From an uncultured Poribacteria bacterium (GTDB lineage Bacteria > Poribacteria > WGA-4E > WGA-3G): a stretch of DNA of 64,000 bases. Location: NCBI GenBank assembly GCA_951813565.1, contig OX638351.1:3104001-3168000 (forward strand), in the 5' to 3' direction. The position numbers and the translations under genes were made by a program. This document shows positions 1 to 64,000 of the stretch, piece after piece. The notes under the pieces were generated by a model. That model was given only the letters and a program-made list of their open reading frames with translations. It did not search any database and was not told the origin of the DNA. Position 1 is the first letter of the stretch; each line of letters opens with the position of its first letter.

Positions 1-2622
1 GATACTGCTGCACCTGCTGTTGGCACAGTCGGTATCAGCGAAATTATGTGGGCTATTGATGCTGGCTACATCGGTCAAACAAGAGCAAGAGATTCACAGT
101 GGATTGAACTTCACAATCTCAATACGACTGCTAAGACTGTTTTGATATATGCCCAAACAGGCGCTCAGTTTACGAATAATAATAGAATCGTTGTTGATAC
201 GCAAGCTGGCGACCGACTTTACGGGAAACTTGGTGAAGCCAATGAAACGAAGATGGTCGTTGATGTTATGACAAACTACTTCAACGGTAGTGATCGTGGC
301 ACTGAAGGTTGGGATATACCGGGCAGCAACGGTAGTAGCAAAGTAGGTATTGATTTTGTCTCAATGGCACGTATCCCTAAGCGTGACGAGTTTAATCTTA
401 CTCGTAGACACGAGGACAAGAATGATAAACCGCTTGATGGTTTATATAATAATGCAAAGGGAGCCGAAAACAGCTTAGATGGTAGATCATCAGGTTCTTG
501 GGCAGCTGCTACAGTGAGTTATCATACTGATGCCACTGATAATCCGGATGCTGCAACGACGAATGTCCCAACAACTTATGACTATCTTGGCACACCGGGA
601 CGTCCGAATACGCACAAAGCTGCTTCTCACATTACCAAAGATGGCCGCACAAGCGTTCCTGCAAATTCTGTTATTATCAACGAGGTCGCGAACCGCTCTG
701 ATGCACGCTATGAGTGGATTGAACTTCGTAATCTTACGGATAGCGAGGTAAACATAAGGAATTACATGATTTCCGTTGTAACCTCTAACAGTTCAGATAA
801 ACCGCTGATCCAGTTACCAGCGAATAATAACGCTAAGATTGCTCCACAAGGTGTTCTACTCTTAGTTGCCTCTGATCCGAGAAACAACCCAGATCACCCA
901 CTGGCAGTCGGTTGGAACGTTGATCTCGACCCAGAAGATCAAGCGCGCGGTTTGGCTGAAATCGGTATTACTAAAACCTCCAAACACGGACGTTATAAGG
1001 TCGTTGACTTTGAAGGTGGTGGTCTACCTGATGGTGACAGTCAGAAGTTTGTGCTGATTCTACGTAGAAAAGATAACGATGAGGGTCAACGCTCTGGCGC
1101 AGATGGCGGCAAAGGTGTTGCTGAAACAGGTAATGCTGACCTTGATAAAATTCTGGATATTGGTGGATATGACAACAATCTGTCCAAAAGCGGATATTCA
1201 AATGCTGTGTCATCAACCAATCTATGGCCATTGAGGAATTTTGAAGGTCCTGCCAGCAATAAGAACCGGTTCTTGTTAGATCGAGTTATTCGTCGCCAGC
1301 ATGTTTCAGCAGACGGTGGTAAGAGTGGTGTCGGAACAACACATGGTGACAAAAACCAGGGTCAAGTCGCTTTCGGACCTACTGGTTACACCGGTATCGG
1401 TTACAAACGTCAAGCTGCTGATTCCTCAGTTCACGGTGGCGACCCTGGTTATGACGGTGTCACGAGAAATAGTGCACACGATAGTGACGGTGGTCCCCGA
1501 GTCTATATCAGCGAAATTATGTTGTCTCAAGGTAGTGAACGCACGAAACTGCCACAGTGGATTGAACTCTACAATGCCTCTGATTACGCGATTAACCTCG
1601 CTGGTGGTGATGGTGTCGGTTGGAGACTCGTAATTGAAAATCCGCTTGATCCTATCCGTACCATTAACTTTAGAGATAAAGGTAATGTTAAGACTATTAA
1701 CCCGAAGCAATCGGTGATTGTCGTTTCTGCGTCAGCGCGGAGTTTCGGTAGTGATCACCTGCCTTCAGCGACCGTATTCCCAGATACCCGTGTATTTAAC
1801 GTGTATAAGGAATTGAAAGGTCATTTTGAAATGACAAGTCGCACCTCATCGATTATCAATCCGACAGCATTCAACATCAAATTAATTGATGGTGGAAAAA
1901 AGGTTAATGACGTTGTGATGTATACTACATCAGACGAAATCGGTAACCTTGACGGTAATGCTCGGACGAGTGATGAAGGTATGTGGGATTACCCGGAAAG
2001 TATCACAGAAGATGGATACAGAAGTTCACTCATCCGTATCTTTGATGATGGTACACCACGTGAGGGTATTAGCATGATGGAAAGTGATGTTAAACCTCTC
2101 GGTGGCACTGCTGGTGAGGGTGTAGACGGAATGCCCGGTATTGATTCCAAGTATAGTTGGGTTCATGCCGCGGATACTGATTTCGTTGACATCTTTGTCC
2201 GTCATACTTGGTATGGAAGTGAGAATGACTTTGGTACACCCGCAAACCGTGCAGCACAAGTAACTCCTGTTAACTTGTCCTTCTTCCGTCCAGCATTGGA
2301 AAACGGCGAAGTCGTTATCCGTTGGACAACCGAATCTGAACTTGACAACGCTGGATTTAATATCCTTCGTAGTGAAGAACGAAACGGTGAATACAAGCAG
2401 GTTAACACCGAACTGATTGCCGGTCATGGCACAACAGGTGAACGCCACTCTTACAAGTGGGTTGACCCGACTGCTAAACCTGGTGTTGTTTATTATTATC
2501 AAATTGAAGATGTATCTTTCGCCGGTGAGCACCAAGTGCTTGCTTTGACCAAGTTGAAAGGTTTGATCTCGGCCAAGAACAAACTGACAACGCGGTGGGG
2601 CGAATTGAAATCACAAGATTAA
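1..2622 (+). CDS. Large secreted lamin-tail-domain (LTD) repeat protein, 5'-truncated by the window edge
   Basis: Frame is open from base 1 (DTAAPAVGTVGISEIM...). Three LTD-like units (ISEIM..QWIELHN, IINEVAN..EWIELRN, ISEIML..QWIELYN), a C-terminal PVNLSFF..WTTESELDNAGFNILRS Ig/FN3-like domain and a terminal KLTTRWGELK motif. Confidence 0.8.
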   Translation, partial: DTAAPAVGTVGISEIMWAIDAGYIGQTRARDSQWIELHNLNTTAKTVLIYAQTGAQFTNNNRIVVDTQAGDRLYGKLGEANETKMVVDVMTNYFNGSDRGTEGWDIPGSNGSSKVGIDFVSMARIPKRDEFNLTRRHEDKNDKPLDGLYNNAKGAENSLDGRSSGSWAAATVSYHTDATDNPDAATTNVPTTYDYLGTPGRPNTHKAASHITKDGRTSVPANSVIINEVANRSDARYEWIELRNLTDSEVNIRNYMISVVTSNSSDKPLIQLPANNNAKIAPQGVLLLVASDPRNNPDHPLAVGWNVDLDPEDQARGLAEIGITKTSKHGRYKVVDFEGGGLPDGDSQKFVLILRRKDNDEGQRSGADGGKGVAETGNADLDKILDIGGYDNNLSKSGYSNAVSSTNLWPLRNFEGPASNKNRFLLDRVIRRQHVSADGGKSGVGTTHGDKNQGQVAFGPTGYTGIGYKRQAADSSVHGGDPGYDGVTRNSAHDSDGGPRVYISEIMLSQGSERTKLPQWIELYNASDYAINLAGGDGVGWRLVIENPLDPIRTINFRDKGNVKTINPKQSVIVVSASARSFGSDHLPSATVFPDTRVFNVYKELKGHFEMTSRTSSIINPTAFNIKLIDGGKKVNDVVMYTTSDEIGNLDGNARTSDEGMWDYPESITEDGYRSSLIRIFDDGTPREGISMMESDVKPLGGTAGEGVDGMPGIDSKYSWVHAADTDFVDIFVRHTWYGSENDFGTPANRAAQVTPVNLSFFRPALENGEVVIRWTTESELDNAGFNILRSEERNGEYKQVNTELIAGHGTTGERHSYKWVDPTAKPGVVYYYQIEDVSFAGEHQVLALTKLKGLISAKNKLTTRWGELKSQD

Positions 2623-2649
2623 CTCAGGGATATTCTAACTAACCTACCC

Positions 2650-2700
2650 AAAAAAAGCGGGCGTTGGACTTCGGTTCAATGCCCGCTTTTTTTCTTTTTT
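2650..2700 (+). terminator. Intrinsic terminator (possibly bidirectional)
   Basis: AAAAAAGCGGGCGTTGGAC-TTCG-GTTCAATGCCCGC followed by a long T tract, just after the LTD gene stop. Confidence 0.85.
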
Positions 2701-2716
2701 TAGAAAAGGAAACAAT

Positions 2717-2789
2717 GGGCGGGCACAGGGACCTGCCCCTACACTCAAAGGGATCCACTTATTGTAGGGCGAGGTCCCTGTGCCTCGCC
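2717..2789. repeat. Pair of GTAG-type REP-like palindromes
   Basis: GGGCGGGCACAGGGACCTGCCCCTACA and TGTAGGGCGAGGTCCCTGTGCCTCGCC; relatives at 4328, 8182-8257 and 39951-40130. Confidence 0.75.
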
Positions 2790-2883
2790 ATGTCTTGATG
2801 AAGAGAACCAATTAACTTGACATCTCCCCTAAACCATACTATAATATAAACAAACAACAGTACCGGAGGACAACCCCAAACCG

Positions 2884-4131
2884 ATGAAAAAGCTCTTTAT
2901 AATACTCATAACACTCACACTTTTAGCCCCCAGTTTGCAAGCGAAGACAACCACCTATAGCGAACACATCGCCCCGATCCTACAGAAACAGTGCCAAGCC
3001 TGCCACCGACAAGGCGAAGTCGCCCCCTTTGCACTCACCGACTACCGAGAAGCAAAAGCGTGGGCAACAGAAATCGCTGAATATACTAAAGCACGACTGA
3101 TGCCACCTTGGAAACCCGCACATGGATACGGCACCTTCAAAAACGAACGCCGACTGACCGACAAAGAAATCCAAATGATAACTGACTGGGCAGAATCAGG
3201 CGCACCCGCAGGCGACCTTGACGCAGTACCGCCGAACCCAAAATTTCATGATGGGTGGATACTCGGAGAACCCGACCATATCGTTGAAATGCCCGTAGAA
3301 TACGAAATTGAGCCGGAAGGTGAAGACGAATATCGGCACTTCATCATTCCCACCAACTTTGACACAGATATATATGTTCAGGCAGTGGATGTGCAACCGG
3401 GCAACCGCAAAACAGTCCACCATGTCATCGCATATCTGGATACAAAGGGACAAGGGCGACAACTTGCCGCACAGGACCCCAAACCGGGGTATGTAACAGG
3501 CGGCACTGGACCCGGTATTGATGTTGTAGGGACGCTCGGTGGATGGGCACCCGGCGTTACACCTTCCGTTCTACCCGAAGGCGTTGGGTATCTGTTGCCA
3601 AAAGGCGCTGATATTGTGCTACAGGTACACTATTATCGCACTGGACATCTTGAGCGCGACCAATCGCGTATGGCGCTTTATTTTTCCAAAACACCCAAAA
3701 CAACCCCGCTGGAAATCAGTTCAGCGATCAACGATAAGTTTATGATCCCAGCAGGCGATGCGAAATATGCTGTCCACGCATCCAGAAGTATCAAGAAAGA
3801 CAGTTATCTGTTAGCCACGATGCCGCACATGCATCTGCTCGGACGCGACATGCGTATCATTGCTAAACCGCCAACGGGCGACCCGATTGACCTTATCTGG
3901 ATACAAGATTGGGATTTCAACTGGCAGGACATCTATCACTATCATAAACCTGTCTTTCTCCCCGCAGGCACACAAGTCTCTCTTGTCGCTCATTTTGACA
4001 ACTCTGCCACCAATCCAGCCAATCCGCACGACCCACCTGTCCCCGTCGGTTGGGGAGACAAAACCACAGATGAAATGTGCATCGGTTTCATTTATTATGT
4101 TGATGCAAGTGAATTTCAGCCTGTGGAATAA
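2884..4131 (+). CDS. Secreted copper type II ascorbate-dependent monooxygenase-like protein with an N-terminal c-type heme motif
   Basis: Signal peptide, CQACH, MPPW, VHH, LQVHY, PHMH, WDFNWQ and TTDEMC motifs. Confidence 0.8.
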   Translation: MKKLFIILITLTLLAPSLQAKTTTYSEHIAPILQKQCQACHRQGEVAPFALTDYREAKAWATEIAEYTKARLMPPWKPAHGYGTFKNERRLTDKEIQMITDWAESGAPAGDLDAVPPNPKFHDGWILGEPDHIVEMPVEYEIEPEGEDEYRHFIIPTNFDTDIYVQAVDVQPGNRKTVHHVIAYLDTKGQGRQLAAQDPKPGYVTGGTGPGIDVVGTLGGWAPGVTPSVLPEGVGYLLPKGADIVLQVHYYRTGHLERDQSRMALYFSKTPKTTPLEISSAINDKFMIPAGDAKYAVHASRSIKKDSYLLATMPHMHLLGRDMRIIAKPPTGDPIDLIWIQDWDFNWQDIYHYHKPVFLPAGTQVSLVAHFDNSATNPANPHDPPVPVGWGDKTTDEMCIGFIYYVDASEFQPVE

Positions 4132-4143
4132 AGGCTATAAAAC

Positions 4144-4355
4144 TGTAGGTTGGTGTCATAGAATCAACTGTAGGTCGGTTTCATAGAATCAACTGTAGGT
4201 CGGGGTCTCCGTGCCCCGACATGTCCTCCTCCTATTGTAGGTCGGGGTCTCCGTGCCCCGACATGTCCTCCTCCTATTGTAGGTCGGGGTCTCCGTGCCC
4301 CGACAATGTTATAAGTGATATAAACAAAGGGCGGGCACAGAGACCCGCCCCTACA
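4144..4355. repeat. Tandem REP array (2 x 25 bp, then about 2.6 x 42 bp) plus an inverted REP
   Basis: TGTAGG starts at 4144, 4169, 4194, 4236 and 4278; 42-bp unit TGTAGGTCGGGGTCTCCGTGCCCCGACATGTCCTCCTCCTAT; inverted REP at 4328-4355. Confidence 0.85.
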
Positions 4356-4373
4356 ATGGGTGGACAAATAATC

Positions 4374-5057
4374 TTATTTTTCCTTCCGCCCCACAAAATA
4401 CACCGCAGACGCCAAAATATGCGAATGCGGATGCAATAACAACAACATATCCAACAACACCAACGGAAACGTCAACCACCCCACCAGAAGCGACACCGCC
4501 TTTGCAACCAACAAACTCCCGAAAGAACACACAAGCCCAACGTATTCACGAAAAATCCAATGCAGTGCCGTTGTAGGTCCCGCGCATGCCCCACTTTCTA
4601 TCTCATGGAACTGGGAAAACAACGCCACGAACCCAGTCGTCGTCCAGCGTTGATAATCGTGAGGTGATGCGTGATACCCTTGTAGAAATGGCACCGCTGC
4701 GCACACATACCCATCCGGTTTTAGCACACGAGACATCTCTGCTACAACACGCTGCGGGTCGCGGACATGCTCCAGCACCGCCTCAGAGATAACCGCATCA
4801 AACACATTATCTGTAAACGGCAAACAGTGACCGTCTGCCACAACATCCACCGCGGGAGTCGTCTCAATCTCAAGGTTAATCACATTTGGTGCACGACGAT
4901 GCATGCCAGAGCCCAGGTCCAAAACCCGTGCATTAGGTCCCAGTTCTCGGAGCACCCGTTTAACAGCACGATTCCAACGCGGTGCTGGATAAGGGCATCC
5001 CATCAGAGGTGCCAACAATCGGTTTTGCCGTAACTGACGTTTTATCCGTTCAACCAT
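4374..5057 (-). CDS. Class I SAM-dependent methyltransferase (Methyltransf_11-like)
   Basis: VLDLGSG, DGHCLPF..FDAV..AVLEHV, VLKPDG. Start placed at ATG 5057 because the ORF-track extension is translated REP DNA. Confidence 0.8.
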   Translation of the reverse strand: MVERIKRQLRQNRLLAPLMGCPYPAPRWNRAVKRVLRELGPNARVLDLGSGMHRRAPNVINLEIETTPAVDVVADGHCLPFTDNVFDAVISEAVLEHVRDPQRVVAEMSRVLKPDGYVCAAVPFLQGYHASPHDYQRWTTTGFVALFSQFHEIESGACAGPTTALHWIFREYVGLVCSFGSLLVAKAVSLLVGWLTFPLVLLDMLLLLHPHSHILASAVYFVGRKEK

Positions 5058-5063
5058 TTTTCT

Positions 5064-5187
5064 TGTAGGAGGGTTTTGTAAACCCGATTTTCTTGTGGTC
5101 TTGTAAGTCTGATTTCCATTTCTTGTGGGAGGGCTTTCTAAGCCCGATTGTATGTGTTTTAATCGGGGTTGAAAACCCCTCCCACAG
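5064..5187. repeat. REP cluster (TGT(A/G)GGAGGG...CCCGA family)
   Basis: Two direct copies and one inverted copy; relatives near 6175, 19028, 25525 and 39866. Confidence 0.7.
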
Positions 5188-5283
5188 GACAATAATCCTT
5201 AAATTGATTGGCTGCGTGGCAAACGTCAAATACGCGTATGGTATTTGACGCCTCTTACACTCTGTTGATTCATTCGTTCAGAC

Positions 5284-5314
5284 AAAAAAAAACGGGGTCA
5301 GAACTCTGACCCCG
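5284..5314 (-). terminator. Intrinsic terminator of the rpsU-dsRBD transcript
   Basis: CGGGGTCAGA-AC-TCTGACCCCG hairpin preceded by A9 on the + strand (U tract on the - strand), just past the stop at 5326. Confidence 0.75.
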
Positions 5315-5325
5315 CCATAACCGAC

Positions 5326-5862
5326 TTATACATCAGGAAACTTTATATTCGCTTCATCCGCCGCCTTAGCCAAATCTTTGACAATCTGCATCGTCAACTG
5401 CGCCAATTTCCGAGAGAATTCAGCGTCAGAAACCCCTCGGTATCGTGATGGCTGCGATGCACCGAGCCGTTCATTTGCAATCGCCATTGCGCTTGTAATC
5501 AGCGGCAACGCTACCTCAATAGGTTCATCGCAGGGCGCTGGCGTCTCAACTGGTTCCGGTATTATGTCATCTTCTGTTTCAACCTCGCCTGTTAACATAC
5601 GTTCGCGGTTTTCAGAGATTGTGTCAAGAACCTGTTTCGCAGCGAATTGGTGAGCCCCCTTCTTCGCACCCGGTATCGGATCAATCGTCTCGTGAACTCT
5701 GTCACCGTAATGGACTGTAACCTTCCAACTCGGTGCGTCTGCTGTGCCGTGTTGTGTTTCAGTAAAACGCGGCTGACTCAACCCACGTTCTTGGCAATAT
5801 TGAATTAAAAGTCCTTTGTAGTTTCCATCAGGATCGGCAACATCAACATCCTGAACGGGCAT
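5326..5862 (-). CDS. Stand-alone double-stranded RNA-binding domain (dsRBD) protein
   Basis: NYKGLLIQYCQ..PRF...HGTADAPSWKVTV...GAKKGAHQFAAKQVL matches the dsRBD pattern; acidic linker and helical C-terminus; no RNase III domain. Confidence 0.7.
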   Translation of the reverse strand: MPVQDVDVADPDGNYKGLLIQYCQERGLSQPRFTETQHGTADAPSWKVTVHYGDRVHETIDPIPGAKKGAHQFAAKQVLDTISENRERMLTGEVETEDDIIPEPVETPAPCDEPIEVALPLITSAMAIANERLGASQPSRYRGVSDAEFSRKLAQLTMQIVKDLAKAADEANIKFPDV

Positions 5863-5886
5863 ATATTACTACCTCCCGGAGCCGCT

Positions 5887-6108
5887 CTATCTGCCGTTAT
5901 CGTAGCGTGGGCGATACTCCATCGTGCGCGGTTTCACTTTCCGCTGGCGTTTCAGTTCAATTCGGCGACGTTTTTCGCTCGGCTTCTCATAAAAACTCCG
6001 TTTTTTGATTTCAGTGACAACGCCCGCTTTACCACACATCTTTTTAAAACGAGCCAATGCCCTATCAAAGGATTCGCCTGAATCAACCGTAACTTCAACT
6101 TGAACCAT
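5887..6108 (-). CDS. rpsU: 30S ribosomal protein S21
   Basis: ESFDRALARFKK..KAGVVTEIKKRSFYEKPSEKRRR; strong AGGAGG RBS. Confidence 0.95.
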   Translation of the reverse strand: MVQVEVTVDSGESFDRALARFKKMCGKAGVVTEIKKRSFYEKPSEKRRRIELKRQRKVKPRTMEYRPRYDNGR

Positions 6109-6493
6109 GTTTACAATCCTCCTTCAACAAATTACTATATTAATCCAAGTTGCCACCTATTTGTGAACGCTCTTGTAGGAGGGGTTTCTAACCCCGATTT
6201 ATATCAGAAAACGTCAGAATCAGCGAGAAATCCTTGTTTTTCAGTAAAAAACGGTGGATGCCTGATCGAAATCTTGTAGATAGCAACTTGGGTTATATTA
6301 GTATATCATATCTCAGCGTAGATGTCAACTTTTTTTGGCGCTGTAACTGTGGTAGGCGGGGTTTCAAACCGTGCCTATATGCAATAGTCTGTAGGTTAGA
6401 TAGAGCAACACGAAACCCAACTTTTCTGGCAGTTAACGAAATGCAGTTCCGACAACTGATAGCTGATAACCGATAGCCCAGGGTTATTCAGTT

Positions 6494-6780
6494 TTATGAA
6501 TTTTCATTTGTCTCGTAAATGTGGATCGGTTCTCCTAAAACAGGGTGTGTTGTCTCCTCAGAAAGTGTGTCAGGAACGTCTTGAAAAAGTTTCTCAATCG
6601 CATCTAAAAGGTCAGGTTGGTTGTCTTTGACAGGGAGCATATAGTCTCCATCACCATCTATGAGTGCGTGGCAGAAAGTTCGCTGTGTCAAAAGCGCATC
6701 CGGGGAATGCCAAACGCGCATTCGGACCGTTGATTTGGTTGTGACGACTTTACCCCTCACATCAAAGGTCTTGAGGATCT
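6494..6780 (-). pseudogene. ISAs1-family transposase internal fragment, interrupted by a 36-bp in-frame insert
   Basis: GKVVTT[KSTVRMRVWHSP]DALLTQR...GDYMLPVKDNQPDL resembles the ISAs1 VVTxDAxxxQ..GDYxxxVKxNQ motif; N- and C-terminal parts are missing. Confidence 0.75.
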
Positions 6781-6923
6781 CTGTTGAGAGATGAAGTTAC
6801 ATTATTGCGTATATTCAACAATTATGCTATAATCCCATTGTATCTGATAAACAACATCTGCAACAGATTATTCTAAATTCCCTTTGCTAATGTGGCACTG
6901 GACAACTTCATAAGGAGCAATAA

Positions 6924-8141
6924 ATGTCAAAAAAACAGTTCAAAGTTCGAGCGGCGCATTGCGATTATCGTGCAAGTGAAGAGGAGATTTATCAAATCCT
7001 ACGCCGTATCACGGACCCGCTTACGCAATCTTGGAAACCGATTGAGACTGCCAAAAAGGTTGTCATCAAATTCAACATGATGAAACCACATGAACGTATT
7101 ATATATTTTGAAGGCCGCCGCCGTGAACTGGTAGACGATGCAGTGTGCCGTGCAGTACTGCGATTGCTCAAAGAGCACACAACAGCACAACTCATCGCTA
7201 CAGATACAAACCCGTATACACATGGACATCGGATGCCACCCGGTTTTAACTATGAACATCATCTCAAAGAATTCGGCGTGCAATTTGTTGATTCAAACTT
7301 GCCACCGTTTAAAGTTTACGATGTTCCCGGGGGCGGTTCAATGTTTGACCGCTACACGTTGAGTGCTTGCTTTGACGATGCAGATGCGGTCGTTTCCGTA
7401 GCAAAGATGAAAAATCACGCATTCATGGGAATCACTTTGTGCACTAAGAATTTGTTCGGTTTACCACCGATGCTGCTCCCTGAAGGTAGAACGCGAAGTT
7501 ACTATCATCACCTCATCCGTTTGTCCTACGTCCTACCCGATCTTGCGCTGATTACAAAGCCATGTCTCAATATCATTGATGCGTTAACAGGACAGTGGGG
7601 ACGCGAATGGGGCGGCGAAGGCAGAATTTGCAACGCACTTATCGCAGGCGATCACCCAATTTCCACTGATACTGTTGGCATGCACTTGATGGGACATGAT
7701 CCTGCATCAGACTGGCCTACACCACCTTTTAAACGCGATCGTAATCATATCCTCATCGCTGCACAGCGCGGGTTCGGCACTGTTGATTTAGATGAAATTG
7801 ATTGGGAGAGCGAGGTTACGGCGCCTCTCGCGGAGTTTGACTCGGTGGAAACAGATAGCACACAAATGGTCGCTAATTGGCGCCGCACAACGTGTGAGCA
7901 GGGATTGGTCTATCTCGAAAACCAGAAAAACATGATAGATAAATATCGCGGAGATTTCATCTATTTGCAGGGTGGCGAAGTTGTTTGGAGCGGTCCGGAC
8001 CCATCGAATTTGGGAAGTCGCCGTCAGCTCAGTGGGGAAAAGAAGGATAGCGCCCTTTGGCTCAAGCTCGTTGATGCTGAGGAACACGAAGGGGAACGAT
8101 TTAACGTTTATGAGGAGTGCATGAAAGACTTTGCAGCGTAA
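6924..8141 (+). CDS. DUF362 domain-containing protein
   Basis: KVVIKFN, VSVAKMKNH..GITLCTKNLFG, LNIIDAL..G, DPISTD-like motifs; AGGAG RBS. Confidence 0.8.
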   Translation: MSKKQFKVRAAHCDYRASEEEIYQILRRITDPLTQSWKPIETAKKVVIKFNMMKPHERIIYFEGRRRELVDDAVCRAVLRLLKEHTTAQLIATDTNPYTHGHRMPPGFNYEHHLKEFGVQFVDSNLPPFKVYDVPGGGSMFDRYTLSACFDDADAVVSVAKMKNHAFMGITLCTKNLFGLPPMLLPEGRTRSYYHHLIRLSYVLPDLALITKPCLNIIDALTGQWGREWGGEGRICNALIAGDHPISTDTVGMHLMGHDPASDWPTPPFKRDRNHILIAAQRGFGTVDLDEIDWESEVTAPLAEFDSVETDSTQMVANWRRTTCEQGLVYLENQKNMIDKYRGDFIYLQGGEVVWSGPDPSNLGSRRQLSGEKKDSALWLKLVDAEEHEGERFNVYEECMKDFAA

Positions 8142-8357
8142 AGTATGTAAACATTTTTGCTAAAATCTACACTCTTCTTATTGTAGGGTGGGTCTCTGTG
8201 CCTACCCGTTGTTTGATATATTCAGATATATGAGGGGCACAGTGACCCACCCCTACAAGAGAATGTCCGAGGCGCAATGAATTGCGCGGCTACAAACGCT
8301 ATAACACCTGAAAACGAGTCAATTTGCACAAGCTCTAAATTATAAGGGAAAAGACAG

Positions 8358-9110
8358 ATGGATATCACGGATGCACAAAAAAAGCAATTAGATGAGCAGG
8401 GATGTATTGTCATTCCAGATGTGCTTTCAGACGAAGAGATAGAAATGTATAGAACCGATATACTTCGGTTGGCAGAGCAGGAAAAACAGAACGGTTCAGC
8501 ACTGCGCCATACTAACGGATTCGGTCAGCATGTGCGTTGGTTGATGAACAAAGGTAAGATATACGAGAAACTCGTTGCACATCCCAAGGTGATGCCTTTT
8601 TTTGAACACCTGCTTGGTGCGGATTATACGTTAAGCACTCTCACCTCAAACATCATTGACCCGGGTGCCCCCGATGGAGGATACCACGTTGATAGTGTTT
8701 TAGGTGGAATGCCAGAACCACTACCCAGTTTTCCTGTGGTTGTCAACAGTCTCTGGTTACTTGACGATTTTACGCCAGAAAACGGAGGCACACGACATGT
8801 TCCGGGTATTCATCGTCAACAGATAAAACCGCCTCCCGGTACTACACACCACCCTGACGAAGTGCGCCTCTCTGCACCGAAAGGTTCTGTGTTTCTTTTT
8901 AATGGAGCAGTCTGGCATTCAGCAGGTGCTAACAAGACCGATCAACAGCGCATCGCACTCATCTGCTTCTGTTGTCGGTCCTTCATTAAACCGATGTTCG
9001 ACTTTGTGCATTACCTTGAACCAGAAGTAATTGAACGCGCTACCCCAACGATGCGCAGAATTTATGGGTTTGATTCCCAGCCAAGACCGCCAGATAAACC
9101 TAAGCAGTAA
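8358..9110 (+). CDS. Phytanoyl-CoA dioxygenase family (PhyH) Fe(II)/2OG oxygenase
   Basis: YHVD, LDDFTPENGGTRHVPG, GSVFLFNGAVWH..GAN facial-triad motifs. Confidence 0.9.
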   Translation: MDITDAQKKQLDEQGCIVIPDVLSDEEIEMYRTDILRLAEQEKQNGSALRHTNGFGQHVRWLMNKGKIYEKLVAHPKVMPFFEHLLGADYTLSTLTSNIIDPGAPDGGYHVDSVLGGMPEPLPSFPVVVNSLWLLDDFTPENGGTRHVPGIHRQQIKPPPGTTHHPDEVRLSAPKGSVFLFNGAVWHSAGANKTDQQRIALICFCCRSFIKPMFDFVHYLEPEVIERATPTMRRIYGFDSQPRPPDKPKQ

Positions 9111-9202
9111 TTGTAGATGACTCAAAAGGTTAATGTTCAAATCTAAAGATTCGTGCGTTTTCGCCTTTTTGAACTTGTTTACGACTCACCTCTTATTGAT
9201 AA

Positions 9203-9337
9203 TATAGCGGAGTCTACAATTAACTGGACATCTGAGCTGTCCGAGGGAACTCCGATTCCCGACTAACAGTGGTTTCGTCGCGATTCGGAGATCGCTCGGA
9301 CAGAATATATGTGAACTTATTTACATAATTTACTATA
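9203..9337. mobile_element. 135-bp TA-flanked MITE-like element containing a REP pair (copy 1)
   Basis: Near-identical to 44192-44326; imperfect TIRs TATAGCGG..ACAATTAACTGGACAT / ATGTGAACTTATTTACATAATTTACTATA. Confidence 0.75.
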
Positions 9338-9429
9338 ATTCGTAGCTAAGAGAAATTTATCGTCTTGAATTCAAATAATAGGTGTGTTATAATACTTTTA
9401 AACTCAAAACTTGTAAGAGGGAAAGTCAC

Positions 9430-10110
9430 GTGAATTGCGAAATGAGTGAAACGCGAATGCGAATCCTTCAGTTATTGAAGATGCGTAGCAGCCTGACCGT
9501 AAATCAATTGACAGAAGCACTACATATCAGTGCGATGGGAATCAGACAACACCTCACAATTCTTGAAGAGGAAGGCTTGGTTGAGTATCATAGTGAAAAG
9601 CATGGACGTGGGCGTCCGCATCACATTTATAGTTTAACTGATGAGGCGAATAGTCTCTTTCCAACAACTTATGCCAACTTCGCGGTCGGTTTGATGCACG
9701 AAGTAGCAAAATTTAACGGGCCTGGGTTCATCAACAAGGTTTTTCGAAGCCGCATGAAGTCCCAATTACAGATGTACCAAGAACGACTTGACGGTAAAGA
9801 CTTGGTTGAACGCATCAGGGAACTTGCTCGTATTCGCGATGAAGAAGGTTATATGGCGCGTTTTGATGAAAACGAAACAGATTATGTCTTAGTAGAACAC
9901 AATTGCCCTATCGCAGCGATTGCTCAAGAATATCCACACGTGTGTGAGATTGAATTGGGACTATTCCGACAATCCTTAGGTACAAAGGTATACCGGGTTG
10001 AACATCTCATGCAAGGGAGTCATAGATGTTGCTACCGCATTCCTAAAGACAATTGTCAGAACAAGGATTTTGAGTCAACATCTGATGAACAATCGAGCCG
10101 AAATCAATAG
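9430..10110 (+). CDS. SufR-like HTH transcriptional regulator
   Basis: N-terminal wHTH (ILQLLK..LHISAMGIRQHL..LEEEGLV, GRGRP) and C-terminal EHNCPI..CEIEL..CCY. Start is GTG 9430 or ATG 9442. Confidence 0.8.
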   Translation: MNCEMSETRMRILQLLKMRSSLTVNQLTEALHISAMGIRQHLTILEEEGLVEYHSEKHGRGRPHHIYSLTDEANSLFPTTYANFAVGLMHEVAKFNGPGFINKVFRSRMKSQLQMYQERLDGKDLVERIRELARIRDEEGYMARFDENETDYVLVEHNCPIAAIAQEYPHVCEIELGLFRQSLGTKVYRVEHLMQGSHRCCYRIPKDNCQNKDFESTSDEQSSRNQ

Positions 10111-10164
10111 AGTGCTATGCGTGTTCGCTTCTCAATAATTTAAACCGATTTATAGGCAATTTCA

Positions 10165-10758
10165 ATGTCTGACGAAACAGGTAGACGTGACTTTTTCAAA
10201 GAAGCGTTGAATCAAATTATGAAACCTGTCGCCGAATTCCTTGATGACAGGATTGGTGATCAGTTTCCGTTTGATGAACCGAACCGTGTTATTCTACGTC
10301 CACCAGGTGCTTTGCCTGAACCTGAATTTTTAGAGAAATGCCATCGGTGTGGGAACTGTGTCAAAAACTGCCCCGCAAACGCTATACAACCACTACAAAG
10401 CCAAGACCCTAAACTTGCTAACACACCTTACATTGACCCTGAAGAACAACCGTGTGTGATCTGTGATTCGCTGGCATGCATGTACGTCTGTCCAAGTGGT
10501 GCACTACAAACTGTCTTTGCCGAAGATATCAGGATCGGACTTGCAGTTTTCAATGTTGAAACTTGTCTCCGCACAAAATCGGTTGATTGCAGCTACTGCG
10601 TAGATACTTGTCCTATTGGAGAAGACGCTATTAAGTTCTCGCCAGACGGTAGAGTAGAAGTGCTTGATTCAGGATGTACTGGGTGTGGGGTATGTCAGTA
10701 TGCTTGTCCAACAGATCCAAAGTCTATAGTGGTCGAGCCGTTACCGCTTCCACAATAG
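10165..10758 (+). CDS. MauM/NapG-type 4Fe-4S polyferredoxin
   Basis: RRDFFK, LRPPGA, CHRCGNCVKNCP, CVICDSLACMYVCP, CSYCVDTCP, CTGCGVCQYACP. Confidence 0.85.
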   Translation: MSDETGRRDFFKEALNQIMKPVAEFLDDRIGDQFPFDEPNRVILRPPGALPEPEFLEKCHRCGNCVKNCPANAIQPLQSQDPKLANTPYIDPEEQPCVICDSLACMYVCPSGALQTVFAEDIRIGLAVFNVETCLRTKSVDCSYCVDTCPIGEDAIKFSPDGRVEVLDSGCTGCGVCQYACPTDPKSIVVEPLPLPQ

Positions 10759-10762
10759 CACC

Positions 10763-11299
10763 ATGCCCGTTCTACCTCAAATTCTTTTTCAGACACCTCT
10801 GAACACCCAAAGACTACGTGACATAAAGCCTCCATTGGATGTTCCACCGAACCTTTTCCTGTATATTCTTCTAAGCGGACTCATTCTTGCAGCATTTGTC
10901 GGAATTGTATGGTTCTATCTCCGAAAACGTCGTCAGACCGAGGTATCTCCTCCAACTGAAGAAGTAGTAACGCGCCCACCACATGAAATTGCTCTTGAAC
11001 AATTGAAAATACTTAATGATGCCACGTACGATATGGAGACTTATCACACCCGAATTTCTTATGTCATTCGCGAATACATTGCAGCGCGTTTTAAAATCCC
11101 CGCTTTAGAGTTGACAACTACAGCACTTCTAAAGCAGATGACACATGAACAGATAGACGATTTATATGTTGAACGTATCCAGCAGTTTCTTATCAATTGT
11201 GATAGCGTAAAGTTTACCAAATATCAACCTGAACGATCCGAAGCAGATGCGCGTATGGCAGACGCTCAATGGTTTGTTGAAGAAACGAAAATACCGTAA
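10763..11299 (+). CDS. Single-TM membrane protein, Bat-operon/DUF4381-like
   Basis: LRDIKPP, one TM helix, PPHEIALEQL, IREYI..RF.IPALELTT, DSVKF. Confidence 0.6.
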   Translation: MPVLPQILFQTPLNTQRLRDIKPPLDVPPNLFLYILLSGLILAAFVGIVWFYLRKRRQTEVSPPTEEVVTRPPHEIALEQLKILNDATYDMETYHTRISYVIREYIAARFKIPALELTTTALLKQMTHEQIDDLYVERIQQFLINCDSVKFTKYQPERSEADARMADAQWFVEETKIP

Positions 11300-11629
11300 G
11301 TGCCAATTTCAGTTAGCCACAACACGCTTGACTCCCAAGGTCGGTAGGAGCGATTTTCTAATCGCTCCAGATAATCCGCGAAAACCGTTAATTCTTTGAT
11401 GATTATAGAAAGTATCTTGATTAATGTTGTTCTTATATGTAATAATTACGGTATATATTACATATAAGTTTGTATAGAACGCATTCCTATATAACATCAA
11501 ATGAAAAGACCTTGAAATATTTTACAAACTTTGGTATCCTTTTATACGCAATAAAAGATAGTTATTGCTTGGTAATTCTTTATCATACGCATGTGAATTC
11601 GGATTAATCTAACAAGGAGGCAACTCAGC

Positions 11630-12064
11630 GTGGCAAATACACTTTCCAATGACCAAGTGCTCCTGACTATACCGATGCGCCCTGATATGGAACTTGCGGC
11701 CGCCAAATTAGCTTCTGTTATCGCCGAATCAATGAGTTTTGACGATGATCAGATTGAAGAAATTCAATTGGCGATGATTGAATCCTGTATTAACGCATTT
11801 GAGCATAGTAGAAGTCCAGATCAGATGGTCATCATTAAGTACATCATGAGAGCAGACGAATTGGAATTCAAAATTACGGACCAAGGAGTCGGTTTTTCCC
11901 CTGAAAATCGACCGCAGCGTAGAACCAGCAAGCCAGATTTACATCCTGATATGCGAAAGCGCGGATGGGGCTTAGAAATTATTCATGCACTCATGGACAG
12001 TGTGGATATTATGAGCGGGGAAAACGGAACGACAATTAGTATGGTTAAGTGTAAGACTGTGTAA
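11630..12064 (+). CDS. Anti-sigma factor Ser/Thr kinase (RsbW-like)
   Basis: EIQLAMIESCINAFEH, ITDQGVGF, RGWGLEIIHALMD; AGGAGG RBS before GTG. Confidence 0.9.
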   Translation: MANTLSNDQVLLTIPMRPDMELAAAKLASVIAESMSFDDDQIEEIQLAMIESCINAFEHSRSPDQMVIIKYIMRADELEFKITDQGVGFSPENRPQRRTSKPDLHPDMRKRGWGLEIIHALMDSVDIMSGENGTTISMVKCKTV

Positions 12065-12105
12065 AATTGACATAGATCCGTCTCACTTTCAAGGAGGGAA
12101 AAAGT

Positions 12106-12450
12106 TTGGCAAACAAATTTGATATTCAAATCCGTGCTGATCAGGAATACGCTGTACTCGAAACAGCGGGATACTTAAATGATTCACTTGGAGAACAACT
12201 TTCAAAGAAAGCACAAGAGCTCATTCAAAAAGGATATACCCAACTGGTAATCAATCTGGATAAAACCGCACTGATTAACAGCATTGGCATCTCCATTCTG
12301 ATAGAAATTATTGAGGCACTTGATGAACGGAACGGAACGTTAAATTTCTGTGGGTTGTCTGCAACGCAGGAACGTACTTTTCGTATGATGGCAATAGCAA
12401 AATATGCGGGAATCTTTCCAGATGAAAAAACTGCAATAGAAAATTTCTAA
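12106..12450 (+). CDS. STAS-domain anti-anti-sigma factor (RsbV-like)
   Basis: LVINLDK..LINSIGISIL phospho-Ser motif; 114 aa; AGGAGG RBS. Confidence 0.9.
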   Translation: MANKFDIQIRADQEYAVLETAGYLNDSLGEQLSKKAQELIQKGYTQLVINLDKTALINSIGISILIEIIEALDERNGTLNFCGLSATQERTFRMMAIAKYAGIFPDEKTAIENF

Positions 12451-12576
12451 CAAACTCTAAACTTAACACTCACCACTACAAACCTATACTGCCTAAGTCG
12501 CCGTTTTTTACCACAAACGGGTCAATAGGATTGGATACCCTACCGTAAGTTTTGAAGACAAAAGGAACAATCCGTC

Positions 12577-14457
12577 ATGCACCTAAGTTCAGCAGAAGAA
12601 ACTATACAAAGGTTAATATTCAGTTTGTCTGAATTGGAACAGTTAGGTCAGACGCTAATTTCCGGACACAGTAACTTTAACGTTTCAAGCAAGACCTATC
12701 TTCGAATTACGCTTGGCACCCTTCAGGCAGCTCGGGGTGCTATCTTTTGTTTCCACCCAACAGATAATTATCTGACAATTGCCGCCTCAACCCCAGAAGT
12801 AGAAATCCCGCCAATTGAAATTGAACCTGACGAAGTTGCAAGTCTACTTGAATGTACTTTCGTTGAATTAGACACACCACCACAAAATTTGCAAAATTTC
12901 ATCAACAGAAACTCGGAACAGCTTAATGGATCTGCAATGCATCGTCTCTGGGTGCCGTTAAAAATCCATGACGAGTTCCTCGGAATCCTGAGTTTAGGCA
13001 AATTTTTAGGGCGCACCGCATTAGAAGACTGGGAACAAGAACTCTTAACCATTCTGGCACACCAAATATCAATTGCAATCGCATATTCTCGGATTGTGGA
13101 AGGTATTCAAAGTGAAAAGTTTCGGTTGTTTATGTTGGCTGAAAGTGCTCCTCAAATTTGTCAATTGTTACAACCAGAAGACGCAGCAGAACAGGTAGTC
13201 CATCAAGCAGTGGCACTCCTTGATGCGAATGTAGGTGGACTGATGCTAATTCAACCACAGCAGCAAAATCTTGAGTTACGGTACGCTTTCCCCGAGACTT
13301 TAATTTCTGAAAACGGTGACCAAAACGGAAAGGATCCAATCTCTATTTCATTAAAAGATATAGAAGCGGACACAGTAGATGTAAATGAAAAAACAGCATT
13401 TGATATGTTAGTTGGCGTTGTTAAAGAAGGCAGGACAGACCGGTGCTCCTTTAAAACGAATACTTTCTTCGGTGGAAAAAACTTGATGGCAGGTCCTATA
13501 CCGGGACGTGATGGTGATATTTTAGGCGTACTTGTTGTAGGAGACAAAGAGGAACGTGGTGGCAGAATTGCTGAATTTACAGACGAAGATGAGATACTTC
13601 TTGATTCCTTCGCGAAACAAGCAGGCGTGGCAATTGAAAACGCTCACCTACATCAAGAGGCACTTGATGCACGCCAATTACAAGCAGAGATGGAGGAAGC
13701 TCGGAAAATCCAAGAAAATCTGATTCCAGACACACTTCCTGACATACCCGGCTACGAGGTTGCGGGACATTACGAACCGCGCGGTCCTGTCGGTGGTGAT
13801 TATTATGACTGTATTGAACTGCCAACTGGTAGATGGGGACTTGCTATCGCTGATGTTTCTGGTAAAGGAATGCAAGCGGCACTCTTGATGGCAACACTTC
13901 GTGCAGGACTGCTTTCTGAGTTAACAAGTTCAAGGGGGCGTGAAGACGAATCCATAGATATGAAAAATGAGTTGATTGACATGGCAATGACTCTAAACTC
14001 ATTACTCTACGTCAGCGGAACTGAAGAAAAATATGCTACGTTCTTTTATAGCCATCTTAATCCAGAAACCGACACACTAACAACTCTAAATGGTGGACAC
14101 AATCCGCCGCTGGTTGTGAAAAACGATGGAAACATCGTATGGTTAGGGGAAGAAGTCGGTGGATTGCCGTTGGGAATGTTCCCGAATGATATGGTCCCGC
14201 TTATCGCTAAATATGAAGCTGAACAAATAAAACTCGAAAGCGGTGATCTTATCATCTTTTATACTGATGGTGTCACTGAAACCGTCAACATTGAGGATGA
14301 ATTCTATGATGAAGAGCGCCTTGAACAGGTTGCCAAAACATGTACCGATAGTGATGCCTCACATATATGTAACTTAATCTATCAGGCAGTAATGGACTTT
14401 CAGGGAGATGCTGACCAATTCGACGATCTGACGTTACTTGTCCTCCGAAAGAAATAG
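12577..14457 (+). CDS. GAF-GAF-PP2C (SpoIIE/RsbU-like) phosphatase
   Basis: Two GAF-like segments; VGGDYYD, IADVSGKG, NGGHNPP, YTDGVTE, DDLTLLV. Confidence 0.92.
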   Translation: MHLSSAEETIQRLIFSLSELEQLGQTLISGHSNFNVSSKTYLRITLGTLQAARGAIFCFHPTDNYLTIAASTPEVEIPPIEIEPDEVASLLECTFVELDTPPQNLQNFINRNSEQLNGSAMHRLWVPLKIHDEFLGILSLGKFLGRTALEDWEQELLTILAHQISIAIAYSRIVEGIQSEKFRLFMLAESAPQICQLLQPEDAAEQVVHQAVALLDANVGGLMLIQPQQQNLELRYAFPETLISENGDQNGKDPISISLKDIEADTVDVNEKTAFDMLVGVVKEGRTDRCSFKTNTFFGGKNLMAGPIPGRDGDILGVLVVGDKEERGGRIAEFTDEDEILLDSFAKQAGVAIENAHLHQEALDARQLQAEMEEARKIQENLIPDTLPDIPGYEVAGHYEPRGPVGGDYYDCIELPTGRWGLAIADVSGKGMQAALLMATLRAGLLSELTSSRGREDESIDMKNELIDMAMTLNSLLYVSGTEEKYATFFYSHLNPETDTLTTLNGGHNPPLVVKNDGNIVWLGEEVGGLPLGMFPNDMVPLIAKYEAEQIKLESGDLIIFYTDGVTETVNIEDEFYDEERLEQVAKTCTDSDASHICNLIYQAVMDFQGDADQFDDLTLLVLRKK

Positions 14458-14469
14458 GAAACCAAAACC

Positions 14470-15432
14470 ATGCAACAAACATCTGAAGGACGTAGATTTT
14501 TAAGTCCCACAATCCTTGCACAAATTGGCAATCTTGAACTCATTGCGAAATTTGTTGTTGAAGGATTCATCTCTGGATTACATAAAAGTCCATACCACGG
14601 GTTTAGTGTTGAGTTTTCGCAATACAGACAATATATGCCGGGGGACGATACAAAACACATCGACTGGAAAGTTTACGGTAGAACCGACCGCTACTACATC
14701 AAACAGTTTGAAGAAGAAACAAATCTTAACTGTTATCTTTTGTTAGATACCAGCCAGTCTATGGCGCACCCATCCCCTGAGGACCTACAAGAGATAGACG
14801 CTGCGCAACAACCTGAAACATCTGAAGGTGTAGGGCCCTTATCAAAACTCCGCTATGCCAGTTTCCTTATAGCCTCACTCTCTTATTTTATGGCGAAACA
14901 GAAAGATGCTGTTGGGTTCGCATATTTTGACGAAAAAGTACATCAGTACTTGCCTGCGCGGAGTAGTGCTTCACACATGCATTCTATCTTGTTGACATTG
15001 GAAAACCTCCAAACTGCCAAGGAAACCCGAATTGGCGAACCGCTACATCAAATCGCAGAACGGTTGACGAAACGTGGGTTAGTAATTCTCATTTCTGACC
15101 TTTACGATGAAAATCCTGATGAGGTAATTGAAGGGCTTGAACATCTCCGTTACGATGGGCACGAGGTTATTGTCTTTCACCTACTATCTCAACAGGAGGT
15201 GGAATTTGAGTTTGAAAAGCTTATCCGTTTCGTTGATGCAGAAAACGACCAAGAAATTATCACAACACCACAAGTCATTCGGGACAGTTACATGAGCAAT
15301 TTTAACGAATTTATTAACCATTACCGAACAACGTTGAATCAATCGGATATTGATTACAACCTGATAAATACATCAACACCGATTGACCGCGCGCTTTCAT
15401 CATATTTAGCGAAGCGACAAGGATTCTTATAA
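14470..15432 (+). CDS. DUF58 family vWA-like protein (MoxR-associated)
   Basis: GLHKSPYHGFSVEFSQYRQYMPGDD..IDWK, KQFEEETN, LLDTSQSM, ILISDL. Confidence 0.92.
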   Translation: MQQTSEGRRFLSPTILAQIGNLELIAKFVVEGFISGLHKSPYHGFSVEFSQYRQYMPGDDTKHIDWKVYGRTDRYYIKQFEEETNLNCYLLLDTSQSMAHPSPEDLQEIDAAQQPETSEGVGPLSKLRYASFLIASLSYFMAKQKDAVGFAYFDEKVHQYLPARSSASHMHSILLTLENLQTAKETRIGEPLHQIAERLTKRGLVILISDLYDENPDEVIEGLEHLRYDGHEVIVFHLLSQQEVEFEFEKLIRFVDAENDQEIITTPQVIRDSYMSNFNEFINHYRTTLNQSDIDYNLINTSTPIDRALSSYLAKRQGFL

Positions 15433-15477
15433 AAGTAGCAGGCACACCGGTGCCGACGCACGAAGGAGACATACACG

Positions 15478-17574
15478 ATGGGTTTTTTAGCTGGGGCGTT
15501 TGCTATTGCAGGTACTATAGGGGCATCTATCCCTCTTATTATCCACTTACTGAACCGGGAACGTGCGCGCAGACTTATTTTTAGTACTGTTCGTTTCATC
15601 CAGATGTCACATCAAACAAATGTGCAACGCCACAAACTAAAGCGGCTACTTCTGCTGCTTATGCGCATCTTGATGTTAATACTTCTTGGTTTCGCCTTTG
15701 CACGACCTTTTTTTGCGGCTGACCCTACAACCGCTCCTGAATTAGGCGGTGTGCGGAATGCAGTTATCATTTTAGATACATCCTACAGCATGCAGTATGA
15801 AGACGTTTTTGCACGTGCGAAAGAAGAGGCAATCAACCGCCTTGACAGTTTAGAGAGTGCCGATGTTGTTGCGCTCATCCTATCTGCAGACAAAGCGCGG
15901 AAAGTTTTGCCTATTGACTCTCAACATAATCACATCAGAACAGCAATAGAAAGTGCAGAGCCTACTGACTATACAACCGATTATCTTGATGCTATCCAAA
16001 CTGCTGATGAAATTCTTCAGGGAATTTCAGTCGGACAGAAACAGATATACCTTATTGCAGACTTGCAGAAAATCGGATGGGAAAACTTCCTTGAAACCGA
16101 CAGGCTTAGTCCCGATGTAGACATCGAATTTGTCAATGTCGCAGTTGAACAACCGAACAACCGCGCAATTACCGACATCAATGTTCCACCAGTAGTACTC
16201 ATTGAACAAAAAGATACTGAATTGGTGGCACGTATTCACAATTTCAGCACTGAAGAGGTTCAAAAACTACCTGTCCGTCTATTTATTGACAACAATAAAG
16301 TCCAAACCACGCAATTGGATATCGCGCCAGAAGATAGCGCGGATGCCATCTTTAAAATGGAAATTGATCTGCAATCAGAATCCATTCATACAGGTTGGGT
16401 TGAAATTGATTCTGATGCTCTTGAAATTGACAACAGATACTATTTTACTGTGCAAAGCATGAAATCTATCAAGGTGCATGCTGTCAATGGCGAACAGAAA
16501 AGATCTGATATTGAAGATGAAACCTTCTTTTTGACAAGAGCATTGAAAAACGTTGGAGATGAAGGCGCCCCTATTGATTATACAGAATCTACCACATTAC
16601 CGTCAGCAGCTGCGCTACAGCGGTACGATGTGCTTATTCTCGCAAATGTAAAACAGATAACAGCAGCTGAAGCCGAAAGATTGAAAACTTATGTTAATAC
16701 AGGTGGCGGACTAATTATCACGCTTGGAGATCAAGTTGATTCAAGCATTTACCAGCAACACCTTGGCGGAACAGAAAACGCACTCATGCCGTGTACTTTA
16801 ATGCAAGCGGTCGGTGACCCAATCGGCAAAGATGAGTTTCAAGTCATCGCGAGTGTTGATTATCGTCATCCTATTTTTACCCCGTTTCGCAATCCAAACC
16901 ATGGAGACTTTGGAAAAGGGCGATTTTATAGATATTTTCAGACGGTCCCCACGCCAGAAGCAGTAACTATCGCTGCTTTTGATGACGGAAACCCAGCAGT
17001 CCTTGAAAAAATTTACGGCAACGGACGAGTCCTCTGTCTTACATCCACGATTGATCGTGAGTGGAACGATCTGCCTATACACGGTGTCTATCTACCTTTT
17101 TTACACGAAACTATCAAATATCTTGCGCTGAAGCAAGCAGGCAAAGTGCCGGACTATCGTGTTGGAGACAGTGTAGAATACAATGGATCTCAAGATAGTG
17201 CAGGAAAAGAGGTGGCTGTTTTCAATCCAGATCGCAAAGAAACACGGATGACGTTGAATGAACAAGGCAGCCTCTTTTATGAAAATACTGAACACCCTGG
17301 TATCTATTCAGTACACGGTTCTGGCGGATCACCGCACTATTTTGTTGTTAATATTGATACTGTTGAGTCCGACTTAACACTTCGGAATCCAGAGGAGTTA
17401 ACCAGCATGCTTGTCGGTTCTACTGAATTTGACCGTGCCCCATCTGAACTTACAGCCGAAGTTAAACAACAATACCGTGAAGATGTTGAGAAAAATCAGG
17501 GTGTCGCGACTTATCTTCTTTTAGCAGTTTTCGCACTTGCAATAACGGAAATGTTCCTCGCAAATCGTGTATAG
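15478..17574 (+). CDS. BatA N-terminal + vWA + GATase-like membrane protein
   Basis: PLIIHLLNR..FSTVRF, LLLLLMR..AFARP, ILDTSYSM, YDVLILAN, GGGLII, C-terminal TM. Confidence 0.85.
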   Translation: MGFLAGAFAIAGTIGASIPLIIHLLNRERARRLIFSTVRFIQMSHQTNVQRHKLKRLLLLLMRILMLILLGFAFARPFFAADPTTAPELGGVRNAVIILDTSYSMQYEDVFARAKEEAINRLDSLESADVVALILSADKARKVLPIDSQHNHIRTAIESAEPTDYTTDYLDAIQTADEILQGISVGQKQIYLIADLQKIGWENFLETDRLSPDVDIEFVNVAVEQPNNRAITDINVPPVVLIEQKDTELVARIHNFSTEEVQKLPVRLFIDNNKVQTTQLDIAPEDSADAIFKMEIDLQSESIHTGWVEIDSDALEIDNRYYFTVQSMKSIKVHAVNGEQKRSDIEDETFFLTRALKNVGDEGAPIDYTESTTLPSAAALQRYDVLILANVKQITAAEAERLKTYVNTGGGLIITLGDQVDSSIYQQHLGGTENALMPCTLMQAVGDPIGKDEFQVIASVDYRHPIFTPFRNPNHGDFGKGRFYRYFQTVPTPEAVTIAAFDDGNPAVLEKIYGNGRVLCLTSTIDREWNDLPIHGVYLPFLHETIKYLALKQAGKVPDYRVGDSVEYNGSQDSAGKEVAVFNPDRKETRMTLNEQGSLFYENTEHPGIYSVHGSGGSPHYFVVNIDTVESDLTLRNPEELTSMLVGSTEFDRAPSELTAEVKQQYREDVEKNQGVATYLLLAVFALAITEMFLANRV

Positions 17575-17845
17575 TTGTGATACAATTTTACTTTAGCAAT
17601 ATCAAAATCTGCCTTATGGTCTTGGACTAATGAATTTGAACGTAATAACGTATCTGAATAATAACATCTCATTAACAAATAACGCGTTTGTAGTCGCGCA
17701 ATTCATTGCGCCTCGGACATTCAACATAAGATAAGTTTAATAATCTCATAAAACTCTGTTATGGTGTTTTATTTATCAGAATTGGTATAATTATTTATTC
17801 TTTAGGTTTGTGTCTCTATGAGATTTAGGAGGATAATATAAACAA

Positions 17846-18769
17846 ATGGGTCCCGAATTAACAGATAAAATTGAAGTTCCAGATGTTGTATCTGATAAGG
17901 AATGTCAATTTTTTATTGAAAACGGATATCTTGTCGTTCCAAACTTGCTATCCGAAAGCGAAATTGAAGAACTTAGGCAAGATACAGTTACGCTTGCTCG
18001 TGGTGGATATGAATGTGATAACATGAAACCTTTGCCCGATAGTGTTACAGACGAAGATGCAATCGGCAGAATTCTTTGTATTCATCAACCGCATTTCGTT
18101 AGCGATACTATTGAAAAGTACGTCAAACACCCAAAAATCTGTGGAATCCTGAGCCAAATTACCGCCGCACACCTGCCTTTTTGGGATGGTAGCGTTAAGT
18201 GTATGCAGTCAATGCTTTTCGTCAAACCACCTAATTTTCAGGGACAGGCGTGGCATCAGGACGAAATCTATATTCCCACGCGCGACCGTTCCTTAATCGG
18301 TGCGTGGATTGCTATGGATGATGCAAATGTGGAGAATGGGTGTTTGTGGGTACTTCCTGGTTCTCATCGGCACGGTTATTTATATCCACAGCGTAATCAC
18401 GAAAATCCTGACGAATTCGATTTCGCGCAGGAAAGTTACGGATTTGACGGTTCAACGGAAGTCCCTGTTGAAGTAACAACAGGAACGCTTGTCTTCTTCA
18501 ACGGCTATTTACTGCATCGTTCCCGCAAAAATAGAGGAAATACATTCCGTCGAGTCCTTGTCAACCATTACTGCAATTCATGGTCATTGCTTCCGTGGTC
18601 AATCCGAGAAGGAGAACGACCTGCAAGTGCTGACCGACGTTGCATTATTCCTGTATCTGGGGTTGATCCTTATTCATGGAAAGGTTATGACGAACCCGGC
18701 AAAAACGTAGGGTTGCGAACATGCAAAGCGATTGACGAATTGCCGCCTATTGCGGCGGAAAGTGAGTAA
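17846..18769 (+). CDS. Phytanoyl-CoA dioxygenase family (PhyH)
   Basis: QAWHQD, WIAMDDANVENGCLWVLPGSH, FNGYLLHRS. Confidence 0.92.
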   Translation: MGPELTDKIEVPDVVSDKECQFFIENGYLVVPNLLSESEIEELRQDTVTLARGGYECDNMKPLPDSVTDEDAIGRILCIHQPHFVSDTIEKYVKHPKICGILSQITAAHLPFWDGSVKCMQSMLFVKPPNFQGQAWHQDEIYIPTRDRSLIGAWIAMDDANVENGCLWVLPGSHRHGYLYPQRNHENPDEFDFAQESYGFDGSTEVPVEVTTGTLVFFNGYLLHRSRKNRGNTFRRVLVNHYCNSWSLLPWSIREGERPASADRRCIIPVSGVDPYSWKGYDEPGKNVGLRTCKAIDELPPIAAESE

Positions 18770-18773
18770 TACG

Positions 18774-18977
18774 ATGACAACGGAACTGACATTTGATCTA
18801 CAGAACACATTGGAGACTATGTTAAACCGTATCGCGACAGGGGACGACATCACTGAACAACTTCTCAAGATTGAGCAGTTATCTACGGACATAGAGTCTA
18901 CTGCGCCAACAATGCTTAAGCATTATCTTGAACGGAAAAGTTATACAAAAGCATTGGATTTTCTTAAAGATTTGTAA
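18774..18977 (+). CDS. Small hypothetical protein
   Basis: 67-aa helical ORF 4 nt after the PhyH stop, ending LKHYLERKSYTKALDFL. Confidence 0.6.
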   Translation: MTTELTFDLQNTLETMLNRIATGDDITEQLLKIEQLSTDIESTAPTMLKHYLERKSYTKALDFLKDL

Positions 18978-19394
18978 AATTCTGTTTTGTCAATGTTTAG
19001 AGGTATTCAATTGTAGAGAATTACTCTTGTTGGAGGGGTTTGTAACCCCGATTTAATAACAAACGCGTTTGTAGTCGCGCAATTCATTGCGCCTCTTTTT
19101 ACGTTTTTAGATGTGAAAAACCGAAAATTGAATGGCTCTGTTTCCGCTATTTGTAAACCTTGACAAATCTGAAGTTCTGTGATACAGTTCCACCAATAAA
19201 GCAGTGCCAACTTTTTATAGGCATTGCTTTTTATAGTAAAATTCACAATTACCTTTACATTGGCGAGGTTAGGAAACCTCGCCAGCGCATGCGTGTGGGA
19301 ATTGCTGTTCATTGAAATGTGAACATATTATTGGATTTTACTATAACATAAAACTACTGTTGAGCCGAAGATTCAAACTTGAAATGAGGACTAC

Positions 19395-20153
19395 ATGATC
19401 AGAGAAGATGGACGAAAGACAGATGAGATGCGTCCTATTACAATCAGACGAAATTATATTAAACACGCTGAAGGTGCCGTTCTTATCGCAACTGGAGATA
19501 CTAAGGTAATCTGCACTGCCTCCGTTGATGAACGCCAACCCCGTTTTATGCGTGACCAGAATATCCGAAATAGAGGATGGGTTACAGCCGAGTATTCAAT
19601 GTTGCCGCGCTCTACTTCTCAACGCATGCAACGCGAAGCATCGCAAGGCAGACTCGGTGGACGAACACAGGAAATCCAACGACTTATCGGTAGGTCACTC
19701 CGTGCTGCTGTTGACCTTGATTCATTGGGTGAAAGAACAATTTGGGTAGACTGCGATGTCATCCAAGCCGATGGTGGTACCCGGACGGCAGCAATTACAG
19801 GCGCTTTTATGGCCCTTTGGGATGCTTGCAAAACGCTGCAATACCAAGGCAAGATTGATGAACTGCCAATCTTAGACAATATCGCAGCGACCAGTGTCGG
19901 GATTATTGACGGCATCCCCATGCTTGACCTCTGCTATTCTGAGGACTCTGCTGCCGATGTTGATATGAACATTGTTATGACAGGTGGTGGAAAGTTTATT
20001 GAGATTCAAGGGACTGCTGAACAAAATCCTTTTTCCCGCGAAGAATACGACCACTTGCTTGACCTATCTATCAACGGTATTCAGCAACTCATCCGCTTAC
20101 AAAATCAAATGATGCTTGAGGGCCTTAATGAAGCTTGTTTTGGCAACCCGTAA
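19395..20153 (+). CDS. rph: Ribonuclease PH
   Basis: [47 protein letters not shown]. Confidence 0.97.
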
Positions 20154-20748
20154 CCTCGGCAAGGTGAAAGAACTTACGGCAATGCTTAATACAGATCGAC
20201 AACTGGAGAGTATACAAATCCTTTCGCTTCAAGATTTTCCGGATGCGCCAGAGGTAATTGAGGATCGTGATACTTATGAAGAAAATGCTTCAAAGAAAGC
20301 CACAGTCATCGCTGATTATACAGGGCTTCGGACACTTGCTGATGACGCTGGCTTAGAAGTTGATGCTCTCGGTGGTGCGCCAGGTGTTCACTCCAAACGG
20401 TGGGCAGGTGATGATGCAACTGATGCTATTCGCGTTCAGAAGTTGCTTAAGGCTTTGGAAGGTGCCACCAATAGGAAAGCACGATTTGTGGCAGCAATTG
20501 CTATCGCGGAACCTACTGCACCTAACAGCAGTGATTTTGTAAACAGAGTACAAGTGGTAGTAGGAAAATGTGAAGGACATATCACCCACGCCCCTGCTGG
20601 GAACAGCGGCTTTGGATACGACCCAATTTTTGTGCCTAACGGTTATGAGAAAACTTTTGCAGAATTGGGCGATACAATTAAAAACCAAATCAGTCATAGA
20701 AGTGAAGCACTGCGATTAGCACTTAAATTGTTATATAGTGAAATATAA
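20128..20748 (+). CDS. rdgB: RdgB/HAM1 non-canonical purine NTP pyrophosphatase
   Basis: [42 protein letters not shown]; overlaps rph. Confidence 0.95.
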
Positions 20749-20907
20749 AATTACTTGGACAGTTCTTTATAGGTTTGATGCGTTTGTAGTCGCGCAATTC
20801 ATTGCGCCTCTTCTTGTAGGAGCGACCTCTAGGTCGCGACTTTAAAACTGTAGAACACTTTGTCCGTGCCGAGTGACAATGTCCAGTTAATTGTAAAATC
20901 CACTATA
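20734..20907. mobile_element. TA-flanked MITE-like element carrying REPs; its left TIR contains the rdgB stop
   Basis: TATAGTGAAATATAAAATTACTTGGACA ... TGTCCAGTTAATTGTAAAATCCACTATA; interior resembles 44086-44345. Confidence 0.65.
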
Positions 20908-21110
20908 AGATTCTCTGTAGGAGTTATAGTTAGATTTATGGCAAATTTCTTATAGACGTATTTTAAACTGAGAACACAAATCGAAATATATACTTCTGTA
21001 TTATTAGAAACTAAAGTTTGGACATTTTTTAAACGTGAGTTGATACGAAATTAGTTCACCACCTATGTTGTTCAAGTCAACACACAACGGACAAAACGGA
21101 AACCTCCTTT

Positions 21111-21261
21111 GCTCCAGCGGAGCAATATGTTTATAGCAACATTATGAAACGACATATCCGCTCCAGCGGAGCGGTCCGTGATTCCCGACACATAGCACTC
21201 CGCTGAAGTGTGAGAATGTGTGGACACCGTTTTCTATAGATATAGCACTCCGCTGGAGTGC
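21111..21261. repeat. Cluster of GCTCCAGCGGAGC / GCACTCCGCTGGAGTGC palindromes
   Basis: Four related short palindromes, two direct and two inverted, upstream of efp. Confidence 0.65.
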
Positions 21262-21349
21262 AGCATTTTCGCGGTGTTCCACTGATATGTGAAACTCAAC
21301 TTTCACGAGGTAAGAATTGTCCAAACTATAGTATTAGAAAGGAAATTTA

Positions 21350-21907
21350 ATGGCAGCACTAAACGATTTACGAAACGGATTAGTCATCCGACTTGATGAT
21401 GTTGTCTACACTATTGTAGACTTTCAGCCTGTGAAGCCCGGGAAAGGTGGCGCATTCACTCGGACAAAAATTAAGCGGGTCGCCGATGGCGCGGTGCTTG
21501 ATCGCACCTTTCGCGCCAACGAAACCATTGAAACCGTCAGACTCACTGATCAAGAAATGCAGTTCCTCTACAGTGAGGGGGATATGCTATGGTTTATGGA
21601 CAACGAAACTTTTGACCAGCATGCGCTTCCTAAAGCACTCATTGGGGATGGTGTAAAATACTTAAAAGAAGGTGAAACTATAACGGTCAAAATGGATGTT
21701 GATACGCCGCTTGCCGTAGAATTGCCGACTTTTGTAGAGCTCAAAATTGTTGAAACGGACCCCGGTTTACGAGGAGATACCGTCAGCGGCGGTTCAAAGA
21801 CAGCAAAATTAGAAACTGGGGCTGTCGTAAATGTCCCTCTCTTTGTTAAAAACGAAACTGTTATCAAAGTTGACACTCGGACAGGGAAATACGTTGAAAG
21901 GGTGTAA
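21350..21907 (+). CDS. efp: Elongation factor P
   Basis: KPGKGGAF, TDPGLRGDT, LETGAVVNVPLFV, KVDTRTG. Confidence 0.97.
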   Translation: MAALNDLRNGLVIRLDDVVYTIVDFQPVKPGKGGAFTRTKIKRVADGAVLDRTFRANETIETVRLTDQEMQFLYSEGDMLWFMDNETFDQHALPKALIGDGVKYLKEGETITVKMDVDTPLAVELPTFVELKIVETDPGLRGDTVSGGSKTAKLETGAVVNVPLFVKNETVIKVDTRTGKYVERV

Positions 21908-21910
21908 AAT

Positions 21911-22399
21911 ATGAAGCAAAAAAAGCAAAGTGAGAAAGTTGACTCTCCTGCTGATACAGAAGTTACTTCTGACCCTCTATTAGAACGCCTTGAAGACCTC
22001 ATCGCAATTGCGGAGAAATCGGATTTGGCAACGGTTCGAATTCGCGATGGTGAAGTCGAGATAGAACTTTCGCGCACGACCTCTCAATCAGTTGTACCGT
22101 CTACACTGCCCAACCCGAATATCACCGCACCAACACTCGTCACAGAAAACGAAGCAGGTGACGACATTATTCGCTCACCGATGCCAGCACGTTTTTATCG
22201 ATCCCCAGCACCCGATGAACCGCCATTTATTGAAGTCGGTGATACTGTTACTGCCGGTGCTTCCTTGGGCACTTTGGAAGTCATGAAAACTTACAACGAT
22301 GTTGAGGCACCTTTCAACTGTGAAATCCTCGAAATTCTTGTTGAAGATGGGGACGCAGTTGAATACAATCAACCGCTCTTTCGAGTGAGGCAAACTTAG
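21911..22399 (+). CDS. accB: Acetyl-CoA carboxylase biotin carboxyl carrier protein
   Basis: IRSPM..FYRSPAP, EVMKTYN biotinylation motif, VEYNQPLF; adjacent to accC. Confidence 0.92.
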   Translation: MKQKKQSEKVDSPADTEVTSDPLLERLEDLIAIAEKSDLATVRIRDGEVEIELSRTTSQSVVPSTLPNPNITAPTLVTENEAGDDIIRSPMPARFYRSPAPDEPPFIEVGDTVTAGASLGTLEVMKTYNDVEAPFNCEILEILVEDGDAVEYNQPLFRVRQT

Positions 22400-22403
22400 G
22401 ACT

Positions 22404-23762
22404 ATGTTTGAAAAAATTTTGATTGCAAATCGCGGGGAAATTGCTATCCGTATTATCCGTGCCTGTAAGGATATGGGTATTAAGACTGTTGCTATTTTTT
22501 CTACAGCAGACAAAAACGCTCTCCACGTCGAATATGCCGATGAGGCATACTGTATCGGGCCACCCCCTTCTACCGAAAGTTATCTTAAATATGCCAACAT
22601 TACTGCTGTAGCGGACTTTGCCAATGTCGATGCGATACACCCTGGCGCGGGATTTCTCGCTGAAGATGCACAGTTCGCTGAAATATGCGAAGCACACCAA
22701 ATAAAATTTATCGGTCCGTCCATTGATGACCTCAATACTATGGGCGACAAGGTCCGCGCACTTGAAACAGTCGCAAAGGCGGGTTTGAAACTTGTCCCTG
22801 GTAGTCAAAGCAGGAAACGAAAAAAAGACAAAAAAGCAACCGTTGAATCTGCTGAAGAAGCAGCTGAACTCGCTGAAAAAATCGGATATCCGATTGGAAT
22901 CAAGGCATCCGCAGGTGGTGGCGGGCGCGGTATTCGCATCGCATACAACCGTCCCAGTCTGTTTAACCTGTTTCACATCGCAAAAGCCGAGAGCGAAGCC
23001 GCGTTTGGTAACGGCGATGTTTACATTGAAAAATGGATAGAAGAAGCACGGCATATTGAAGTACAAGTTTTGGGAGATTCTCACGGTAATGTCGTCCATT
23101 TCGGAGAACGCGAATGCTCAATCCAACGCAAACAGCAAAAACTGCTTGAGGAAGCTCCCGCTGCATCCATTTCCCCTAAACTTCGGAATGAAATTTGTAA
23201 AGCAGCCGTTAAAGCAGCGAAGTCAATCGGATACACAAATGCAGGTACAATTGAGTTTGTCGTTGATAAGGACGAAAAATTCTATTTCCTTGAGATGAAT
23301 ACGCGCATTCAAGTTGAACATACCATCACCGAAAGTATCACTGGCATTGATCTGATTAAGGAACAGATTCGTTTGGCGATGGGAGAGGAACTCGGATACA
23401 ACCAATCTGATATTCGCATCAAAGGACACGCTATTGAATGCAGAATCAATGCTGAAGACCCTGCCAATCAGTTTATGCCTTCACCAGGGTTAGTTACAGA
23501 CTATCAACTTCCCGGTGGTATCGGTATTCGTGTTGACGGGTATATTTACACTGGCTATACGGTGCCCCCCCACTATGACTCACTTATTGCAAAACTTATC
23601 GCTACCGGTAGAGATCGAGACGAAGCGATTGCCCGATTGAAGCGAGCACTTTCCGAATTTAAGATTGAAGGCATCAAAACTACAATTCCACTCCATCAAA
23701 ATATTCTGAATGATGAGCGGTTTCTAAACCGAAATATTTTCACTAACTTCCTAAAAACATGA
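22404..23762 (+). CDS. accC: Acetyl-CoA carboxylase biotin carboxylase
   Basis: KILIANRGEIA, KASAGGGGRG, ERECSIQR, FLEMNTRIQVEH, ECRINAED, YDSLIAK. Confidence 0.97.
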   Translation: MFEKILIANRGEIAIRIIRACKDMGIKTVAIFSTADKNALHVEYADEAYCIGPPPSTESYLKYANITAVADFANVDAIHPGAGFLAEDAQFAEICEAHQIKFIGPSIDDLNTMGDKVRALETVAKAGLKLVPGSQSRKRKKDKKATVESAEEAAELAEKIGYPIGIKASAGGGGRGIRIAYNRPSLFNLFHIAKAESEAAFGNGDVYIEKWIEEARHIEVQVLGDSHGNVVHFGERECSIQRKQQKLLEEAPAASISPKLRNEICKAAVKAAKSIGYTNAGTIEFVVDKDEKFYFLEMNTRIQVEHTITESITGIDLIKEQIRLAMGEELGYNQSDIRIKGHAIECRINAEDPANQFMPSPGLVTDYQLPGGIGIRVDGYIYTGYTVPPHYDSLIAKLIATGRDRDEAIARLKRALSEFKIEGIKTTIPLHQNILNDERFLNRNIFTNFLKT

Positions 23763-25483
23763 AAACCTTTATAGGGACAACAACGGAGGAATGGCGCACC
23801 CTCAAGTATGTTCTGTGTTTTGTGGTACTCATGTTTATCACACCCCATGCACTTTCACAGTCTGCTACCTTCGTTGATGCAACACACGAATCTGGCATAC
23901 GTTTTCAGCACGCAGAAGGTTCGCGTTCCAGTTTACTGCCTGAAGATATGGGTTCTGGCGCTGGTTTTGCCGATATAGATAATGACGGTGATCTTGACCT
24001 CTACATTGTAAACATCCCCGGTCCTTTTAAAATAAACCATTCCAACAAACCTACTACATCTGCAAATGTGCTTTACCGGAACAACGGTGATGGCACATTT
24101 ACTGACATCACAGATACTGCGAAAGTCGGAGACACAGGATACGGCATGGGGTGTGTCTTCGCAGATTACAATGGTGACGGCAACGTTGATCTCTATGTGA
24201 CGAATTATGGTGAAAATGTGCTTTATCAGAACAAAGGTGATGGCACATTTACTGATGTAACAAAAACTGCCAAAGTCGGGTGTCCGTTGTGGAGTACAGG
24301 TGCTGCTTTCGCTGATTACGATGGTGATAACGATTTGGATTTGTATGTTTGTAACTACGTCAACTATGATCTTGAGCAGTTCCAACAACAGAAAGAAGAA
24401 TCCTTACAATCCGGGAAATTAGTGCCAAATGCCCTGAATCCCACCGTCTTTGAACCGCAGGATAACGTGTTTTACCGTAACAACGGTGACGGGACGTTTA
24501 CCGATATAACCGCCGAAACAGGTGTTGCAGCACCAGGCGGCAGGAGCATGCAAGCCATTTTTAGCGATTTTGATAATGATAACGATATGGACCTTTACGT
24601 TGCAAACGACACGTCTGAAAACCATGTTTTTCGCAATGACGGTGACAGAACTTTTACCGATGTTAGTGCTGAGTCATGGGCTGCGGATTTTCGCGGATCC
24701 ATGGGGTTAGCAGCTGGGGATTACGATGCAGACGGAGATGTTGATCTCTTTATCAGTCATTGGATTGACCAAGAATATGTGCTTTATAGAAATCTGTTGA
24801 CAGAGAATAAAACAGCAGAGCATCTCGCTACGAAACGTATCCGATTCGTAGATGAATCCTATTCTGCTATGCTTGCAGAAGTTACACTAAAGGAAATAGG
24901 GTGGGGTGTCTCTCTTTTTGACTACGACAACGATGGCGATTTAGATATTTTTGTTGTAAATGGAAGCACATTTCAAAAACTGGATCAACCTGAAATGCTT
25001 ATCCCACAACATAATCAGCTGTTTCGCAACGAAGGCGATGGGACTTTCAGTGATATAAGCAAAAGTTCAGGTATTGCCAATCTTCCCGCGCGTGTTAGCC
25101 GTGGTGCTGCATTTGGCGACTATGACAACGATGGCGATGTAGATATTTTCATTGCCAATAACTATGACCGACCAACCTTATTGCGGAATAATGCCACCGA
25201 TATGAAAAACAGCAATAATTGGCTGCATGTTAGGTTGATAGGTAAAAACCTAAACCAAAACGCTATTGGTGCGAAAATATTACTGAAAACTGCAGATTCT
25301 ACCCAGATACGAGAAATTTACGCTGGTGAAAGTTATATGTCTGCTAACAGCTTTATTGCTGAATTCGGGTTAGGGAAAGCCACTCAGATTCACACGCTGC
25401 AGGTTACCTGGACCAATGGTAAGACACAAACGCTTCAGGATATATCGGTAAACCAGTTGATACAGATTATCCAAAAACCGTAA
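23759..25483 (+). CDS. CRTAC1/ASPIC-UnbV family FG-GAP repeat protein
   Basis: Repeated DxDNDGDxDL(Y/F) and YRNNGDGTFTD motifs; C-terminal NAIGAKI..EFGLG ASPIC/UnbV domain. Confidence 0.9.
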   Translation: MKTFIGTTTEEWRTLKYVLCFVVLMFITPHALSQSATFVDATHESGIRFQHAEGSRSSLLPEDMGSGAGFADIDNDGDLDLYIVNIPGPFKINHSNKPTTSANVLYRNNGDGTFTDITDTAKVGDTGYGMGCVFADYNGDGNVDLYVTNYGENVLYQNKGDGTFTDVTKTAKVGCPLWSTGAAFADYDGDNDLDLYVCNYVNYDLEQFQQQKEESLQSGKLVPNALNPTVFEPQDNVFYRNNGDGTFTDITAETGVAAPGGRSMQAIFSDFDNDNDMDLYVANDTSENHVFRNDGDRTFTDVSAESWAADFRGSMGLAAGDYDADGDVDLFISHWIDQEYVLYRNLLTENKTAEHLATKRIRFVDESYSAMLAEVTLKEIGWGVSLFDYDNDGDLDIFVVNGSTFQKLDQPEMLIPQHNQLFRNEGDGTFSDISKSSGIANLPARVSRGAAFGDYDNDGDVDIFIANNYDRPTLLRNNATDMKNSNNWLHVRLIGKNLNQNAIGAKILLKTADSTQIREIYAGESYMSANSFIAEFGLGKATQIHTLQVTWTNGKTQTLQDISVNQLIQIIQKP

Positions 25484-25569
25484 GTCGTGTTATAGAAATT
25501 CAATTTTCTATGGGATGGATTGCCTTGTAGGAGGGCTTTGTCCGCCCGATTTTTTATTACCCAACTACC

Positions 25570-26979
25570 ATGAACACCAACGCTAAACTCCCTGAACAAA
25601 CATCTCCTTCAACCTCACCAAAATCCGCCCTATTAACAGAATCCGAGATGGCACTGTTTGTCGACTACTATCAACTCACGATGGGGCAAGCAGATTTCAA
25701 AAGCCAAAACGATGCTATCATTACCGCTAATTACTATGTCCGTAAAATCCCACAAGGTGAATATCTTGTGGTGGCAGGTCTTGAGCAGGTTATCCATTGC
25801 ATTCTCAATTTACGTTTTACCGATGATACACTCAACTGGTTAGCAGAACGCGGCGAATTGAGTGAAGACTACCTTGAATCGTTGAAAGATTTCCGATTTG
25901 ACGGTTCTATTTATGCTGTTCCTGAAGGCACTATCGTTTTTCCCAATGAACCAATAATCAACGTTACCGGCAGATCTCGTGATGTTCAAGTTTTTGAAAC
26001 CTACCTGCTCTGCGTAATGAACTTTCAAACGTTGATTGCGACAAAAGCTTCACGAATTGTGCGCGCAGCAAGAGGAAAACCTGTTTTTGATTTCGGTGCA
26101 AGACGCGCACATGGGAGGGATGCGGGTATCCTTGCTGCACGTGCTTCATTCATCGGTGGTGCAAGCGGCACATCGCTTGTGCTGGCAGGACGTTATTTTA
26201 ACATCCCTTATGTCGGCACAATGGCACATAAATTTGTCATGGAACGCCCCACAGAGGTAGATGCTTTCCGAGATTACGCTAACGCCTTCCCACACAATAC
26301 AACACTTCTGATTGATACCTACGATACGTTAGAAGGGGCAAAAAATGCCTGCATCGTTGCACATGAGATGGAAGCGCGCGGTGCCAGACTCAAAGCCGTG
26401 AGATTAGATAGTGGTGATCTCTTGTCGCTCAGTAAAGAGGTTCGCCGTATTCTTCATGCAGAAAGACTCAATTATGTTCAGATTATTGCCAGCCATGATC
26501 TTGATGAATTTGAAATAGACAATTTACTTAAAGAAGACTCACCGATTGATGGATTTGGTGTTGGCACTCGCCTTGCAACTGGTGCTAACTTTAATTCTCG
26601 GACAGGTGAGGGTGGACCTTCCGCGCTCGGTGGTGTTTTCAAGTCAGTTGAACGCGATGGTATTCCTGTGGGTAAACAGTCGCTTGACGAACCTGACAAA
26701 GCCACTGTCCCAGGAAGAAAACAGATCTATCGGCAAACCGACTCCAACGGACACTACTGTAAAGACTGTGTAATGCACTGGAATGAACCGATATCCGGTG
26801 GAGAACCGCTCTTAATTTCCATTGTCAAAGATGGGAACTTGGTGTATAATTTTCCAAATCTGACAGCCATTCAAGCACGGGCGAAGACTGAACTTATGAA
26901 ATTGGATGAATCTCATAAAGTTTTAATAGATGCTAAACCGTATCCGGTTGAAATAAATTCGCGGTTGAAAACAGAATAG
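25570..26979 (+). CDS. pncB: Nicotinate phosphoribosyltransferase
   Basis: DYYQLTM, DFGARRAHG, GTMAH, LIDTYD, VRLDSGD, GFGVGT. Confidence 0.93.
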   Translation: MNTNAKLPEQTSPSTSPKSALLTESEMALFVDYYQLTMGQADFKSQNDAIITANYYVRKIPQGEYLVVAGLEQVIHCILNLRFTDDTLNWLAERGELSEDYLESLKDFRFDGSIYAVPEGTIVFPNEPIINVTGRSRDVQVFETYLLCVMNFQTLIATKASRIVRAARGKPVFDFGARRAHGRDAGILAARASFIGGASGTSLVLAGRYFNIPYVGTMAHKFVMERPTEVDAFRDYANAFPHNTTLLIDTYDTLEGAKNACIVAHEMEARGARLKAVRLDSGDLLSLSKEVRRILHAERLNYVQIIASHDLDEFEIDNLLKEDSPIDGFGVGTRLATGANFNSRTGEGGPSALGGVFKSVERDGIPVGKQSLDEPDKATVPGRKQIYRQTDSNGHYCKDCVMHWNEPISGGEPLLISIVKDGNLVYNFPNLTAIQARAKTELMKLDESHKVLIDAKPYPVEINSRLKTE

Positions 26980-27063
26980 TGACGAAGACACGTCGTATAT
27001 TTCCCTTTAACAACCTTACCCGTGATCAGGGACAGGCTTGTTCTGATATGCCAGGAGAAAATA

Positions 27064-27870
27064 ATGAATATCCTAAAAGACTTTGAATTCAAGCAAAGAA
27101 AGTATATGCCTGTCTTTCCAAAAGCAAATGGCAAACCGACTACCTACATTGAAGGATACCCCTGTGAGGACGATGAGCCTATGGCTGCAACAGGATTTCA
27201 TGGTGTGCAGATTAATACCTTTTATGACCAACTCTCGCGATATTTCGCTATCAATGAACAGATATACATCGGTGTTGACAGTTTTATTTACTATTGTGAA
27301 GGAGACATTACAAAGTCCGTTGCTCCTGATGTGTACGTCGTCTTCGGTGTTGCTAAAGGTCCCGAGCGTCGTAGTTTCTATACGTGGGCAGAAGGGGCAG
27401 CACCCGTTGCTGTTTTTGAGTTTCTCTCTGATTCAACAGCACATCAGGATCGGAATGAGAAAGTCGGTGTGTATCTGAATGATATAGACGTTCAAGAATA
27501 TTTTATTCATCGACCTGAGATGGAGAAGCCTGCAGAGTTTCGTGGGTGGCGGCGGAGTCCATCGGATAATATCGTTGAGATGGAACCAGATGCGGAAGGT
27601 GGCTTGTTCAGCGAAGCATTAAATCTCTGGTTTCGCTGGAAGGAGGATCAGACGACACACGTGAGACTTTTACGTCCATATTTGCCCGATGGCACTCCCA
27701 TAACAACGTCTATGGAAGAAAAACATCTGCGAGAACAAGAAAAACACCTGCGAATGGAAGCGGAAGCGCGCGCCGAAGAAGCTGAACGAATCGCCAAAGA
27801 AGAAGCTGAACGAAGACAGGCATTAGAAGCCGAGTTAGAAAATCTCCGTGCACAACTTCCCAACCGCTAA
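27064..27870 (+). CDS. Uma2 family (PD-(D/E)XK-like) endonuclease with coiled-coil tail
   Basis: VAPDVYVV, EFLSDST..D, EYFI, C-terminal AEARAEEAE coiled coil; CAGGAG RBS before ATG 27064. Confidence 0.85.
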   Translation: MNILKDFEFKQRKYMPVFPKANGKPTTYIEGYPCEDDEPMAATGFHGVQINTFYDQLSRYFAINEQIYIGVDSFIYYCEGDITKSVAPDVYVVFGVAKGPERRSFYTWAEGAAPVAVFEFLSDSTAHQDRNEKVGVYLNDIDVQEYFIHRPEMEKPAEFRGWRRSPSDNIVEMEPDAEGGLFSEALNLWFRWKEDQTTHVRLLRPYLPDGTPITTSMEEKHLREQEKHLRMEAEARAEEAERIAKEEAERRQALEAELENLRAQLPNR

Positions 27871-27890
27871 GACGAAAGCGCGTGACACTT

Positions 27891-28079
27891 TGGAATGAAC
27901 CGATATCCGATGGAGAACCGCTCTTAATTTCCATTGTCAAAGACGGGAACTTGGTGTATAATTTTCCAAATCTTACCGACATTCAGACACGAGTGAGATC
28001 AGAACTTTCAAAATTGCAGGAATCGCATAAAGTCTTGACAGATGCTAAACCGTATACGGTTGAAATACATCTGCATTGA
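27891..28079 (+). pseudogene. Second copy of the pncB 3' end (177 bp similar to 26779-26955)
   Basis: WNEPISDGEPLLISIVKDGNLVYNFPNL...ESHKVLTDAKPYTVEI versus pncB WNEPISGGEPLLISIVKDGNLVYNFPNL...ESHKVLIDAKPYPVEI. Confidence 0.9.
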
Positions 28080-28256
28080 GAGAGTAAAACGAGTTACATT
28101 GATTCTCCTCGCGAGATGTGGTATTCTTAATCTAACATTTTATATATAAAAGCGTCACGCGTCCAAGAACTTGCGATGCGGCACGCACACATTTTTAATT
28201 AAGGCATAACATCGCTGTTATGCTTGAAAGCTAAATGCTGAAGGAACACAAAATTA

Positions 28257-29441
28257 GTGTCTAAAGAACCAAGCAATTCGCGTTCCGCCGATGCGGCGGA
28301 CATTGTTCATCCTCAACCTATACCTTTTATATTGGTTCACCTCGCATGTTTTGCCATCTTTTGGGTAGATGTCCAACCCACCGATTGGATTATATGCGGC
28401 GTTCTTTACGTCATCCGTATGTTTGGTATCACAGCAGGATTTCATCGTTATTTTTCACACAGAGCATTTAAAACAAGCCGTGGCTTCCAATTCTTTTTGG
28501 CATTTCTCGGACAAAGCTCAGCACAACGAGGCACACTCTGGTGGGCAGCGAAACATCGGGAACATCATAAGTATTCTGACACAGAGCAAGATGTACATTC
28601 ACCAGTTAAACATGGATTTTGGTACTCCCATATAGGTTGGATTTTGTGTAAACGCGGGCTGAGTGTAGATTACAGTCTGATAAAAGACTTCCGAAAATAT
28701 CCTGAACTTGTTTGGCTTGGGAAATTCCATACACTACCCGCAGTCCTATTAGGTATTTTCGTTTGGGCAATTGCAGGCTGGTCTGGACTCGTCGTAGGTT
28801 TTATAATAAGTACTGTGCTTCTATATCACGGAACTTTTGCTATCAATTCTCTTTCCCACATTTATGGGAAACAACGTTATGACACCGGAGATAATTCTCG
28901 CAACAACATTTTTCTCGCCATCATTACATTGGGGGAAGGATGGCATAACAATCATCACCATTTTCCGAGTGCTGCCCCGCAAGGTTTTCGTTGGTGGCAA
29001 ATTGACATCACGTATTATATTTTGAAAATTTTATCCGTTTTTAGAATCGTTTGGGACCTTCGCTTACCTCCCGCGCATGTCGTTGCGGGCAAACGTAAAC
29101 TGTCTCTCGCTGCCATAGAGAACGCAGCTCAGCAACTTGCCGCGAGTTTTTCGATTGAACAGATTAGCAAAACGGTTTTACAAGTATGGGCACATACACC
29201 AAAATTAGAAGAACTCCGTAGACGCGCTCGTATCGGTCAAACAGAGGTTGAAGCATTTCTCAAAGAGATGAAGATCCTTGAGTTACCGAAAATAGGGAAT
29301 CTTACAGATAAAGCACAAAACATGTTTACTCACATCCCATCCTTAAATCCGATTGTTGAGCGGGCAAATCATATCATCGTTCAGGCTGTTTCGGTGTGGC
29401 TGCTTCAGAATGAAATGATTGAAACTGCGGTTGCCGTGTAG
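28257..29441 (+). CDS. Acyl-CoA (delta-9-type) fatty acid desaturase with C-terminal extension
   Basis: His boxes HRYFSH, HREHH, GEGWHNNHH; WWQIDITY; several TM helices. Confidence 0.92.
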   Translation: MSKEPSNSRSADAADIVHPQPIPFILVHLACFAIFWVDVQPTDWIICGVLYVIRMFGITAGFHRYFSHRAFKTSRGFQFFLAFLGQSSAQRGTLWWAAKHREHHKYSDTEQDVHSPVKHGFWYSHIGWILCKRGLSVDYSLIKDFRKYPELVWLGKFHTLPAVLLGIFVWAIAGWSGLVVGFIISTVLLYHGTFAINSLSHIYGKQRYDTGDNSRNNIFLAIITLGEGWHNNHHHFPSAAPQGFRWWQIDITYYILKILSVFRIVWDLRLPPAHVVAGKRKLSLAAIENAAQQLAASFSIEQISKTVLQVWAHTPKLEELRRRARIGQTEVEAFLKEMKILELPKIGNLTDKAQNMFTHIPSLNPIVERANHIIVQAVSVWLLQNEMIETAVAV

Positions 29442-29503
29442 TGAATGCTGATAAGGGTTGGGTTAGACAGAAAGTAAAATCTAACCCCGCCCTAACGGCG
29501 CAA

Positions 29504-29551
29504 GAATCTCATAAAACCTTAACAGAAGCTAAACCTTATCCGATTGAAATA
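29504..29551 (+). repeat. Third, short remnant of the pncB 3' end
   Basis: 41/48 nt identical to 26908-26955; translates ESHKTLTEAKPYPIEI. Confidence 0.75.
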
Positions 29552-29605
29552 TACGGGAGGCGGAAGTAAATTACATTAAAATCAAACTCTAAAAAACACA
29601 TTTTT

Positions 29606-29884
29606 ATGGATAATCCGCATAAATATGTTGGACTGCCTTTCACACCGCTTATGGCACAAGAACTCATTTTAGAATTATTCGGTGGACAGGCCGCTGGAAA
29701 AGAGGAGATCGCAGGTATTGTTGAGGAAACACATCTTAAACGAGGTGGAAATCAGCCAAGGTCCCTTCAGCATCCTATCACACGAGCACTGACACTTTTG
29801 AAGCAAACTGGACTTGCAGAGAATCCAATACCCGGTTTTTGGTCAATTCGTTCAAATAAATCAGAAGACGTAGGAAAGGATTAG
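29606..29884 (+). CDS. Small hypothetical protein, possibly a winged-helix domain
   Basis: 92 aa; ITRALTLLKQTGLAENPIPGFWSI resembles a wHTH recognition helix plus wing. Confidence 0.5.
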   Translation: MDNPHKYVGLPFTPLMAQELILELFGGQAAGKEEIAGIVEETHLKRGGNQPRSLQHPITRALTLLKQTGLAENPIPGFWSIRSNKSEDVGKD

Positions 29885-30095
29885 AACGTACTGAGACTGC
29901 AAATTGCACCAAATCAACATACAGACTCACTGCCCTATTCCGTGCAGTCGAATATAAGCCTGCACCTTTTTGTGCAGTTCTCTCAGGTATTTCACAAAGC
30001 AATCTGTCAGTTATGCAGATTATCTAAACAAGATTAACAAATCAAGTTATATTTATGCTAAAATATTAAAAATTATTATTTTGGAGGTATTTCCC

Positions 30096-30629
30096 ATGAC
30101 ACAGCAAAACGATCCAGCACAACAGAAAGATCCAACACAACAAAACGATCCAGCACAAACCCTTGAAGCCACAACGTTGCGTGAGAGGTTTCAAGGTCCT
30201 GTGCTGCTCGTAACTTATGACGGTATCAAAAAGGTAAATATCACAGAAATAGAGAAATATGAGATCCATACATCTACAGGTTCGTTCACCAAAATAGATA
30301 TTCTCTTCTGTCTGATGCCAGAATCCGCGGATGAATTAGGAAACGCTTTGCGGATAAACAAAGAAGTTGAAGCCGAAAAACTCCGAACCGATAAAGATCC
30401 ACATAAACGACCAAAAATCATCGGGAAACGCCCTATGCGCAAGTTGGTACAGAAAAACGTCAAGGTGACATTCCGAAACGGGCACATCCTTTACGGTATA
30501 CCGATAGAATACAATGAATATAACTTTACAATGAATGTAAATAACCAGATGATACTCGTCTATAGACACGCTATCTATCAGTTCGAGATCGCCAATCCAA
30601 AAAAGGATAAATCGACAGATACAAATTAA
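30096..30629 (+). CDS. Hypothetical protein with a C-terminal Hfq/Sm-like domain
   Basis: VKVTFRNGHILYG...YNEYNFTM...MILVYRHAI resembles Hfq Sm1/Sm2 (LVYKHAI); GGAGG RBS. Confidence 0.6.
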   Translation: MTQQNDPAQQKDPTQQNDPAQTLEATTLRERFQGPVLLVTYDGIKKVNITEIEKYEIHTSTGSFTKIDILFCLMPESADELGNALRINKEVEAEKLRTDKDPHKRPKIIGKRPMRKLVQKNVKVTFRNGHILYGIPIEYNEYNFTMNVNNQMILVYRHAIYQFEIANPKKDKSTDTN

Positions 30630-30673
30630 GAAAGCACGCTCCTTAGCCAGCAAAAATAGAATATATTTTAGAT

Positions 30674-30689
30674 TGGCACAGAATTTGCT
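30674..30689 (+). promoter_or_regulatory. Candidate sigma-54 (-24/-12) promoter
   Basis: TGGCAC-AGAAT-TTGCT with GG and GC exactly 10 nt apart, about 130 nt upstream of the PhyH start at 30819. Confidence 0.5.
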
Positions 30690-30818
30690 TTAGTTTTAAT
30701 GTAAGTTAGACTAAACCTATAGGTTGGGTTGAACGGACACTTATTTTACGTGTTAGGTTTTGAAACTCAACCTAACCTACGCGCTGCTTTTTCTAAATTC
30801 AACCAAAGGAGCTGTCCA

Positions 30819-31715
30819 ATGGAAACCGAACAGAAATATCGTCCTGCACCACCCGGATTCACATCGGAACAGTGGGATACTTTTAACGAAGACGGCATCA
30901 TCTTTATTGAAGATGCTATCTCCGATGAAGACATTGGGACCTATAAACATGCGATAGATCGCGCCGCTGCGACCAATCCGAAATATAAGCCAGGCGGCTA
31001 CCTCGGCATGGAGAACATTGTTGAACGCGATCCTGTTTTTACCAGCTTGATTGATCACGAGCGGCATGTCGGTTATGCCTACGATCTTTTCGGTGAACTC
31101 CTCAAACTGCATCAGAGCCAATTTTTTCTTCGACCACCCGGTGGTAAACAATACAATATCTGGCATCCGGATGGTGCACGCGCGCTGCCCTACGGCGTGT
31201 TTTCACCTCAATTACCGTTGCAAATCAAAATCGGGTATTGGTTGACGGACTTACCGCATGAGAAGATGGGCAATCTCGTTGTGCTACCGGGAAGCCACCG
31301 TCAGCAGTATATGGACGGATACGATACCCACAACAGCGTTTCGGGAGAGATGATTGTCTGTCCTCGTAAAGGCACAATGACGGTGATGCACTCCAGCATT
31401 TGGCATCGCGTAGAACCGAACGAAAGCGATGTAGTGCGCTACAACATCTTCGTGGCGTATTGTCCGTCATGGGTTACATCTGCGGATCGATTCCACTCCT
31501 CCCCAAAATGGTTAGAGACGCTCAATCGTGAACAGCGCATCATCATGCGGAGTTATAGCCACGCGTATCACAACGCGAAACCGCCCGCGTCCGAATTTCC
31601 ACTATTTTTAGACCGTGAAACAGGTGCCGATGCAGATGCAGGGACATATTTGGATCACGTTCAATTACACAGACGAAAACGGCAGACAATGCATGAACGT
31701 ATTGCAGAAATATAA
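30819..31715 (+). CDS. Phytanoyl-CoA dioxygenase family (PhyH)
   Basis: WHPD, GNLVVLPGSH, HSSIWH; AAGGAG RBS before ATG 30819. Confidence 0.88.
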   Translation: METEQKYRPAPPGFTSEQWDTFNEDGIIFIEDAISDEDIGTYKHAIDRAAATNPKYKPGGYLGMENIVERDPVFTSLIDHERHVGYAYDLFGELLKLHQSQFFLRPPGGKQYNIWHPDGARALPYGVFSPQLPLQIKIGYWLTDLPHEKMGNLVVLPGSHRQQYMDGYDTHNSVSGEMIVCPRKGTMTVMHSSIWHRVEPNESDVVRYNIFVAYCPSWVTSADRFHSSPKWLETLNREQRIIMRSYSHAYHNAKPPASEFPLFLDRETGADADAGTYLDHVQLHRRKRQTMHERIAEI

Positions 31716-31726
31716 GGCTAATCTAA

Positions 31727-32905
31727 ATGAAAAATCTGTTCCTTAAAGACATGCGTTATCGCCAAGCACGTGTTGTACTAACAGCACTTGGTATCACCGT
31801 GCTGATTTCGCTGATTCTGTTGTTAGGCGGTATTATGAACGGCATGCGTATACAAGCACAGCAATATGTGAAATCTACAGGTGCGGACATTTGGATTTCT
31901 GCCGAAGGCTCTGGCGGTGCTTTCATTGGGTTTTCACTACTTGATGAGGAACACATGGCATTTCTTAAGGCATCGCCAGGATTAGTTCCCGACTCTGCCT
32001 CTCCACTGATTTTCGCACAAGCACGACCTAACGTTCGTGGGAAACCCACTAAAGCAATGGTCGTTGGCTATACATTAGGTAAACTCGGCGGTCCTAAAAA
32101 CGTTGTTGAAGGAAGAATGTTCAAACCGCGCCAATTTGAAGATTATCGTCCTGAAGACCCTGTCCCCTATGAAGTAATTGTTGATGAAAAGATGGGGCTT
32201 GAAATTGGTGAATTGATCTCTGTTAGTAAGGAAAAGGTCAGAGTCGTAGGAAAGGCTAAAAGCCTGATGTTCGTCTTAGATACCCCTTTGCTCTTTATGG
32301 ATGTCCGTGCGGCACAGAAAGTTTTTCTTGAAAACACACCTTATGTCAATATGATAATCGCAAAATCAAACATAAATCAACAACCATCAGAGGTCGCTGC
32401 CAATTTAGATGCGTTTGAAACTATAGAAACACGCACATTAGAACATACACTTAAAGATATTATGGAATATTGGGTTGACAATCCGATGAAAGCAGTGCAG
32501 TTTTTGCGAGTTATGCTCTGGTTAGCTGCGGGTTTGATCGTAGGAATGATTACTTATGTAACGATGCTTGAAAAGACACAGGAAATTGGCGTGCTGAAAG
32601 CCATCGGCGCTTCAAACGGTTATGTAATGGGACTTCTACTCAAACAGGTCGCTTTAATCTCAGTCATCGGTGTGCTGCTTGGATTTATCTTATCCTATAT
32701 ATTTGCGGCAGCAGCACCTATCTTTGTAGCAATTAATTTAGTTGAATCGCTCATCGTTGCGGGCATCAGTTTTATTGTCTGTAGTGGCAGCGGTTACCTT
32801 GCAGCACGGAAAGCGATTATGGTTGATCCGATGATAGCGTTTCGCGGCGAGATTGACAGTGGCAGGATACGGCAAAATCAAAGTTTTGCTGACGCTGGTT
32901 CCTAA
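31727..32905 (+). CDS. ABC transporter permease (MacB/FtsX-like)
   Basis: N-terminal TM, periplasmic domain, EKTQEIGVLKAIGA, three C-terminal TMs, DPMIAFR. Confidence 0.9.
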   Translation: MKNLFLKDMRYRQARVVLTALGITVLISLILLLGGIMNGMRIQAQQYVKSTGADIWISAEGSGGAFIGFSLLDEEHMAFLKASPGLVPDSASPLIFAQARPNVRGKPTKAMVVGYTLGKLGGPKNVVEGRMFKPRQFEDYRPEDPVPYEVIVDEKMGLEIGELISVSKEKVRVVGKAKSLMFVLDTPLLFMDVRAAQKVFLENTPYVNMIIAKSNINQQPSEVAANLDAFETIETRTLEHTLKDIMEYWVDNPMKAVQFLRVMLWLAAGLIVGMITYVTMLEKTQEIGVLKAIGASNGYVMGLLLKQVALISVIGVLLGFILSYIFAAAAPIFVAINLVESLIVAGISFIVCSGSGYLAARKAIMVDPMIAFRGEIDSGRIRQNQSFADAGS

Positions 32906-33086
32906 TATAATTGAGGGGTGTGCATAAAAACTGATTTAAATATGCGCTTAAAGGTAGTAGGCACGCTCCGCGTGCCGTAACTAAATGCAAAAGAGGCGCA
33001 ATAAATTGCGCGACTACAAACGCCCTAATCTCAAAAAATATATAGATTTTCAGCACATTGGGTATACACTACTAAGAGGATGTATC

Positions 33087-33761
33087 ATGGCAACAATCGT
33101 AGAAGGAATCGGTTTAACCAAACGTTTTGGCATCGGTGATGCTGCTGTCGTCGCAATTGACTCGGTTGACATCCGAATCGAAGAACGTGAGTTGGTCATG
33201 ATTATGGGAGACAGCGGATGTGGAAAAACGACACTGATTAGTCTCCTTGGCTGCATTTTAACGCCGGATGCAGGGGAACTCAAAATTGATGGTGAAGCAA
33301 TCAATCCTGTAAATCAAGACCTGAGTGTGGTTCGCCGAGAAAAGATTGGGTTTGTTTTTCAGCTGTTCCATCTCCTACCATACCTATCAGCACTCGAAAA
33401 CGTTATGGTTGCGATGGACATTGCTAAAACAAACAGCGCTGAAGCAGAGAAACGGGGGATTGAGCTGCTGACACGCGTTGGCTTAAGTGAACGCCTGCAC
33501 CACCGTCCTGCCCAACTGTCTGGTGGCGAAAAACAACGCGTCTCTTTTGCACGCGCACTCGCTAACCGGCCCAAAATTATCTTTGCCGATGAACCAACTG
33601 CCAACTTAGATAGCCGCCAAAGCGACAATTTGATGAATCTGATTCAAGAACTACGGCAGGAACACCAAACCACTATCGCAATTGTGACCCACCATGAAGG
33701 GTTAAAAGAGAATGCTGATCGCGTTATCCAGATGAAAGACGGTAGGATAATTCCATCTTGA
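33087..33761 (+). CDS. ABC transporter ATP-binding protein (LolD/MacB-like)
   Basis: [30 protein letters not shown]. Confidence 0.95.
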
Positions 33762-35146
33762 AAGATAATACTTTATTAAAAGTTTTTAGCAGCGGCATCG
33801 TTGCCTCAGTAATTTTAATTCTGGTAATAGTCTCCCCGATTTCCGCTCAGGAACGATTAACACCAATGGCAGAGCAAGACTTTTTCACAAGCGGATTTTA
33901 CGGTGGCGGTTTAACATTCATCAACGGTGATTCCTACGTTCGGATTCAACTCCAACCGGAAATTCCACTTGGAAAAATCGGTATCGGCTTTGATCTCGTT
34001 TTACTTTACAATCCTTATGCAGAAAATGCCGAAGATCAATTCCTTGCTGAGGATGCTGAAGCATGGGACAGTGCAAGCACATGGTTGCGGCTTATTCGCT
34101 ACATCAGTTTTGGCGATCCATACGATCCCTTCTACTTCCGTCTCGGTGAGTTCGATTACCTGACAATCGGACACGGATCCATTATGTCCGGCTATTCTAA
34201 TCATGATCGGCGCGGGCTACACATGAACCTCAAGAAATCTGATAACCGATACGGTGTCGAAACGATGGTGAATGACCTCGGATATCCCACAATTTACGGT
34301 GGGCGTGGATTTTTCCGTCCGTTTCAACGACCTGAAAACAATAATCTGCTGACACGATTTGAACTCGGAACTACCTATCTGATTGATATTGACCCAAATT
34401 CGTCAGAAGAGGGCGAAGAACCTTTGGACGCTGTCGGTTTTGATGTAGGATTTCCTATTATTGAACGGAGTTCATTTCGGTTTGATCTCTATGACGATTT
34501 CGTTATGATTAATCCACCCCCTAAACCAGAAATTTTTGTGTTAGAGTCTATAGCAGCGAAAGAAAAATCTAAATCACATTCAGAAAACTCTGTAAACGAA
34601 TTGGGATGGGGTAACGCTGTTGGCATTGGCTTTGCTCATACCAAAGCCATTTTCAAATTTGAGTATCGTATCTTTAGTGATGGCTATATTCCTGCTGTGT
34701 TTGATTATACTTATGAAGTTGGCATGCCAGAATTTTGGGGCTACGAGACGAACAATGCATTGAGACGCGGATTTTTCACACAACTTATTTGGCAACCAAT
34801 GCCGCAGCTCCATTTTTTAGGTGCTTATGAAAACTACGACAACAACACATCCAAAATCTATCTCGGTGTTAAAGAATCTGGATTAGTTCCACGTCTAACA
34901 TACCGGGCATTTTATACAAAACGAAATATTGGACAAGATAGTGAAACTAACTTTTTTTTGGATCTATTTGACCTTGATGAAAAATCAGCACTCACCCTCG
35001 AAATTCGTTATGCAATCTTTCCACCCATGCAAACGATCTTCACTCATGAGTACCGATTCCGACGTGTTCAAACCGATGAAGGGACCTCACAATTTGAACC
35101 TATACATAAAACTTCAATCATGGTAGGCGTTACAACAGATTTTTAG
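33758..35146 (+). CDS. Exported hypothetical protein, probable outer-membrane beta-barrel
   Basis: Signal peptide, alternating aromatic/hydrophobic strands, LTIGHGSIM motif, C-terminal Phe. Confidence 0.6.
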   Translation: MKDNTLLKVFSSGIVASVILILVIVSPISAQERLTPMAEQDFFTSGFYGGGLTFINGDSYVRIQLQPEIPLGKIGIGFDLVLLYNPYAENAEDQFLAEDAEAWDSASTWLRLIRYISFGDPYDPFYFRLGEFDYLTIGHGSIMSGYSNHDRRGLHMNLKKSDNRYGVETMVNDLGYPTIYGGRGFFRPFQRPENNNLLTRFELGTTYLIDIDPNSSEEGEEPLDAVGFDVGFPIIERSSFRFDLYDDFVMINPPPKPEIFVLESIAAKEKSKSHSENSVNELGWGNAVGIGFAHTKAIFKFEYRIFSDGYIPAVFDYTYEVGMPEFWGYETNNALRRGFFTQLIWQPMPQLHFLGAYENYDNNTSKIYLGVKESGLVPRLTYRAFYTKRNIGQDSETNFFLDLFDLDEKSALTLEIRYAIFPPMQTIFTHEYRFRRVQTDEGTSQFEPIHKTSIMVGVTTDF

Positions 35147-36511
35147 CACTCCCCGTCAAACCCCCTGCCTTTAGGTAGGGGATGTAGACGGCGAAAGTTT
35201 TGATTTAAAATATACTTTTCAATCTAATCACAATGTGGTATAATATATCATACTATAGTGTAACTCTTGAAGTGATAAAAGACTATATTGAAGGTCAAAG
35301 TGGACAATGAGAAAAGCTCACAAGTTCAAACTTCAACACCAATCTAACACAATCAAACTCGGCAATATGCTTGATGATATGTGGCAAATCCATGTGCATA
35401 TCATGCGTTTGGCACGTAGGTATTATCGCATGTTCGGCAAAAATTTGTCTGCGTATCGTCTGAAGGCACACGTCACAAAACTTAAAAAGACAACTAAACC
35501 GCATTGGGCAGCCTTGCCGAGCCAAGTTGTGCAAGACGTTGTGCTGCGTTATGGTAAATCACAAGACGCATTTTTCCAAAATATAGCAAGCCGCAAATCA
35601 GGTAAAACAACGCGTAAAGTGGGTAGACCGAAAATCAAACCGAGACACAAATACAACTCCATGACCTTCACACAAGCGGGCTACAAACTTGAAGATAATC
35701 GTATCAAAATCAACTGTATAGATACATGGTTTTCCTACCACAAACACCGTGAAATCAAAGGTGTCATCAAGACGATCACGATCAAACGTGACAGGTGCGG
35801 TGACTATTGGATATGCTTTTCGTGCGAGAATGTTGACGATCCCGAACCCAAACCCAAGACAGGTAAGAGCGCAGGGTTTGATTATGGAAACAAAACATTC
35901 CTCACAAGCGACGAAGGCAACAAGGGACAATCTCCGCAGTTTTTCAAACAATCACTGAAAAAGTTGCGAGCCTTGAGCAAAGCGCTGAGCCGTAAAGTCA
36001 AAGGTTCTAACAACTATTATTGTGCGTGTCGTGCTTTAGCAAGGCAACACAGAAAAGTTGCCAGACAAAGAGAAGATTGGCAGTGGAAACTTGCTCACGA
36101 ACTTTGCTCAAACTTTGATACCCTCTATTTTGAAACCCTGAACCTTGACGGTATGAAACGGCTTTGGGGTCGTAAAGTTTCTGACCATTCTTTCTACCAG
36201 TTTCTTCAGATATTGGAACAGAAGTGTGCGAAGCACGGCAAAAAACTTGTGCAAATCTCTCAATGGATAGCAACAACAAAACCTTGTAGTGATTGTGGAT
36301 ACCATAACAAAGAACTCTCTCTTTCTGATAGGCAGTGGACATGTCCCGAATGTGGTTCACACCACGACAGAGACATCAATGCTGCTATCAATATCAAACA
36401 GGCAGGCTTGGCTGCCTAAAGTGGAGCGACACTAAGACGGTCAACTCTCTGAGAAAACCGCAGTCGCAAGGAAGCACAAGCCCCTACCTTTAGGTAGTGG
36501 GTACCTATGAC
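35147..36511 (+). mobile_element. tnpB-only IS200/IS605-family element (IS1341-like)
   Basis: Left hairpin CCGTCAAACCCCCTGCCTTTAGGTAGGGGATGTAGACGG; right hairpin AAGCCCCTACCTTTAGGTAGTGGGTACCTATGAC; no tnpA; exact ends approximate. Confidence 0.85.
35307..36419 (+). CDS. tnpB: RNA-guided endonuclease TnpB
   Basis: N-terminal KAHKFKL; RuvC acidic residues in GFDYG, YFETLNL and DRDINAA; zinc ribbon CSDC..CPEC; 370 aa. Confidence 0.93.
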   Translation: MRKAHKFKLQHQSNTIKLGNMLDDMWQIHVHIMRLARRYYRMFGKNLSAYRLKAHVTKLKKTTKPHWAALPSQVVQDVVLRYGKSQDAFFQNIASRKSGKTTRKVGRPKIKPRHKYNSMTFTQAGYKLEDNRIKINCIDTWFSYHKHREIKGVIKTITIKRDRCGDYWICFSCENVDDPEPKPKTGKSAGFDYGNKTFLTSDEGNKGQSPQFFKQSLKKLRALSKALSRKVKGSNNYYCACRALARQHRKVARQREDWQWKLAHELCSNFDTLYFETLNLDGMKRLWGRKVSDHSFYQFLQILEQKCAKHGKKLVQISQWIATTKPCSDCGYHNKELSLSDRQWTCPECGSHHDRDINAAINIKQAGLAA

Positions 36512-36517
36512 TATCTT

Positions 36518-38410
36518 ATGGAACAGACAGAAACAAAAGAAGTTGCAGAATTTACTAAGCAACGTCCTGAATTAAAAGGCATTTCAAAGTGGATTTTTGA
36601 GATTAGCGCTGTCTTTTTCGTTGGTTACTACATCTATAGTGCAGGTTTCGGCACCGCTGCTGAACAATACCATCTCGGTTTGTATCTACTCCTCACATTC
36701 GTTCTGATTGGTATCCTCTATAAATTCCATCAAAGTTCTCCTACCTCGCGTCCATCTGTTATTGATATATTGCTTGTATGTCTGAGCGCCTGTGCAATCG
36801 GCTATTGGATTATAGACTATCCTAATATTGTAGACCGAGCAGGTGCATATACACATTTAGATATTGTGATGGGTGCTATCGGACTTATTATCAGTTTTGA
36901 GATGAGTAGGCGTACAGTTGGATGGGGACTGCCTATTATTGCAGCTGTCGGCATCTTGTACGCGCTGTTTGGTCGTGTAATGCCGGAAGCAATCTCACAC
37001 CAAGGTTTTCCGTTTCGGAGGATTATTGAACACTGCTTTTTTGGTCAGGATGGGATTTTCGGCATCATGGCAAACGTGATGGCGACTTATGTAATCCTTT
37101 TTATCTTTTTTGGTGCTTTTTTAGAGAAATCTGGTGTAGGTCAATTTTTTATTGACCTGCCGATGTCGCTCACGGGCAGGTCAGTTGGTGGTGCAGCGAA
37201 AGTGTCTGTTGTCACTTCCGGTTTCTTTGGCTCTGTCGCTGGGAGTGCAATCGCAAACACAGTCACGACAGGCGCGTTTACGATTCCGTTGATGAAGCGA
37301 ACCGGTTTTCGCCCACACATTGCAGGCGCTGTTGAAGCATCAGCCTCTGTTGGTGGTCAATTCCTACCACCGGTCATGGGAGCTGGCGCTTTCTTAATAG
37401 CAGAACGGACAGGAATTTCTTATAGCAAAATTGCGCTCATATCTATTGTGCCTGCAGTCCTCTATTTTTTATCTGTATGGGTTATGGTGCATTTTGAGGC
37501 GAAAAAACAGGGGTTGGCACCGATACCTGAGTCAGAAATACCTAAACTCTCCACGCTCATTAAAACGGGTTGGTACTATCTATTACCTTTGATTACCCTC
37601 ATTCTATCTCTTATGAGGGGTTATTCTGCTTACAAGTCAGCGTTTTTCTCAATTCTTGTCACAATTGCAGTCAGTTACTTCCGTGCGGAAACACGGTTGA
37701 CACCGAAACGGATATGGGAAGCAATGGTCAATGGGGCTAAAAACTCGCTTGCCATCGGTGGTGCAGTCGGCACGATAGGTATTATCGTTGCCATTATTGA
37801 TCTGACAGGTTTAGGTAGGATATTTCCAGATTTAGTGCTATCAGTAGCAGGCAATAACAAAGCGATTGCAGTGTTGCTCCTCGCAGCTGCTTCCTTAATC
37901 TTGGGGATGGGGATTCCCGTCACCGCCGCTTACCTGATAACCTCATCACTCGCTGTGCCAATTCTAACAACACCGGAGATGGGTATACCTGTGATTGCTG
38001 CGCACCTGATCATCTTCTGGCTCAGTCAAGATTCCAATATTACACCGCCAGTTGCGTTAGGGGCTTATGCCGGTGCGGCAATCGCCCGTGCAGACCCGTG
38101 GAAAACGGGATGGGCATGTTTTAAGTTTGCCAAACTGCTATACATCATGCCCCTTCTGTTTGCGTACACGAATATTCTGTTTACAGGCACACTTGTGCAA
38201 AATGTGATGTCTGTCGTAACAGCATTAGTCGGTACTGTCATCTTTTCGATTGTCACAATGGGTTTCTTTAAGCGGAGAACGCACTGGTATGAATCAATAT
38301 TGCTCGCGCTTGCAGCGTTTCTTGCATACACTAACACTATTTTGACGTTTATTATTGCGATAGTCCTTCTTGCCACCGTGTTCGTGGTTCAAAAGCAGTC
38401 AGAATCATAA
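36518..38410 (+). CDS. TRAP transporter fused (4TM/12TM) permease
   Basis: GIFG..ATYVILFIFFGAFL, GGAAKVSVV, ANTVTTGAFTIPLMK, ASVGGQFLPPVMGAGAF, GMGIPVTAAY, ITPPVALGAY. Confidence 0.93.
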   Translation: MEQTETKEVAEFTKQRPELKGISKWIFEISAVFFVGYYIYSAGFGTAAEQYHLGLYLLLTFVLIGILYKFHQSSPTSRPSVIDILLVCLSACAIGYWIIDYPNIVDRAGAYTHLDIVMGAIGLIISFEMSRRTVGWGLPIIAAVGILYALFGRVMPEAISHQGFPFRRIIEHCFFGQDGIFGIMANVMATYVILFIFFGAFLEKSGVGQFFIDLPMSLTGRSVGGAAKVSVVTSGFFGSVAGSAIANTVTTGAFTIPLMKRTGFRPHIAGAVEASASVGGQFLPPVMGAGAFLIAERTGISYSKIALISIVPAVLYFLSVWVMVHFEAKKQGLAPIPESEIPKLSTLIKTGWYYLLPLITLILSLMRGYSAYKSAFFSILVTIAVSYFRAETRLTPKRIWEAMVNGAKNSLAIGGAVGTIGIIVAIIDLTGLGRIFPDLVLSVAGNNKAIAVLLLAAASLILGMGIPVTAAYLITSSLAVPILTTPEMGIPVIAAHLIIFWLSQDSNITPPVALGAYAGAAIARADPWKTGWACFKFAKLLYIMPLLFAYTNILFTGTLVQNVMSVVTALVGTVIFSIVTMGFFKRRTHWYESILLALAAFLAYTNTILTFIIAIVLLATVFVVQKQSES

Positions 38411-38412
38411 AC

Positions 38413-39270
38413 TCACTTTGCTTGTGTCTCAACAATCTCTTGAAGTCGTTTCAAAATGTTGTCTGCTGCACGACGAGATGTGTCCTCATTAAATTCATCT
38501 ACAGCCTTTCCCGCTTGATGCAAATTCCCCATGTAGTACCGCGAGAAAAAAAAGTAGGTCCATAATACTGCATAAACGTAATGTTTATCCAGAACACTAT
38601 CAACCGTAACAAAACCGAGAGTACCGTTTAACGCGAGCGCGTTTACTCCACCCCGCCAATTGCCTGCGTAGACCTGCCCTGCCCCCGGAAAGATTGCGGA
38701 TAACACCTTAGCACCTCTGGGAGATTTACGTGGGAGATTAATTGCATGGTTAAAAAGATTATCCAACATTTCATCTGTGGTGTAGTTTTGTAACGACTCA
38801 TGCGCTTCTTGCCATCGAAATTGATAGATATTTGCAACCACTTGCAAGAAATGCGCGCGGCGGGACAGCGGTCCGGAAGGATTGCGAATTGTTACTTTTA
38901 TCAATTCAAGTCGGGCAAGATCATAGTTCTGTGAGGCAATAAGTGTTACTGCGAGTTCAAGTTGGTATTCGGACTTTGCATTTTCATCAGAAGCATGTAG
39001 CACAGCATTTCGCATTGCTAAAATTGTTTCCTGCAATAACCCTTGTGTTCTATAGGTGAGTCCGATTTTCTGATAGACCCCTGCTGCACGCATATCATCC
39101 GGATGAAAAAACAGAAAACGTTTGTATTCTGTAATGGCAGCATCATAATTTTCTAATTTAGAAAAATGGTCGCCGAGGGCAAGGAGATCTACTTCTGCAA
39201 TTGAAGTGAAATTGCAGAAAAGTGGAAAGATTAGCACAAGAAAAAATAATACGACAAGTTTCAAATTCAT
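38413..39270 (-). CDS. TPR-containing exported/membrane protein
   Basis: Signal peptide, TPR-like helices (YDAAITEYKRFLFFHP), C-terminal SAIFPGAGQVY plus TM segments. Confidence 0.75.
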   Translation of the reverse strand: MNLKLVVLFFLVLIFPLFCNFTSIAEVDLLALGDHFSKLENYDAAITEYKRFLFFHPDDMRAAGVYQKIGLTYRTQGLLQETILAMRNAVLHASDENAKSEYQLELAVTLIASQNYDLARLELIKVTIRNPSGPLSRRAHFLQVVANIYQFRWQEAHESLQNYTTDEMLDNLFNHAINLPRKSPRGAKVLSAIFPGAGQVYAGNWRGGVNALALNGTLGFVTVDSVLDKHYVYAVLWTYFFFSRYYMGNLHQAGKAVDEFNEDTSRRAADNILKRLQEIVETQAK

Positions 39271-39571
39271 TGAAAATCTAACTGGTTTTTGCTTCAAAGG
39301 TTATATGCATTTTGTATGAGGTATACTCAGTTTAGCATATTTAGATCTACTTTGCAATCCAGTTTTAGCACTGAGATAGGGTTGCTCCCGCCAAATACCA
39401 CGCGCATTTGGCGCAATTTATTCCACCTTTTACATTCTTGTAGGAGCGAGCTCCAGCTCGCGACATCGCTTAATCCGCGAAATCTTCGTCGTTACCGTAA
39501 ATTTGTGATTCAGAAATTGTCAAAAATTCATACACTCTTGTTACTGGGATTGGGTCGCGACCAGGAGGTTG

Positions 39572-40224
39572 CATAGGTGTCAATTTAAGCTTATAATTAC
39601 CAGATTGTCTCTTGTGAGAGGGAGACCTTGTCCGCCCGATTTTGTAAATCTCAACCTGTAAAATCCAAATCAACGCAGCATGCGCCAAATCAAGAAATCA
39701 ACGGTATGAACGCCTGTTGGCGTTCCCCGGGTATGAATGCCTGTTGGCATTCCCCGGGTATGAATGCCTGTTGGCATTCCCCGTATGGCATGCTGCCAAA
39801 TCAACGCTGAATGCGCGTGTAGGCATTCATCCAAATCAACGCAGCATGCGCGTATGGCATGCTGCGGGGTTGAAAACCCTCCCACAAGAAGGTGTATCCT
39901 TAAATTGATACCCATGGCGTCAATTTAGTGGATAAATCCCGTCAAACCTTGTAGGGCCAAATCAACGCCAAATGCGCTTTTTGGCATTTGGCGGGGTCTC
40001 TTTGCCCGCCATTGCTGATGTATTCAAACAACGGGCGGGCACCAAATCAAGAAATCAACGGTATGAATAACATTTAGTTATTCACCGGGTATGAATGCCT
40101 TTTGGCATTCCCCGGAGACCCGCCCCTACAATCGGGTTACGGTGTTGTTTGGGTTAAAATGTGTGAAACCTGAAATAAATCCTTAAATTGACACCTATGG
40201 TGTATCCTTAAATTGATACCTATG
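39572..40224. mobile_element. Nested MITEs with TIR CATAGGTGTCAATTTAAG, containing REPs and hairpin inserts
   Basis: Outer element 39572-40224 flanked by a 19-bp imperfect direct repeat; inner element 39913-40199 flanked by a perfect 21-bp direct repeat. Confidence 0.75.
39666..39865 (+). repeat. Stack of CAAATCAAC-hairpin mini-elements, including 3 x 27-bp tandem units
   Basis: Units at 39666-39796 (nested 39686-39782), 39797-39831 and 39832-39865 interrupt the REP AAATC^GGGGTTGAAAACCCTCCCACA. Confidence 0.85.
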
Positions 40225-40396
40225 GGTCGCGACCAGAAGGTCGCTCCTACATTAAGAGACTTTAGATAGGTATTATTGGAAAAATGAATTGATTGAGTGC
40301 CGTGTCCTATTTGAATTGACCTAATTTTTGGGACATGCTACAATGCCCTTAGTGCCAAAGTGCAAAGCGGAATTCTACCACTAAGGAGACAAAACA

Positions 40397-41395
40397 ATGG
40401 ATACATCCGAAAAACAACCACGCAAAAAAGCTGATATGCATGTCGGTGTCCAGGGAATTGGGACATCTGAAAAAGAGTTGGAATTCCTTGTCCGGCATGG
40501 TGTAGCACACATGGATGCATCAGTCAGAAACAACCAACCCGAAACCTTGATGGAACACAAATCGGAAGCAGAGGCAGCAGGTGTCAGCCTTGAGATGATT
40601 CACATTGGACTTGCAAAAAGCATTACACTTGCCCAAGACCCACAACGTGATAAAGATATTGATGGCGTTTGTAAGACAATCGAAAATGCTGCAAAGGCAG
40701 GTTTGCGGGGTCTGAATTATAACTTTTGCATCCTGAATCACCAGCGGACTCAAAGTACACAAGGACGTGGCGGTTCGTCTTATAGCACATTTGATTTCTC
40801 CAAGTACGATAATGAAACGCTCTCAGATGCAGGTGAGGTAAGCCGTGAAGAAGCGTTTGATCGTGTCGGATACTTTCTTGAACGTGTCATTCCCGTTGCC
40901 GAAGAGAACAAGGTTCAGATGGCATGTCACCCCAACGATCCACCTGCACCTGTTTTACGTGGTGTTGAACGTTGGAATTACCCCATCTTTGACGGATTAA
41001 AACGATTCGTTGAGATAATGGATAGTCCATACCACGGTTTTAATTTCTGCTGTGGGACTGTCTCGGAAGGTTTAGGCGACCCTGGTACCGAACTATACGA
41101 AATTATTGAGTATTTCGGCAAACGAAAGAAGATTTTCAATATTCATTTTCGCAATATTCGTGGTGGCTTGCATAACTTCCAAGAGGTATGGCCCGATGAG
41201 GGTGATGTGAACATGCATAAGGTCGCCCAAACACTGCGGGATGTAGAATATCCTTATATGCTAATGCCCGATCACGCGCCATCTCACCCAGATGATACTG
41301 CTCCCGCGGGTGTATCTGGTCGTGTGCGGCAAGCGTGGGCATTTCAATTTGGATATATCATTGCGCTAATTCAAGCGGTAAATTCAGAAAAGTGA
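40397..41395 (+). CDS. Mannonate dehydratase family protein (UxuA-like)
   Basis: NYNF, FLERVIPVAEE, CHPNDPP, NFCCGT, IHFRN, EGDVNM, LMPDH. Confidence 0.85.
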   Translation: MDTSEKQPRKKADMHVGVQGIGTSEKELEFLVRHGVAHMDASVRNNQPETLMEHKSEAEAAGVSLEMIHIGLAKSITLAQDPQRDKDIDGVCKTIENAAKAGLRGLNYNFCILNHQRTQSTQGRGGSSYSTFDFSKYDNETLSDAGEVSREEAFDRVGYFLERVIPVAEENKVQMACHPNDPPAPVLRGVERWNYPIFDGLKRFVEIMDSPYHGFNFCCGTVSEGLGDPGTELYEIIEYFGKRKKIFNIHFRNIRGGLHNFQEVWPDEGDVNMHKVAQTLRDVEYPYMLMPDHAPSHPDDTAPAGVSGRVRQAWAFQFGYIIALIQAVNSEK

Positions 41396-41535
41396 ACTGT
41401 TCAATTATATTGTTGATGCAAAAAGGAAGGTATGTTAAAATTCGTAATACCATTTACCTGCATAGTGTTGTTTAAATGGCAGCTGATAATTGGGTAACAG
41501 CAGAATCAAAATATCTTAATCTATTTGGAGGAAAA

Positions 41536-42330
41536 ATGAAAAAGAAGATTACGAATCGCTTGGCGATAGTTAGTATCACTTTATTCGTCATCATGCTCAC
41601 ATTCTCAGTAAAAATTGATGCGATTGAACCCGGGAGTGCTATGGCAATTTGGCTACTTGATGAAGGTGATGGGGATGTAATCAACGATAGTTCTGGAAAT
41701 GAGAACCATGGTGAACTGCAAGGTGGAAAATGGATTGATGGTCCTTCTGGCCCTGCCTTGAGTTTAGATGGAGTAAATGATCGGGTTATCGTGCCGGATT
41801 CCGATAGTTTATATGCCGACAAAGCATGGACAATCACAGCTTGGGTTTCTGTAAATCCTGCCGAGAACGGTTTTGGACATATAATCGGTAAAAGAGACGA
41901 TCCCGCTGCAACAGCAAATTACGCTTTCAGGACGAGTGGTAATGGTCAAGGATGGGAAGCTTACTTTAGGCTAAACGGCTGGAAAGGTGCCTGGAACCAA
42001 GGAGCCGTGAAGAAAGGCGTTTGGTTGTATATGACTGCTACTTATGATGGAACGAATACCATTAGGATTTATGAAAATGGATCCCAAATCGGTGCTGTTA
42101 ACGTTGGTGGTCCTCCACCAAGAGGGAGAGCAAATGTTCACATCGGTGGCTGGACTAACAACACTTCAGAAACTCTTAATGGCATGCTCTACGATGTAGC
42201 GATTTTCAATGTCGCGTTGTCTGAAGCGGATATTAATGAACTGATGGATGACGGCATTGCCGGTTTACTTCCAGTTGAACCTGCTGATAAGCTTACAACC
42301 ACATGGGGTAACATCAAATCCCGACAATAA
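41536..42330 (+). CDS. Secreted LamG/concanavalin-like domain protein
   Basis: Signal peptide, WLLDEGDG..DSSGN.NHG, ALSLDG, W.YMTATYDG, terminal VEPADKLTTTWGNIK; GGAGG RBS. Confidence 0.88.
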   Translation: MKKKITNRLAIVSITLFVIMLTFSVKIDAIEPGSAMAIWLLDEGDGDVINDSSGNENHGELQGGKWIDGPSGPALSLDGVNDRVIVPDSDSLYADKAWTITAWVSVNPAENGFGHIIGKRDDPAATANYAFRTSGNGQGWEAYFRLNGWKGAWNQGAVKKGVWLYMTATYDGTNTIRIYENGSQIGAVNVGGPPPRGRANVHIGGWTNNTSETLNGMLYDVAIFNVALSEADINELMDDGIAGLLPVEPADKLTTTWGNIKSRQ

Positions 42331-42347
42331 TCGTTTCCTTTTCAAAT

Positions 42348-42374
42348 AAGGCGTAATGTTTCGCATTACGCCTT
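42348..42374 (+). terminator. Hairpin after the LamG gene (possible terminator)
   Basis: AAGGCGTAATG-TTTCG-CATTACGCCTT; the U tract is weak. Confidence 0.5.
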
Positions 42375-42403
42375 CCCTCTAATCCAATGAAGGACAGATG
42401 AAA

Positions 42404-42667
42404 ATGGAAGAAAACCATCACGCTGAGAGTTTGGAACATGCACGAAAATTGAACCGCTTGGCATGTAAGCAAATTTCTGATGGTAATCTTGAAGAAGCGA
42501 AAGAGAACTTAATTGAAGCGATACACATAGCGCCCAATTTGGCTGCACCGCACACCAATTTGGGCGTTTTGCATTGTTGGGATGGTGAGTTAGATGAAGC
42601 GATTGCTTTGCATCTCAAGGCACGACCTTTAAAAAGATCAAAACGCACACTGACAATGCAATGCTAA
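42404..42667 (+). pseudogene. Short or truncated TPR protein
   Basis: About two TPRs (GNLEEAK..AIHIAPN..HTNLG..GELDEAI..KA) followed by an unrelated tail. Confidence 0.5.
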
Positions 42668-42668
42668 T

Positions 42669-43964
42669 ATGGAGATGATGACTATGGCAAAATCACCGAA
42701 CATTCTACTTATCCTCGCTGACGATCACGGATATGGCGATATTTCTGCACACAATGGACCATCAATTCAAACACCAAATATTGACAGGATTGCCACAGAC
42801 GGCGTACGCTTTACACAATTTTATGCGAATTCTTCTGTCTGCTCCCCGAGCCGCGCATCCCTTATGACAGGACGCTACCCCGATAGAGTCGGTGTTCCCG
42901 GTGTGATTCGCACCCATGCCCAGAACAATTGGGGTTATTTTCGACAGGACGCTATCACGTTTCCGTCAATGTTGAAACAGAAAGATTATCGGACAGCACT
43001 CATCGGGAAATGGCATTTAGGTCTTGAAGACGAGAATCACCCGTGCAGACGGGGTTTTGACCACTTTCATGGTTTCCTCGGTGATATGATGGATGACTAT
43101 TACACGCATCTTAGGCATCAGAATAACTACATGCGGCATGACTTTGATACGATTGATCCAAGAGGACACGCTACAGACCTTTTCTCGAATTGGAGCGTGG
43201 ACTTTATTCGTAAGCACGCGCATACATCTCACCCTTTTTTCCTCTATCTTGCCTATAATGCACCGCACACACCGATTCAACCGCCTGATGATTGGGTTGA
43301 ACGGGTAAGAGAACGTGAACCGGATATTTCACCACAACGCGCAAAATACGTTGCACTTGTTGAACACATGGATGCAGGTATCGGACGCTTGCTTGATACA
43401 CTTGAGGAAACCGGTCAGCTTTCCAACACGCTGGTTATCTACACATCTGACAACGGTGGTGCAATGCAGGTCGGTGCTAACAATGGTCAACTGCGTGGGC
43501 AGAAAGGTGAGATGTACGAAGGTGGCATACGCGTGCCTACATGTGCAATGTGGAAAGGACAGATTCCAGAAGGACACGTTACGGATCAGGTAGGAATGCT
43601 TATGGATCTCTACCCGACGGTGTGTGAGGTTGCTGGTGTGCCTATCAACCACGAAATTGAGGGACGTTCAATTTGGCAAACACTTCAAGGAGAAAAACAG
43701 GACTTCTCTGAAAGACTCCTTTATTGGTTGCGAAGAGAGGGCGGGCAACAGTTTCACGGACAGTGTCAACATGCTATTCGGCGTGGCGACATAAAGTTGC
43801 TGCATAACAGACCTTTTGAACCGCTGGAACTTTATGACCTTTCAAGCGATCCGCTGGAAACGACTGATACTTCACAGACGAACGCTAATCTTTATAAAGA
43901 AATGGGGCGTCTGTTTCAGGAAGAGACACAAAAGGCGGGTAATGTGCCGTGGCAGAAAACGTAG
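42669..43964 (+). CDS. Cys-type sulfatase (arylsulfatase A-like)
   Basis: PNILLILADDHG, CSPSRASLMTG, GKWHLG, SDNG, YEGGIRVP. Confidence 0.95.
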   Translation: MEMMTMAKSPNILLILADDHGYGDISAHNGPSIQTPNIDRIATDGVRFTQFYANSSVCSPSRASLMTGRYPDRVGVPGVIRTHAQNNWGYFRQDAITFPSMLKQKDYRTALIGKWHLGLEDENHPCRRGFDHFHGFLGDMMDDYYTHLRHQNNYMRHDFDTIDPRGHATDLFSNWSVDFIRKHAHTSHPFFLYLAYNAPHTPIQPPDDWVERVREREPDISPQRAKYVALVEHMDAGIGRLLDTLEETGQLSNTLVIYTSDNGGAMQVGANNGQLRGQKGEMYEGGIRVPTCAMWKGQIPEGHVTDQVGMLMDLYPTVCEVAGVPINHEIEGRSIWQTLQGEKQDFSERLLYWLRREGGQQFHGQCQHAIRRGDIKLLHNRPFEPLELYDLSSDPLETTDTSQTNANLYKEMGRLFQEETQKAGNVPWQKT

Positions 43965-44191
43965 CCATTTCTCTCATTTACATCTATCTCATAATCGTAA
44001 ACTGATTTAGAAAATACAACAATTGTGCGGTGAATTCACTGTATAATGCCATTTCTGAATGATCGCTTTTGATAAGCAAAAAACGCGTTTGTAGTCGCGC
44101 AATTCATTGCGCCTCTTCTTGTAGGAGTGACCTCCTGGTCGCGACTTTTAAACTATATGATCCTTGTAAACACCGAATGACAATGTCCAGT

Positions 44192-44326
44192 TATAGCGGA
44201 TTCTACAATTAACTGGACATCTGAGCTGTCCGAGGAAACTCCGATTCCCGACTATTAGTGGTTTCGTCGCGATTCGGAGATCGCTCCTACAGAATATATG
44301 TGAACTTATTTACATAATTTACTATA
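44192..44326. mobile_element. 135-bp MITE (copy 2) inserted at a TA inside the TIR of a related element
   Basis: The uninterrupted host GTCCAGTTAATTGTAAAATC is seen at 20881; here it is split with TA duplicated. Confidence 0.75.
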
Positions 44327-44632
44327 ATTGTAAAATCTACCATATCAATACCTTGTAGGCGCGCTGTTATAGTATTCAAGTGATTATAGGTTCGCTATAA
44401 AAGGTTTTAGATTTTTTGCACCTACACACTTGCCATCAACCGATGGTATATTTTGCTATCTTCCTGGGTATAAAATGTCTCAATAATTATAGGCTTCATC
44501 TAAATGCTACTGTAGCGTTTACGATTGCGTTGACATTCCTCCGCATCCATTATATAATCATAGAGATTTTACTGAATAGTACCGCCTCCAAGTAAACCTT
44601 TGCTAAAAGATGGTTGAATTTTGGGTAAGCAC

Positions 44633-45286
44633 ATGAATGAAAATAACGAGACGAGTCTAAAGACTGAAACAGATGACACAGCAAATTTGTCAACATCACC
44701 GGGAAACGCAGAAACACCGCAACCAAATGGTCTTGCAGAAATAAATCAGACTTTGGCTGCGTTGCAAGACCTATTTGAAAAGCAAATTGCTCGGAACCAA
44801 AATCAGACAGAGATGTTTGACAAAATGTACGCTGAGATGAAGGACTATAAAGAAAGTTTTTTGCTTGAAGTGCTTCACAAACCGATTATCCACAACCTCA
44901 TCCAACTTTACGATAGTTTTCTATCTATAGAATCTCAACTTGATGACATTCTCATCGGTAAAGAAAACAACATTCTCACGGATGAACTATCACAATATCG
45001 CCAGAATTTAGAAAACTTTCGGTATAAACTGGAAGAGGTCCTATACCGCATGGACGTGACACCCTATAAAGACTCCCCTGAAACACTTGACAGACAGTTG
45101 CACAAAACGCGCAAAGTAATTTCATCCGATGATCCAAAACAGGATCAAAAAGTAGCGGAAATTCACAAAATTGGGTTCAACTGGCGAGATAAAGTTTTCC
45201 GTCCGGAAGAGGTCACAATCTTTCGTTATACACCTTCCGCAGGTGAACCTCCTTTGAATAAGAAAGGAGATAACACCAATGGGTAA
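44633..45286 (+). CDS. GrpE-like nucleotide exchange factor
   Basis: Long N-terminal coiled coil, LIQLYD, LEEVLYRMDV, LDRQLHK, VAEIHKIGF..DKVFRPEEV (GrpE beta-domain pattern); overlaps the Hsp70 start. Confidence 0.8.
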   Translation: MNENNETSLKTETDDTANLSTSPGNAETPQPNGLAEINQTLAALQDLFEKQIARNQNQTEMFDKMYAEMKDYKESFLLEVLHKPIIHNLIQLYDSFLSIESQLDDILIGKENNILTDELSQYRQNLENFRYKLEEVLYRMDVTPYKDSPETLDRQLHKTRKVISSDDPKQDQKVAEIHKIGFNWRDKVFRPEEVTIFRYTPSAGEPPLNKKGDNTNG

Positions 45287-46874
45287 AGTTGTCGGGATTG
45301 ACCTTGGTACAACATTCTCTGTGATAGCACACATCAATGCGCATGGTCAACCAGAGATTATTCCAAATTTAGAAAGCGAGCGTATTACATCTTCGGTAGT
45401 CATGTTTGAGGACAACCTCGTAACTGTCGGAAAAATTGCCAAGCAGAATGCAAGAGCGGTTCCTGAACAGATCGTAGAATTTGTTAAACGCGAGATGGGG
45501 AAATCCAAAGTGGAATTCTTTCGCACATTTGAAGGAAAAGACTACTCCCCTGAAGAACTCTCTGCACTTATTATGACAAAACTCAAGCAGGATGCAGAGG
45601 CATATCTGAATGAAGAGATTACGGATGCGGTTATTACTGTTCCTGCCTATTTTCACGATGCAGAACGGGAGGCTACCCGCAACGCGGGGAAAATCGCTGG
45701 CTTGAATGTCTTACAAGTGCTGAACGAGCCGACTGCCGCCGCACTTGCCTACGGTATTGATCAATTAGGAAATAACCAAAATGTCTTCGTATTTGACCTT
45801 GGTGGCGGAACGTTCGACGTAACAATCATGAAAGTTTCTGAATCAGAGATACAGATGCTTGCAACGAACGGTGATCATCGACTTGGCGGTAAGGATTGGG
45901 ACGATAAAATTATCACGCACGTTGCAGAGATGTTTGAGATAGAACATGGCGAAAATCCGTTGGAGGATCTTCACACATACCAAGACCTTCAACTTGATGC
46001 CATTGCTGCCAAAGAATCTTTGTCTCAGCGGCAGCGGGCATTAATCGTTTGTGGGTATAACGGGAGGACAACTCGCGTGGAGTTGGAGCGCGGAAGGTTT
46101 GAGGAACTGACCGCTGAACTCCTTGAAAGATGCCGCGCCTTGTGTGATGTTGTCCTTTCTGAAGCAGACATGACGTGGACAGATATTGACAAAATCCTGC
46201 TGGTGGGTGGTTCAACTCGGATGCCGATGGTGCAGCAGATGATCGCCACAATCAGCGGCAAAGAGATCAACCCGCATGAAGTCAATCCTGACGAAGTTGT
46301 CGCAATTGGCGCAGCAATTCAGGGAACACTCCGCCAAATATCCGAAGGAAACACTGAAACAGTAGATATGCCTGACGCTGTTATTGAACGGTTTATTGGA
46401 CCAGACGGTGCGCCGAAAGTAACAGTAACCGACGGTGCCACACATAATCTTGGACTCGTTGTCCTCAACTCTCAACGTGAGCATATTATTCACGTCATGA
46501 TTCCTAAGATGACTGCTGTTCCGTGCGAAATTGCCGATAAGTTTTTGACGGTTGATCACAATCAACCCTCGGTTTTAATTGAGGTGGTGCAGGGACTTGA
46601 ACAGGACCAACTCAAGGACGAAATTGACCTATTTGATGAATATAAATTAGGTCAATGCACCCTTGAATTGCCATCAGGTCTACCACAAGGGTCGCCAATT
46701 GAAGTCATCTACAAGTATAACTTGGACCAGAATCTTGAGGTCACAGCTACATCTCTCTCTAACGATGGTGCTACGGCTATCTACGACATTTTTTCCATTA
46801 TTGATCGGCCAACACTCAATGAAGAGGAAGTTGCACAGGCAAAGACTGACCTACAAGACCTCGTAGTTGAATAG
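45279..46874 (+). CDS. Hsp70-family protein (non-canonical, lacks the alpha-helical lid)
   Basis: GIDLGTT, TVPAYF, NEPTAAA, DLGGGTFD, LVGGSTRMP, NPDEVVAIGAA, SBD-beta (TVDHNQPSVLIEVVQG); only 531 aa; linker VTVTD instead of VLLLD. Confidence 0.92.
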   Translation: MGKVVGIDLGTTFSVIAHINAHGQPEIIPNLESERITSSVVMFEDNLVTVGKIAKQNARAVPEQIVEFVKREMGKSKVEFFRTFEGKDYSPEELSALIMTKLKQDAEAYLNEEITDAVITVPAYFHDAEREATRNAGKIAGLNVLQVLNEPTAAALAYGIDQLGNNQNVFVFDLGGGTFDVTIMKVSESEIQMLATNGDHRLGGKDWDDKIITHVAEMFEIEHGENPLEDLHTYQDLQLDAIAAKESLSQRQRALIVCGYNGRTTRVELERGRFEELTAELLERCRALCDVVLSEADMTWTDIDKILLVGGSTRMPMVQQMIATISGKEINPHEVNPDEVVAIGAAIQGTLRQISEGNTETVDMPDAVIERFIGPDGAPKVTVTDGATHNLGLVVLNSQREHIIHVMIPKMTAVPCEIADKFLTVDHNQPSVLIEVVQGLEQDQLKDEIDLFDEYKLGQCTLELPSGLPQGSPIEVIYKYNLDQNLEVTATSLSNDGATAIYDIFSIIDRPTLNEEEVAQAKTDLQDLVVE

Positions 46875-47058
46875 GTAAAGACTCTTAAAATAAAACACCT
46901 TTATAGCAGTTGTAGGTTGGGTAGAACGGATACCTACAATAAAGTTAGGTGTTGAAGAGGGTTTTAAGATGCATGTGAAACTGAAATTTCTAAAAATGAG
47001 TGAAACCCAACACGTTATCATATAAGGGTTAGTTGGATTTCGCTATTCTATCTATACA

Positions 47059-47810
47059 AACGTGAGTTTGATAATTAACCAGAGCCATTCAATTCTCCAA
47101 TGATTTCTTTCTTTCCCAAGACTCCAAAAAATCGCGTCAACCACCATGCTGACAACAAAATGCACGCTCATCCAAGATGCAAAAACGTATCAACCCAACT
47201 TTTCCTGCAAACTTATTGTCAATATATTGGATATCTATTGTTCCTAACGCCACAAAAACCTCTGATCACTACATAGAACTTGGTATAATATCAGTATGAA
47301 AAGAGAAAACCGATCCCCAAACACACCGAAAATCGAAAGTAACTCTCTAATGCAAAGACGACAACGCAAAACTTATCAAAATAAAATATCTCCAGCAAAA
47401 GGAAACCCGTGTTCCTCAACGCAGATGAAAAATATAAAATCTAAATAAAATGTCTATAAACCCTTACATATACTGAGTTTATAGTGAATTTCAAAAAGTT
47501 GCCACGGTATGAAAAAAGTTACCGTATGGTAACTTTTTAAGGAGATGATTCCAATAAAATGAGAAGAAAAATACAATCAATTCGTGCATCTGGGAACGAT
47601 TTTTAGGTCCCAATTTTTCGACTAAAACCGATAATTAGACGAAAATTGAATGCCTCTGGATAATTAACAGGACAGAGGCAAATTGAACAGAGAACGGGCA
47701 TATTTGCTTAAAAAATCGTTATTTTGGTGTTTTTAAACCCCCTAAGTCCCCTTATCAGAGGAACTTTAAGAGGAAATGTGGAAGTCCTAACTATTTATCA
47801 AACTCACATT
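47059..47810. mobile_element. 752-bp non-coding MITE-like element nested inside a REP pair (46912-47887)
   Basis: TIRs AACGTGAGTTTGATAA / TTATCAAACTCACATT flanked by ATACA direct repeats; outer inverted GTAGGTTGGGTAGAACGG / CCGCTCTACCCAACCTAC. Confidence 0.65.
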
Positions 47811-47942
47811 ATACAAATAGTCATTGAAAACAGAAGTCCTTGTGAAATTTAATAAAGTTTGATCGTTTACCGCTCTACCCAACCTACGACGACTATCTTT
47901 AGGCAGTGGGTAATATCATGTTTGAACAGAAGGAATGAACGT

Positions 47943-49178
47943 ATGTCCAAACGTGAGGAATTTATATCATTTATCAATACCCTCAAAACTGCTTCCCCAA
48001 CAATTACCGATGAACAACGTAAGGGTTTCCTGCGATTAGGAGTCCAACAGCACGGTCTTACTGTTGATGAAGCGTCTAATATCCTTAATGCGGCTGGATT
48101 GGCTATCGGTGAAAGGGTAGATTATTTTGAAATATTAGGATTCTCAATTGCAGAAATACAAAGCTTAAACGAATCGGCTACCGCAAGTCAGGTTGAAGCA
48201 GCACACAAAAAACTTTATACTGCTTCGTTGAGGGCAGGAGGTCGTCCTCGTCCTGATGGTAGAACAGAAGAACAGTGGCGCGTACTCTTGAATCAAGCAC
48301 GTAATACGCTAATAGACCCGCAAAAACGCAGCGTATACGTGGCAACTCAACAACACGAAGAAAGTTTTATAGTCAAGGCATCAAAGCCCAAAAATCTTGA
48401 CAACATGGAGCTTATTCCCGCAGGCGAATTTGAAATGGGCAGCAATGATGACGAATCTTTAGAAGACGAACATCTTATACACACCGTTTTTCTTGACGCA
48501 TTCTATATAGACAAATATCCTGTGACCAATGCACAATATAAGGCATTTGTAGACGCTAACCCACAGTGGCGTAAGCACGACATACCTAAAAAATACCACG
48601 ATGTTGACTACCTAAGACATTGGCGTGGCAGCAGTTTTCCGAAAACTGAGGCTGATCATCCGGTGGTTAATGTGAGCTGGTATGCCGCGATGGCTTACGC
48701 ACAATGGCAAGGTAAACGTTTGCCCACAGAGGCGGAGTGGGAAAAGGCTGCGCGAGGCGGCGTCGAAGATCAAAAATATCCGTGGGGTGATTTTGCGGAT
48801 CCTTCTATGGCAAATTATGATTGGAACGTTGGCGACACCACACCTGTGGGAAAGTACCCACCAAACGGGTACGATTTATATGACATGTGTGGCAACGTAT
48901 GGGAGTGGTGTCTTGATGCATATCATGAAGGTGTTTCTATGAGTTCATCGCCTCAAAATCCAATTTCCGGTGCTAATACTATTGAATGGATTGCTAACCA
49001 TTTTTTAGATGTTGAATCAAACCGCGTATTACGCGGCGGTTCTTGGCGTATTCCTGCGTTGTTTGTGCGGACAGCGAATCGCAACGCAGAAACTCCATCT
49101 TTTTCACTCAATGTTATCGGGTTCCGTTGTGTCTGGGGAGTAACATCTGAAAGCATACCACCTCCTATTGAAATATAG
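47943..49178 (+). CDS. J-domain-like + FGE-sulfatase (SUMF1/C-type-lectin fold) protein, paralogue 1
   Basis: DYFEILG..EAAHKKL..RPDG..LNQARNTLIDPQKRSVY; IPAGEFEMG, PVTNAQY, RLPTEAEWEKAARGG, GNVWEW, RGGSW, GFRC. Confidence 0.88.
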   Translation: MSKREEFISFINTLKTASPTITDEQRKGFLRLGVQQHGLTVDEASNILNAAGLAIGERVDYFEILGFSIAEIQSLNESATASQVEAAHKKLYTASLRAGGRPRPDGRTEEQWRVLLNQARNTLIDPQKRSVYVATQQHEESFIVKASKPKNLDNMELIPAGEFEMGSNDDESLEDEHLIHTVFLDAFYIDKYPVTNAQYKAFVDANPQWRKHDIPKKYHDVDYLRHWRGSSFPKTEADHPVVNVSWYAAMAYAQWQGKRLPTEAEWEKAARGGVEDQKYPWGDFADPSMANYDWNVGDTTPVGKYPPNGYDLYDMCGNVWEWCLDAYHEGVSMSSSPQNPISGANTIEWIANHFLDVESNRVLRGGSWRIPALFVRTANRNAETPSFSLNVIGFRCVWGVTSESIPPPIEI

Positions 49179-49213
49179 GTAAGTCAGACCGATTCTGGAA
49201 AGAGAACTAACCG

Positions 49214-50578
49214 ATGTCCAAACGCGATGAATTCATTACAATTATTCAGGCAGTTAGAAATGCTTCGCCGACTATTTCGAATGAACAACGCAAAGGGTTC
49301 CTCCGACAAGCGGTACAGCAGCACAATCTTACTGTTGAAGAGGCGACTAATATCCTTGATGCGTCAGGATTGGTTATTGGTGCACAGATTGATTATTTTG
49401 AGGTATTAGGTTTATCTATCTCAGAACTTGAAAACCAAAGTGAATCGGTCATCGTAAATCGCGTTGAGACAGCACACAAAAAACTGTACAGTGCTTCTTT
49501 GAGGGCAGGTGGTCGTCCCCGCGCCGATGGTCGGACAGAAGAACAGTGGCGGAATGTCTTAAATCAAGCACGTGATGTGTTGAAAGATCCGCAAAAGCGA
49601 ACTGAACACATTGCAACGTTACAGGCTGAAATATCGCAACCTGTTGATCTTACCTCGCGACAGGAATTCCCTACACCAGAAAGGACATCTTTAGGAATCT
49701 CGACCCCAGAAGATATGTTGCTTATTCCCGCAGGCGAGTTCCAAATGGGAAGCAATAACGAAAGAGCAAAAGTCCGTAAAAAACCTGCTTGTAAAGTCTA
49801 CGTTGATGCGTTCTATATGGACAAATATCCGGTAACGAACGCACAATATAAGGTCTTCATCGATGCCAACCCGCGGTGGGGAAAGCCATCAAAACGGGAC
49901 GAGTGGAATAGGGTGAAAAAGATACTATCTATTTTTGGGAAATACCACGATGGAAACTACCTAAAACATTGGCATGGCAACAATTTTCCGGTTGGGAAGG
50001 ATGATCATCCTGTAACTCACGTCAGTTGGTATGCGGCGATGGCGTATGCGCAATGGGCGGGAAAACGTCTACCAACTGAAGCGGAGTGGGAAAAAGCAGC
50101 TCGCGGCGGATTAAAAGGACAAAAATACCCATGGGGGAATCTCATGGATTCAAATATGGTGTTTTGTGGAAAGGATGTTGGCAAGACCACTTCTGTCGGA
50201 AAATATCCCCCGAACAACTACGGTTTGCATGATATAGTAGGGAATGTCTGGGAGTGGTGTGTTGATGAGTATGTTCCGAATTTCTACTCTTCTGCACCGG
50301 TTCGGAATCCAGTTGCTGGTTTAAGCACAAAAAAGGAATTAGAGTTATTAATTTTCAATTTTAGGAACGTTTCAACTGATCGTGTATTACGGGGTGGGTC
50401 ACTGTTTACTTCATCAGAACCCATTCAGACGGCTATACGTCGTGGGCGTTCGCCACTTCTCACAGTGGTATATTCAACAAAACTCGTGACCTCACATTCA
50501 ACAAGGTTCGCTGCTAACATAGGTTTCCGATGTGCTTGGGACACACGGCTTAAGTCGAATTTTTATAACCTGTATTGA
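49214..50578 (+). CDS. J-domain-like + FGE-sulfatase protein, paralogue 2
   Basis: Same architecture as paralogue 1; loop motif is RAD. Confidence 0.88.
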   Translation: MSKRDEFITIIQAVRNASPTISNEQRKGFLRQAVQQHNLTVEEATNILDASGLVIGAQIDYFEVLGLSISELENQSESVIVNRVETAHKKLYSASLRAGGRPRADGRTEEQWRNVLNQARDVLKDPQKRTEHIATLQAEISQPVDLTSRQEFPTPERTSLGISTPEDMLLIPAGEFQMGSNNERAKVRKKPACKVYVDAFYMDKYPVTNAQYKVFIDANPRWGKPSKRDEWNRVKKILSIFGKYHDGNYLKHWHGNNFPVGKDDHPVTHVSWYAAMAYAQWAGKRLPTEAEWEKAARGGLKGQKYPWGNLMDSNMVFCGKDVGKTTSVGKYPPNNYGLHDIVGNVWEWCVDEYVPNFYSSAPVRNPVAGLSTKKELELLIFNFRNVSTDRVLRGGSLFTSSEPIQTAIRRGRSPLLTVVYSTKLVTSHSTRFAANIGFRCAWDTRLKSNFYNLY

Positions 50579-50633
50579 TCCCTACTGTGGATCCGTTTAC
50601 ATAATTTTTACGATAGAAACACCAATTTACGAC

Positions 50634-52010
50634 ATGTCTAAACGCGAAGAATTTATTTCAGTCATCAATACACTCAAAGCACTTTCCTCTACAATTACTG
50701 ATGAGATGCGCAAAGGACTTCTACAGCAAGCGGTACAACAGTATGGTCTATCTATAAGTGAAGCGGATGAAATACTTCAGGCATCGGGACTAATTGTTGG
50801 TGAAAGGACAAACTATTTTGAAGTTCTGGGATTTTCCATAGAGGCGCTTCAAGACCAAAGTGAACCCGCAATTGCAAATCGCGTTGATGAAGCACACAAA
50901 AAATTGTATAGTGAATCGTTACGTGCAGGTGGTCTCCCGCGTCCGGATGGTAGGACACAAGAACAGTGGCGGACTGTTTTAAATCAAGCACGTGATATCC
51001 TGAAAGATACACAAAAACGGGTTGAACACATTGCAACGTTACAGGCTGAAATCTCCCAAAGTGTTGATCCTATATTGTCAGAGGAACTTCCTATTCCTGA
51101 ATCAGAGGAACTTCCCATATCTGAACAGACATCTTTGAGTGTTTCCGTGCCAGAAGATATGGTGCTTGTCCCAGCTGGTGATTTCCAAATGGGAAGCAAA
51201 ATCGAACTGGGGAGTACACGTGAAAATCAAGAGCATACAGTCTACGTCGATGCATTCTGTATGGATAAATATCCAGTGACAAACGCACAATACAAGAGGT
51301 TTATTGATGCAATTCCAGCATGGCGCAAGTCATCAAACCGGAGGCGTCGGAACAAGCTAAGTATCAGGATGATCTCTAATGTTGATATGTATAAGTATAA
51401 CGATAGAGAATACCTAAAGAATTGGGATGGGAACAACTTTCCGAATGGAAAGGAAGACCATCCCGTCACTCATGTCAGTTGGTATGCGGCCATGGCGTAT
51501 GCAAAATGGATTGGCAAACGTTTACCGTCAGAAGCTGAATGGGAAAAGGCGGCACGTGGCGGCTTAGCCGGGCAAAAATATCCATGGGGTAACTCTTTGG
51601 ATGTAGATAAGGCATATAGTGATAAGAATGCTGGCGAAACTATTTCTGTAGGAAAATTTCCTGCCAATAACTATGGACTGTTTGACATGGTGGGGAACGT
51701 CTGGGAGTGGTGCCTTGATGCGTATGATCCAGATTTTTATACTACTTCACCACTACGGAATCCAATTGCAGGTGCAAACTCGAAGGAGGATCTTGATAAA
51801 TTAATTTCGAACTTCTGGGAAGTTACAACTGATCGCGTATTACGTGGGGGTTCACTGTTCACTTCATCAGAACCTGTTCAAACGAGTGTTCGATGTAGCG
51901 GTAAACCTATACGTACCAGCTTCCTCACCTCACTGTATTTATCAAGTTTTGTGGCGAATATTGGGTTCCGATGTGCTTGGGACACACAGCTTAAGTCCAA
52001 ATCTTTATAA
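50634..52010 (+). CDS. J-domain-like + FGE-sulfatase protein, paralogue 3
   Basis: Same architecture; start at MSKREEF (ATG 50634) by homology with the other paralogues. Confidence 0.88.
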   Translation: MSKREEFISVINTLKALSSTITDEMRKGLLQQAVQQYGLSISEADEILQASGLIVGERTNYFEVLGFSIEALQDQSEPAIANRVDEAHKKLYSESLRAGGLPRPDGRTQEQWRTVLNQARDILKDTQKRVEHIATLQAEISQSVDPILSEELPIPESEELPISEQTSLSVSVPEDMVLVPAGDFQMGSKIELGSTRENQEHTVYVDAFCMDKYPVTNAQYKRFIDAIPAWRKSSNRRRRNKLSIRMISNVDMYKYNDREYLKNWDGNNFPNGKEDHPVTHVSWYAAMAYAKWIGKRLPSEAEWEKAARGGLAGQKYPWGNSLDVDKAYSDKNAGETISVGKFPANNYGLFDMVGNVWEWCLDAYDPDFYTTSPLRNPIAGANSKEDLDKLISNFWEVTTDRVLRGGSLFTSSEPVQTSVRCSGKPIRTSFLTSLYLSSFVANIGFRCAWDTQLKSKSL

Positions 52011-52075
52011 CCTATTCTGATTTTTAGAGTGGATACTTTTACATAATTTTTACGATAGAAACACCAATTTACGAC

Positions 52076-53449
52076 ATGTCTAAACGCGAAGAATTTATTT
52101 CAGTCATCAATACACTCAAAGCACTTTCCTCTACAATTACTGATGAGATGCGCAAAGGACTTCTACAGCAAGCGGTACAACAGTATGGTCTATCTATAAG
52201 TGAAGCGGATGAAATACTTCAGGCATCGGGACTAATTGTTGGTGAAAGGACAAACTATTTTGAAGTTCTGGGATTTTCCATAGAGGCGCTTCAAGACCAA
52301 AGTGAACCCGCAATTGCAAATCGCGTTGATGAAGCACACAAAAAATTGTATAGTGAATCGTTACGTGCAGGTGGTCTCCCGCGTCCGGATGGTAGGACAC
52401 AAGAACAGTGGCGGACTGTTTTAAATCAAGCACGTGATATCCTGAAAGATACACAAAAACGGGTTGAACACATTGCAACGTTACAGGCTGAAATCTCCCA
52501 AAGTGTTGATCCTATCTTGTCAGAGGAACTTCCTATTCCTGAATCAGAGGAACTTCCCATATCTGAACAGACATCTTTGAGTGTTTCCGTGCCAGAAGAT
52601 ATGGTGCTTGTCCCAGCTGGTGATTTCCAAATGGGAAGCGATAATGAAAAGGCAAATGACCGTGAAAAGCCTGCACATACGGTCTATGTTGACGCGTTCT
52701 ATATGGATAAATATCCGGTAACGAACGAACAATATAAGGCGTTCGTAGAAGCCAACCAGCAATGGGGCAAACAACCCTCGAATTGGGGTAAACAGAACAG
52801 AATCAAAAAGAGGATGCTCTCTATATTCGAGAAATACCGCGGAGTTGGCTACCTAAAACATTGGAATGGAAACGAATTTCCGATTGCAAAGGCTGACCAT
52901 CCTGTAACTCACGTTAGTTGGTATGCATCAATGGCGTATGCAAAATGGGTTGGCAAACGTTTACCGACAGAGGCGGAGTGGGAAAAAGCAGCACGCGGCG
53001 GCTTAACAGGGCAAAAATATCCATGGGGAGATATTCTGGATTCAAACATGGTATATTGTGGAAAAGATGTAGGTGAGACCACTTCTGTTGGAAAGTATCC
53101 AGCGAATAACTACGGTTTGCATGATATAGTAGGCAACGTCTGGGAATGGTGTCTTGATGAACATGATGAAGATTTCTATTCTGCTTCGTCTGTTCGGAAT
53201 CCGGTTGCTGGTGCGAACACAAAAGAGGATTTAAATTTATTAATTCATGATTTTAGAAACGTTTCAACTGATCGCGTATTACGTGGGGGTTCACTGCTCA
53301 CTTCATCAGAACCTGTTCAAACGAGTGTTCGATGTAGCGGTAAACCTATACGTACCAGCTTCCTCACCTCACTGTATTTATCAAGTTTTGTGGCGAATAT
53401 TGGGTTCCGATGTGCTTGGGACACACAGCTTAAGTCCAAATCTTTATAA
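52076..53449 (+). CDS. J-domain-like + FGE-sulfatase protein, paralogue 4 (mosaic)
   Basis: N- and C-termini near-identical to paralogue 3; core resembles paralogue 2. Confidence 0.88.
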   Translation: MSKREEFISVINTLKALSSTITDEMRKGLLQQAVQQYGLSISEADEILQASGLIVGERTNYFEVLGFSIEALQDQSEPAIANRVDEAHKKLYSESLRAGGLPRPDGRTQEQWRTVLNQARDILKDTQKRVEHIATLQAEISQSVDPILSEELPIPESEELPISEQTSLSVSVPEDMVLVPAGDFQMGSDNEKANDREKPAHTVYVDAFYMDKYPVTNEQYKAFVEANQQWGKQPSNWGKQNRIKKRMLSIFEKYRGVGYLKHWNGNEFPIAKADHPVTHVSWYASMAYAKWVGKRLPTEAEWEKAARGGLTGQKYPWGDILDSNMVYCGKDVGETTSVGKYPANNYGLHDIVGNVWEWCLDEHDEDFYSASSVRNPVAGANTKEDLNLLIHDFRNVSTDRVLRGGSLLTSSEPVQTSVRCSGKPIRTSFLTSLYLSSFVANIGFRCAWDTQLKSKSL

Positions 53450-53510
53450 CCTATTCTGATTTTTAGAGTGGATACTTTTACATAATTTTTGCAATAAGGA
53501 GAGATTGACT

Positions 53511-55811
53511 ATGAAAAATACAAATGATTATGTTTTATGGTATAACAAACCTGCCGAACAATGGACAGACGCACTTCCAGTGGGAAACGGAAGGCTCGGG
53601 GCAATGGTGTTCGGCGGTGTCCAACGCGAACGCATCCAACTTAACGAAGATACGCTTTGGGAAGGCGCTCCTCAAGATACCAACAACCCAAAGGCTTTGG
53701 ATGCACTTCCAAAAGTGCAACAACTGCTTTTTGAAGATAAAAACGATGAAGCGACAAAACTTGCAGGCGAAACGATGTTGGGTGTTCCACATCGAATCAA
53801 ATCGTATCAATCTTTAGGGGATCTCATCTTAGAATTTTCGCATGATGAGATTACAGATTATCGGCGAGAACTTGACTTGGACACAGGCATAACGAAAACA
53901 ACATATCACTGTGGAGATGTCAGTTTCAGTAGGGAGGTGTTCGCAACAGCAGTTGATAATATCATCGCTATCCGAATTGAATCTGAACCATCGGAAAACA
54001 TCACTTTTGACGCAACGATGACGCGGGAACAGGATGCCACTGTTGAAGCCATTTCCGACAAAACCCTTAGACTCAGCGGACAGTGTAGCGATGGTGTTGT
54101 TCGGTTTTCAGCGTATTTACAATTGAACGTTGAGGGTGGGCAGGTTCAGTCGGATGGTGACCGAATCTCTGTGCAAGAAGCGAATGCTGTTACCCTTCTA
54201 CTCGCTGGTGCGACAAGCTACATTAATCAGAAGGATGCAAGTGGGAACCCGCATGAACTTTGTGAAAATTATCTCGCAGCCGTTGAAACAAAATCGTATG
54301 AAGCAATTCGTACAGATCATATTGCTGAACATCAATCCCTATTCCGAAGGGTTGACTTGAATCTCGGTTCTACCGAGGCGGACAGTCTGCCGACCGATGA
54401 ACGTTTGGCAGCAGTGAAAGAAGGGGCGTCAGATCCAGGGCTTGTTGCACTTTACTTCCAGTATGGGCGTTATCTGCTGATGGGAAGTTCACGGCCGGGT
54501 TGTCTCCCCGCAAACCTACAAGGGATTTGGAACGAACACATGAAAGCACCTTGGAACAGCGATTTTCACACCAACATTAACCTACAAATGAATTATTGGG
54601 TCCCTGAAGTCTGTAATCTTGCAGAGTGCCATAAACCGCTATTTGACTATATGGACACACTTGTTGAACCGGGCAATCAGACAGCAAAACGTCACTACGG
54701 TGCTGAAGGATGGGTTGTCCATCATCTCTCCGATGTATGGGGATTTACAACGCCTGCTGATGGAATCTGGGGTATCTCACCGATGGGTGCTGCATGGTTG
54801 TGTGAGCATGTATGGGAGCACTACCTTTTTGGTGGAGATGTAGAATTCCTTAAGAAACAAGCCTACCCGTTAATGAAAGGCGCTGCCCGTTTTGTACTTG
54901 ATTTCCTCGTTGAAGCACCCGAAGGCACACCCGTTGCGGGCAAACTTGTCACGAATCCATCTCACTCACCCGAAAACAGTTTTCTAAAACCTGATGGTGA
55001 ACGTTCCCTCTTCACCTATGCTGCAACGATGGATCTGGAGATTATCCATGAACTCTTCACAAATTGTATCGCTTGTATAGATGTTCTCGGTGGTGATGCA
55101 GATTTCCGTGCAGAGCTGGTCTTTGCCCTTGAACGACTCGCGCCACTTCAGATCAGTGAGAAGACAGGACGATTACAGGAGTGGGTATTCGATTATGACG
55201 AACCGGAACCTGGACACCGACACATGTCCCACATGTATGGGCTGCATCCAAGTTGTCAGATAACGCTGCGTGGCACACCAGAGTTAGCGGCAGCAGCAAA
55301 GAAATCGTTGGAATATCGGTTGCAACATGGCGGTGGACAAACAGGATGGAGTCGTGCGTGGCTCATCAACTTCTTTGCAAGATTTGAGGAGGCAGAGGGA
55401 GCATACAACCATCTCCAAGCACTCCTCGCGAGGTGTACGTTGACAAACCTGTTTGATACGCACCCACCATTTCAGATTGATGGTAATTTCGGTGGGACTG
55501 CTGGTATTGCCGAAATGCTGCTACAGAGCCATGCAGGTGAGGTTAACTTGCTGCCCGCACTGCCAAAGGTATGGGGGACAGGATACGTCAAAGGGTTGCG
55601 TGCACGTGGTGGGTTTGAAGTGGATATGGAATGGGAAAATGGAAAACTCACCCAAGCACAATTGTTATCAACTCTTGGGAATGATTGTTGCGTCCGAACA
55701 CCTGGCACTGTCTCTGTGACATGTGATGGTCAACGAGTGAAGTACTCCCAGTCAAGGGATGTTGTTAGTTTTCACACGGAAGCAGGCAAAACGTATACAA
55801 TTTCGGCATAG
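53511..55811 (+). CDS. Glycoside hydrolase family 95 (alpha-L-fucosidase-like)
   Basis: [60 protein letters not shown]. Confidence 0.95.
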
Positions 55812-56015
55812 TAGTGCTATGTCAACTCATGCTTTATGGGTAAATGTCGCGATTCGGAGATCGCTCCCGCTGGATGCCATACGCGCATTCAGCGTTGATT
55901 CACAGAAAACCCTTTTGTAGGAGGGAACTTCGATTCCCGATTACTTTGGCAACTCACAATTTTAGAGTGGACAATCCAGTAGACTTGCAAAATCGCTCTA
56001 ATACAAGCATGAGTC

Positions 56016-56930
56016 TTACATTGGCAAACGGAGTTGATCAGTATACTGTCTGATCCGTTCGTTTGCCAATTTTATGTATTCTTCTTCAATGTCGTATCCG
56101 ATATAGCGCCGACCTGCTTTTACGGCACTCAAACAAGTTGTTCCGCTCCCACAGAATGGGTCTAATACTACATCTCCTACGAAGGTGTAGAGCTGAATTA
56201 ATCGATGCGGCAACTCTTCAGGGAAGGGAGCGGGATGACCGATACGTTTAGCAGATTCAGCAGAAAATGTCCAGACACTTTTTGTCCACTCTAAGAAATC
56301 CTCTTTACAGATAGAATTTTCTCTGTCATTACGCTGCCGCGAAAAGGAATCTTTTGAGAAAACGAGGATATATTCGTGAACGTCCCTTAGCACAGGATTT
56401 GCCGCCGATAACCAACTCCCCCATGCCGTTGAACTCCCCGCGCTCGCGGCTTTGTCCCAGATGATTTCCCCGCGCATATAGTAGCCGATGTCCAACATAT
56501 CTTCTATGATGCAACTATGTAACGGAATATAAGGTTTCCGACCTAAATTGGCGATATTAATGCACGCCCGACCACCAGTTACCAATTTATTATAGGTTTC
56601 GGCAAAAACAGCACGGAGGAGTTCCCTATATTCATCTAAAGAGAGATCGTCGTCATACTCCTTTTTCGCATTATAGGGAGGTGATGTAACCATTAGATGT
56701 ATGCTGCCATCTGGAATTTCAGACATCTGCTCACTGGAGGAACAATAAAGCTGGTCAAGATTTACTGCGGGAATTGGGTTTTCTATCCACGTTTCGGGTT
56801 TCGGAGGATCCTGATTAGCGTAGAGTTTACCCTTATAAAATTCACTGGAGTCGTGATTGATTCTTCCGGATGTTCCGAACGCGCTTGTCTGTGTGCCTTG
56901 TCTTTGAGATTCCGAGTTTGTTTTATCCAT
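56016..56930 (-). CDS. Orphan N4/N6 DNA methyltransferase (beta arrangement, SPPY)
   Basis: VTSPPY precedes HPAPFP and VLDPFCGSGTT; no adjacent restriction endonuclease. Confidence 0.9.
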   Translation of the reverse strand: MDKTNSESQRQGTQTSAFGTSGRINHDSSEFYKGKLYANQDPPKPETWIENPIPAVNLDQLYCSSSEQMSEIPDGSIHLMVTSPPYNAKKEYDDDLSLDEYRELLRAVFAETYNKLVTGGRACINIANLGRKPYIPLHSCIIEDMLDIGYYMRGEIIWDKAASAGSSTAWGSWLSAANPVLRDVHEYILVFSKDSFSRQRNDRENSICKEDFLEWTKSVWTFSAESAKRIGHPAPFPEELPHRLIQLYTFVGDVVLDPFCGSGTTCLSAVKAGRRYIGYDIEEEYIKLANERIRQYTDQLRLPM

Positions 56931-56944
56931 ATCTTTTAACCACC

Positions 56945-58153
56945 TTAATACCGATCTGGGAACCAAAAAATTACATCGCGTTTGGGAAACAACGTTCCTA
57001 AAAACGTGGCAACCTCTGGAGATACTGAACCATCCGAATTCATTTGCTCCCATCCTATTTCACCAAACAGCAGTTGCCAAAACTCTTCTTCGCTGATTTT
57101 CAAGTTCACTACATCTGCTGCATCATCTACAATTTGAATCGTGTTATTACCGTCGTAACGTAACACTGCTTGACGGTTATTGACAACAGGAAATTTGACA
57201 GCAAGTGACGAGAACGATTCCTCGGAAGCAGCAATTTGTGATTCCCACCCCACCACGAGACGCCGCAAAAGCACAGATAAATCAACAGCATAGAGCATCA
57301 TTGCTGTATCGGTGATTGGGTTTAAATCACTGTTGCAAACTGTTTTTAGACGTTGGACAAACGGATGTTGCGGTGAAAATATACCTTTTATTTCTTCAAC
57401 GCTATTTGCTGCACCTGCTTGTCCAAGGTGGAATGCAAGCGCGTCCAAAACATCTGGATTATCAGGTAGATACCCTACTTCGCGCACCTTCACACATTTT
57501 CCATCTATCTCATAGTTGAGATATCCACCTATGTTGCCATTCTGCTGTGCAACAACGGTCGGGAGAATACCACGAATGCGCGAGGGTGCCATATCCCAAT
57601 AAGCGCGTGTCCGAGAAATGGCACCGCTCTGTTGTGCATTAGCGGTGTCGTATATTGATGCTACGGCATCTAAATCCGTCTCTAAGTTAAATGCTCTAAT
57701 CTGCCAATCAGGTAGTCTTTCAGTCGTCGTCGAGTTAAACTCTATTTTGAAACCGTGAAGAGGTAAGGATGTCCACCCGAATCTGTGATAAAATTCTTCT
57801 GGTATGATGGTAAACAGTACACCGAGGTCACATCCTGCCGTCTGCAGATAGCCGATTGTGTCTCGCATAAGCGCAGACGCATACCCAACCCCACGATATT
57901 TTGGATCCGTGCAGACACCACCGATACCCCCCATTGTCACAAGGGATGCGCCAATTCTTATCCTACGTTCCCAGACGCGCAAAGTTGAAACAACCTGTTC
58001 GTTCACTACAACCACTCGAGTCTGTGAAAGCCTGTAGCTGCTATCACCTCGCACATACTGCCAATAGCGTTCATGTTGGTTCGGATTGAACGCGATGCAG
58101 TTGAGTTTAACAACCTGTTCTAATTCTGATTCACATGCTGCTCTAATTTCCAT
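56945..58153 (-). CDS. GNAT acetyltransferase, Eis-like
   Basis: GGIGGVCTDPKYRGVGYAS, FYHRFGW, a second GNAT-like domain and an SCP2-like C-terminus. Confidence 0.8.
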   Translation of the reverse strand: MEIRAACESELEQVVKLNCIAFNPNQHERYWQYVRGDSSYRLSQTRVVVVNEQVVSTLRVWERRIRIGASLVTMGGIGGVCTDPKYRGVGYASALMRDTIGYLQTAGCDLGVLFTIIPEEFYHRFGWTSLPLHGFKIEFNSTTTERLPDWQIRAFNLETDLDAVASIYDTANAQQSGAISRTRAYWDMAPSRIRGILPTVVAQQNGNIGGYLNYEIDGKCVKVREVGYLPDNPDVLDALAFHLGQAGAANSVEEIKGIFSPQHPFVQRLKTVCNSDLNPITDTAMMLYAVDLSVLLRRLVVGWESQIAASEESFSSLAVKFPVVNNRQAVLRYDGNNTIQIVDDAADVVNLKISEEEFWQLLFGEIGWEQMNSDGSVSPEVATFLGTLFPKRDVIFWFPDRY

Positions 58154-58173
58154 TCGTTTGTCCTAAAGCCAGT

Positions 58174-59223
58174 TTATTGCATTGAGAAGACTACACCTAA
58201 CGCTTCATTTGGGGTTTGTATCAGTTTTTCGCATGCCTCAGCGGCTTGGTCAATTGGCACAATATCAGTAATTACCGCTTGAACATTGACTTTACCCTCT
58301 GACATTAACTGCAGTGACAACTCCAAGTTGCGCTGTGTGGGCCACGGCACAAACACTGGCGGATAGTCAGCACCGTGTTCATAATCCTCATCATGATAGC
58401 CGGGACCGGTTCGCGCCGCACTGATAACGTCAACGTTCCCAAGTCCTGCTGCAAAACCGTGTGTGATGCTTGCACCGCCGACAATGACAATCCGACCCAT
58501 TTTGTGCGTATCTGGTGCTGTTTTCAACATCGCGCGGATTTGTTGAAAAGCACTCGTTGCATCCCCACCGAACGCGATAATCCCACAATCCATGCCATAG
58601 CCACGGGTAAATTCCTTCGCAATCGGAATCGGATCTGTTTCAGAAACATTTATCGCGCGATCTATTCCGGCGTTTTCAGCAATCTCTAACCGCAATGGCA
58701 ATCTGTCTAAACCGATAACATAAGCGCCAGCAGTTTTAGCAACCTGGCTCGCAAATTGTCCGAGAATACCCAATCCAGCAATGACAACGTTTTCACCGAT
58801 GCGGATACGTCCGCGTTGCACAGCATGCAGTGCCGTTGCAGCGAGGTGAACAGAAGCGGCTTCTTCGGCTTTGACATTATCGGGGACTTTAGCGCATAGG
58901 TTATGCGGCACACAAGCATACGTAGCGTGCAGCGCGTAGCCGCCTCCCATGCCTGCCACTCTGTCACCGACTTCAAATTCGTCACAATCCCCCTCTTTGC
59001 CGATGACAACACCAGCATTCGTATATCCGAATGAACGCTGCTGTGATGCGTCACCCGGATTCTCGCGTCTCCTTTTGACACCACCAAGCTCTGTTCCCGG
59101 ACTGACCATTGAAGCGTGAACTTCAATCAGCAACTGCCCAGGTTTTGGTGCAGGCGTTTCCTGCTCTTCTGTCCAGATTTTTCCTGCTCCATTCATCATC
59201 ACAACTTTTCTTGTTTTGCTCAT
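58174..59223 (-). CDS. MDR-family (zinc-binding-type) alcohol dehydrogenase
   Basis: SMVSPGTE, GYTNAGVV, VGDRV, GLGILGQ Rossmann motif. Confidence 0.88.
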   Translation of the reverse strand: MSKTRKVVMMNGAGKIWTEEQETPAPKPGQLLIEVHASMVSPGTELGGVKRRRENPGDASQQRSFGYTNAGVVIGKEGDCDEFEVGDRVAGMGGGYALHATYACVPHNLCAKVPDNVKAEEAASVHLAATALHAVQRGRIRIGENVVIAGLGILGQFASQVAKTAGAYVIGLDRLPLRLEIAENAGIDRAINVSETDPIPIAKEFTRGYGMDCGIIAFGGDATSAFQQIRAMLKTAPDTHKMGRIVIVGGASITHGFAAGLGNVDVISAARTGPGYHDEDYEHGADYPPVFVPWPTQRNLELSLQLMSEGKVNVQAVITDIVPIDQAAEACEKLIQTPNEALGVVFSMQ

Positions 59224-59588
59224 AAATGCTCCCTCATATTCATCTTTTTCATACTTTGCCCCCTTTCCGACTTAATACTGTGTCTTTAATTATAAAGGGG
59301 ATCCTACACCACTGTTTGGTGGATCCATATCGAACGTTTTGTGTAAGTCTTTTCTTATATATGAAGTTTTAACGCTGACCGTATTTTAGTCTATTTTGCT
59401 TTTGTTGTCAAATCAACTAAAGACATTTTAGTATTGTTCGACATGTTATATATGTATATAAGGGCAAATTCTGGTATTCATTTTCGATCATGCACTTAAA
59501 GTTATTAATTAGAATATGTTTTTAACGACTTAAAATTAATTTTATGTCGGAATTATCCCCAAATTTACGTGATTATTTATGAAGGCAG

Positions 59589-60353
59589 TTGAAAATTTTC
59601 CTTGGGAGAGAGAAAGCGAAGACGATGTACTTCATCGCTGGTTTTTTGGAAACAGGTAGTGAAGAAGCACTAAGTCTGCTTATGCGGAAGTATTATGAAC
59701 CGATCCGTGCTTCCGTTACCAAGCTCATAGGAAATCATCACGATGCAGATGAAATCACGAGTGGAACCTTCTGCAAAGCCTTCAACAAGAGGGAAACGAT
59801 CAAGTATCCAGACAAACTCGTCGGATGGTTATATAAGACCGCGGAAAACGCGGCGATTGACCACATAAGAACCAAACAACGAGAAATTAAACAGATGCCT
59901 GAATTAGCCTCTCTTTATAATGTAGATGATGAAAGAGAAACCGCATCGATGCTTGCAGCACAACAGGCGCAGCAGACTAAGATGGATCAAGATTTATTGA
60001 AAAGTCTCCTGCGACTTCTACCAGAAAAGGATCTTGAGGTTGTTGAATATCTATTGGATGACCTAAGGCCGAGGGAGATTGCTGAAGAGATTGGTTCCAC
60101 CGCCAAAGCGGTTCAGAAAAGATGGGAACGGATACTCAAATGGTTAGGTCCCATCGCTCCGCGATTAGATGATCTGATCGCTAATCTTCCACCGCAAGAA
60201 CAGAAGATTATGGAACGGTATTTAGACAATCAACCTCTCGAACATATTAGTGAGAAATTAGGTATCTCCCCGACTGATGTTGAAACGTGCGTGAAACGTG
60301 TGATAAAGCGGTGGAAGAAATCCACAAAGCAACCGCCACAAAACGGAGGATAA
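59589..60353 (+). CDS. ECF-type sigma-70 factor with a duplicated region 4
   Basis: DADEITSGTFCKAF, GWLYKTAENAAIDHIR; two LP....EI(A/S)E.(I/L)G....V HTH units; start uncertain. Confidence 0.8.
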   Translation: MKIFLGREKAKTMYFIAGFLETGSEEALSLLMRKYYEPIRASVTKLIGNHHDADEITSGTFCKAFNKRETIKYPDKLVGWLYKTAENAAIDHIRTKQREIKQMPELASLYNVDDERETASMLAAQQAQQTKMDQDLLKSLLRLLPEKDLEVVEYLLDDLRPREIAEEIGSTAKAVQKRWERILKWLGPIAPRLDDLIANLPPQEQKIMERYLDNQPLEHISEKLGISPTDVETCVKRVIKRWKKSTKQPPQNGG

Positions 60354-60354
60354 T

Positions 60355-61095
60355 ATGATTCGCGACATCCTTACAAATAGATGGTTTATCGGTGGCTTCG
60401 GTTTTTTGATAGTTTTCGCTTTGCTGTGCTACTTCTGGTACCAATACGATATAGCAGCATTCCAACAACAGTTACCGGTTGCCGATGACATTAACCTCAG
60501 GGGGAATACACCTACAATGGCACATAAACCTAACCAAACAACCGTGCCGATGACAGAAACCTTTGAATCTGTGGGGGAAACGTCGGTTCCCACAGAGGAA
60601 ACAACAGAAAAAACCGACACACTTGAGAAAAACATAGACTTAGCTGCGGACACTCCTACCTCTCCTTTTGGATTTGGTGCGTATCCTGAAGTTCCTGCCG
60701 ATTATCCTTTTAGGGAAAGGGTACAACTTTGGGATAATGCCACGCCAGAACATGAGTTGTTAGTCCGAGTCCGTGTTAAATTATGGAAACAAGGCACACA
60801 AACTATAGGTGCCATGTTTGATAAGAACGGTCTCATTTATCCATCTATTCCTGGTGTTATTTACGTGAAATGGCATTACATTCAAAAAGGAGACCCTGAT
60901 TTAGTAGGTCGACGGTATGCGGAACGTGTAATGGGTGACGGAAATGCTGCTAAAATGTGGGAATCTTTATATCTTACTACAGGCATGTTTGAACGCACAG
61001 ATATTAAAAATGACATTGAGGCATCAGGTATAAAGGTTTATGAGTACCCAGATGGGGGTATAGCCCCTTACAAATTCCTCGATTTACCGAGGTAA
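60355..61095 (+). CDS. Membrane-anchored hypothetical protein
   Basis: N-terminal TM (WFIGGFGFLIVFALLCYFWY), SPFGFGAYPEVPADYP, C-terminal GIAPYKFLDL; coupled to the sigma gene. Confidence 0.7.
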   Translation: MIRDILTNRWFIGGFGFLIVFALLCYFWYQYDIAAFQQQLPVADDINLRGNTPTMAHKPNQTTVPMTETFESVGETSVPTEETTEKTDTLEKNIDLAADTPTSPFGFGAYPEVPADYPFRERVQLWDNATPEHELLVRVRVKLWKQGTQTIGAMFDKNGLIYPSIPGVIYVKWHYIQKGDPDLVGRRYAERVMGDGNAAKMWESLYLTTGMFERTDIKNDIEASGIKVYEYPDGGIAPYKFLDLPR

Positions 61096-61105
61096 GGAGA
61101 ATAAA

Positions 61106-61855
61106 ATGAAACTGTATCGTGTTTTTTTACTTTTTTTCTTTTCAGGCATCCTCTTTGTTGGTGTAGTTAGTGATACTTCAGCAGATTTTGAGCGTGACGG
61201 TCCCTATGAAGCTGTAGCAGACGCCTACCGCTTTGGTGGAAATGAAAACAGATTACATGTTAGTTTGTATGCAAGGGCTTCTAGTACTGTTTGGGGGAAA
61301 AACGGTTACTTGGAAATAGAATTAGAAGTACACAACAAATGGTTTTATAGGAGAATTAGAACTTCTGTAGATGGTTATGCCTTTTATTGGGCAAGCAATA
61401 ATCTTCAGTTTGAAGAAAACTCAGCCGATGCTAGTGCATATGCTTCGGGACTAAGAACAAACGGAACTTCTTGTTCCGCGTACGCTTATGACGATGTGCT
61501 AGTGATGCCTGACCCTGATCCTCCTCCTCCCACCTATCCCGAACCAGCAGGTATATCTCCAGTAGATCCAGATGACACCCCTTCTCCCGGCGAAACACAC
61601 GAGTACAGACTTGTCACACATGAAGCCTATTCGTCGGTAGATTGGTATGTAAAGGCACCATGGGACACAAGTGAACGCGGTTCACATATAGAGACTGACT
61701 CCGGTGACAGTACGTCATTTGAGGCAACGTTTTCTTACACGTTCCCCAGTGGTGCGATGCATACCGGAGGTTTTCTGATAACAGCGGTCATTACCCGATT
61801 AGCAGATTTGTCTCAGTATGAGGAAACCTATACTGCAACTGTGTCGTTAGAATAA
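61106..61855 (+). CDS. Secreted hypothetical protein
   Basis: Signal peptide, Pro-rich linker, beta-rich C-terminal domain; AAGGAG RBS. Confidence 0.7.
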   Translation: MKLYRVFLLFFFSGILFVGVVSDTSADFERDGPYEAVADAYRFGGNENRLHVSLYARASSTVWGKNGYLEIELEVHNKWFYRRIRTSVDGYAFYWASNNLQFEENSADASAYASGLRTNGTSCSAYAYDDVLVMPDPDPPPPTYPEPAGISPVDPDDTPSPGETHEYRLVTHEAYSSVDWYVKAPWDTSERGSHIETDSGDSTSFEATFSYTFPSGAMHTGGFLITAVITRLADLSQYEETYTATVSLE

Positions 61856-61861
61856 AATTAC

Positions 61862-62011
61862 CAGGACTTACGCACTTTTTTTAAAGTCCCTCTGATAAGG
61901 GGATTTAGGGGGCGGGCCCCATAGCGATAGCGTATGGGGAGATAAAATGCCGAAATTACGGCTTTTTAAGTCCAACTATTTCCTTTTTTTGCTCATTTTG
62001 CGTAAGTCCTG
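61862..62011. mobile_element. 150-bp MITE with 13-bp perfect TIRs and a 5-bp target duplication
   Basis: CAGGACTTACGCA ... TGCGTAAGTCCTG flanked by ATTAC on both sides. Confidence 0.85.
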
Positions 62012-62043
62012 ATTACGTCACATTTATCAGCTTGAATAACAAC

Positions 62044-62081
62044 AGACAAGTAACCTTACGGTTACTTGTCTTCTCTTTTTT
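62044..62081 (+). terminator. Intrinsic terminator
   Basis: AGACAAGTAACC-TTAC-GGTTACTTGTCT followed by a T-rich tract. Confidence 0.7.
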
Positions 62082-62235
62082 ATTAAAAAAGTTGACCTGG
62101 AAAATAAATAGCTATAGAATAATTGACCATACTTCAACACACAATAGCATAAACGCAACGTTAAAATGATTTATATTTTGCCCACGTCTTTCTACCCAGA
62201 TAGATGTTTAGAATGTAACAAAGGAAAACACACCG

Positions 62236-63282
62236 ATGAAAAACAGATTGTTTTCAATTTTGATAGTCCTATTTATAGCACTATCATTTACACTTAACAA
62301 TCTCGCCCAAGACATGCAGGACGATCCACAGCAAGGGGATTTGCCCGACGGTGCCGAAACGCACATCAAGAAAAACAGGATACGAATGATAGCGTATTCG
62401 CCAGATGGCACACGAATCGCGGTTGCAAGTAGCAACGGTATTTGGCTTTACGATGCACAGACAGGTCATGAACTTGTCCAATTCCCAGGGCATAAAGGTA
62501 AGGTCTGGAACATAGCGTTTAGTCCGGATGGAAAAACTATCGTAAGTGCCGGTCAAGATATGACCATTCGTATATGGGATGTGAACACGGGAAGAAACCT
62601 ACGAACATTCAGATACAAGGTTTGGGATATAGCATTCAGTCCGGATGGAAAGACTATCATAAGTGGAGACTGGAACAAAAATCTTTATCTGTTGGATACG
62701 GACACAGGTAAACGCCTACGCACACTATCTGGACATACGGAGGGGATTTGGGATGTAGCGTTTAGTCCGGATGGAAAGACTATCACAAGTGTTGGTCGGG
62801 ACAATACCCTCCGTCTATGGAATGTGAACACAGGACAACTCCTCCGAACAATCACAGGGGATATAAATTCTCCCAGAAACGTAGCGTTTAGTCCGGATGG
62901 AAAAACTATCGCAAGTGTTGGTCGGGACAATACCCTCCGTCTATGGAATGTGAACACAGGACAACTCCTCCGAACAATCACAGGAAATGCGTCTATTCTC
63001 AAAAGTTTGGCATTTAGTCCGGATGGAAAAACTATCGCAGCTCCCCGTGCGGGCGATATCAACTTGTGGGATGTGAACACGGGACAACTCCTCCGAACAA
63101 TCACAGGGTATTGGGAGAACGTTCAACTGCGTCGGACCCGAGGGCGTATTTTAGGACAACCTGGAATCTTTATAGTGGTGTTCAGTCCGGATGGAAAGAC
63201 TATCGCGGGTGCCAATGCACATGAAGTTCATCTGTGGGATGTGAACGCGGGGTACCTCCGAAAACTCATTAGTGGTTTTTGA
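62236..63282 (+). CDS. Secreted WD40-repeat beta-propeller protein
   Basis: Signal peptide; seven A(F/Y)SPDG/VFSPDG..W(D/N)VNTG repeats. Confidence 0.92.
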   Translation: MKNRLFSILIVLFIALSFTLNNLAQDMQDDPQQGDLPDGAETHIKKNRIRMIAYSPDGTRIAVASSNGIWLYDAQTGHELVQFPGHKGKVWNIAFSPDGKTIVSAGQDMTIRIWDVNTGRNLRTFRYKVWDIAFSPDGKTIISGDWNKNLYLLDTDTGKRLRTLSGHTEGIWDVAFSPDGKTITSVGRDNTLRLWNVNTGQLLRTITGDINSPRNVAFSPDGKTIASVGRDNTLRLWNVNTGQLLRTITGNASILKSLAFSPDGKTIAAPRAGDINLWDVNTGQLLRTITGYWENVQLRRTRGRILGQPGIFIVVFSPDGKTIAGANAHEVHLWDVNAGYLRKLISGF

Positions 63283-63414
63283 TACTACCATTCTACGGTA
63301 TGTTGAAAGTGTTAATTTTCTGTTAGCAGAAGTATACCTTAAATATATAAGGGAAGCTCTTATAACTCATAGTATAATAGTATCTGTTTGCAAGCATTCC
63401 ATAAGGAGAAAATC

Positions 63415-64000
63415 ATGAAATTTGTCAACCCCTGCCTGTCTACAGTTTTTGTTCTTATAACATTCATGCAATTCGGATGTTTATCTGGTGGTGTAGTGGG
63501 TAGTGCAAAGAAATTAGTTGAAGCAAAGGATTACCATGGTGCAATAGAAGTTTATCAAAGCATAGTTGATAATAAACCTGGGACTACTGACGCGCGCGCT
63601 GCACAACTCGCTATCGGTGAACTTTACATTGAGCATATACATCAGCCCGAACAAGGGATAAAAACTTATGAAGCAATTATTGCTGAAGCACCCGCAAGCG
63701 ATGAAGCTGCAGAGGCACACTACCGTCTCGGGATGCACGCCTATCGCCATAAAGATTATGACACAGCGCAAACTCAATTTGGTACTATCGTCAATCAATT
63801 TCCGCATCTGGAATTGAGCTACAATGCACAACTGATGTTGGCAAAAAGTTATGAGGGAAGGCAAAATTTTGAACAAGCTGTCCAAGTTTATGGTAATTTT
63901 GCGAACCGCAACCCACAAAGTGGACGCGCGCCACAAGCCCTCGCTAATAAAGCGCGAATACAACGCAAAATCCTAAAAAATGATGATGAAGCGATACGTA
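63415..64000 (+). CDS. TPR-repeat protein, possibly a lipoprotein; 3'-truncated by the window edge and absent from the ORF track
   Basis: AAGGAG RBS; MKFVNPCLSTVFVLITFMQFGC, then TPRs (DYHGAIEVYQSIV, AAEAHYRLG, AQLMLAKSYE); open to the window end. Confidence 0.8.
   Translation, partial: MKFVNPCLSTVFVLITFMQFGCLSGGVVGSAKKLVEAKDYHGAIEVYQSIVDNKPGTTDARAAQLAIGELYIEHIHQPEQGIKTYEAIIAEAPASDEAAEAHYRLGMHAYRHKDYDTAQTQFGTIVNQFPHLELSYNAQLMLAKSYEGRQNFEQAVQVYGNFANRNPQSGRAPQALANKARIQRKILKNDDEAIR

Follow-up and report, generated by a model that had tools for sequence, protein, structure and literature searches.

A lidless Hsp70 linked to an array of J-like adaptors without HPD in Poribacteria: a possible private Hsp70 targeting machine

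Organization of the locus

The window, a stretch of 64,000 nucleotides from the genome of an uncultured Poribacteria bacterium (G000), contains on its plus strand a gene for a divergent GrpE-like nucleotide exchange factor of 217 aa (44633-45286), which overlaps by 8 nt, as the earlier note had claimed, with the gene for a lidless Hsp70 of 531 aa (45279-46874), and an array of four paralogous genes with ATG start codons at 47943, 49214, 50634 and 52076. The products of the array, hereinafter adaptors, share a single plan that consists of a three-helix leader, a J-fold domain and a non-catalytic FGE head. In adaptor 1 (47943-49178, plus strand, 411 aa), the leader (residues 1-56) and the J-like domain (57-137; approximately positions 48111-48353) are followed by a class-A head; adaptor 2 (49214-50578, plus strand, 454 aa) combines the leader and a J-like domain containing RAD with a class-C head. 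Adaptor 3 (50634-52010, plus strand, 458 aa), also of class C, has an FGE core of its own and shares its N-terminal part and C-terminal end with the class-C adaptor 4 (52076-53449, plus strand, 457 aa), its recent duplication or gene-conversion partner. The depth of public contigs differs over the array, which might reflect copy-number variation and does not amount to a copy count.

The four paralogues are indeed encoded on the same strand as the Hsp70 but, contrary to the earlier description, do not follow it directly: 1068 nt separate the two, where the two closest relatives have approximately 120-270 nt. The gap is flanked by an imperfect inverted repeat (46903-46929 and 47870-47896) and harbors a non-coding, probably MITE-like repeat element of 752 nt (47059-47810, no strand assigned). 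A 99.9% copy of this element over 752 nt is present elsewhere in the same genome, along with 7 further copies of approximately 580 nt at 93-98%; among the closest relatives, the element at this site is restricted to this genome. The array in this genome is reduced, re-amplified and set apart from the Hsp70 by a repeat element.

The GrpE-like protein and the lidless Hsp70

A candidate sigma-70 promoter, recognized by its match to the consensus, is located 75 nt 5' of grpE (TTGACA-17-TATAAT, perfect; 44530-44558, plus strand). The perfect consensus is found at this place in 12 of the 16 same-genus loci of this type, and 13 of all 25 grpE loci score 11-12 of 12; the whole genome contains 108 such perfect sites. 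No CIRCE-like site was detected genome-wide at two or fewer mismatches to the consensus. The GrpE-like protein matches PF01025 with 46.7 bits (cut-off 25.8) and is the second GrpE of this genome, the housekeeping one, encoded elsewhere, scoring 152 bits. It is dispensable in relatives and is rejected as an obligatory component, being absent beside the Hsp70 at 14 of the 41 loci.

The Hsp70 matches PF00012 at 402 bits over positions 1-508 of 599 and stops where the lid starts; the absence of the lid is deduced from the alignment and the Pfam coverage, the AF2 model of this protein (pLDDT 56.5) being too poor for use. It is a genuine member of the superfamily, with an actin-like nucleotide-binding domain (NBD) that retains the catalytic residues and an SBD-beta. 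In the alignment, D8, T11, T12, K70, E171, T199, P143, R151, D393, K414, Q378, P419 and L484 (DnaK numbering) are kept in all 19 orthologues, which at the same time carry Q or H in place of R167 (19/19), K, R, S or Q in place of E206, Q (18) or K (1) in place of E217, K (16), S (2) or C (1) in place of D477, and the linker VTVTD in place of VLLLD of DnaK. The host DnaK retains R167, E206, E217, D477 and the LLLD linker. The roles of these residues in J-domain reading and allostery are those given for DnaK in the part of a review that was available (PMC8215388). The GrpE-signature loop is deleted and E264/E267 are lost in 41 of 41, and both cleft salt bridges are gone. Lidless Hsp70s that are unrelated to this one show the loss of R167 and the loop deletion too, so these changes need not represent co-adaptation to this J-like domain. 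With dN/dS of approximately 0.03-0.04 against two relatives, the protein evolves under strong purifying selection.

This Hsp70 differs from the housekeeping DnaK in the lid, the GrpE loop, R167 and the hydrophobic linker, scores 420 bits against an NCBIfam cut-off of 648, and falls below every DnaK and HscA cut-off of NCBIfam. In quick trees, it forms a clade of its own with Hsp70-vWA paralogues (SH-aLRT 99), and not with HscA or HscC; the deep nodes, including the relation to the Hsp70s of GAP1-N2 systems, are weak or open. The residue changes and the conserved linkage described below bear out the proposal that this Hsp70 is a dedicated one, separate from the housekeeping DnaK.

Leader, J-like domain and head of the adaptors

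The leader, a 55-residue three-helix segment N-terminal to the J fold, had been overlooked previously. When modeled as part of a longer fragment, it gives nothing beyond weak helical matches in structure comparison (Z up to 5.6); the ESM Atlas gave no usable match for the leader and, for leader plus J-like domain, only leads below 0.9. The leader behaves as a mobile module that follows the J-like domain in L059, the NBD in L054 and, elsewhere, ZorD.

The reading of the N-terminal regions as J domains holds for residues 57-140, for which AF2 (pLDDT 86) predicts the four-helix hairpin fold. The best VIA match has Z 9.0, and named J proteins occupy 18 of the top 23 rows (2ctq, Z 8.4, rmsd 2.5 over 71 residues); the top 16 Foldseek rows are all DnaJ/Hsp40, the best E value being merely 0.075, and hhalign against six canonical J domains gives 95% (E 3e-8). 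Taken alone, the Pfam DnaJ profile, which recovers 24 of the 105 members when E values of up to 1 are admitted and none close to the cut-off, and a PDB sequence search (best E 0.15) are too weak.

None of the 172 J-like copies has the HPD motif where helix II ends, and L-x-A-G-G stands there. The HPD equivalent is L96-R97-A98 when counted from helix II and A98-G99-G100 by hhalign, D105 being aligned with D40 of DnaJ; the earlier placement of RPD or RAD at the HPD position is accordingly wrong. RPD is rejected as an HPD variant because its proline is retained in only 46 of 107 copies and the site lies beyond the HPD position. The RxD motif lies further along the loop, with R103 and D105 invariant in the 107 copies; in the set of 172, it is missing in 12. 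H88, Y92, S95, L96, G99, R103, D105, W112 and N117 are invariant or nearly so across the 107 copies, and the position of DnaJ R22 is occupied by E or D in 87 of these. A recognizable J domain with HPD replaced non-conservatively, as found here, is what defines the type IV (pseudo) J proteins in the available part of PMC13254874. Complex predictions for the Hsp70 with leader plus J-like domain, run without folded controls, gave 0.00, 0.46 and 0.10 against a mark of 0.32 and speak neither for nor against binding.

All four heads belong to PF03781 (198-227 bits), and SUMF1 and SUMF2 are among the best PDB matches. The CxxxxC pair after the RGGS motif is absent in all 74 heads in which the motif is readable (15 of 89 are unmatched by the pattern) and also on alignment to FGE structures, so the heads are not catalytic FGE (SUMF1), in agreement with the original observation. 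The adaptors were likewise correctly described as devoid of signal peptides: none of the four has a hydrophobic N-terminal or membrane segment.

Distribution and genomic context

Of 41 genomes, 19 contain an orthologue of the Hsp70 (86-100%), and exactly these 19 contain the J-like module; a J-like gene is located directly downstream of the Hsp70 in 18 of the 18 relatives compared, so that the linkage of the adaptors to this Hsp70 extends well beyond the window; the same gene order is also found in other genera. In one complete genome (G009), there is only a 111-residue scrap of the Hsp70 and no adaptor. In P0085, the NBD of the Hsp70 is fused to leader plus J-like domain; in L054, its fusion partner is the leader. 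No canonical J gene is found in any of the compared loci of this type. The J-like domain is present in 61 of the 176 genomes of the phylum, and the module is patchy, with 33/39 and 22/65 genomes in two genera. The ordered array can comprise as many as 13 soluble adaptors in one genome, their heads being of the FGE or WD40 type.

An orthologous sulfatase is encoded upstream at 32 of the 41 loci, a fixed chromosomal site; this genome has 46 sulfatase-like ORFs, 38 of them with the C-x-P/A-x-R motif. Deeper loci lack the sulfatase and encode Ig/membrane, ankyrin, HEAT or Sel1 partners. In two genomes that encode a full Zorya I operon, the ZorD of this operon carries a fused leader plus J-like domain. 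The locus in the window includes no toxic effector, and PADLOC 2.0 assigns no family to GrpE, the Hsp70 or adaptor 1.

Relationship to known systems

The closest published system is the HSP70/GrpE "second theme" of the GAP1-N2-type DO-GTPase conflict systems, a computational prediction (Kaur, Burroughs, Iyer, Aravind, eLife 2020, PMC7159879) in which a dedicated HSP70 and GrpE are accompanied by a J-domain fusion protein and frequently by a further HSP70. The locus in the window similarly combines HSP70, GrpE and J-domain fusions in one neighborhood, so that the core was predicted in 2020 and the system cannot be called undescribed in the strong sense, as had been suggested. Loci of Selenomonas, Collinsella and Aminicenantes encode GrpE, a lidless Hsp70, an Hsp70-vWA, an HPD-less J-like/zinc-ribbon/fn3 protein, DO-GTPase2 and GAP1-N2; deeper Poribacteria and Latescibacterota loci keep the Hsp70-vWA, GrpE, lidless Hsp70 and J-like fusion, and the J-like profiles of Poribacteria and the GAP1-N2-system loci align at 82% (hhalign). 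The form in the window differs in that it contains no GAP1-N2 protein, DO-GTPase or fn3 protein, has also lost the Hsp70-vWA, and has an ordered adaptor array instead of the single J fusion. GAP1-N2 (PF20013) was found in none of the 41 genomes, a Corynebacterium positive control being matched.

Specialized Hsp70s encoded beside their own, selectively pairing J proteins are also known from HscC-DjlB/DjlC and HscA-HscB of E. coli (Mayer 2021, PMC8215388, as far as the available part goes), and HscA and HscC resemble the Poribacteria Hsp70 in lacking the GrpE loop and the cleft salt bridges. However, they keep R167 and the lid and have no GrpE of their own, the Poribacteria protein being the opposite on all three counts; the J proteins with which they pair still have HPD or HPE; they branch elsewhere in the quick trees, and no isc/djl neighborhood is seen here. 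The type IV proteins Pam16 and DnaJB13 likewise have a J fold in which HPD has been replaced non-conservatively but, in the accessible portion of PMC13254874, come without a dedicated, reciprocally changed Hsp70 encoded alongside, whereas the Poribacteria family has expanded, evolves under purifying selection and is linked to a single Hsp70. Lidless DnaK and FGE domains recur in the modular anti-phage architectures with EACC1 proteases (PMC12642450, available sections); unlike in those, there is no protease or pore effector here, and the Hsp70 stands alone with separate adaptors. Finally, the heads share the fold and core motifs with FGE/SUMF1, pFGE/SUMF2 and the CLec targets of DGRs (TvpA) and differ from FGE/SUMF1 and TvpA-type CLec in lacking the catalytic cysteines and any sign of DGR diversification.

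Functional interpretation

The loss of HPD in the adaptors (0 of 172) and the altered J-reading residues of the Hsp70 constitute a reciprocal change which makes the system look like a private Hsp70 targeting machine. We assign a probability of about 0.5 to the reading under which adaptors with fixed targets dock the neighboring Hsp70, likely for surveillance or defense against invading elements. Each adaptor would bind one fixed intracellular target via its head (FGE-fold here; in relatives also WD40, ankyrin, TPR or HEAT), and its J-fold domain would dock the Hsp70 on a surface remodeled by both partners, so that the adaptors would serve this Hsp70 to the exclusion of DnaK. The Hsp70 would hydrolyze ATP and, having no lid, hold the target briefly; with no cleft salt bridges, nucleotide would leave it fast and unaided, and hence GrpE would merely tune the cycle. 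Instead of folding proteins in bulk, the machine would remodel or take apart selected protein complexes.

Surveillance or defense, with conserved targets, appears to be the likeliest setting given that the same core lies within GAP1-N2/DO-GTPase loci, that leader plus J-like domain is attached to ZorD of Zorya I, that the heads are repeat and FGS domains usual in conflict systems, and that presence is patchy in both genera; furthermore, lidless DnaK and FGE act as sensors in protease-effector defense modules (PMC12642450, in part). Against defense stand the lack of a toxic effector and of a PADLOC match, the conserved heads and order, and the fixed site next to the sulfatase; against a co-adapted machine, the 12 copies without RxD; and against stimulation of hydrolysis, the fact that HPD loss abolishes it in all systems covered by the available parts of two reviews (PMC8215388, PMC13254874). 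An orthogonal J/Hsp70 code, whereby an HPD-less J domain would trigger hydrolysis in a co-adapted Hsp70 and Poribacteria would use a panel of about a dozen fixed receptors at most, together with a socket on the ZorD nuclease, to dismantle or switch defense-related complexes, is a tentative and rather improbable proposal. Whether HPD-less J domains are accidents or selected is called enigmatic in a 2026 review (PMC13254874, available part). The present family of such domains, expanded and under purifying selection, is always tied to one Hsp70 with altered HPD-reading residues, and three small soluble proteins bring this question within reach of a standard ATPase assay. If stimulation is observed, this would mean that J domains can activate Hsp70 by a second chemistry, would supply an orthogonal chaperone pair ready for use, and would open the Hsp70 arm of the predicted GAP1-N2 conflict systems to experiment for the first time.

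The same machine could instead have a housekeeping role, assisting the folding or maturation of specific clients among the organism's own proteins, such as its sulfatases. FGE and pFGE/SUMF2 recognize nascent sulfatase peptides, and the dead FGE heads, with SUMF1 and SUMF2 among their top structural matches, might do the same. The abundance of sulfatases in this genome, the orthologous sulfatase upstream of most loci, the conservation of the heads between species, the strong consensus promoter and vertical inheritance all fit this role, but the promoter stands between the sulfatase and grpE, the deeper loci have other partners in place of the sulfatase, the module is missing in 6 of 39 same-genus genomes of the same lifestyle, an Hsp70 without a lid folds proteins poorly, and the ZorD fusion is hard to accommodate. 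We consider this role unlikely, and the same applies to the possibility that leader and J-like domain are a passive tether or homotypic adaptor that, like Pam16 or other type IV proteins, brings the Hsp70 and its partners together, or arranges them, in a complex while leaving ATP hydrolysis unstimulated. A tether would be compatible with the universal absence of HPD, with the type IV J proteins, for which the available part of PMC13254874 gives no known stimulation, and with the leader moving as its own module (L059, L054, ZorD) in the manner of effector-associated adaptor domains. It would leave unexplained why the allosteric relay and catalytic set of the Hsp70 are complete and strongly selected, why the loop and helix residues from H88 to N117 are so nearly invariant, and which protein would supply a canonical J domain, given that the compared loci encode none.

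Evolution of the heads and the array

Across genomes, the heads (FGE, WD40, ankyrin and others) are ordered orthologous classes under purifying selection, which argues against DGR-like hypervariability. Within classes, the VR-equivalent region shows dN/dS of 0.03, 0.25, 0.09, 0.41 and 0.16; the value of 0.03 is that of the class-A head, which 10 of the 19 genomes share at a 70% threshold. The view of the heads as DGR-like variable receptors is thus abandoned, and a hypervariable panel engaged in an arms race is very improbable: the CLec/FGE fold is that of DGR targets, the array content differs between genomes and genes 3 and 4 were recently converted, but the VR-equivalent regions of these two genes are identical except for one codon, and there is no reverse transcriptase near the locus, the 3 matches being at 2 distant places.

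Nor are the four adaptors independent receptors as initially thought, the array consisting of one class-A and three class-C heads. Adaptor 2 is the orthologue of the last array gene in the closest relatives (85-87% to L001/L002). Genes 3 and 4 share two long blocks, 50596-51197 with 52038-52639 (602 nt, 1 mismatch) and 51859-52051 with 53298-53490 (193 nt, identical). Despite these blocks and the repeat element that parts the Hsp70 from the array, chance neighborhood or an assembly artefact is refuted by the conserved order in 18/18 relatives and other genera and by the public data, in which each of 4 runs from 2 studies yields a contig with the unique middle of adaptor 3 (51168-51855) and likewise contains that of adaptor 4 (52610-53294).

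Gene cluster and proposed mode of action

A GrpE-like gene (44633-45286; PF01025, 46.7 bits) overlaps by 8 nt the gene for a 531-aa Hsp70 (45279-46874; positions 1-508 of the 599 of PF00012), and four paralogues, each encoding a protein of 411-458 aa that carries a PF03781 domain at its C-terminus, follow 3' of the latter on the same strand, so that ORFs and Pfam matches bear out the arrangement described in the earlier note. A full-length DnaK and a housekeeping grpE adjoining dnaJ are encoded elsewhere in the genome, in which four J domains score above the Pfam cut-off; a search of this genome revealed no copy of the N-terminal module of the paralogues (hereinafter adaptors) outside these four genes. 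The named homologues of the Hsp70 (63-81%) all come from Candidatus Poribacteria, which are mostly sponge symbionts.

Each adaptor head would bind one fixed target and the adaptor would dock to the private Hsp70 via a remodelled surface, triggering a short-lived Hsp70 grip by which the target is remodelled or dismantled. Such remodelling, including a role in surveillance or defence, is given a probability of about one half; docking, stimulation and the targets of the adaptors are what we infer here. The module might instead serve client-specific maturation, for example, of the 46 sulfatase-like proteins, an explanation considered unlikely; a sulfatase is encoded upstream in 32 of the 41 loci.

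A predicted promoter located 5' of grpE, with a perfect match to the sigma-70 consensus, is kept in 12 of the 16 same-genus loci of the window type. The Hsp70 gene is separated from the adaptor array by a non-coding 752-nt repeat element (47059-47810) with one 99.9% copy and seven further 580-nt copies elsewhere in the genome; these probably form a MITE family with recent activity. Two further families of short repeats, present in tens to about 200 genomic copies, lie between the sulfatase gene and grpE (44040-44340). In addition, a TPR gene (42398-42667) has been reduced to 89 aa, from 387-389 aa in the closest relatives, via a deletion of about 1 kb, and a Type II DNA methyltransferase (56016-57053; PADLOC MTase_II, 432 bits) is encoded immediately beyond the GH95 gene.

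The J-like domain

The AF2 model of the N-terminal module (105 sequences, pLDDT 86) consists of a three-helix leader (residues 1-56) and a helical hairpin (57-138). In a wide structure search, named J proteins account for 18 of the 23 best rows, and the remaining five are chains of large complexes; the best Z is 9.0 (2ctq: Z 8.4, 71 residues aligned at rmsd 2.5), values that by themselves do not settle the fold of a helical domain. The best Foldseek E-value is 0.075. Alignment with six canonical J domains using hhalign (95%, E 3e-8) together with the structure search substantiates the J fold proposed in the earlier note, and three distant family members (P0099, P0104, and P0110) match Pfam DnaJ itself.

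The reading of RPD or RAD as a variant HPD motif had to be rejected: the HPD position corresponds to L96-R97-A98 in the helix II register or to A98-G99-G100 in the hhalign alignment (adaptor 1 numbering), and D105 pairs with D40 of DnaJ. In the 107 J-like copies of 19 genomes, R103, D105, Y92, S95, L96, G99, W112, L116, and N117 never vary, and residue 104 is proline in 46; across all fetched loci, HPD is present in none of the 172 copies and RxD in 160. By the definition given in PMC13254874, the adaptor domains are type IV J domains. The position of DnaJ R22 is acidic in 87 of the 107 copies, a possible charge swap with the Hsp70, judging from the alignments.

The Hsp70 of the cluster

According to PMC8215388 and PMC13012618, DnaK reads the J domain via R167, Q378, L391, P419, E206, D211, E217, and D477. 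In 19 orthologues of the window Hsp70, the R167 position is occupied by Q (17) or H (2), E206 by K, R, S, or Q, E217 by Q (18) or K, D477 by K (16), S, or C; VTVTD stands in place of the linker VLLLD. Q378, P419, D8, T11, T12, K70, E171, T199, P143, R151, D393, K414, and L484 are retained. The host DnaK keeps R167, E206, E217, D477, and LLLD, and the D211 loop is absent from both proteins. Other lidless Hsp70s frequently show the R167 loss and the loop deletion described below as well, which counts against tight co-adaptation. The adaptors could also be passive tethers that do not stimulate the ATPase, a role considered unlikely.

Nucleotide release may be altered as well: in all 41 loci, the Hsp70 lacks E264 and E267 and carries a six-residue deletion in the GrpE-signature loop, a pattern that in HscA gives 700-fold faster ADP release. 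This fits the lack of an adjoining grpE, or any remnant of it, in 14 of the 41 loci; in three of five tested genomes of this kind, the housekeeping GrpE is the only one. The dN/dS of the Hsp70 is 0.03-0.04.

Adaptor heads and array evolution

A search of 1.84 billion representatives yielded 111 proteins with the module, and the heads of the 75 that were domain-scanned include FGE, WD40, ankyrin, HEAT, TPR, Ig-like, and peptidoglycan-binding domains as well as membrane segments. The array loci contain 89 complete FGE heads, which form orthologous classes in conserved order, and eight adaptors with WD40 heads. As anticipated, the FGE heads lack the catalytic cysteines, with no CxxxxC pair in any of the 74 that are readable. 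Identity is 77% within a class across genomes and 53% between classes in the same genome. Within classes, conservation extends to the region equivalent to the hypervariable one of DGR targets (dN/dS 0.03 in class A, 0.09-0.41 in four other sets), at odds with the suggestion that the heads are variable modules, so that a DGR-like panel is highly improbable. Conserved classes, their order, and low dN/dS mark a fixed repertoire altered by gene gain, loss, and conversion.

In the closest relatives (L001 and L002; Hsp70 96-97%), the array comprises seven adaptor genes that represent six or seven classes; of the four heads encoded in the window, one belongs to class A and the other three to class C. 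Its genes 3 and 4 share blocks of 602 nt (one mismatch) and 193 nt (exact) that flank different cores. Both cores are assembled in all four public runs (two studies, with the source sample possibly among them); an artefact is hardly conceivable.

Linkage and distribution

Of 41 genomes, the 19 that carry the Hsp70 orthologue (86-100%) are exactly those that carry the module, in 4-11 copies each; they all belong to one genus and, being kin, are not independent observations. In all 18 fetched relatives, an adaptor gene lies immediately 3' of the Hsp70 gene, confirming the linkage expected in the earlier note. At the level of the phylum, 61 of 176 genomes encode the J-like domain (33/39 and 22/65 in the two large genera, 2/64 outside the family). 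Of 20 loci fetched around J-like matches, Hsp70 lies upstream in 15; the remaining five consist of solo genes or a detached array, and their genomes carry Hsp70 elsewhere. The complete genome G009 lacks adaptors, and its Hsp70 is reduced to residues 366-476 adjoining a sulfatase scrap. A single record (P0085) combines the Hsp70 nucleotide-binding domain (NBD), leader, and J-like domain in one chain. In this protein and in L054:4331-6313, an NBD that lacks the substrate domain is joined to the leader (plus the J-like domain, or a GrpE piece), which recalls the 'HSP70 without peptide-binding domain' of Kaur et al. 2020 (PMC7159879).

Several variations were observed. In genus g13 (L022-L032 and L036), a gene for a ~300-aa ankyrin-repeat protein precedes Hsp70, and grpE is lost in 11 of 12 loci. 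The G005 array is split (L012 and L040), with nine more adaptors about 600 kb from Hsp70 and the first adaptor, after which genes resembling a putative CRISPR-Cas set follow. Genes encoding DUF2971/PDC-S31-like and small SNase-like proteins are inserted among the adaptor genes in L002, L003, L004, and L010. Further Hsp70-like ORFs, 800-1200 aa long and strongly divergent (27-33% identity), occur in several relatives, often as tandem pairs (e.g., G007:C1:3000984-3004728 and G005:C1:1572329-1576037).

Deeper relatives and conflict systems

Neither NCBIfam nor PADLOC contains a family fitting the module, and a literature search, with subscription journals thinly covered, retrieved no publication dealing with this locus or this architecture. 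Six deeper loci (L019, L020, L050, L054, L055, and L059) encode Hsp70-vWA, GrpE, lidless Hsp70, and a J-like fusion, in this order; L052 lacks the vWA, and two Latescibacterota loci (L063 and L065) share the full layout. The J-like fusions bear Ig-like and membrane or repeat parts. The Latescibacterota form is ~65% identical to that of Poribacteria, a likeness that suggests inter-phylum transfer. Lidless Hsp70 and Hsp70-vWA are sister clades in quick trees (SH-aLRT 99).

More distant loci in Selenomonas, Collinsella, and Aminicenantes, taken from one genome-collection scan that gave 30 loci, combine GrpE, lidless Hsp70, Hsp70-vWA, and a J-like protein devoid of HPD (which in two of the three also bears zinc ribbon and fn3) with DO-GTPase2 and GAP1-N2, gene sets that correspond to the second theme of GAP1-N2 systems as described by Kaur et al. 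2020 (PMC7159879). A search for GAP1-N2 found it in none of the 41 relatives of the window, so the module appears to act like the chaperone arm of this theme and is not itself a member of such systems; in the quick Hsp70 tree, the deep nodes that bear on descent from their Hsp70s are weak. Finally, in two genomes within the genus (L037:1182-9231 and L038:10217-18281), the leader and J-like domain form the C-terminal end of ZorD, a helicase with an Mrr nuclease, in a complete Zorya I operon.
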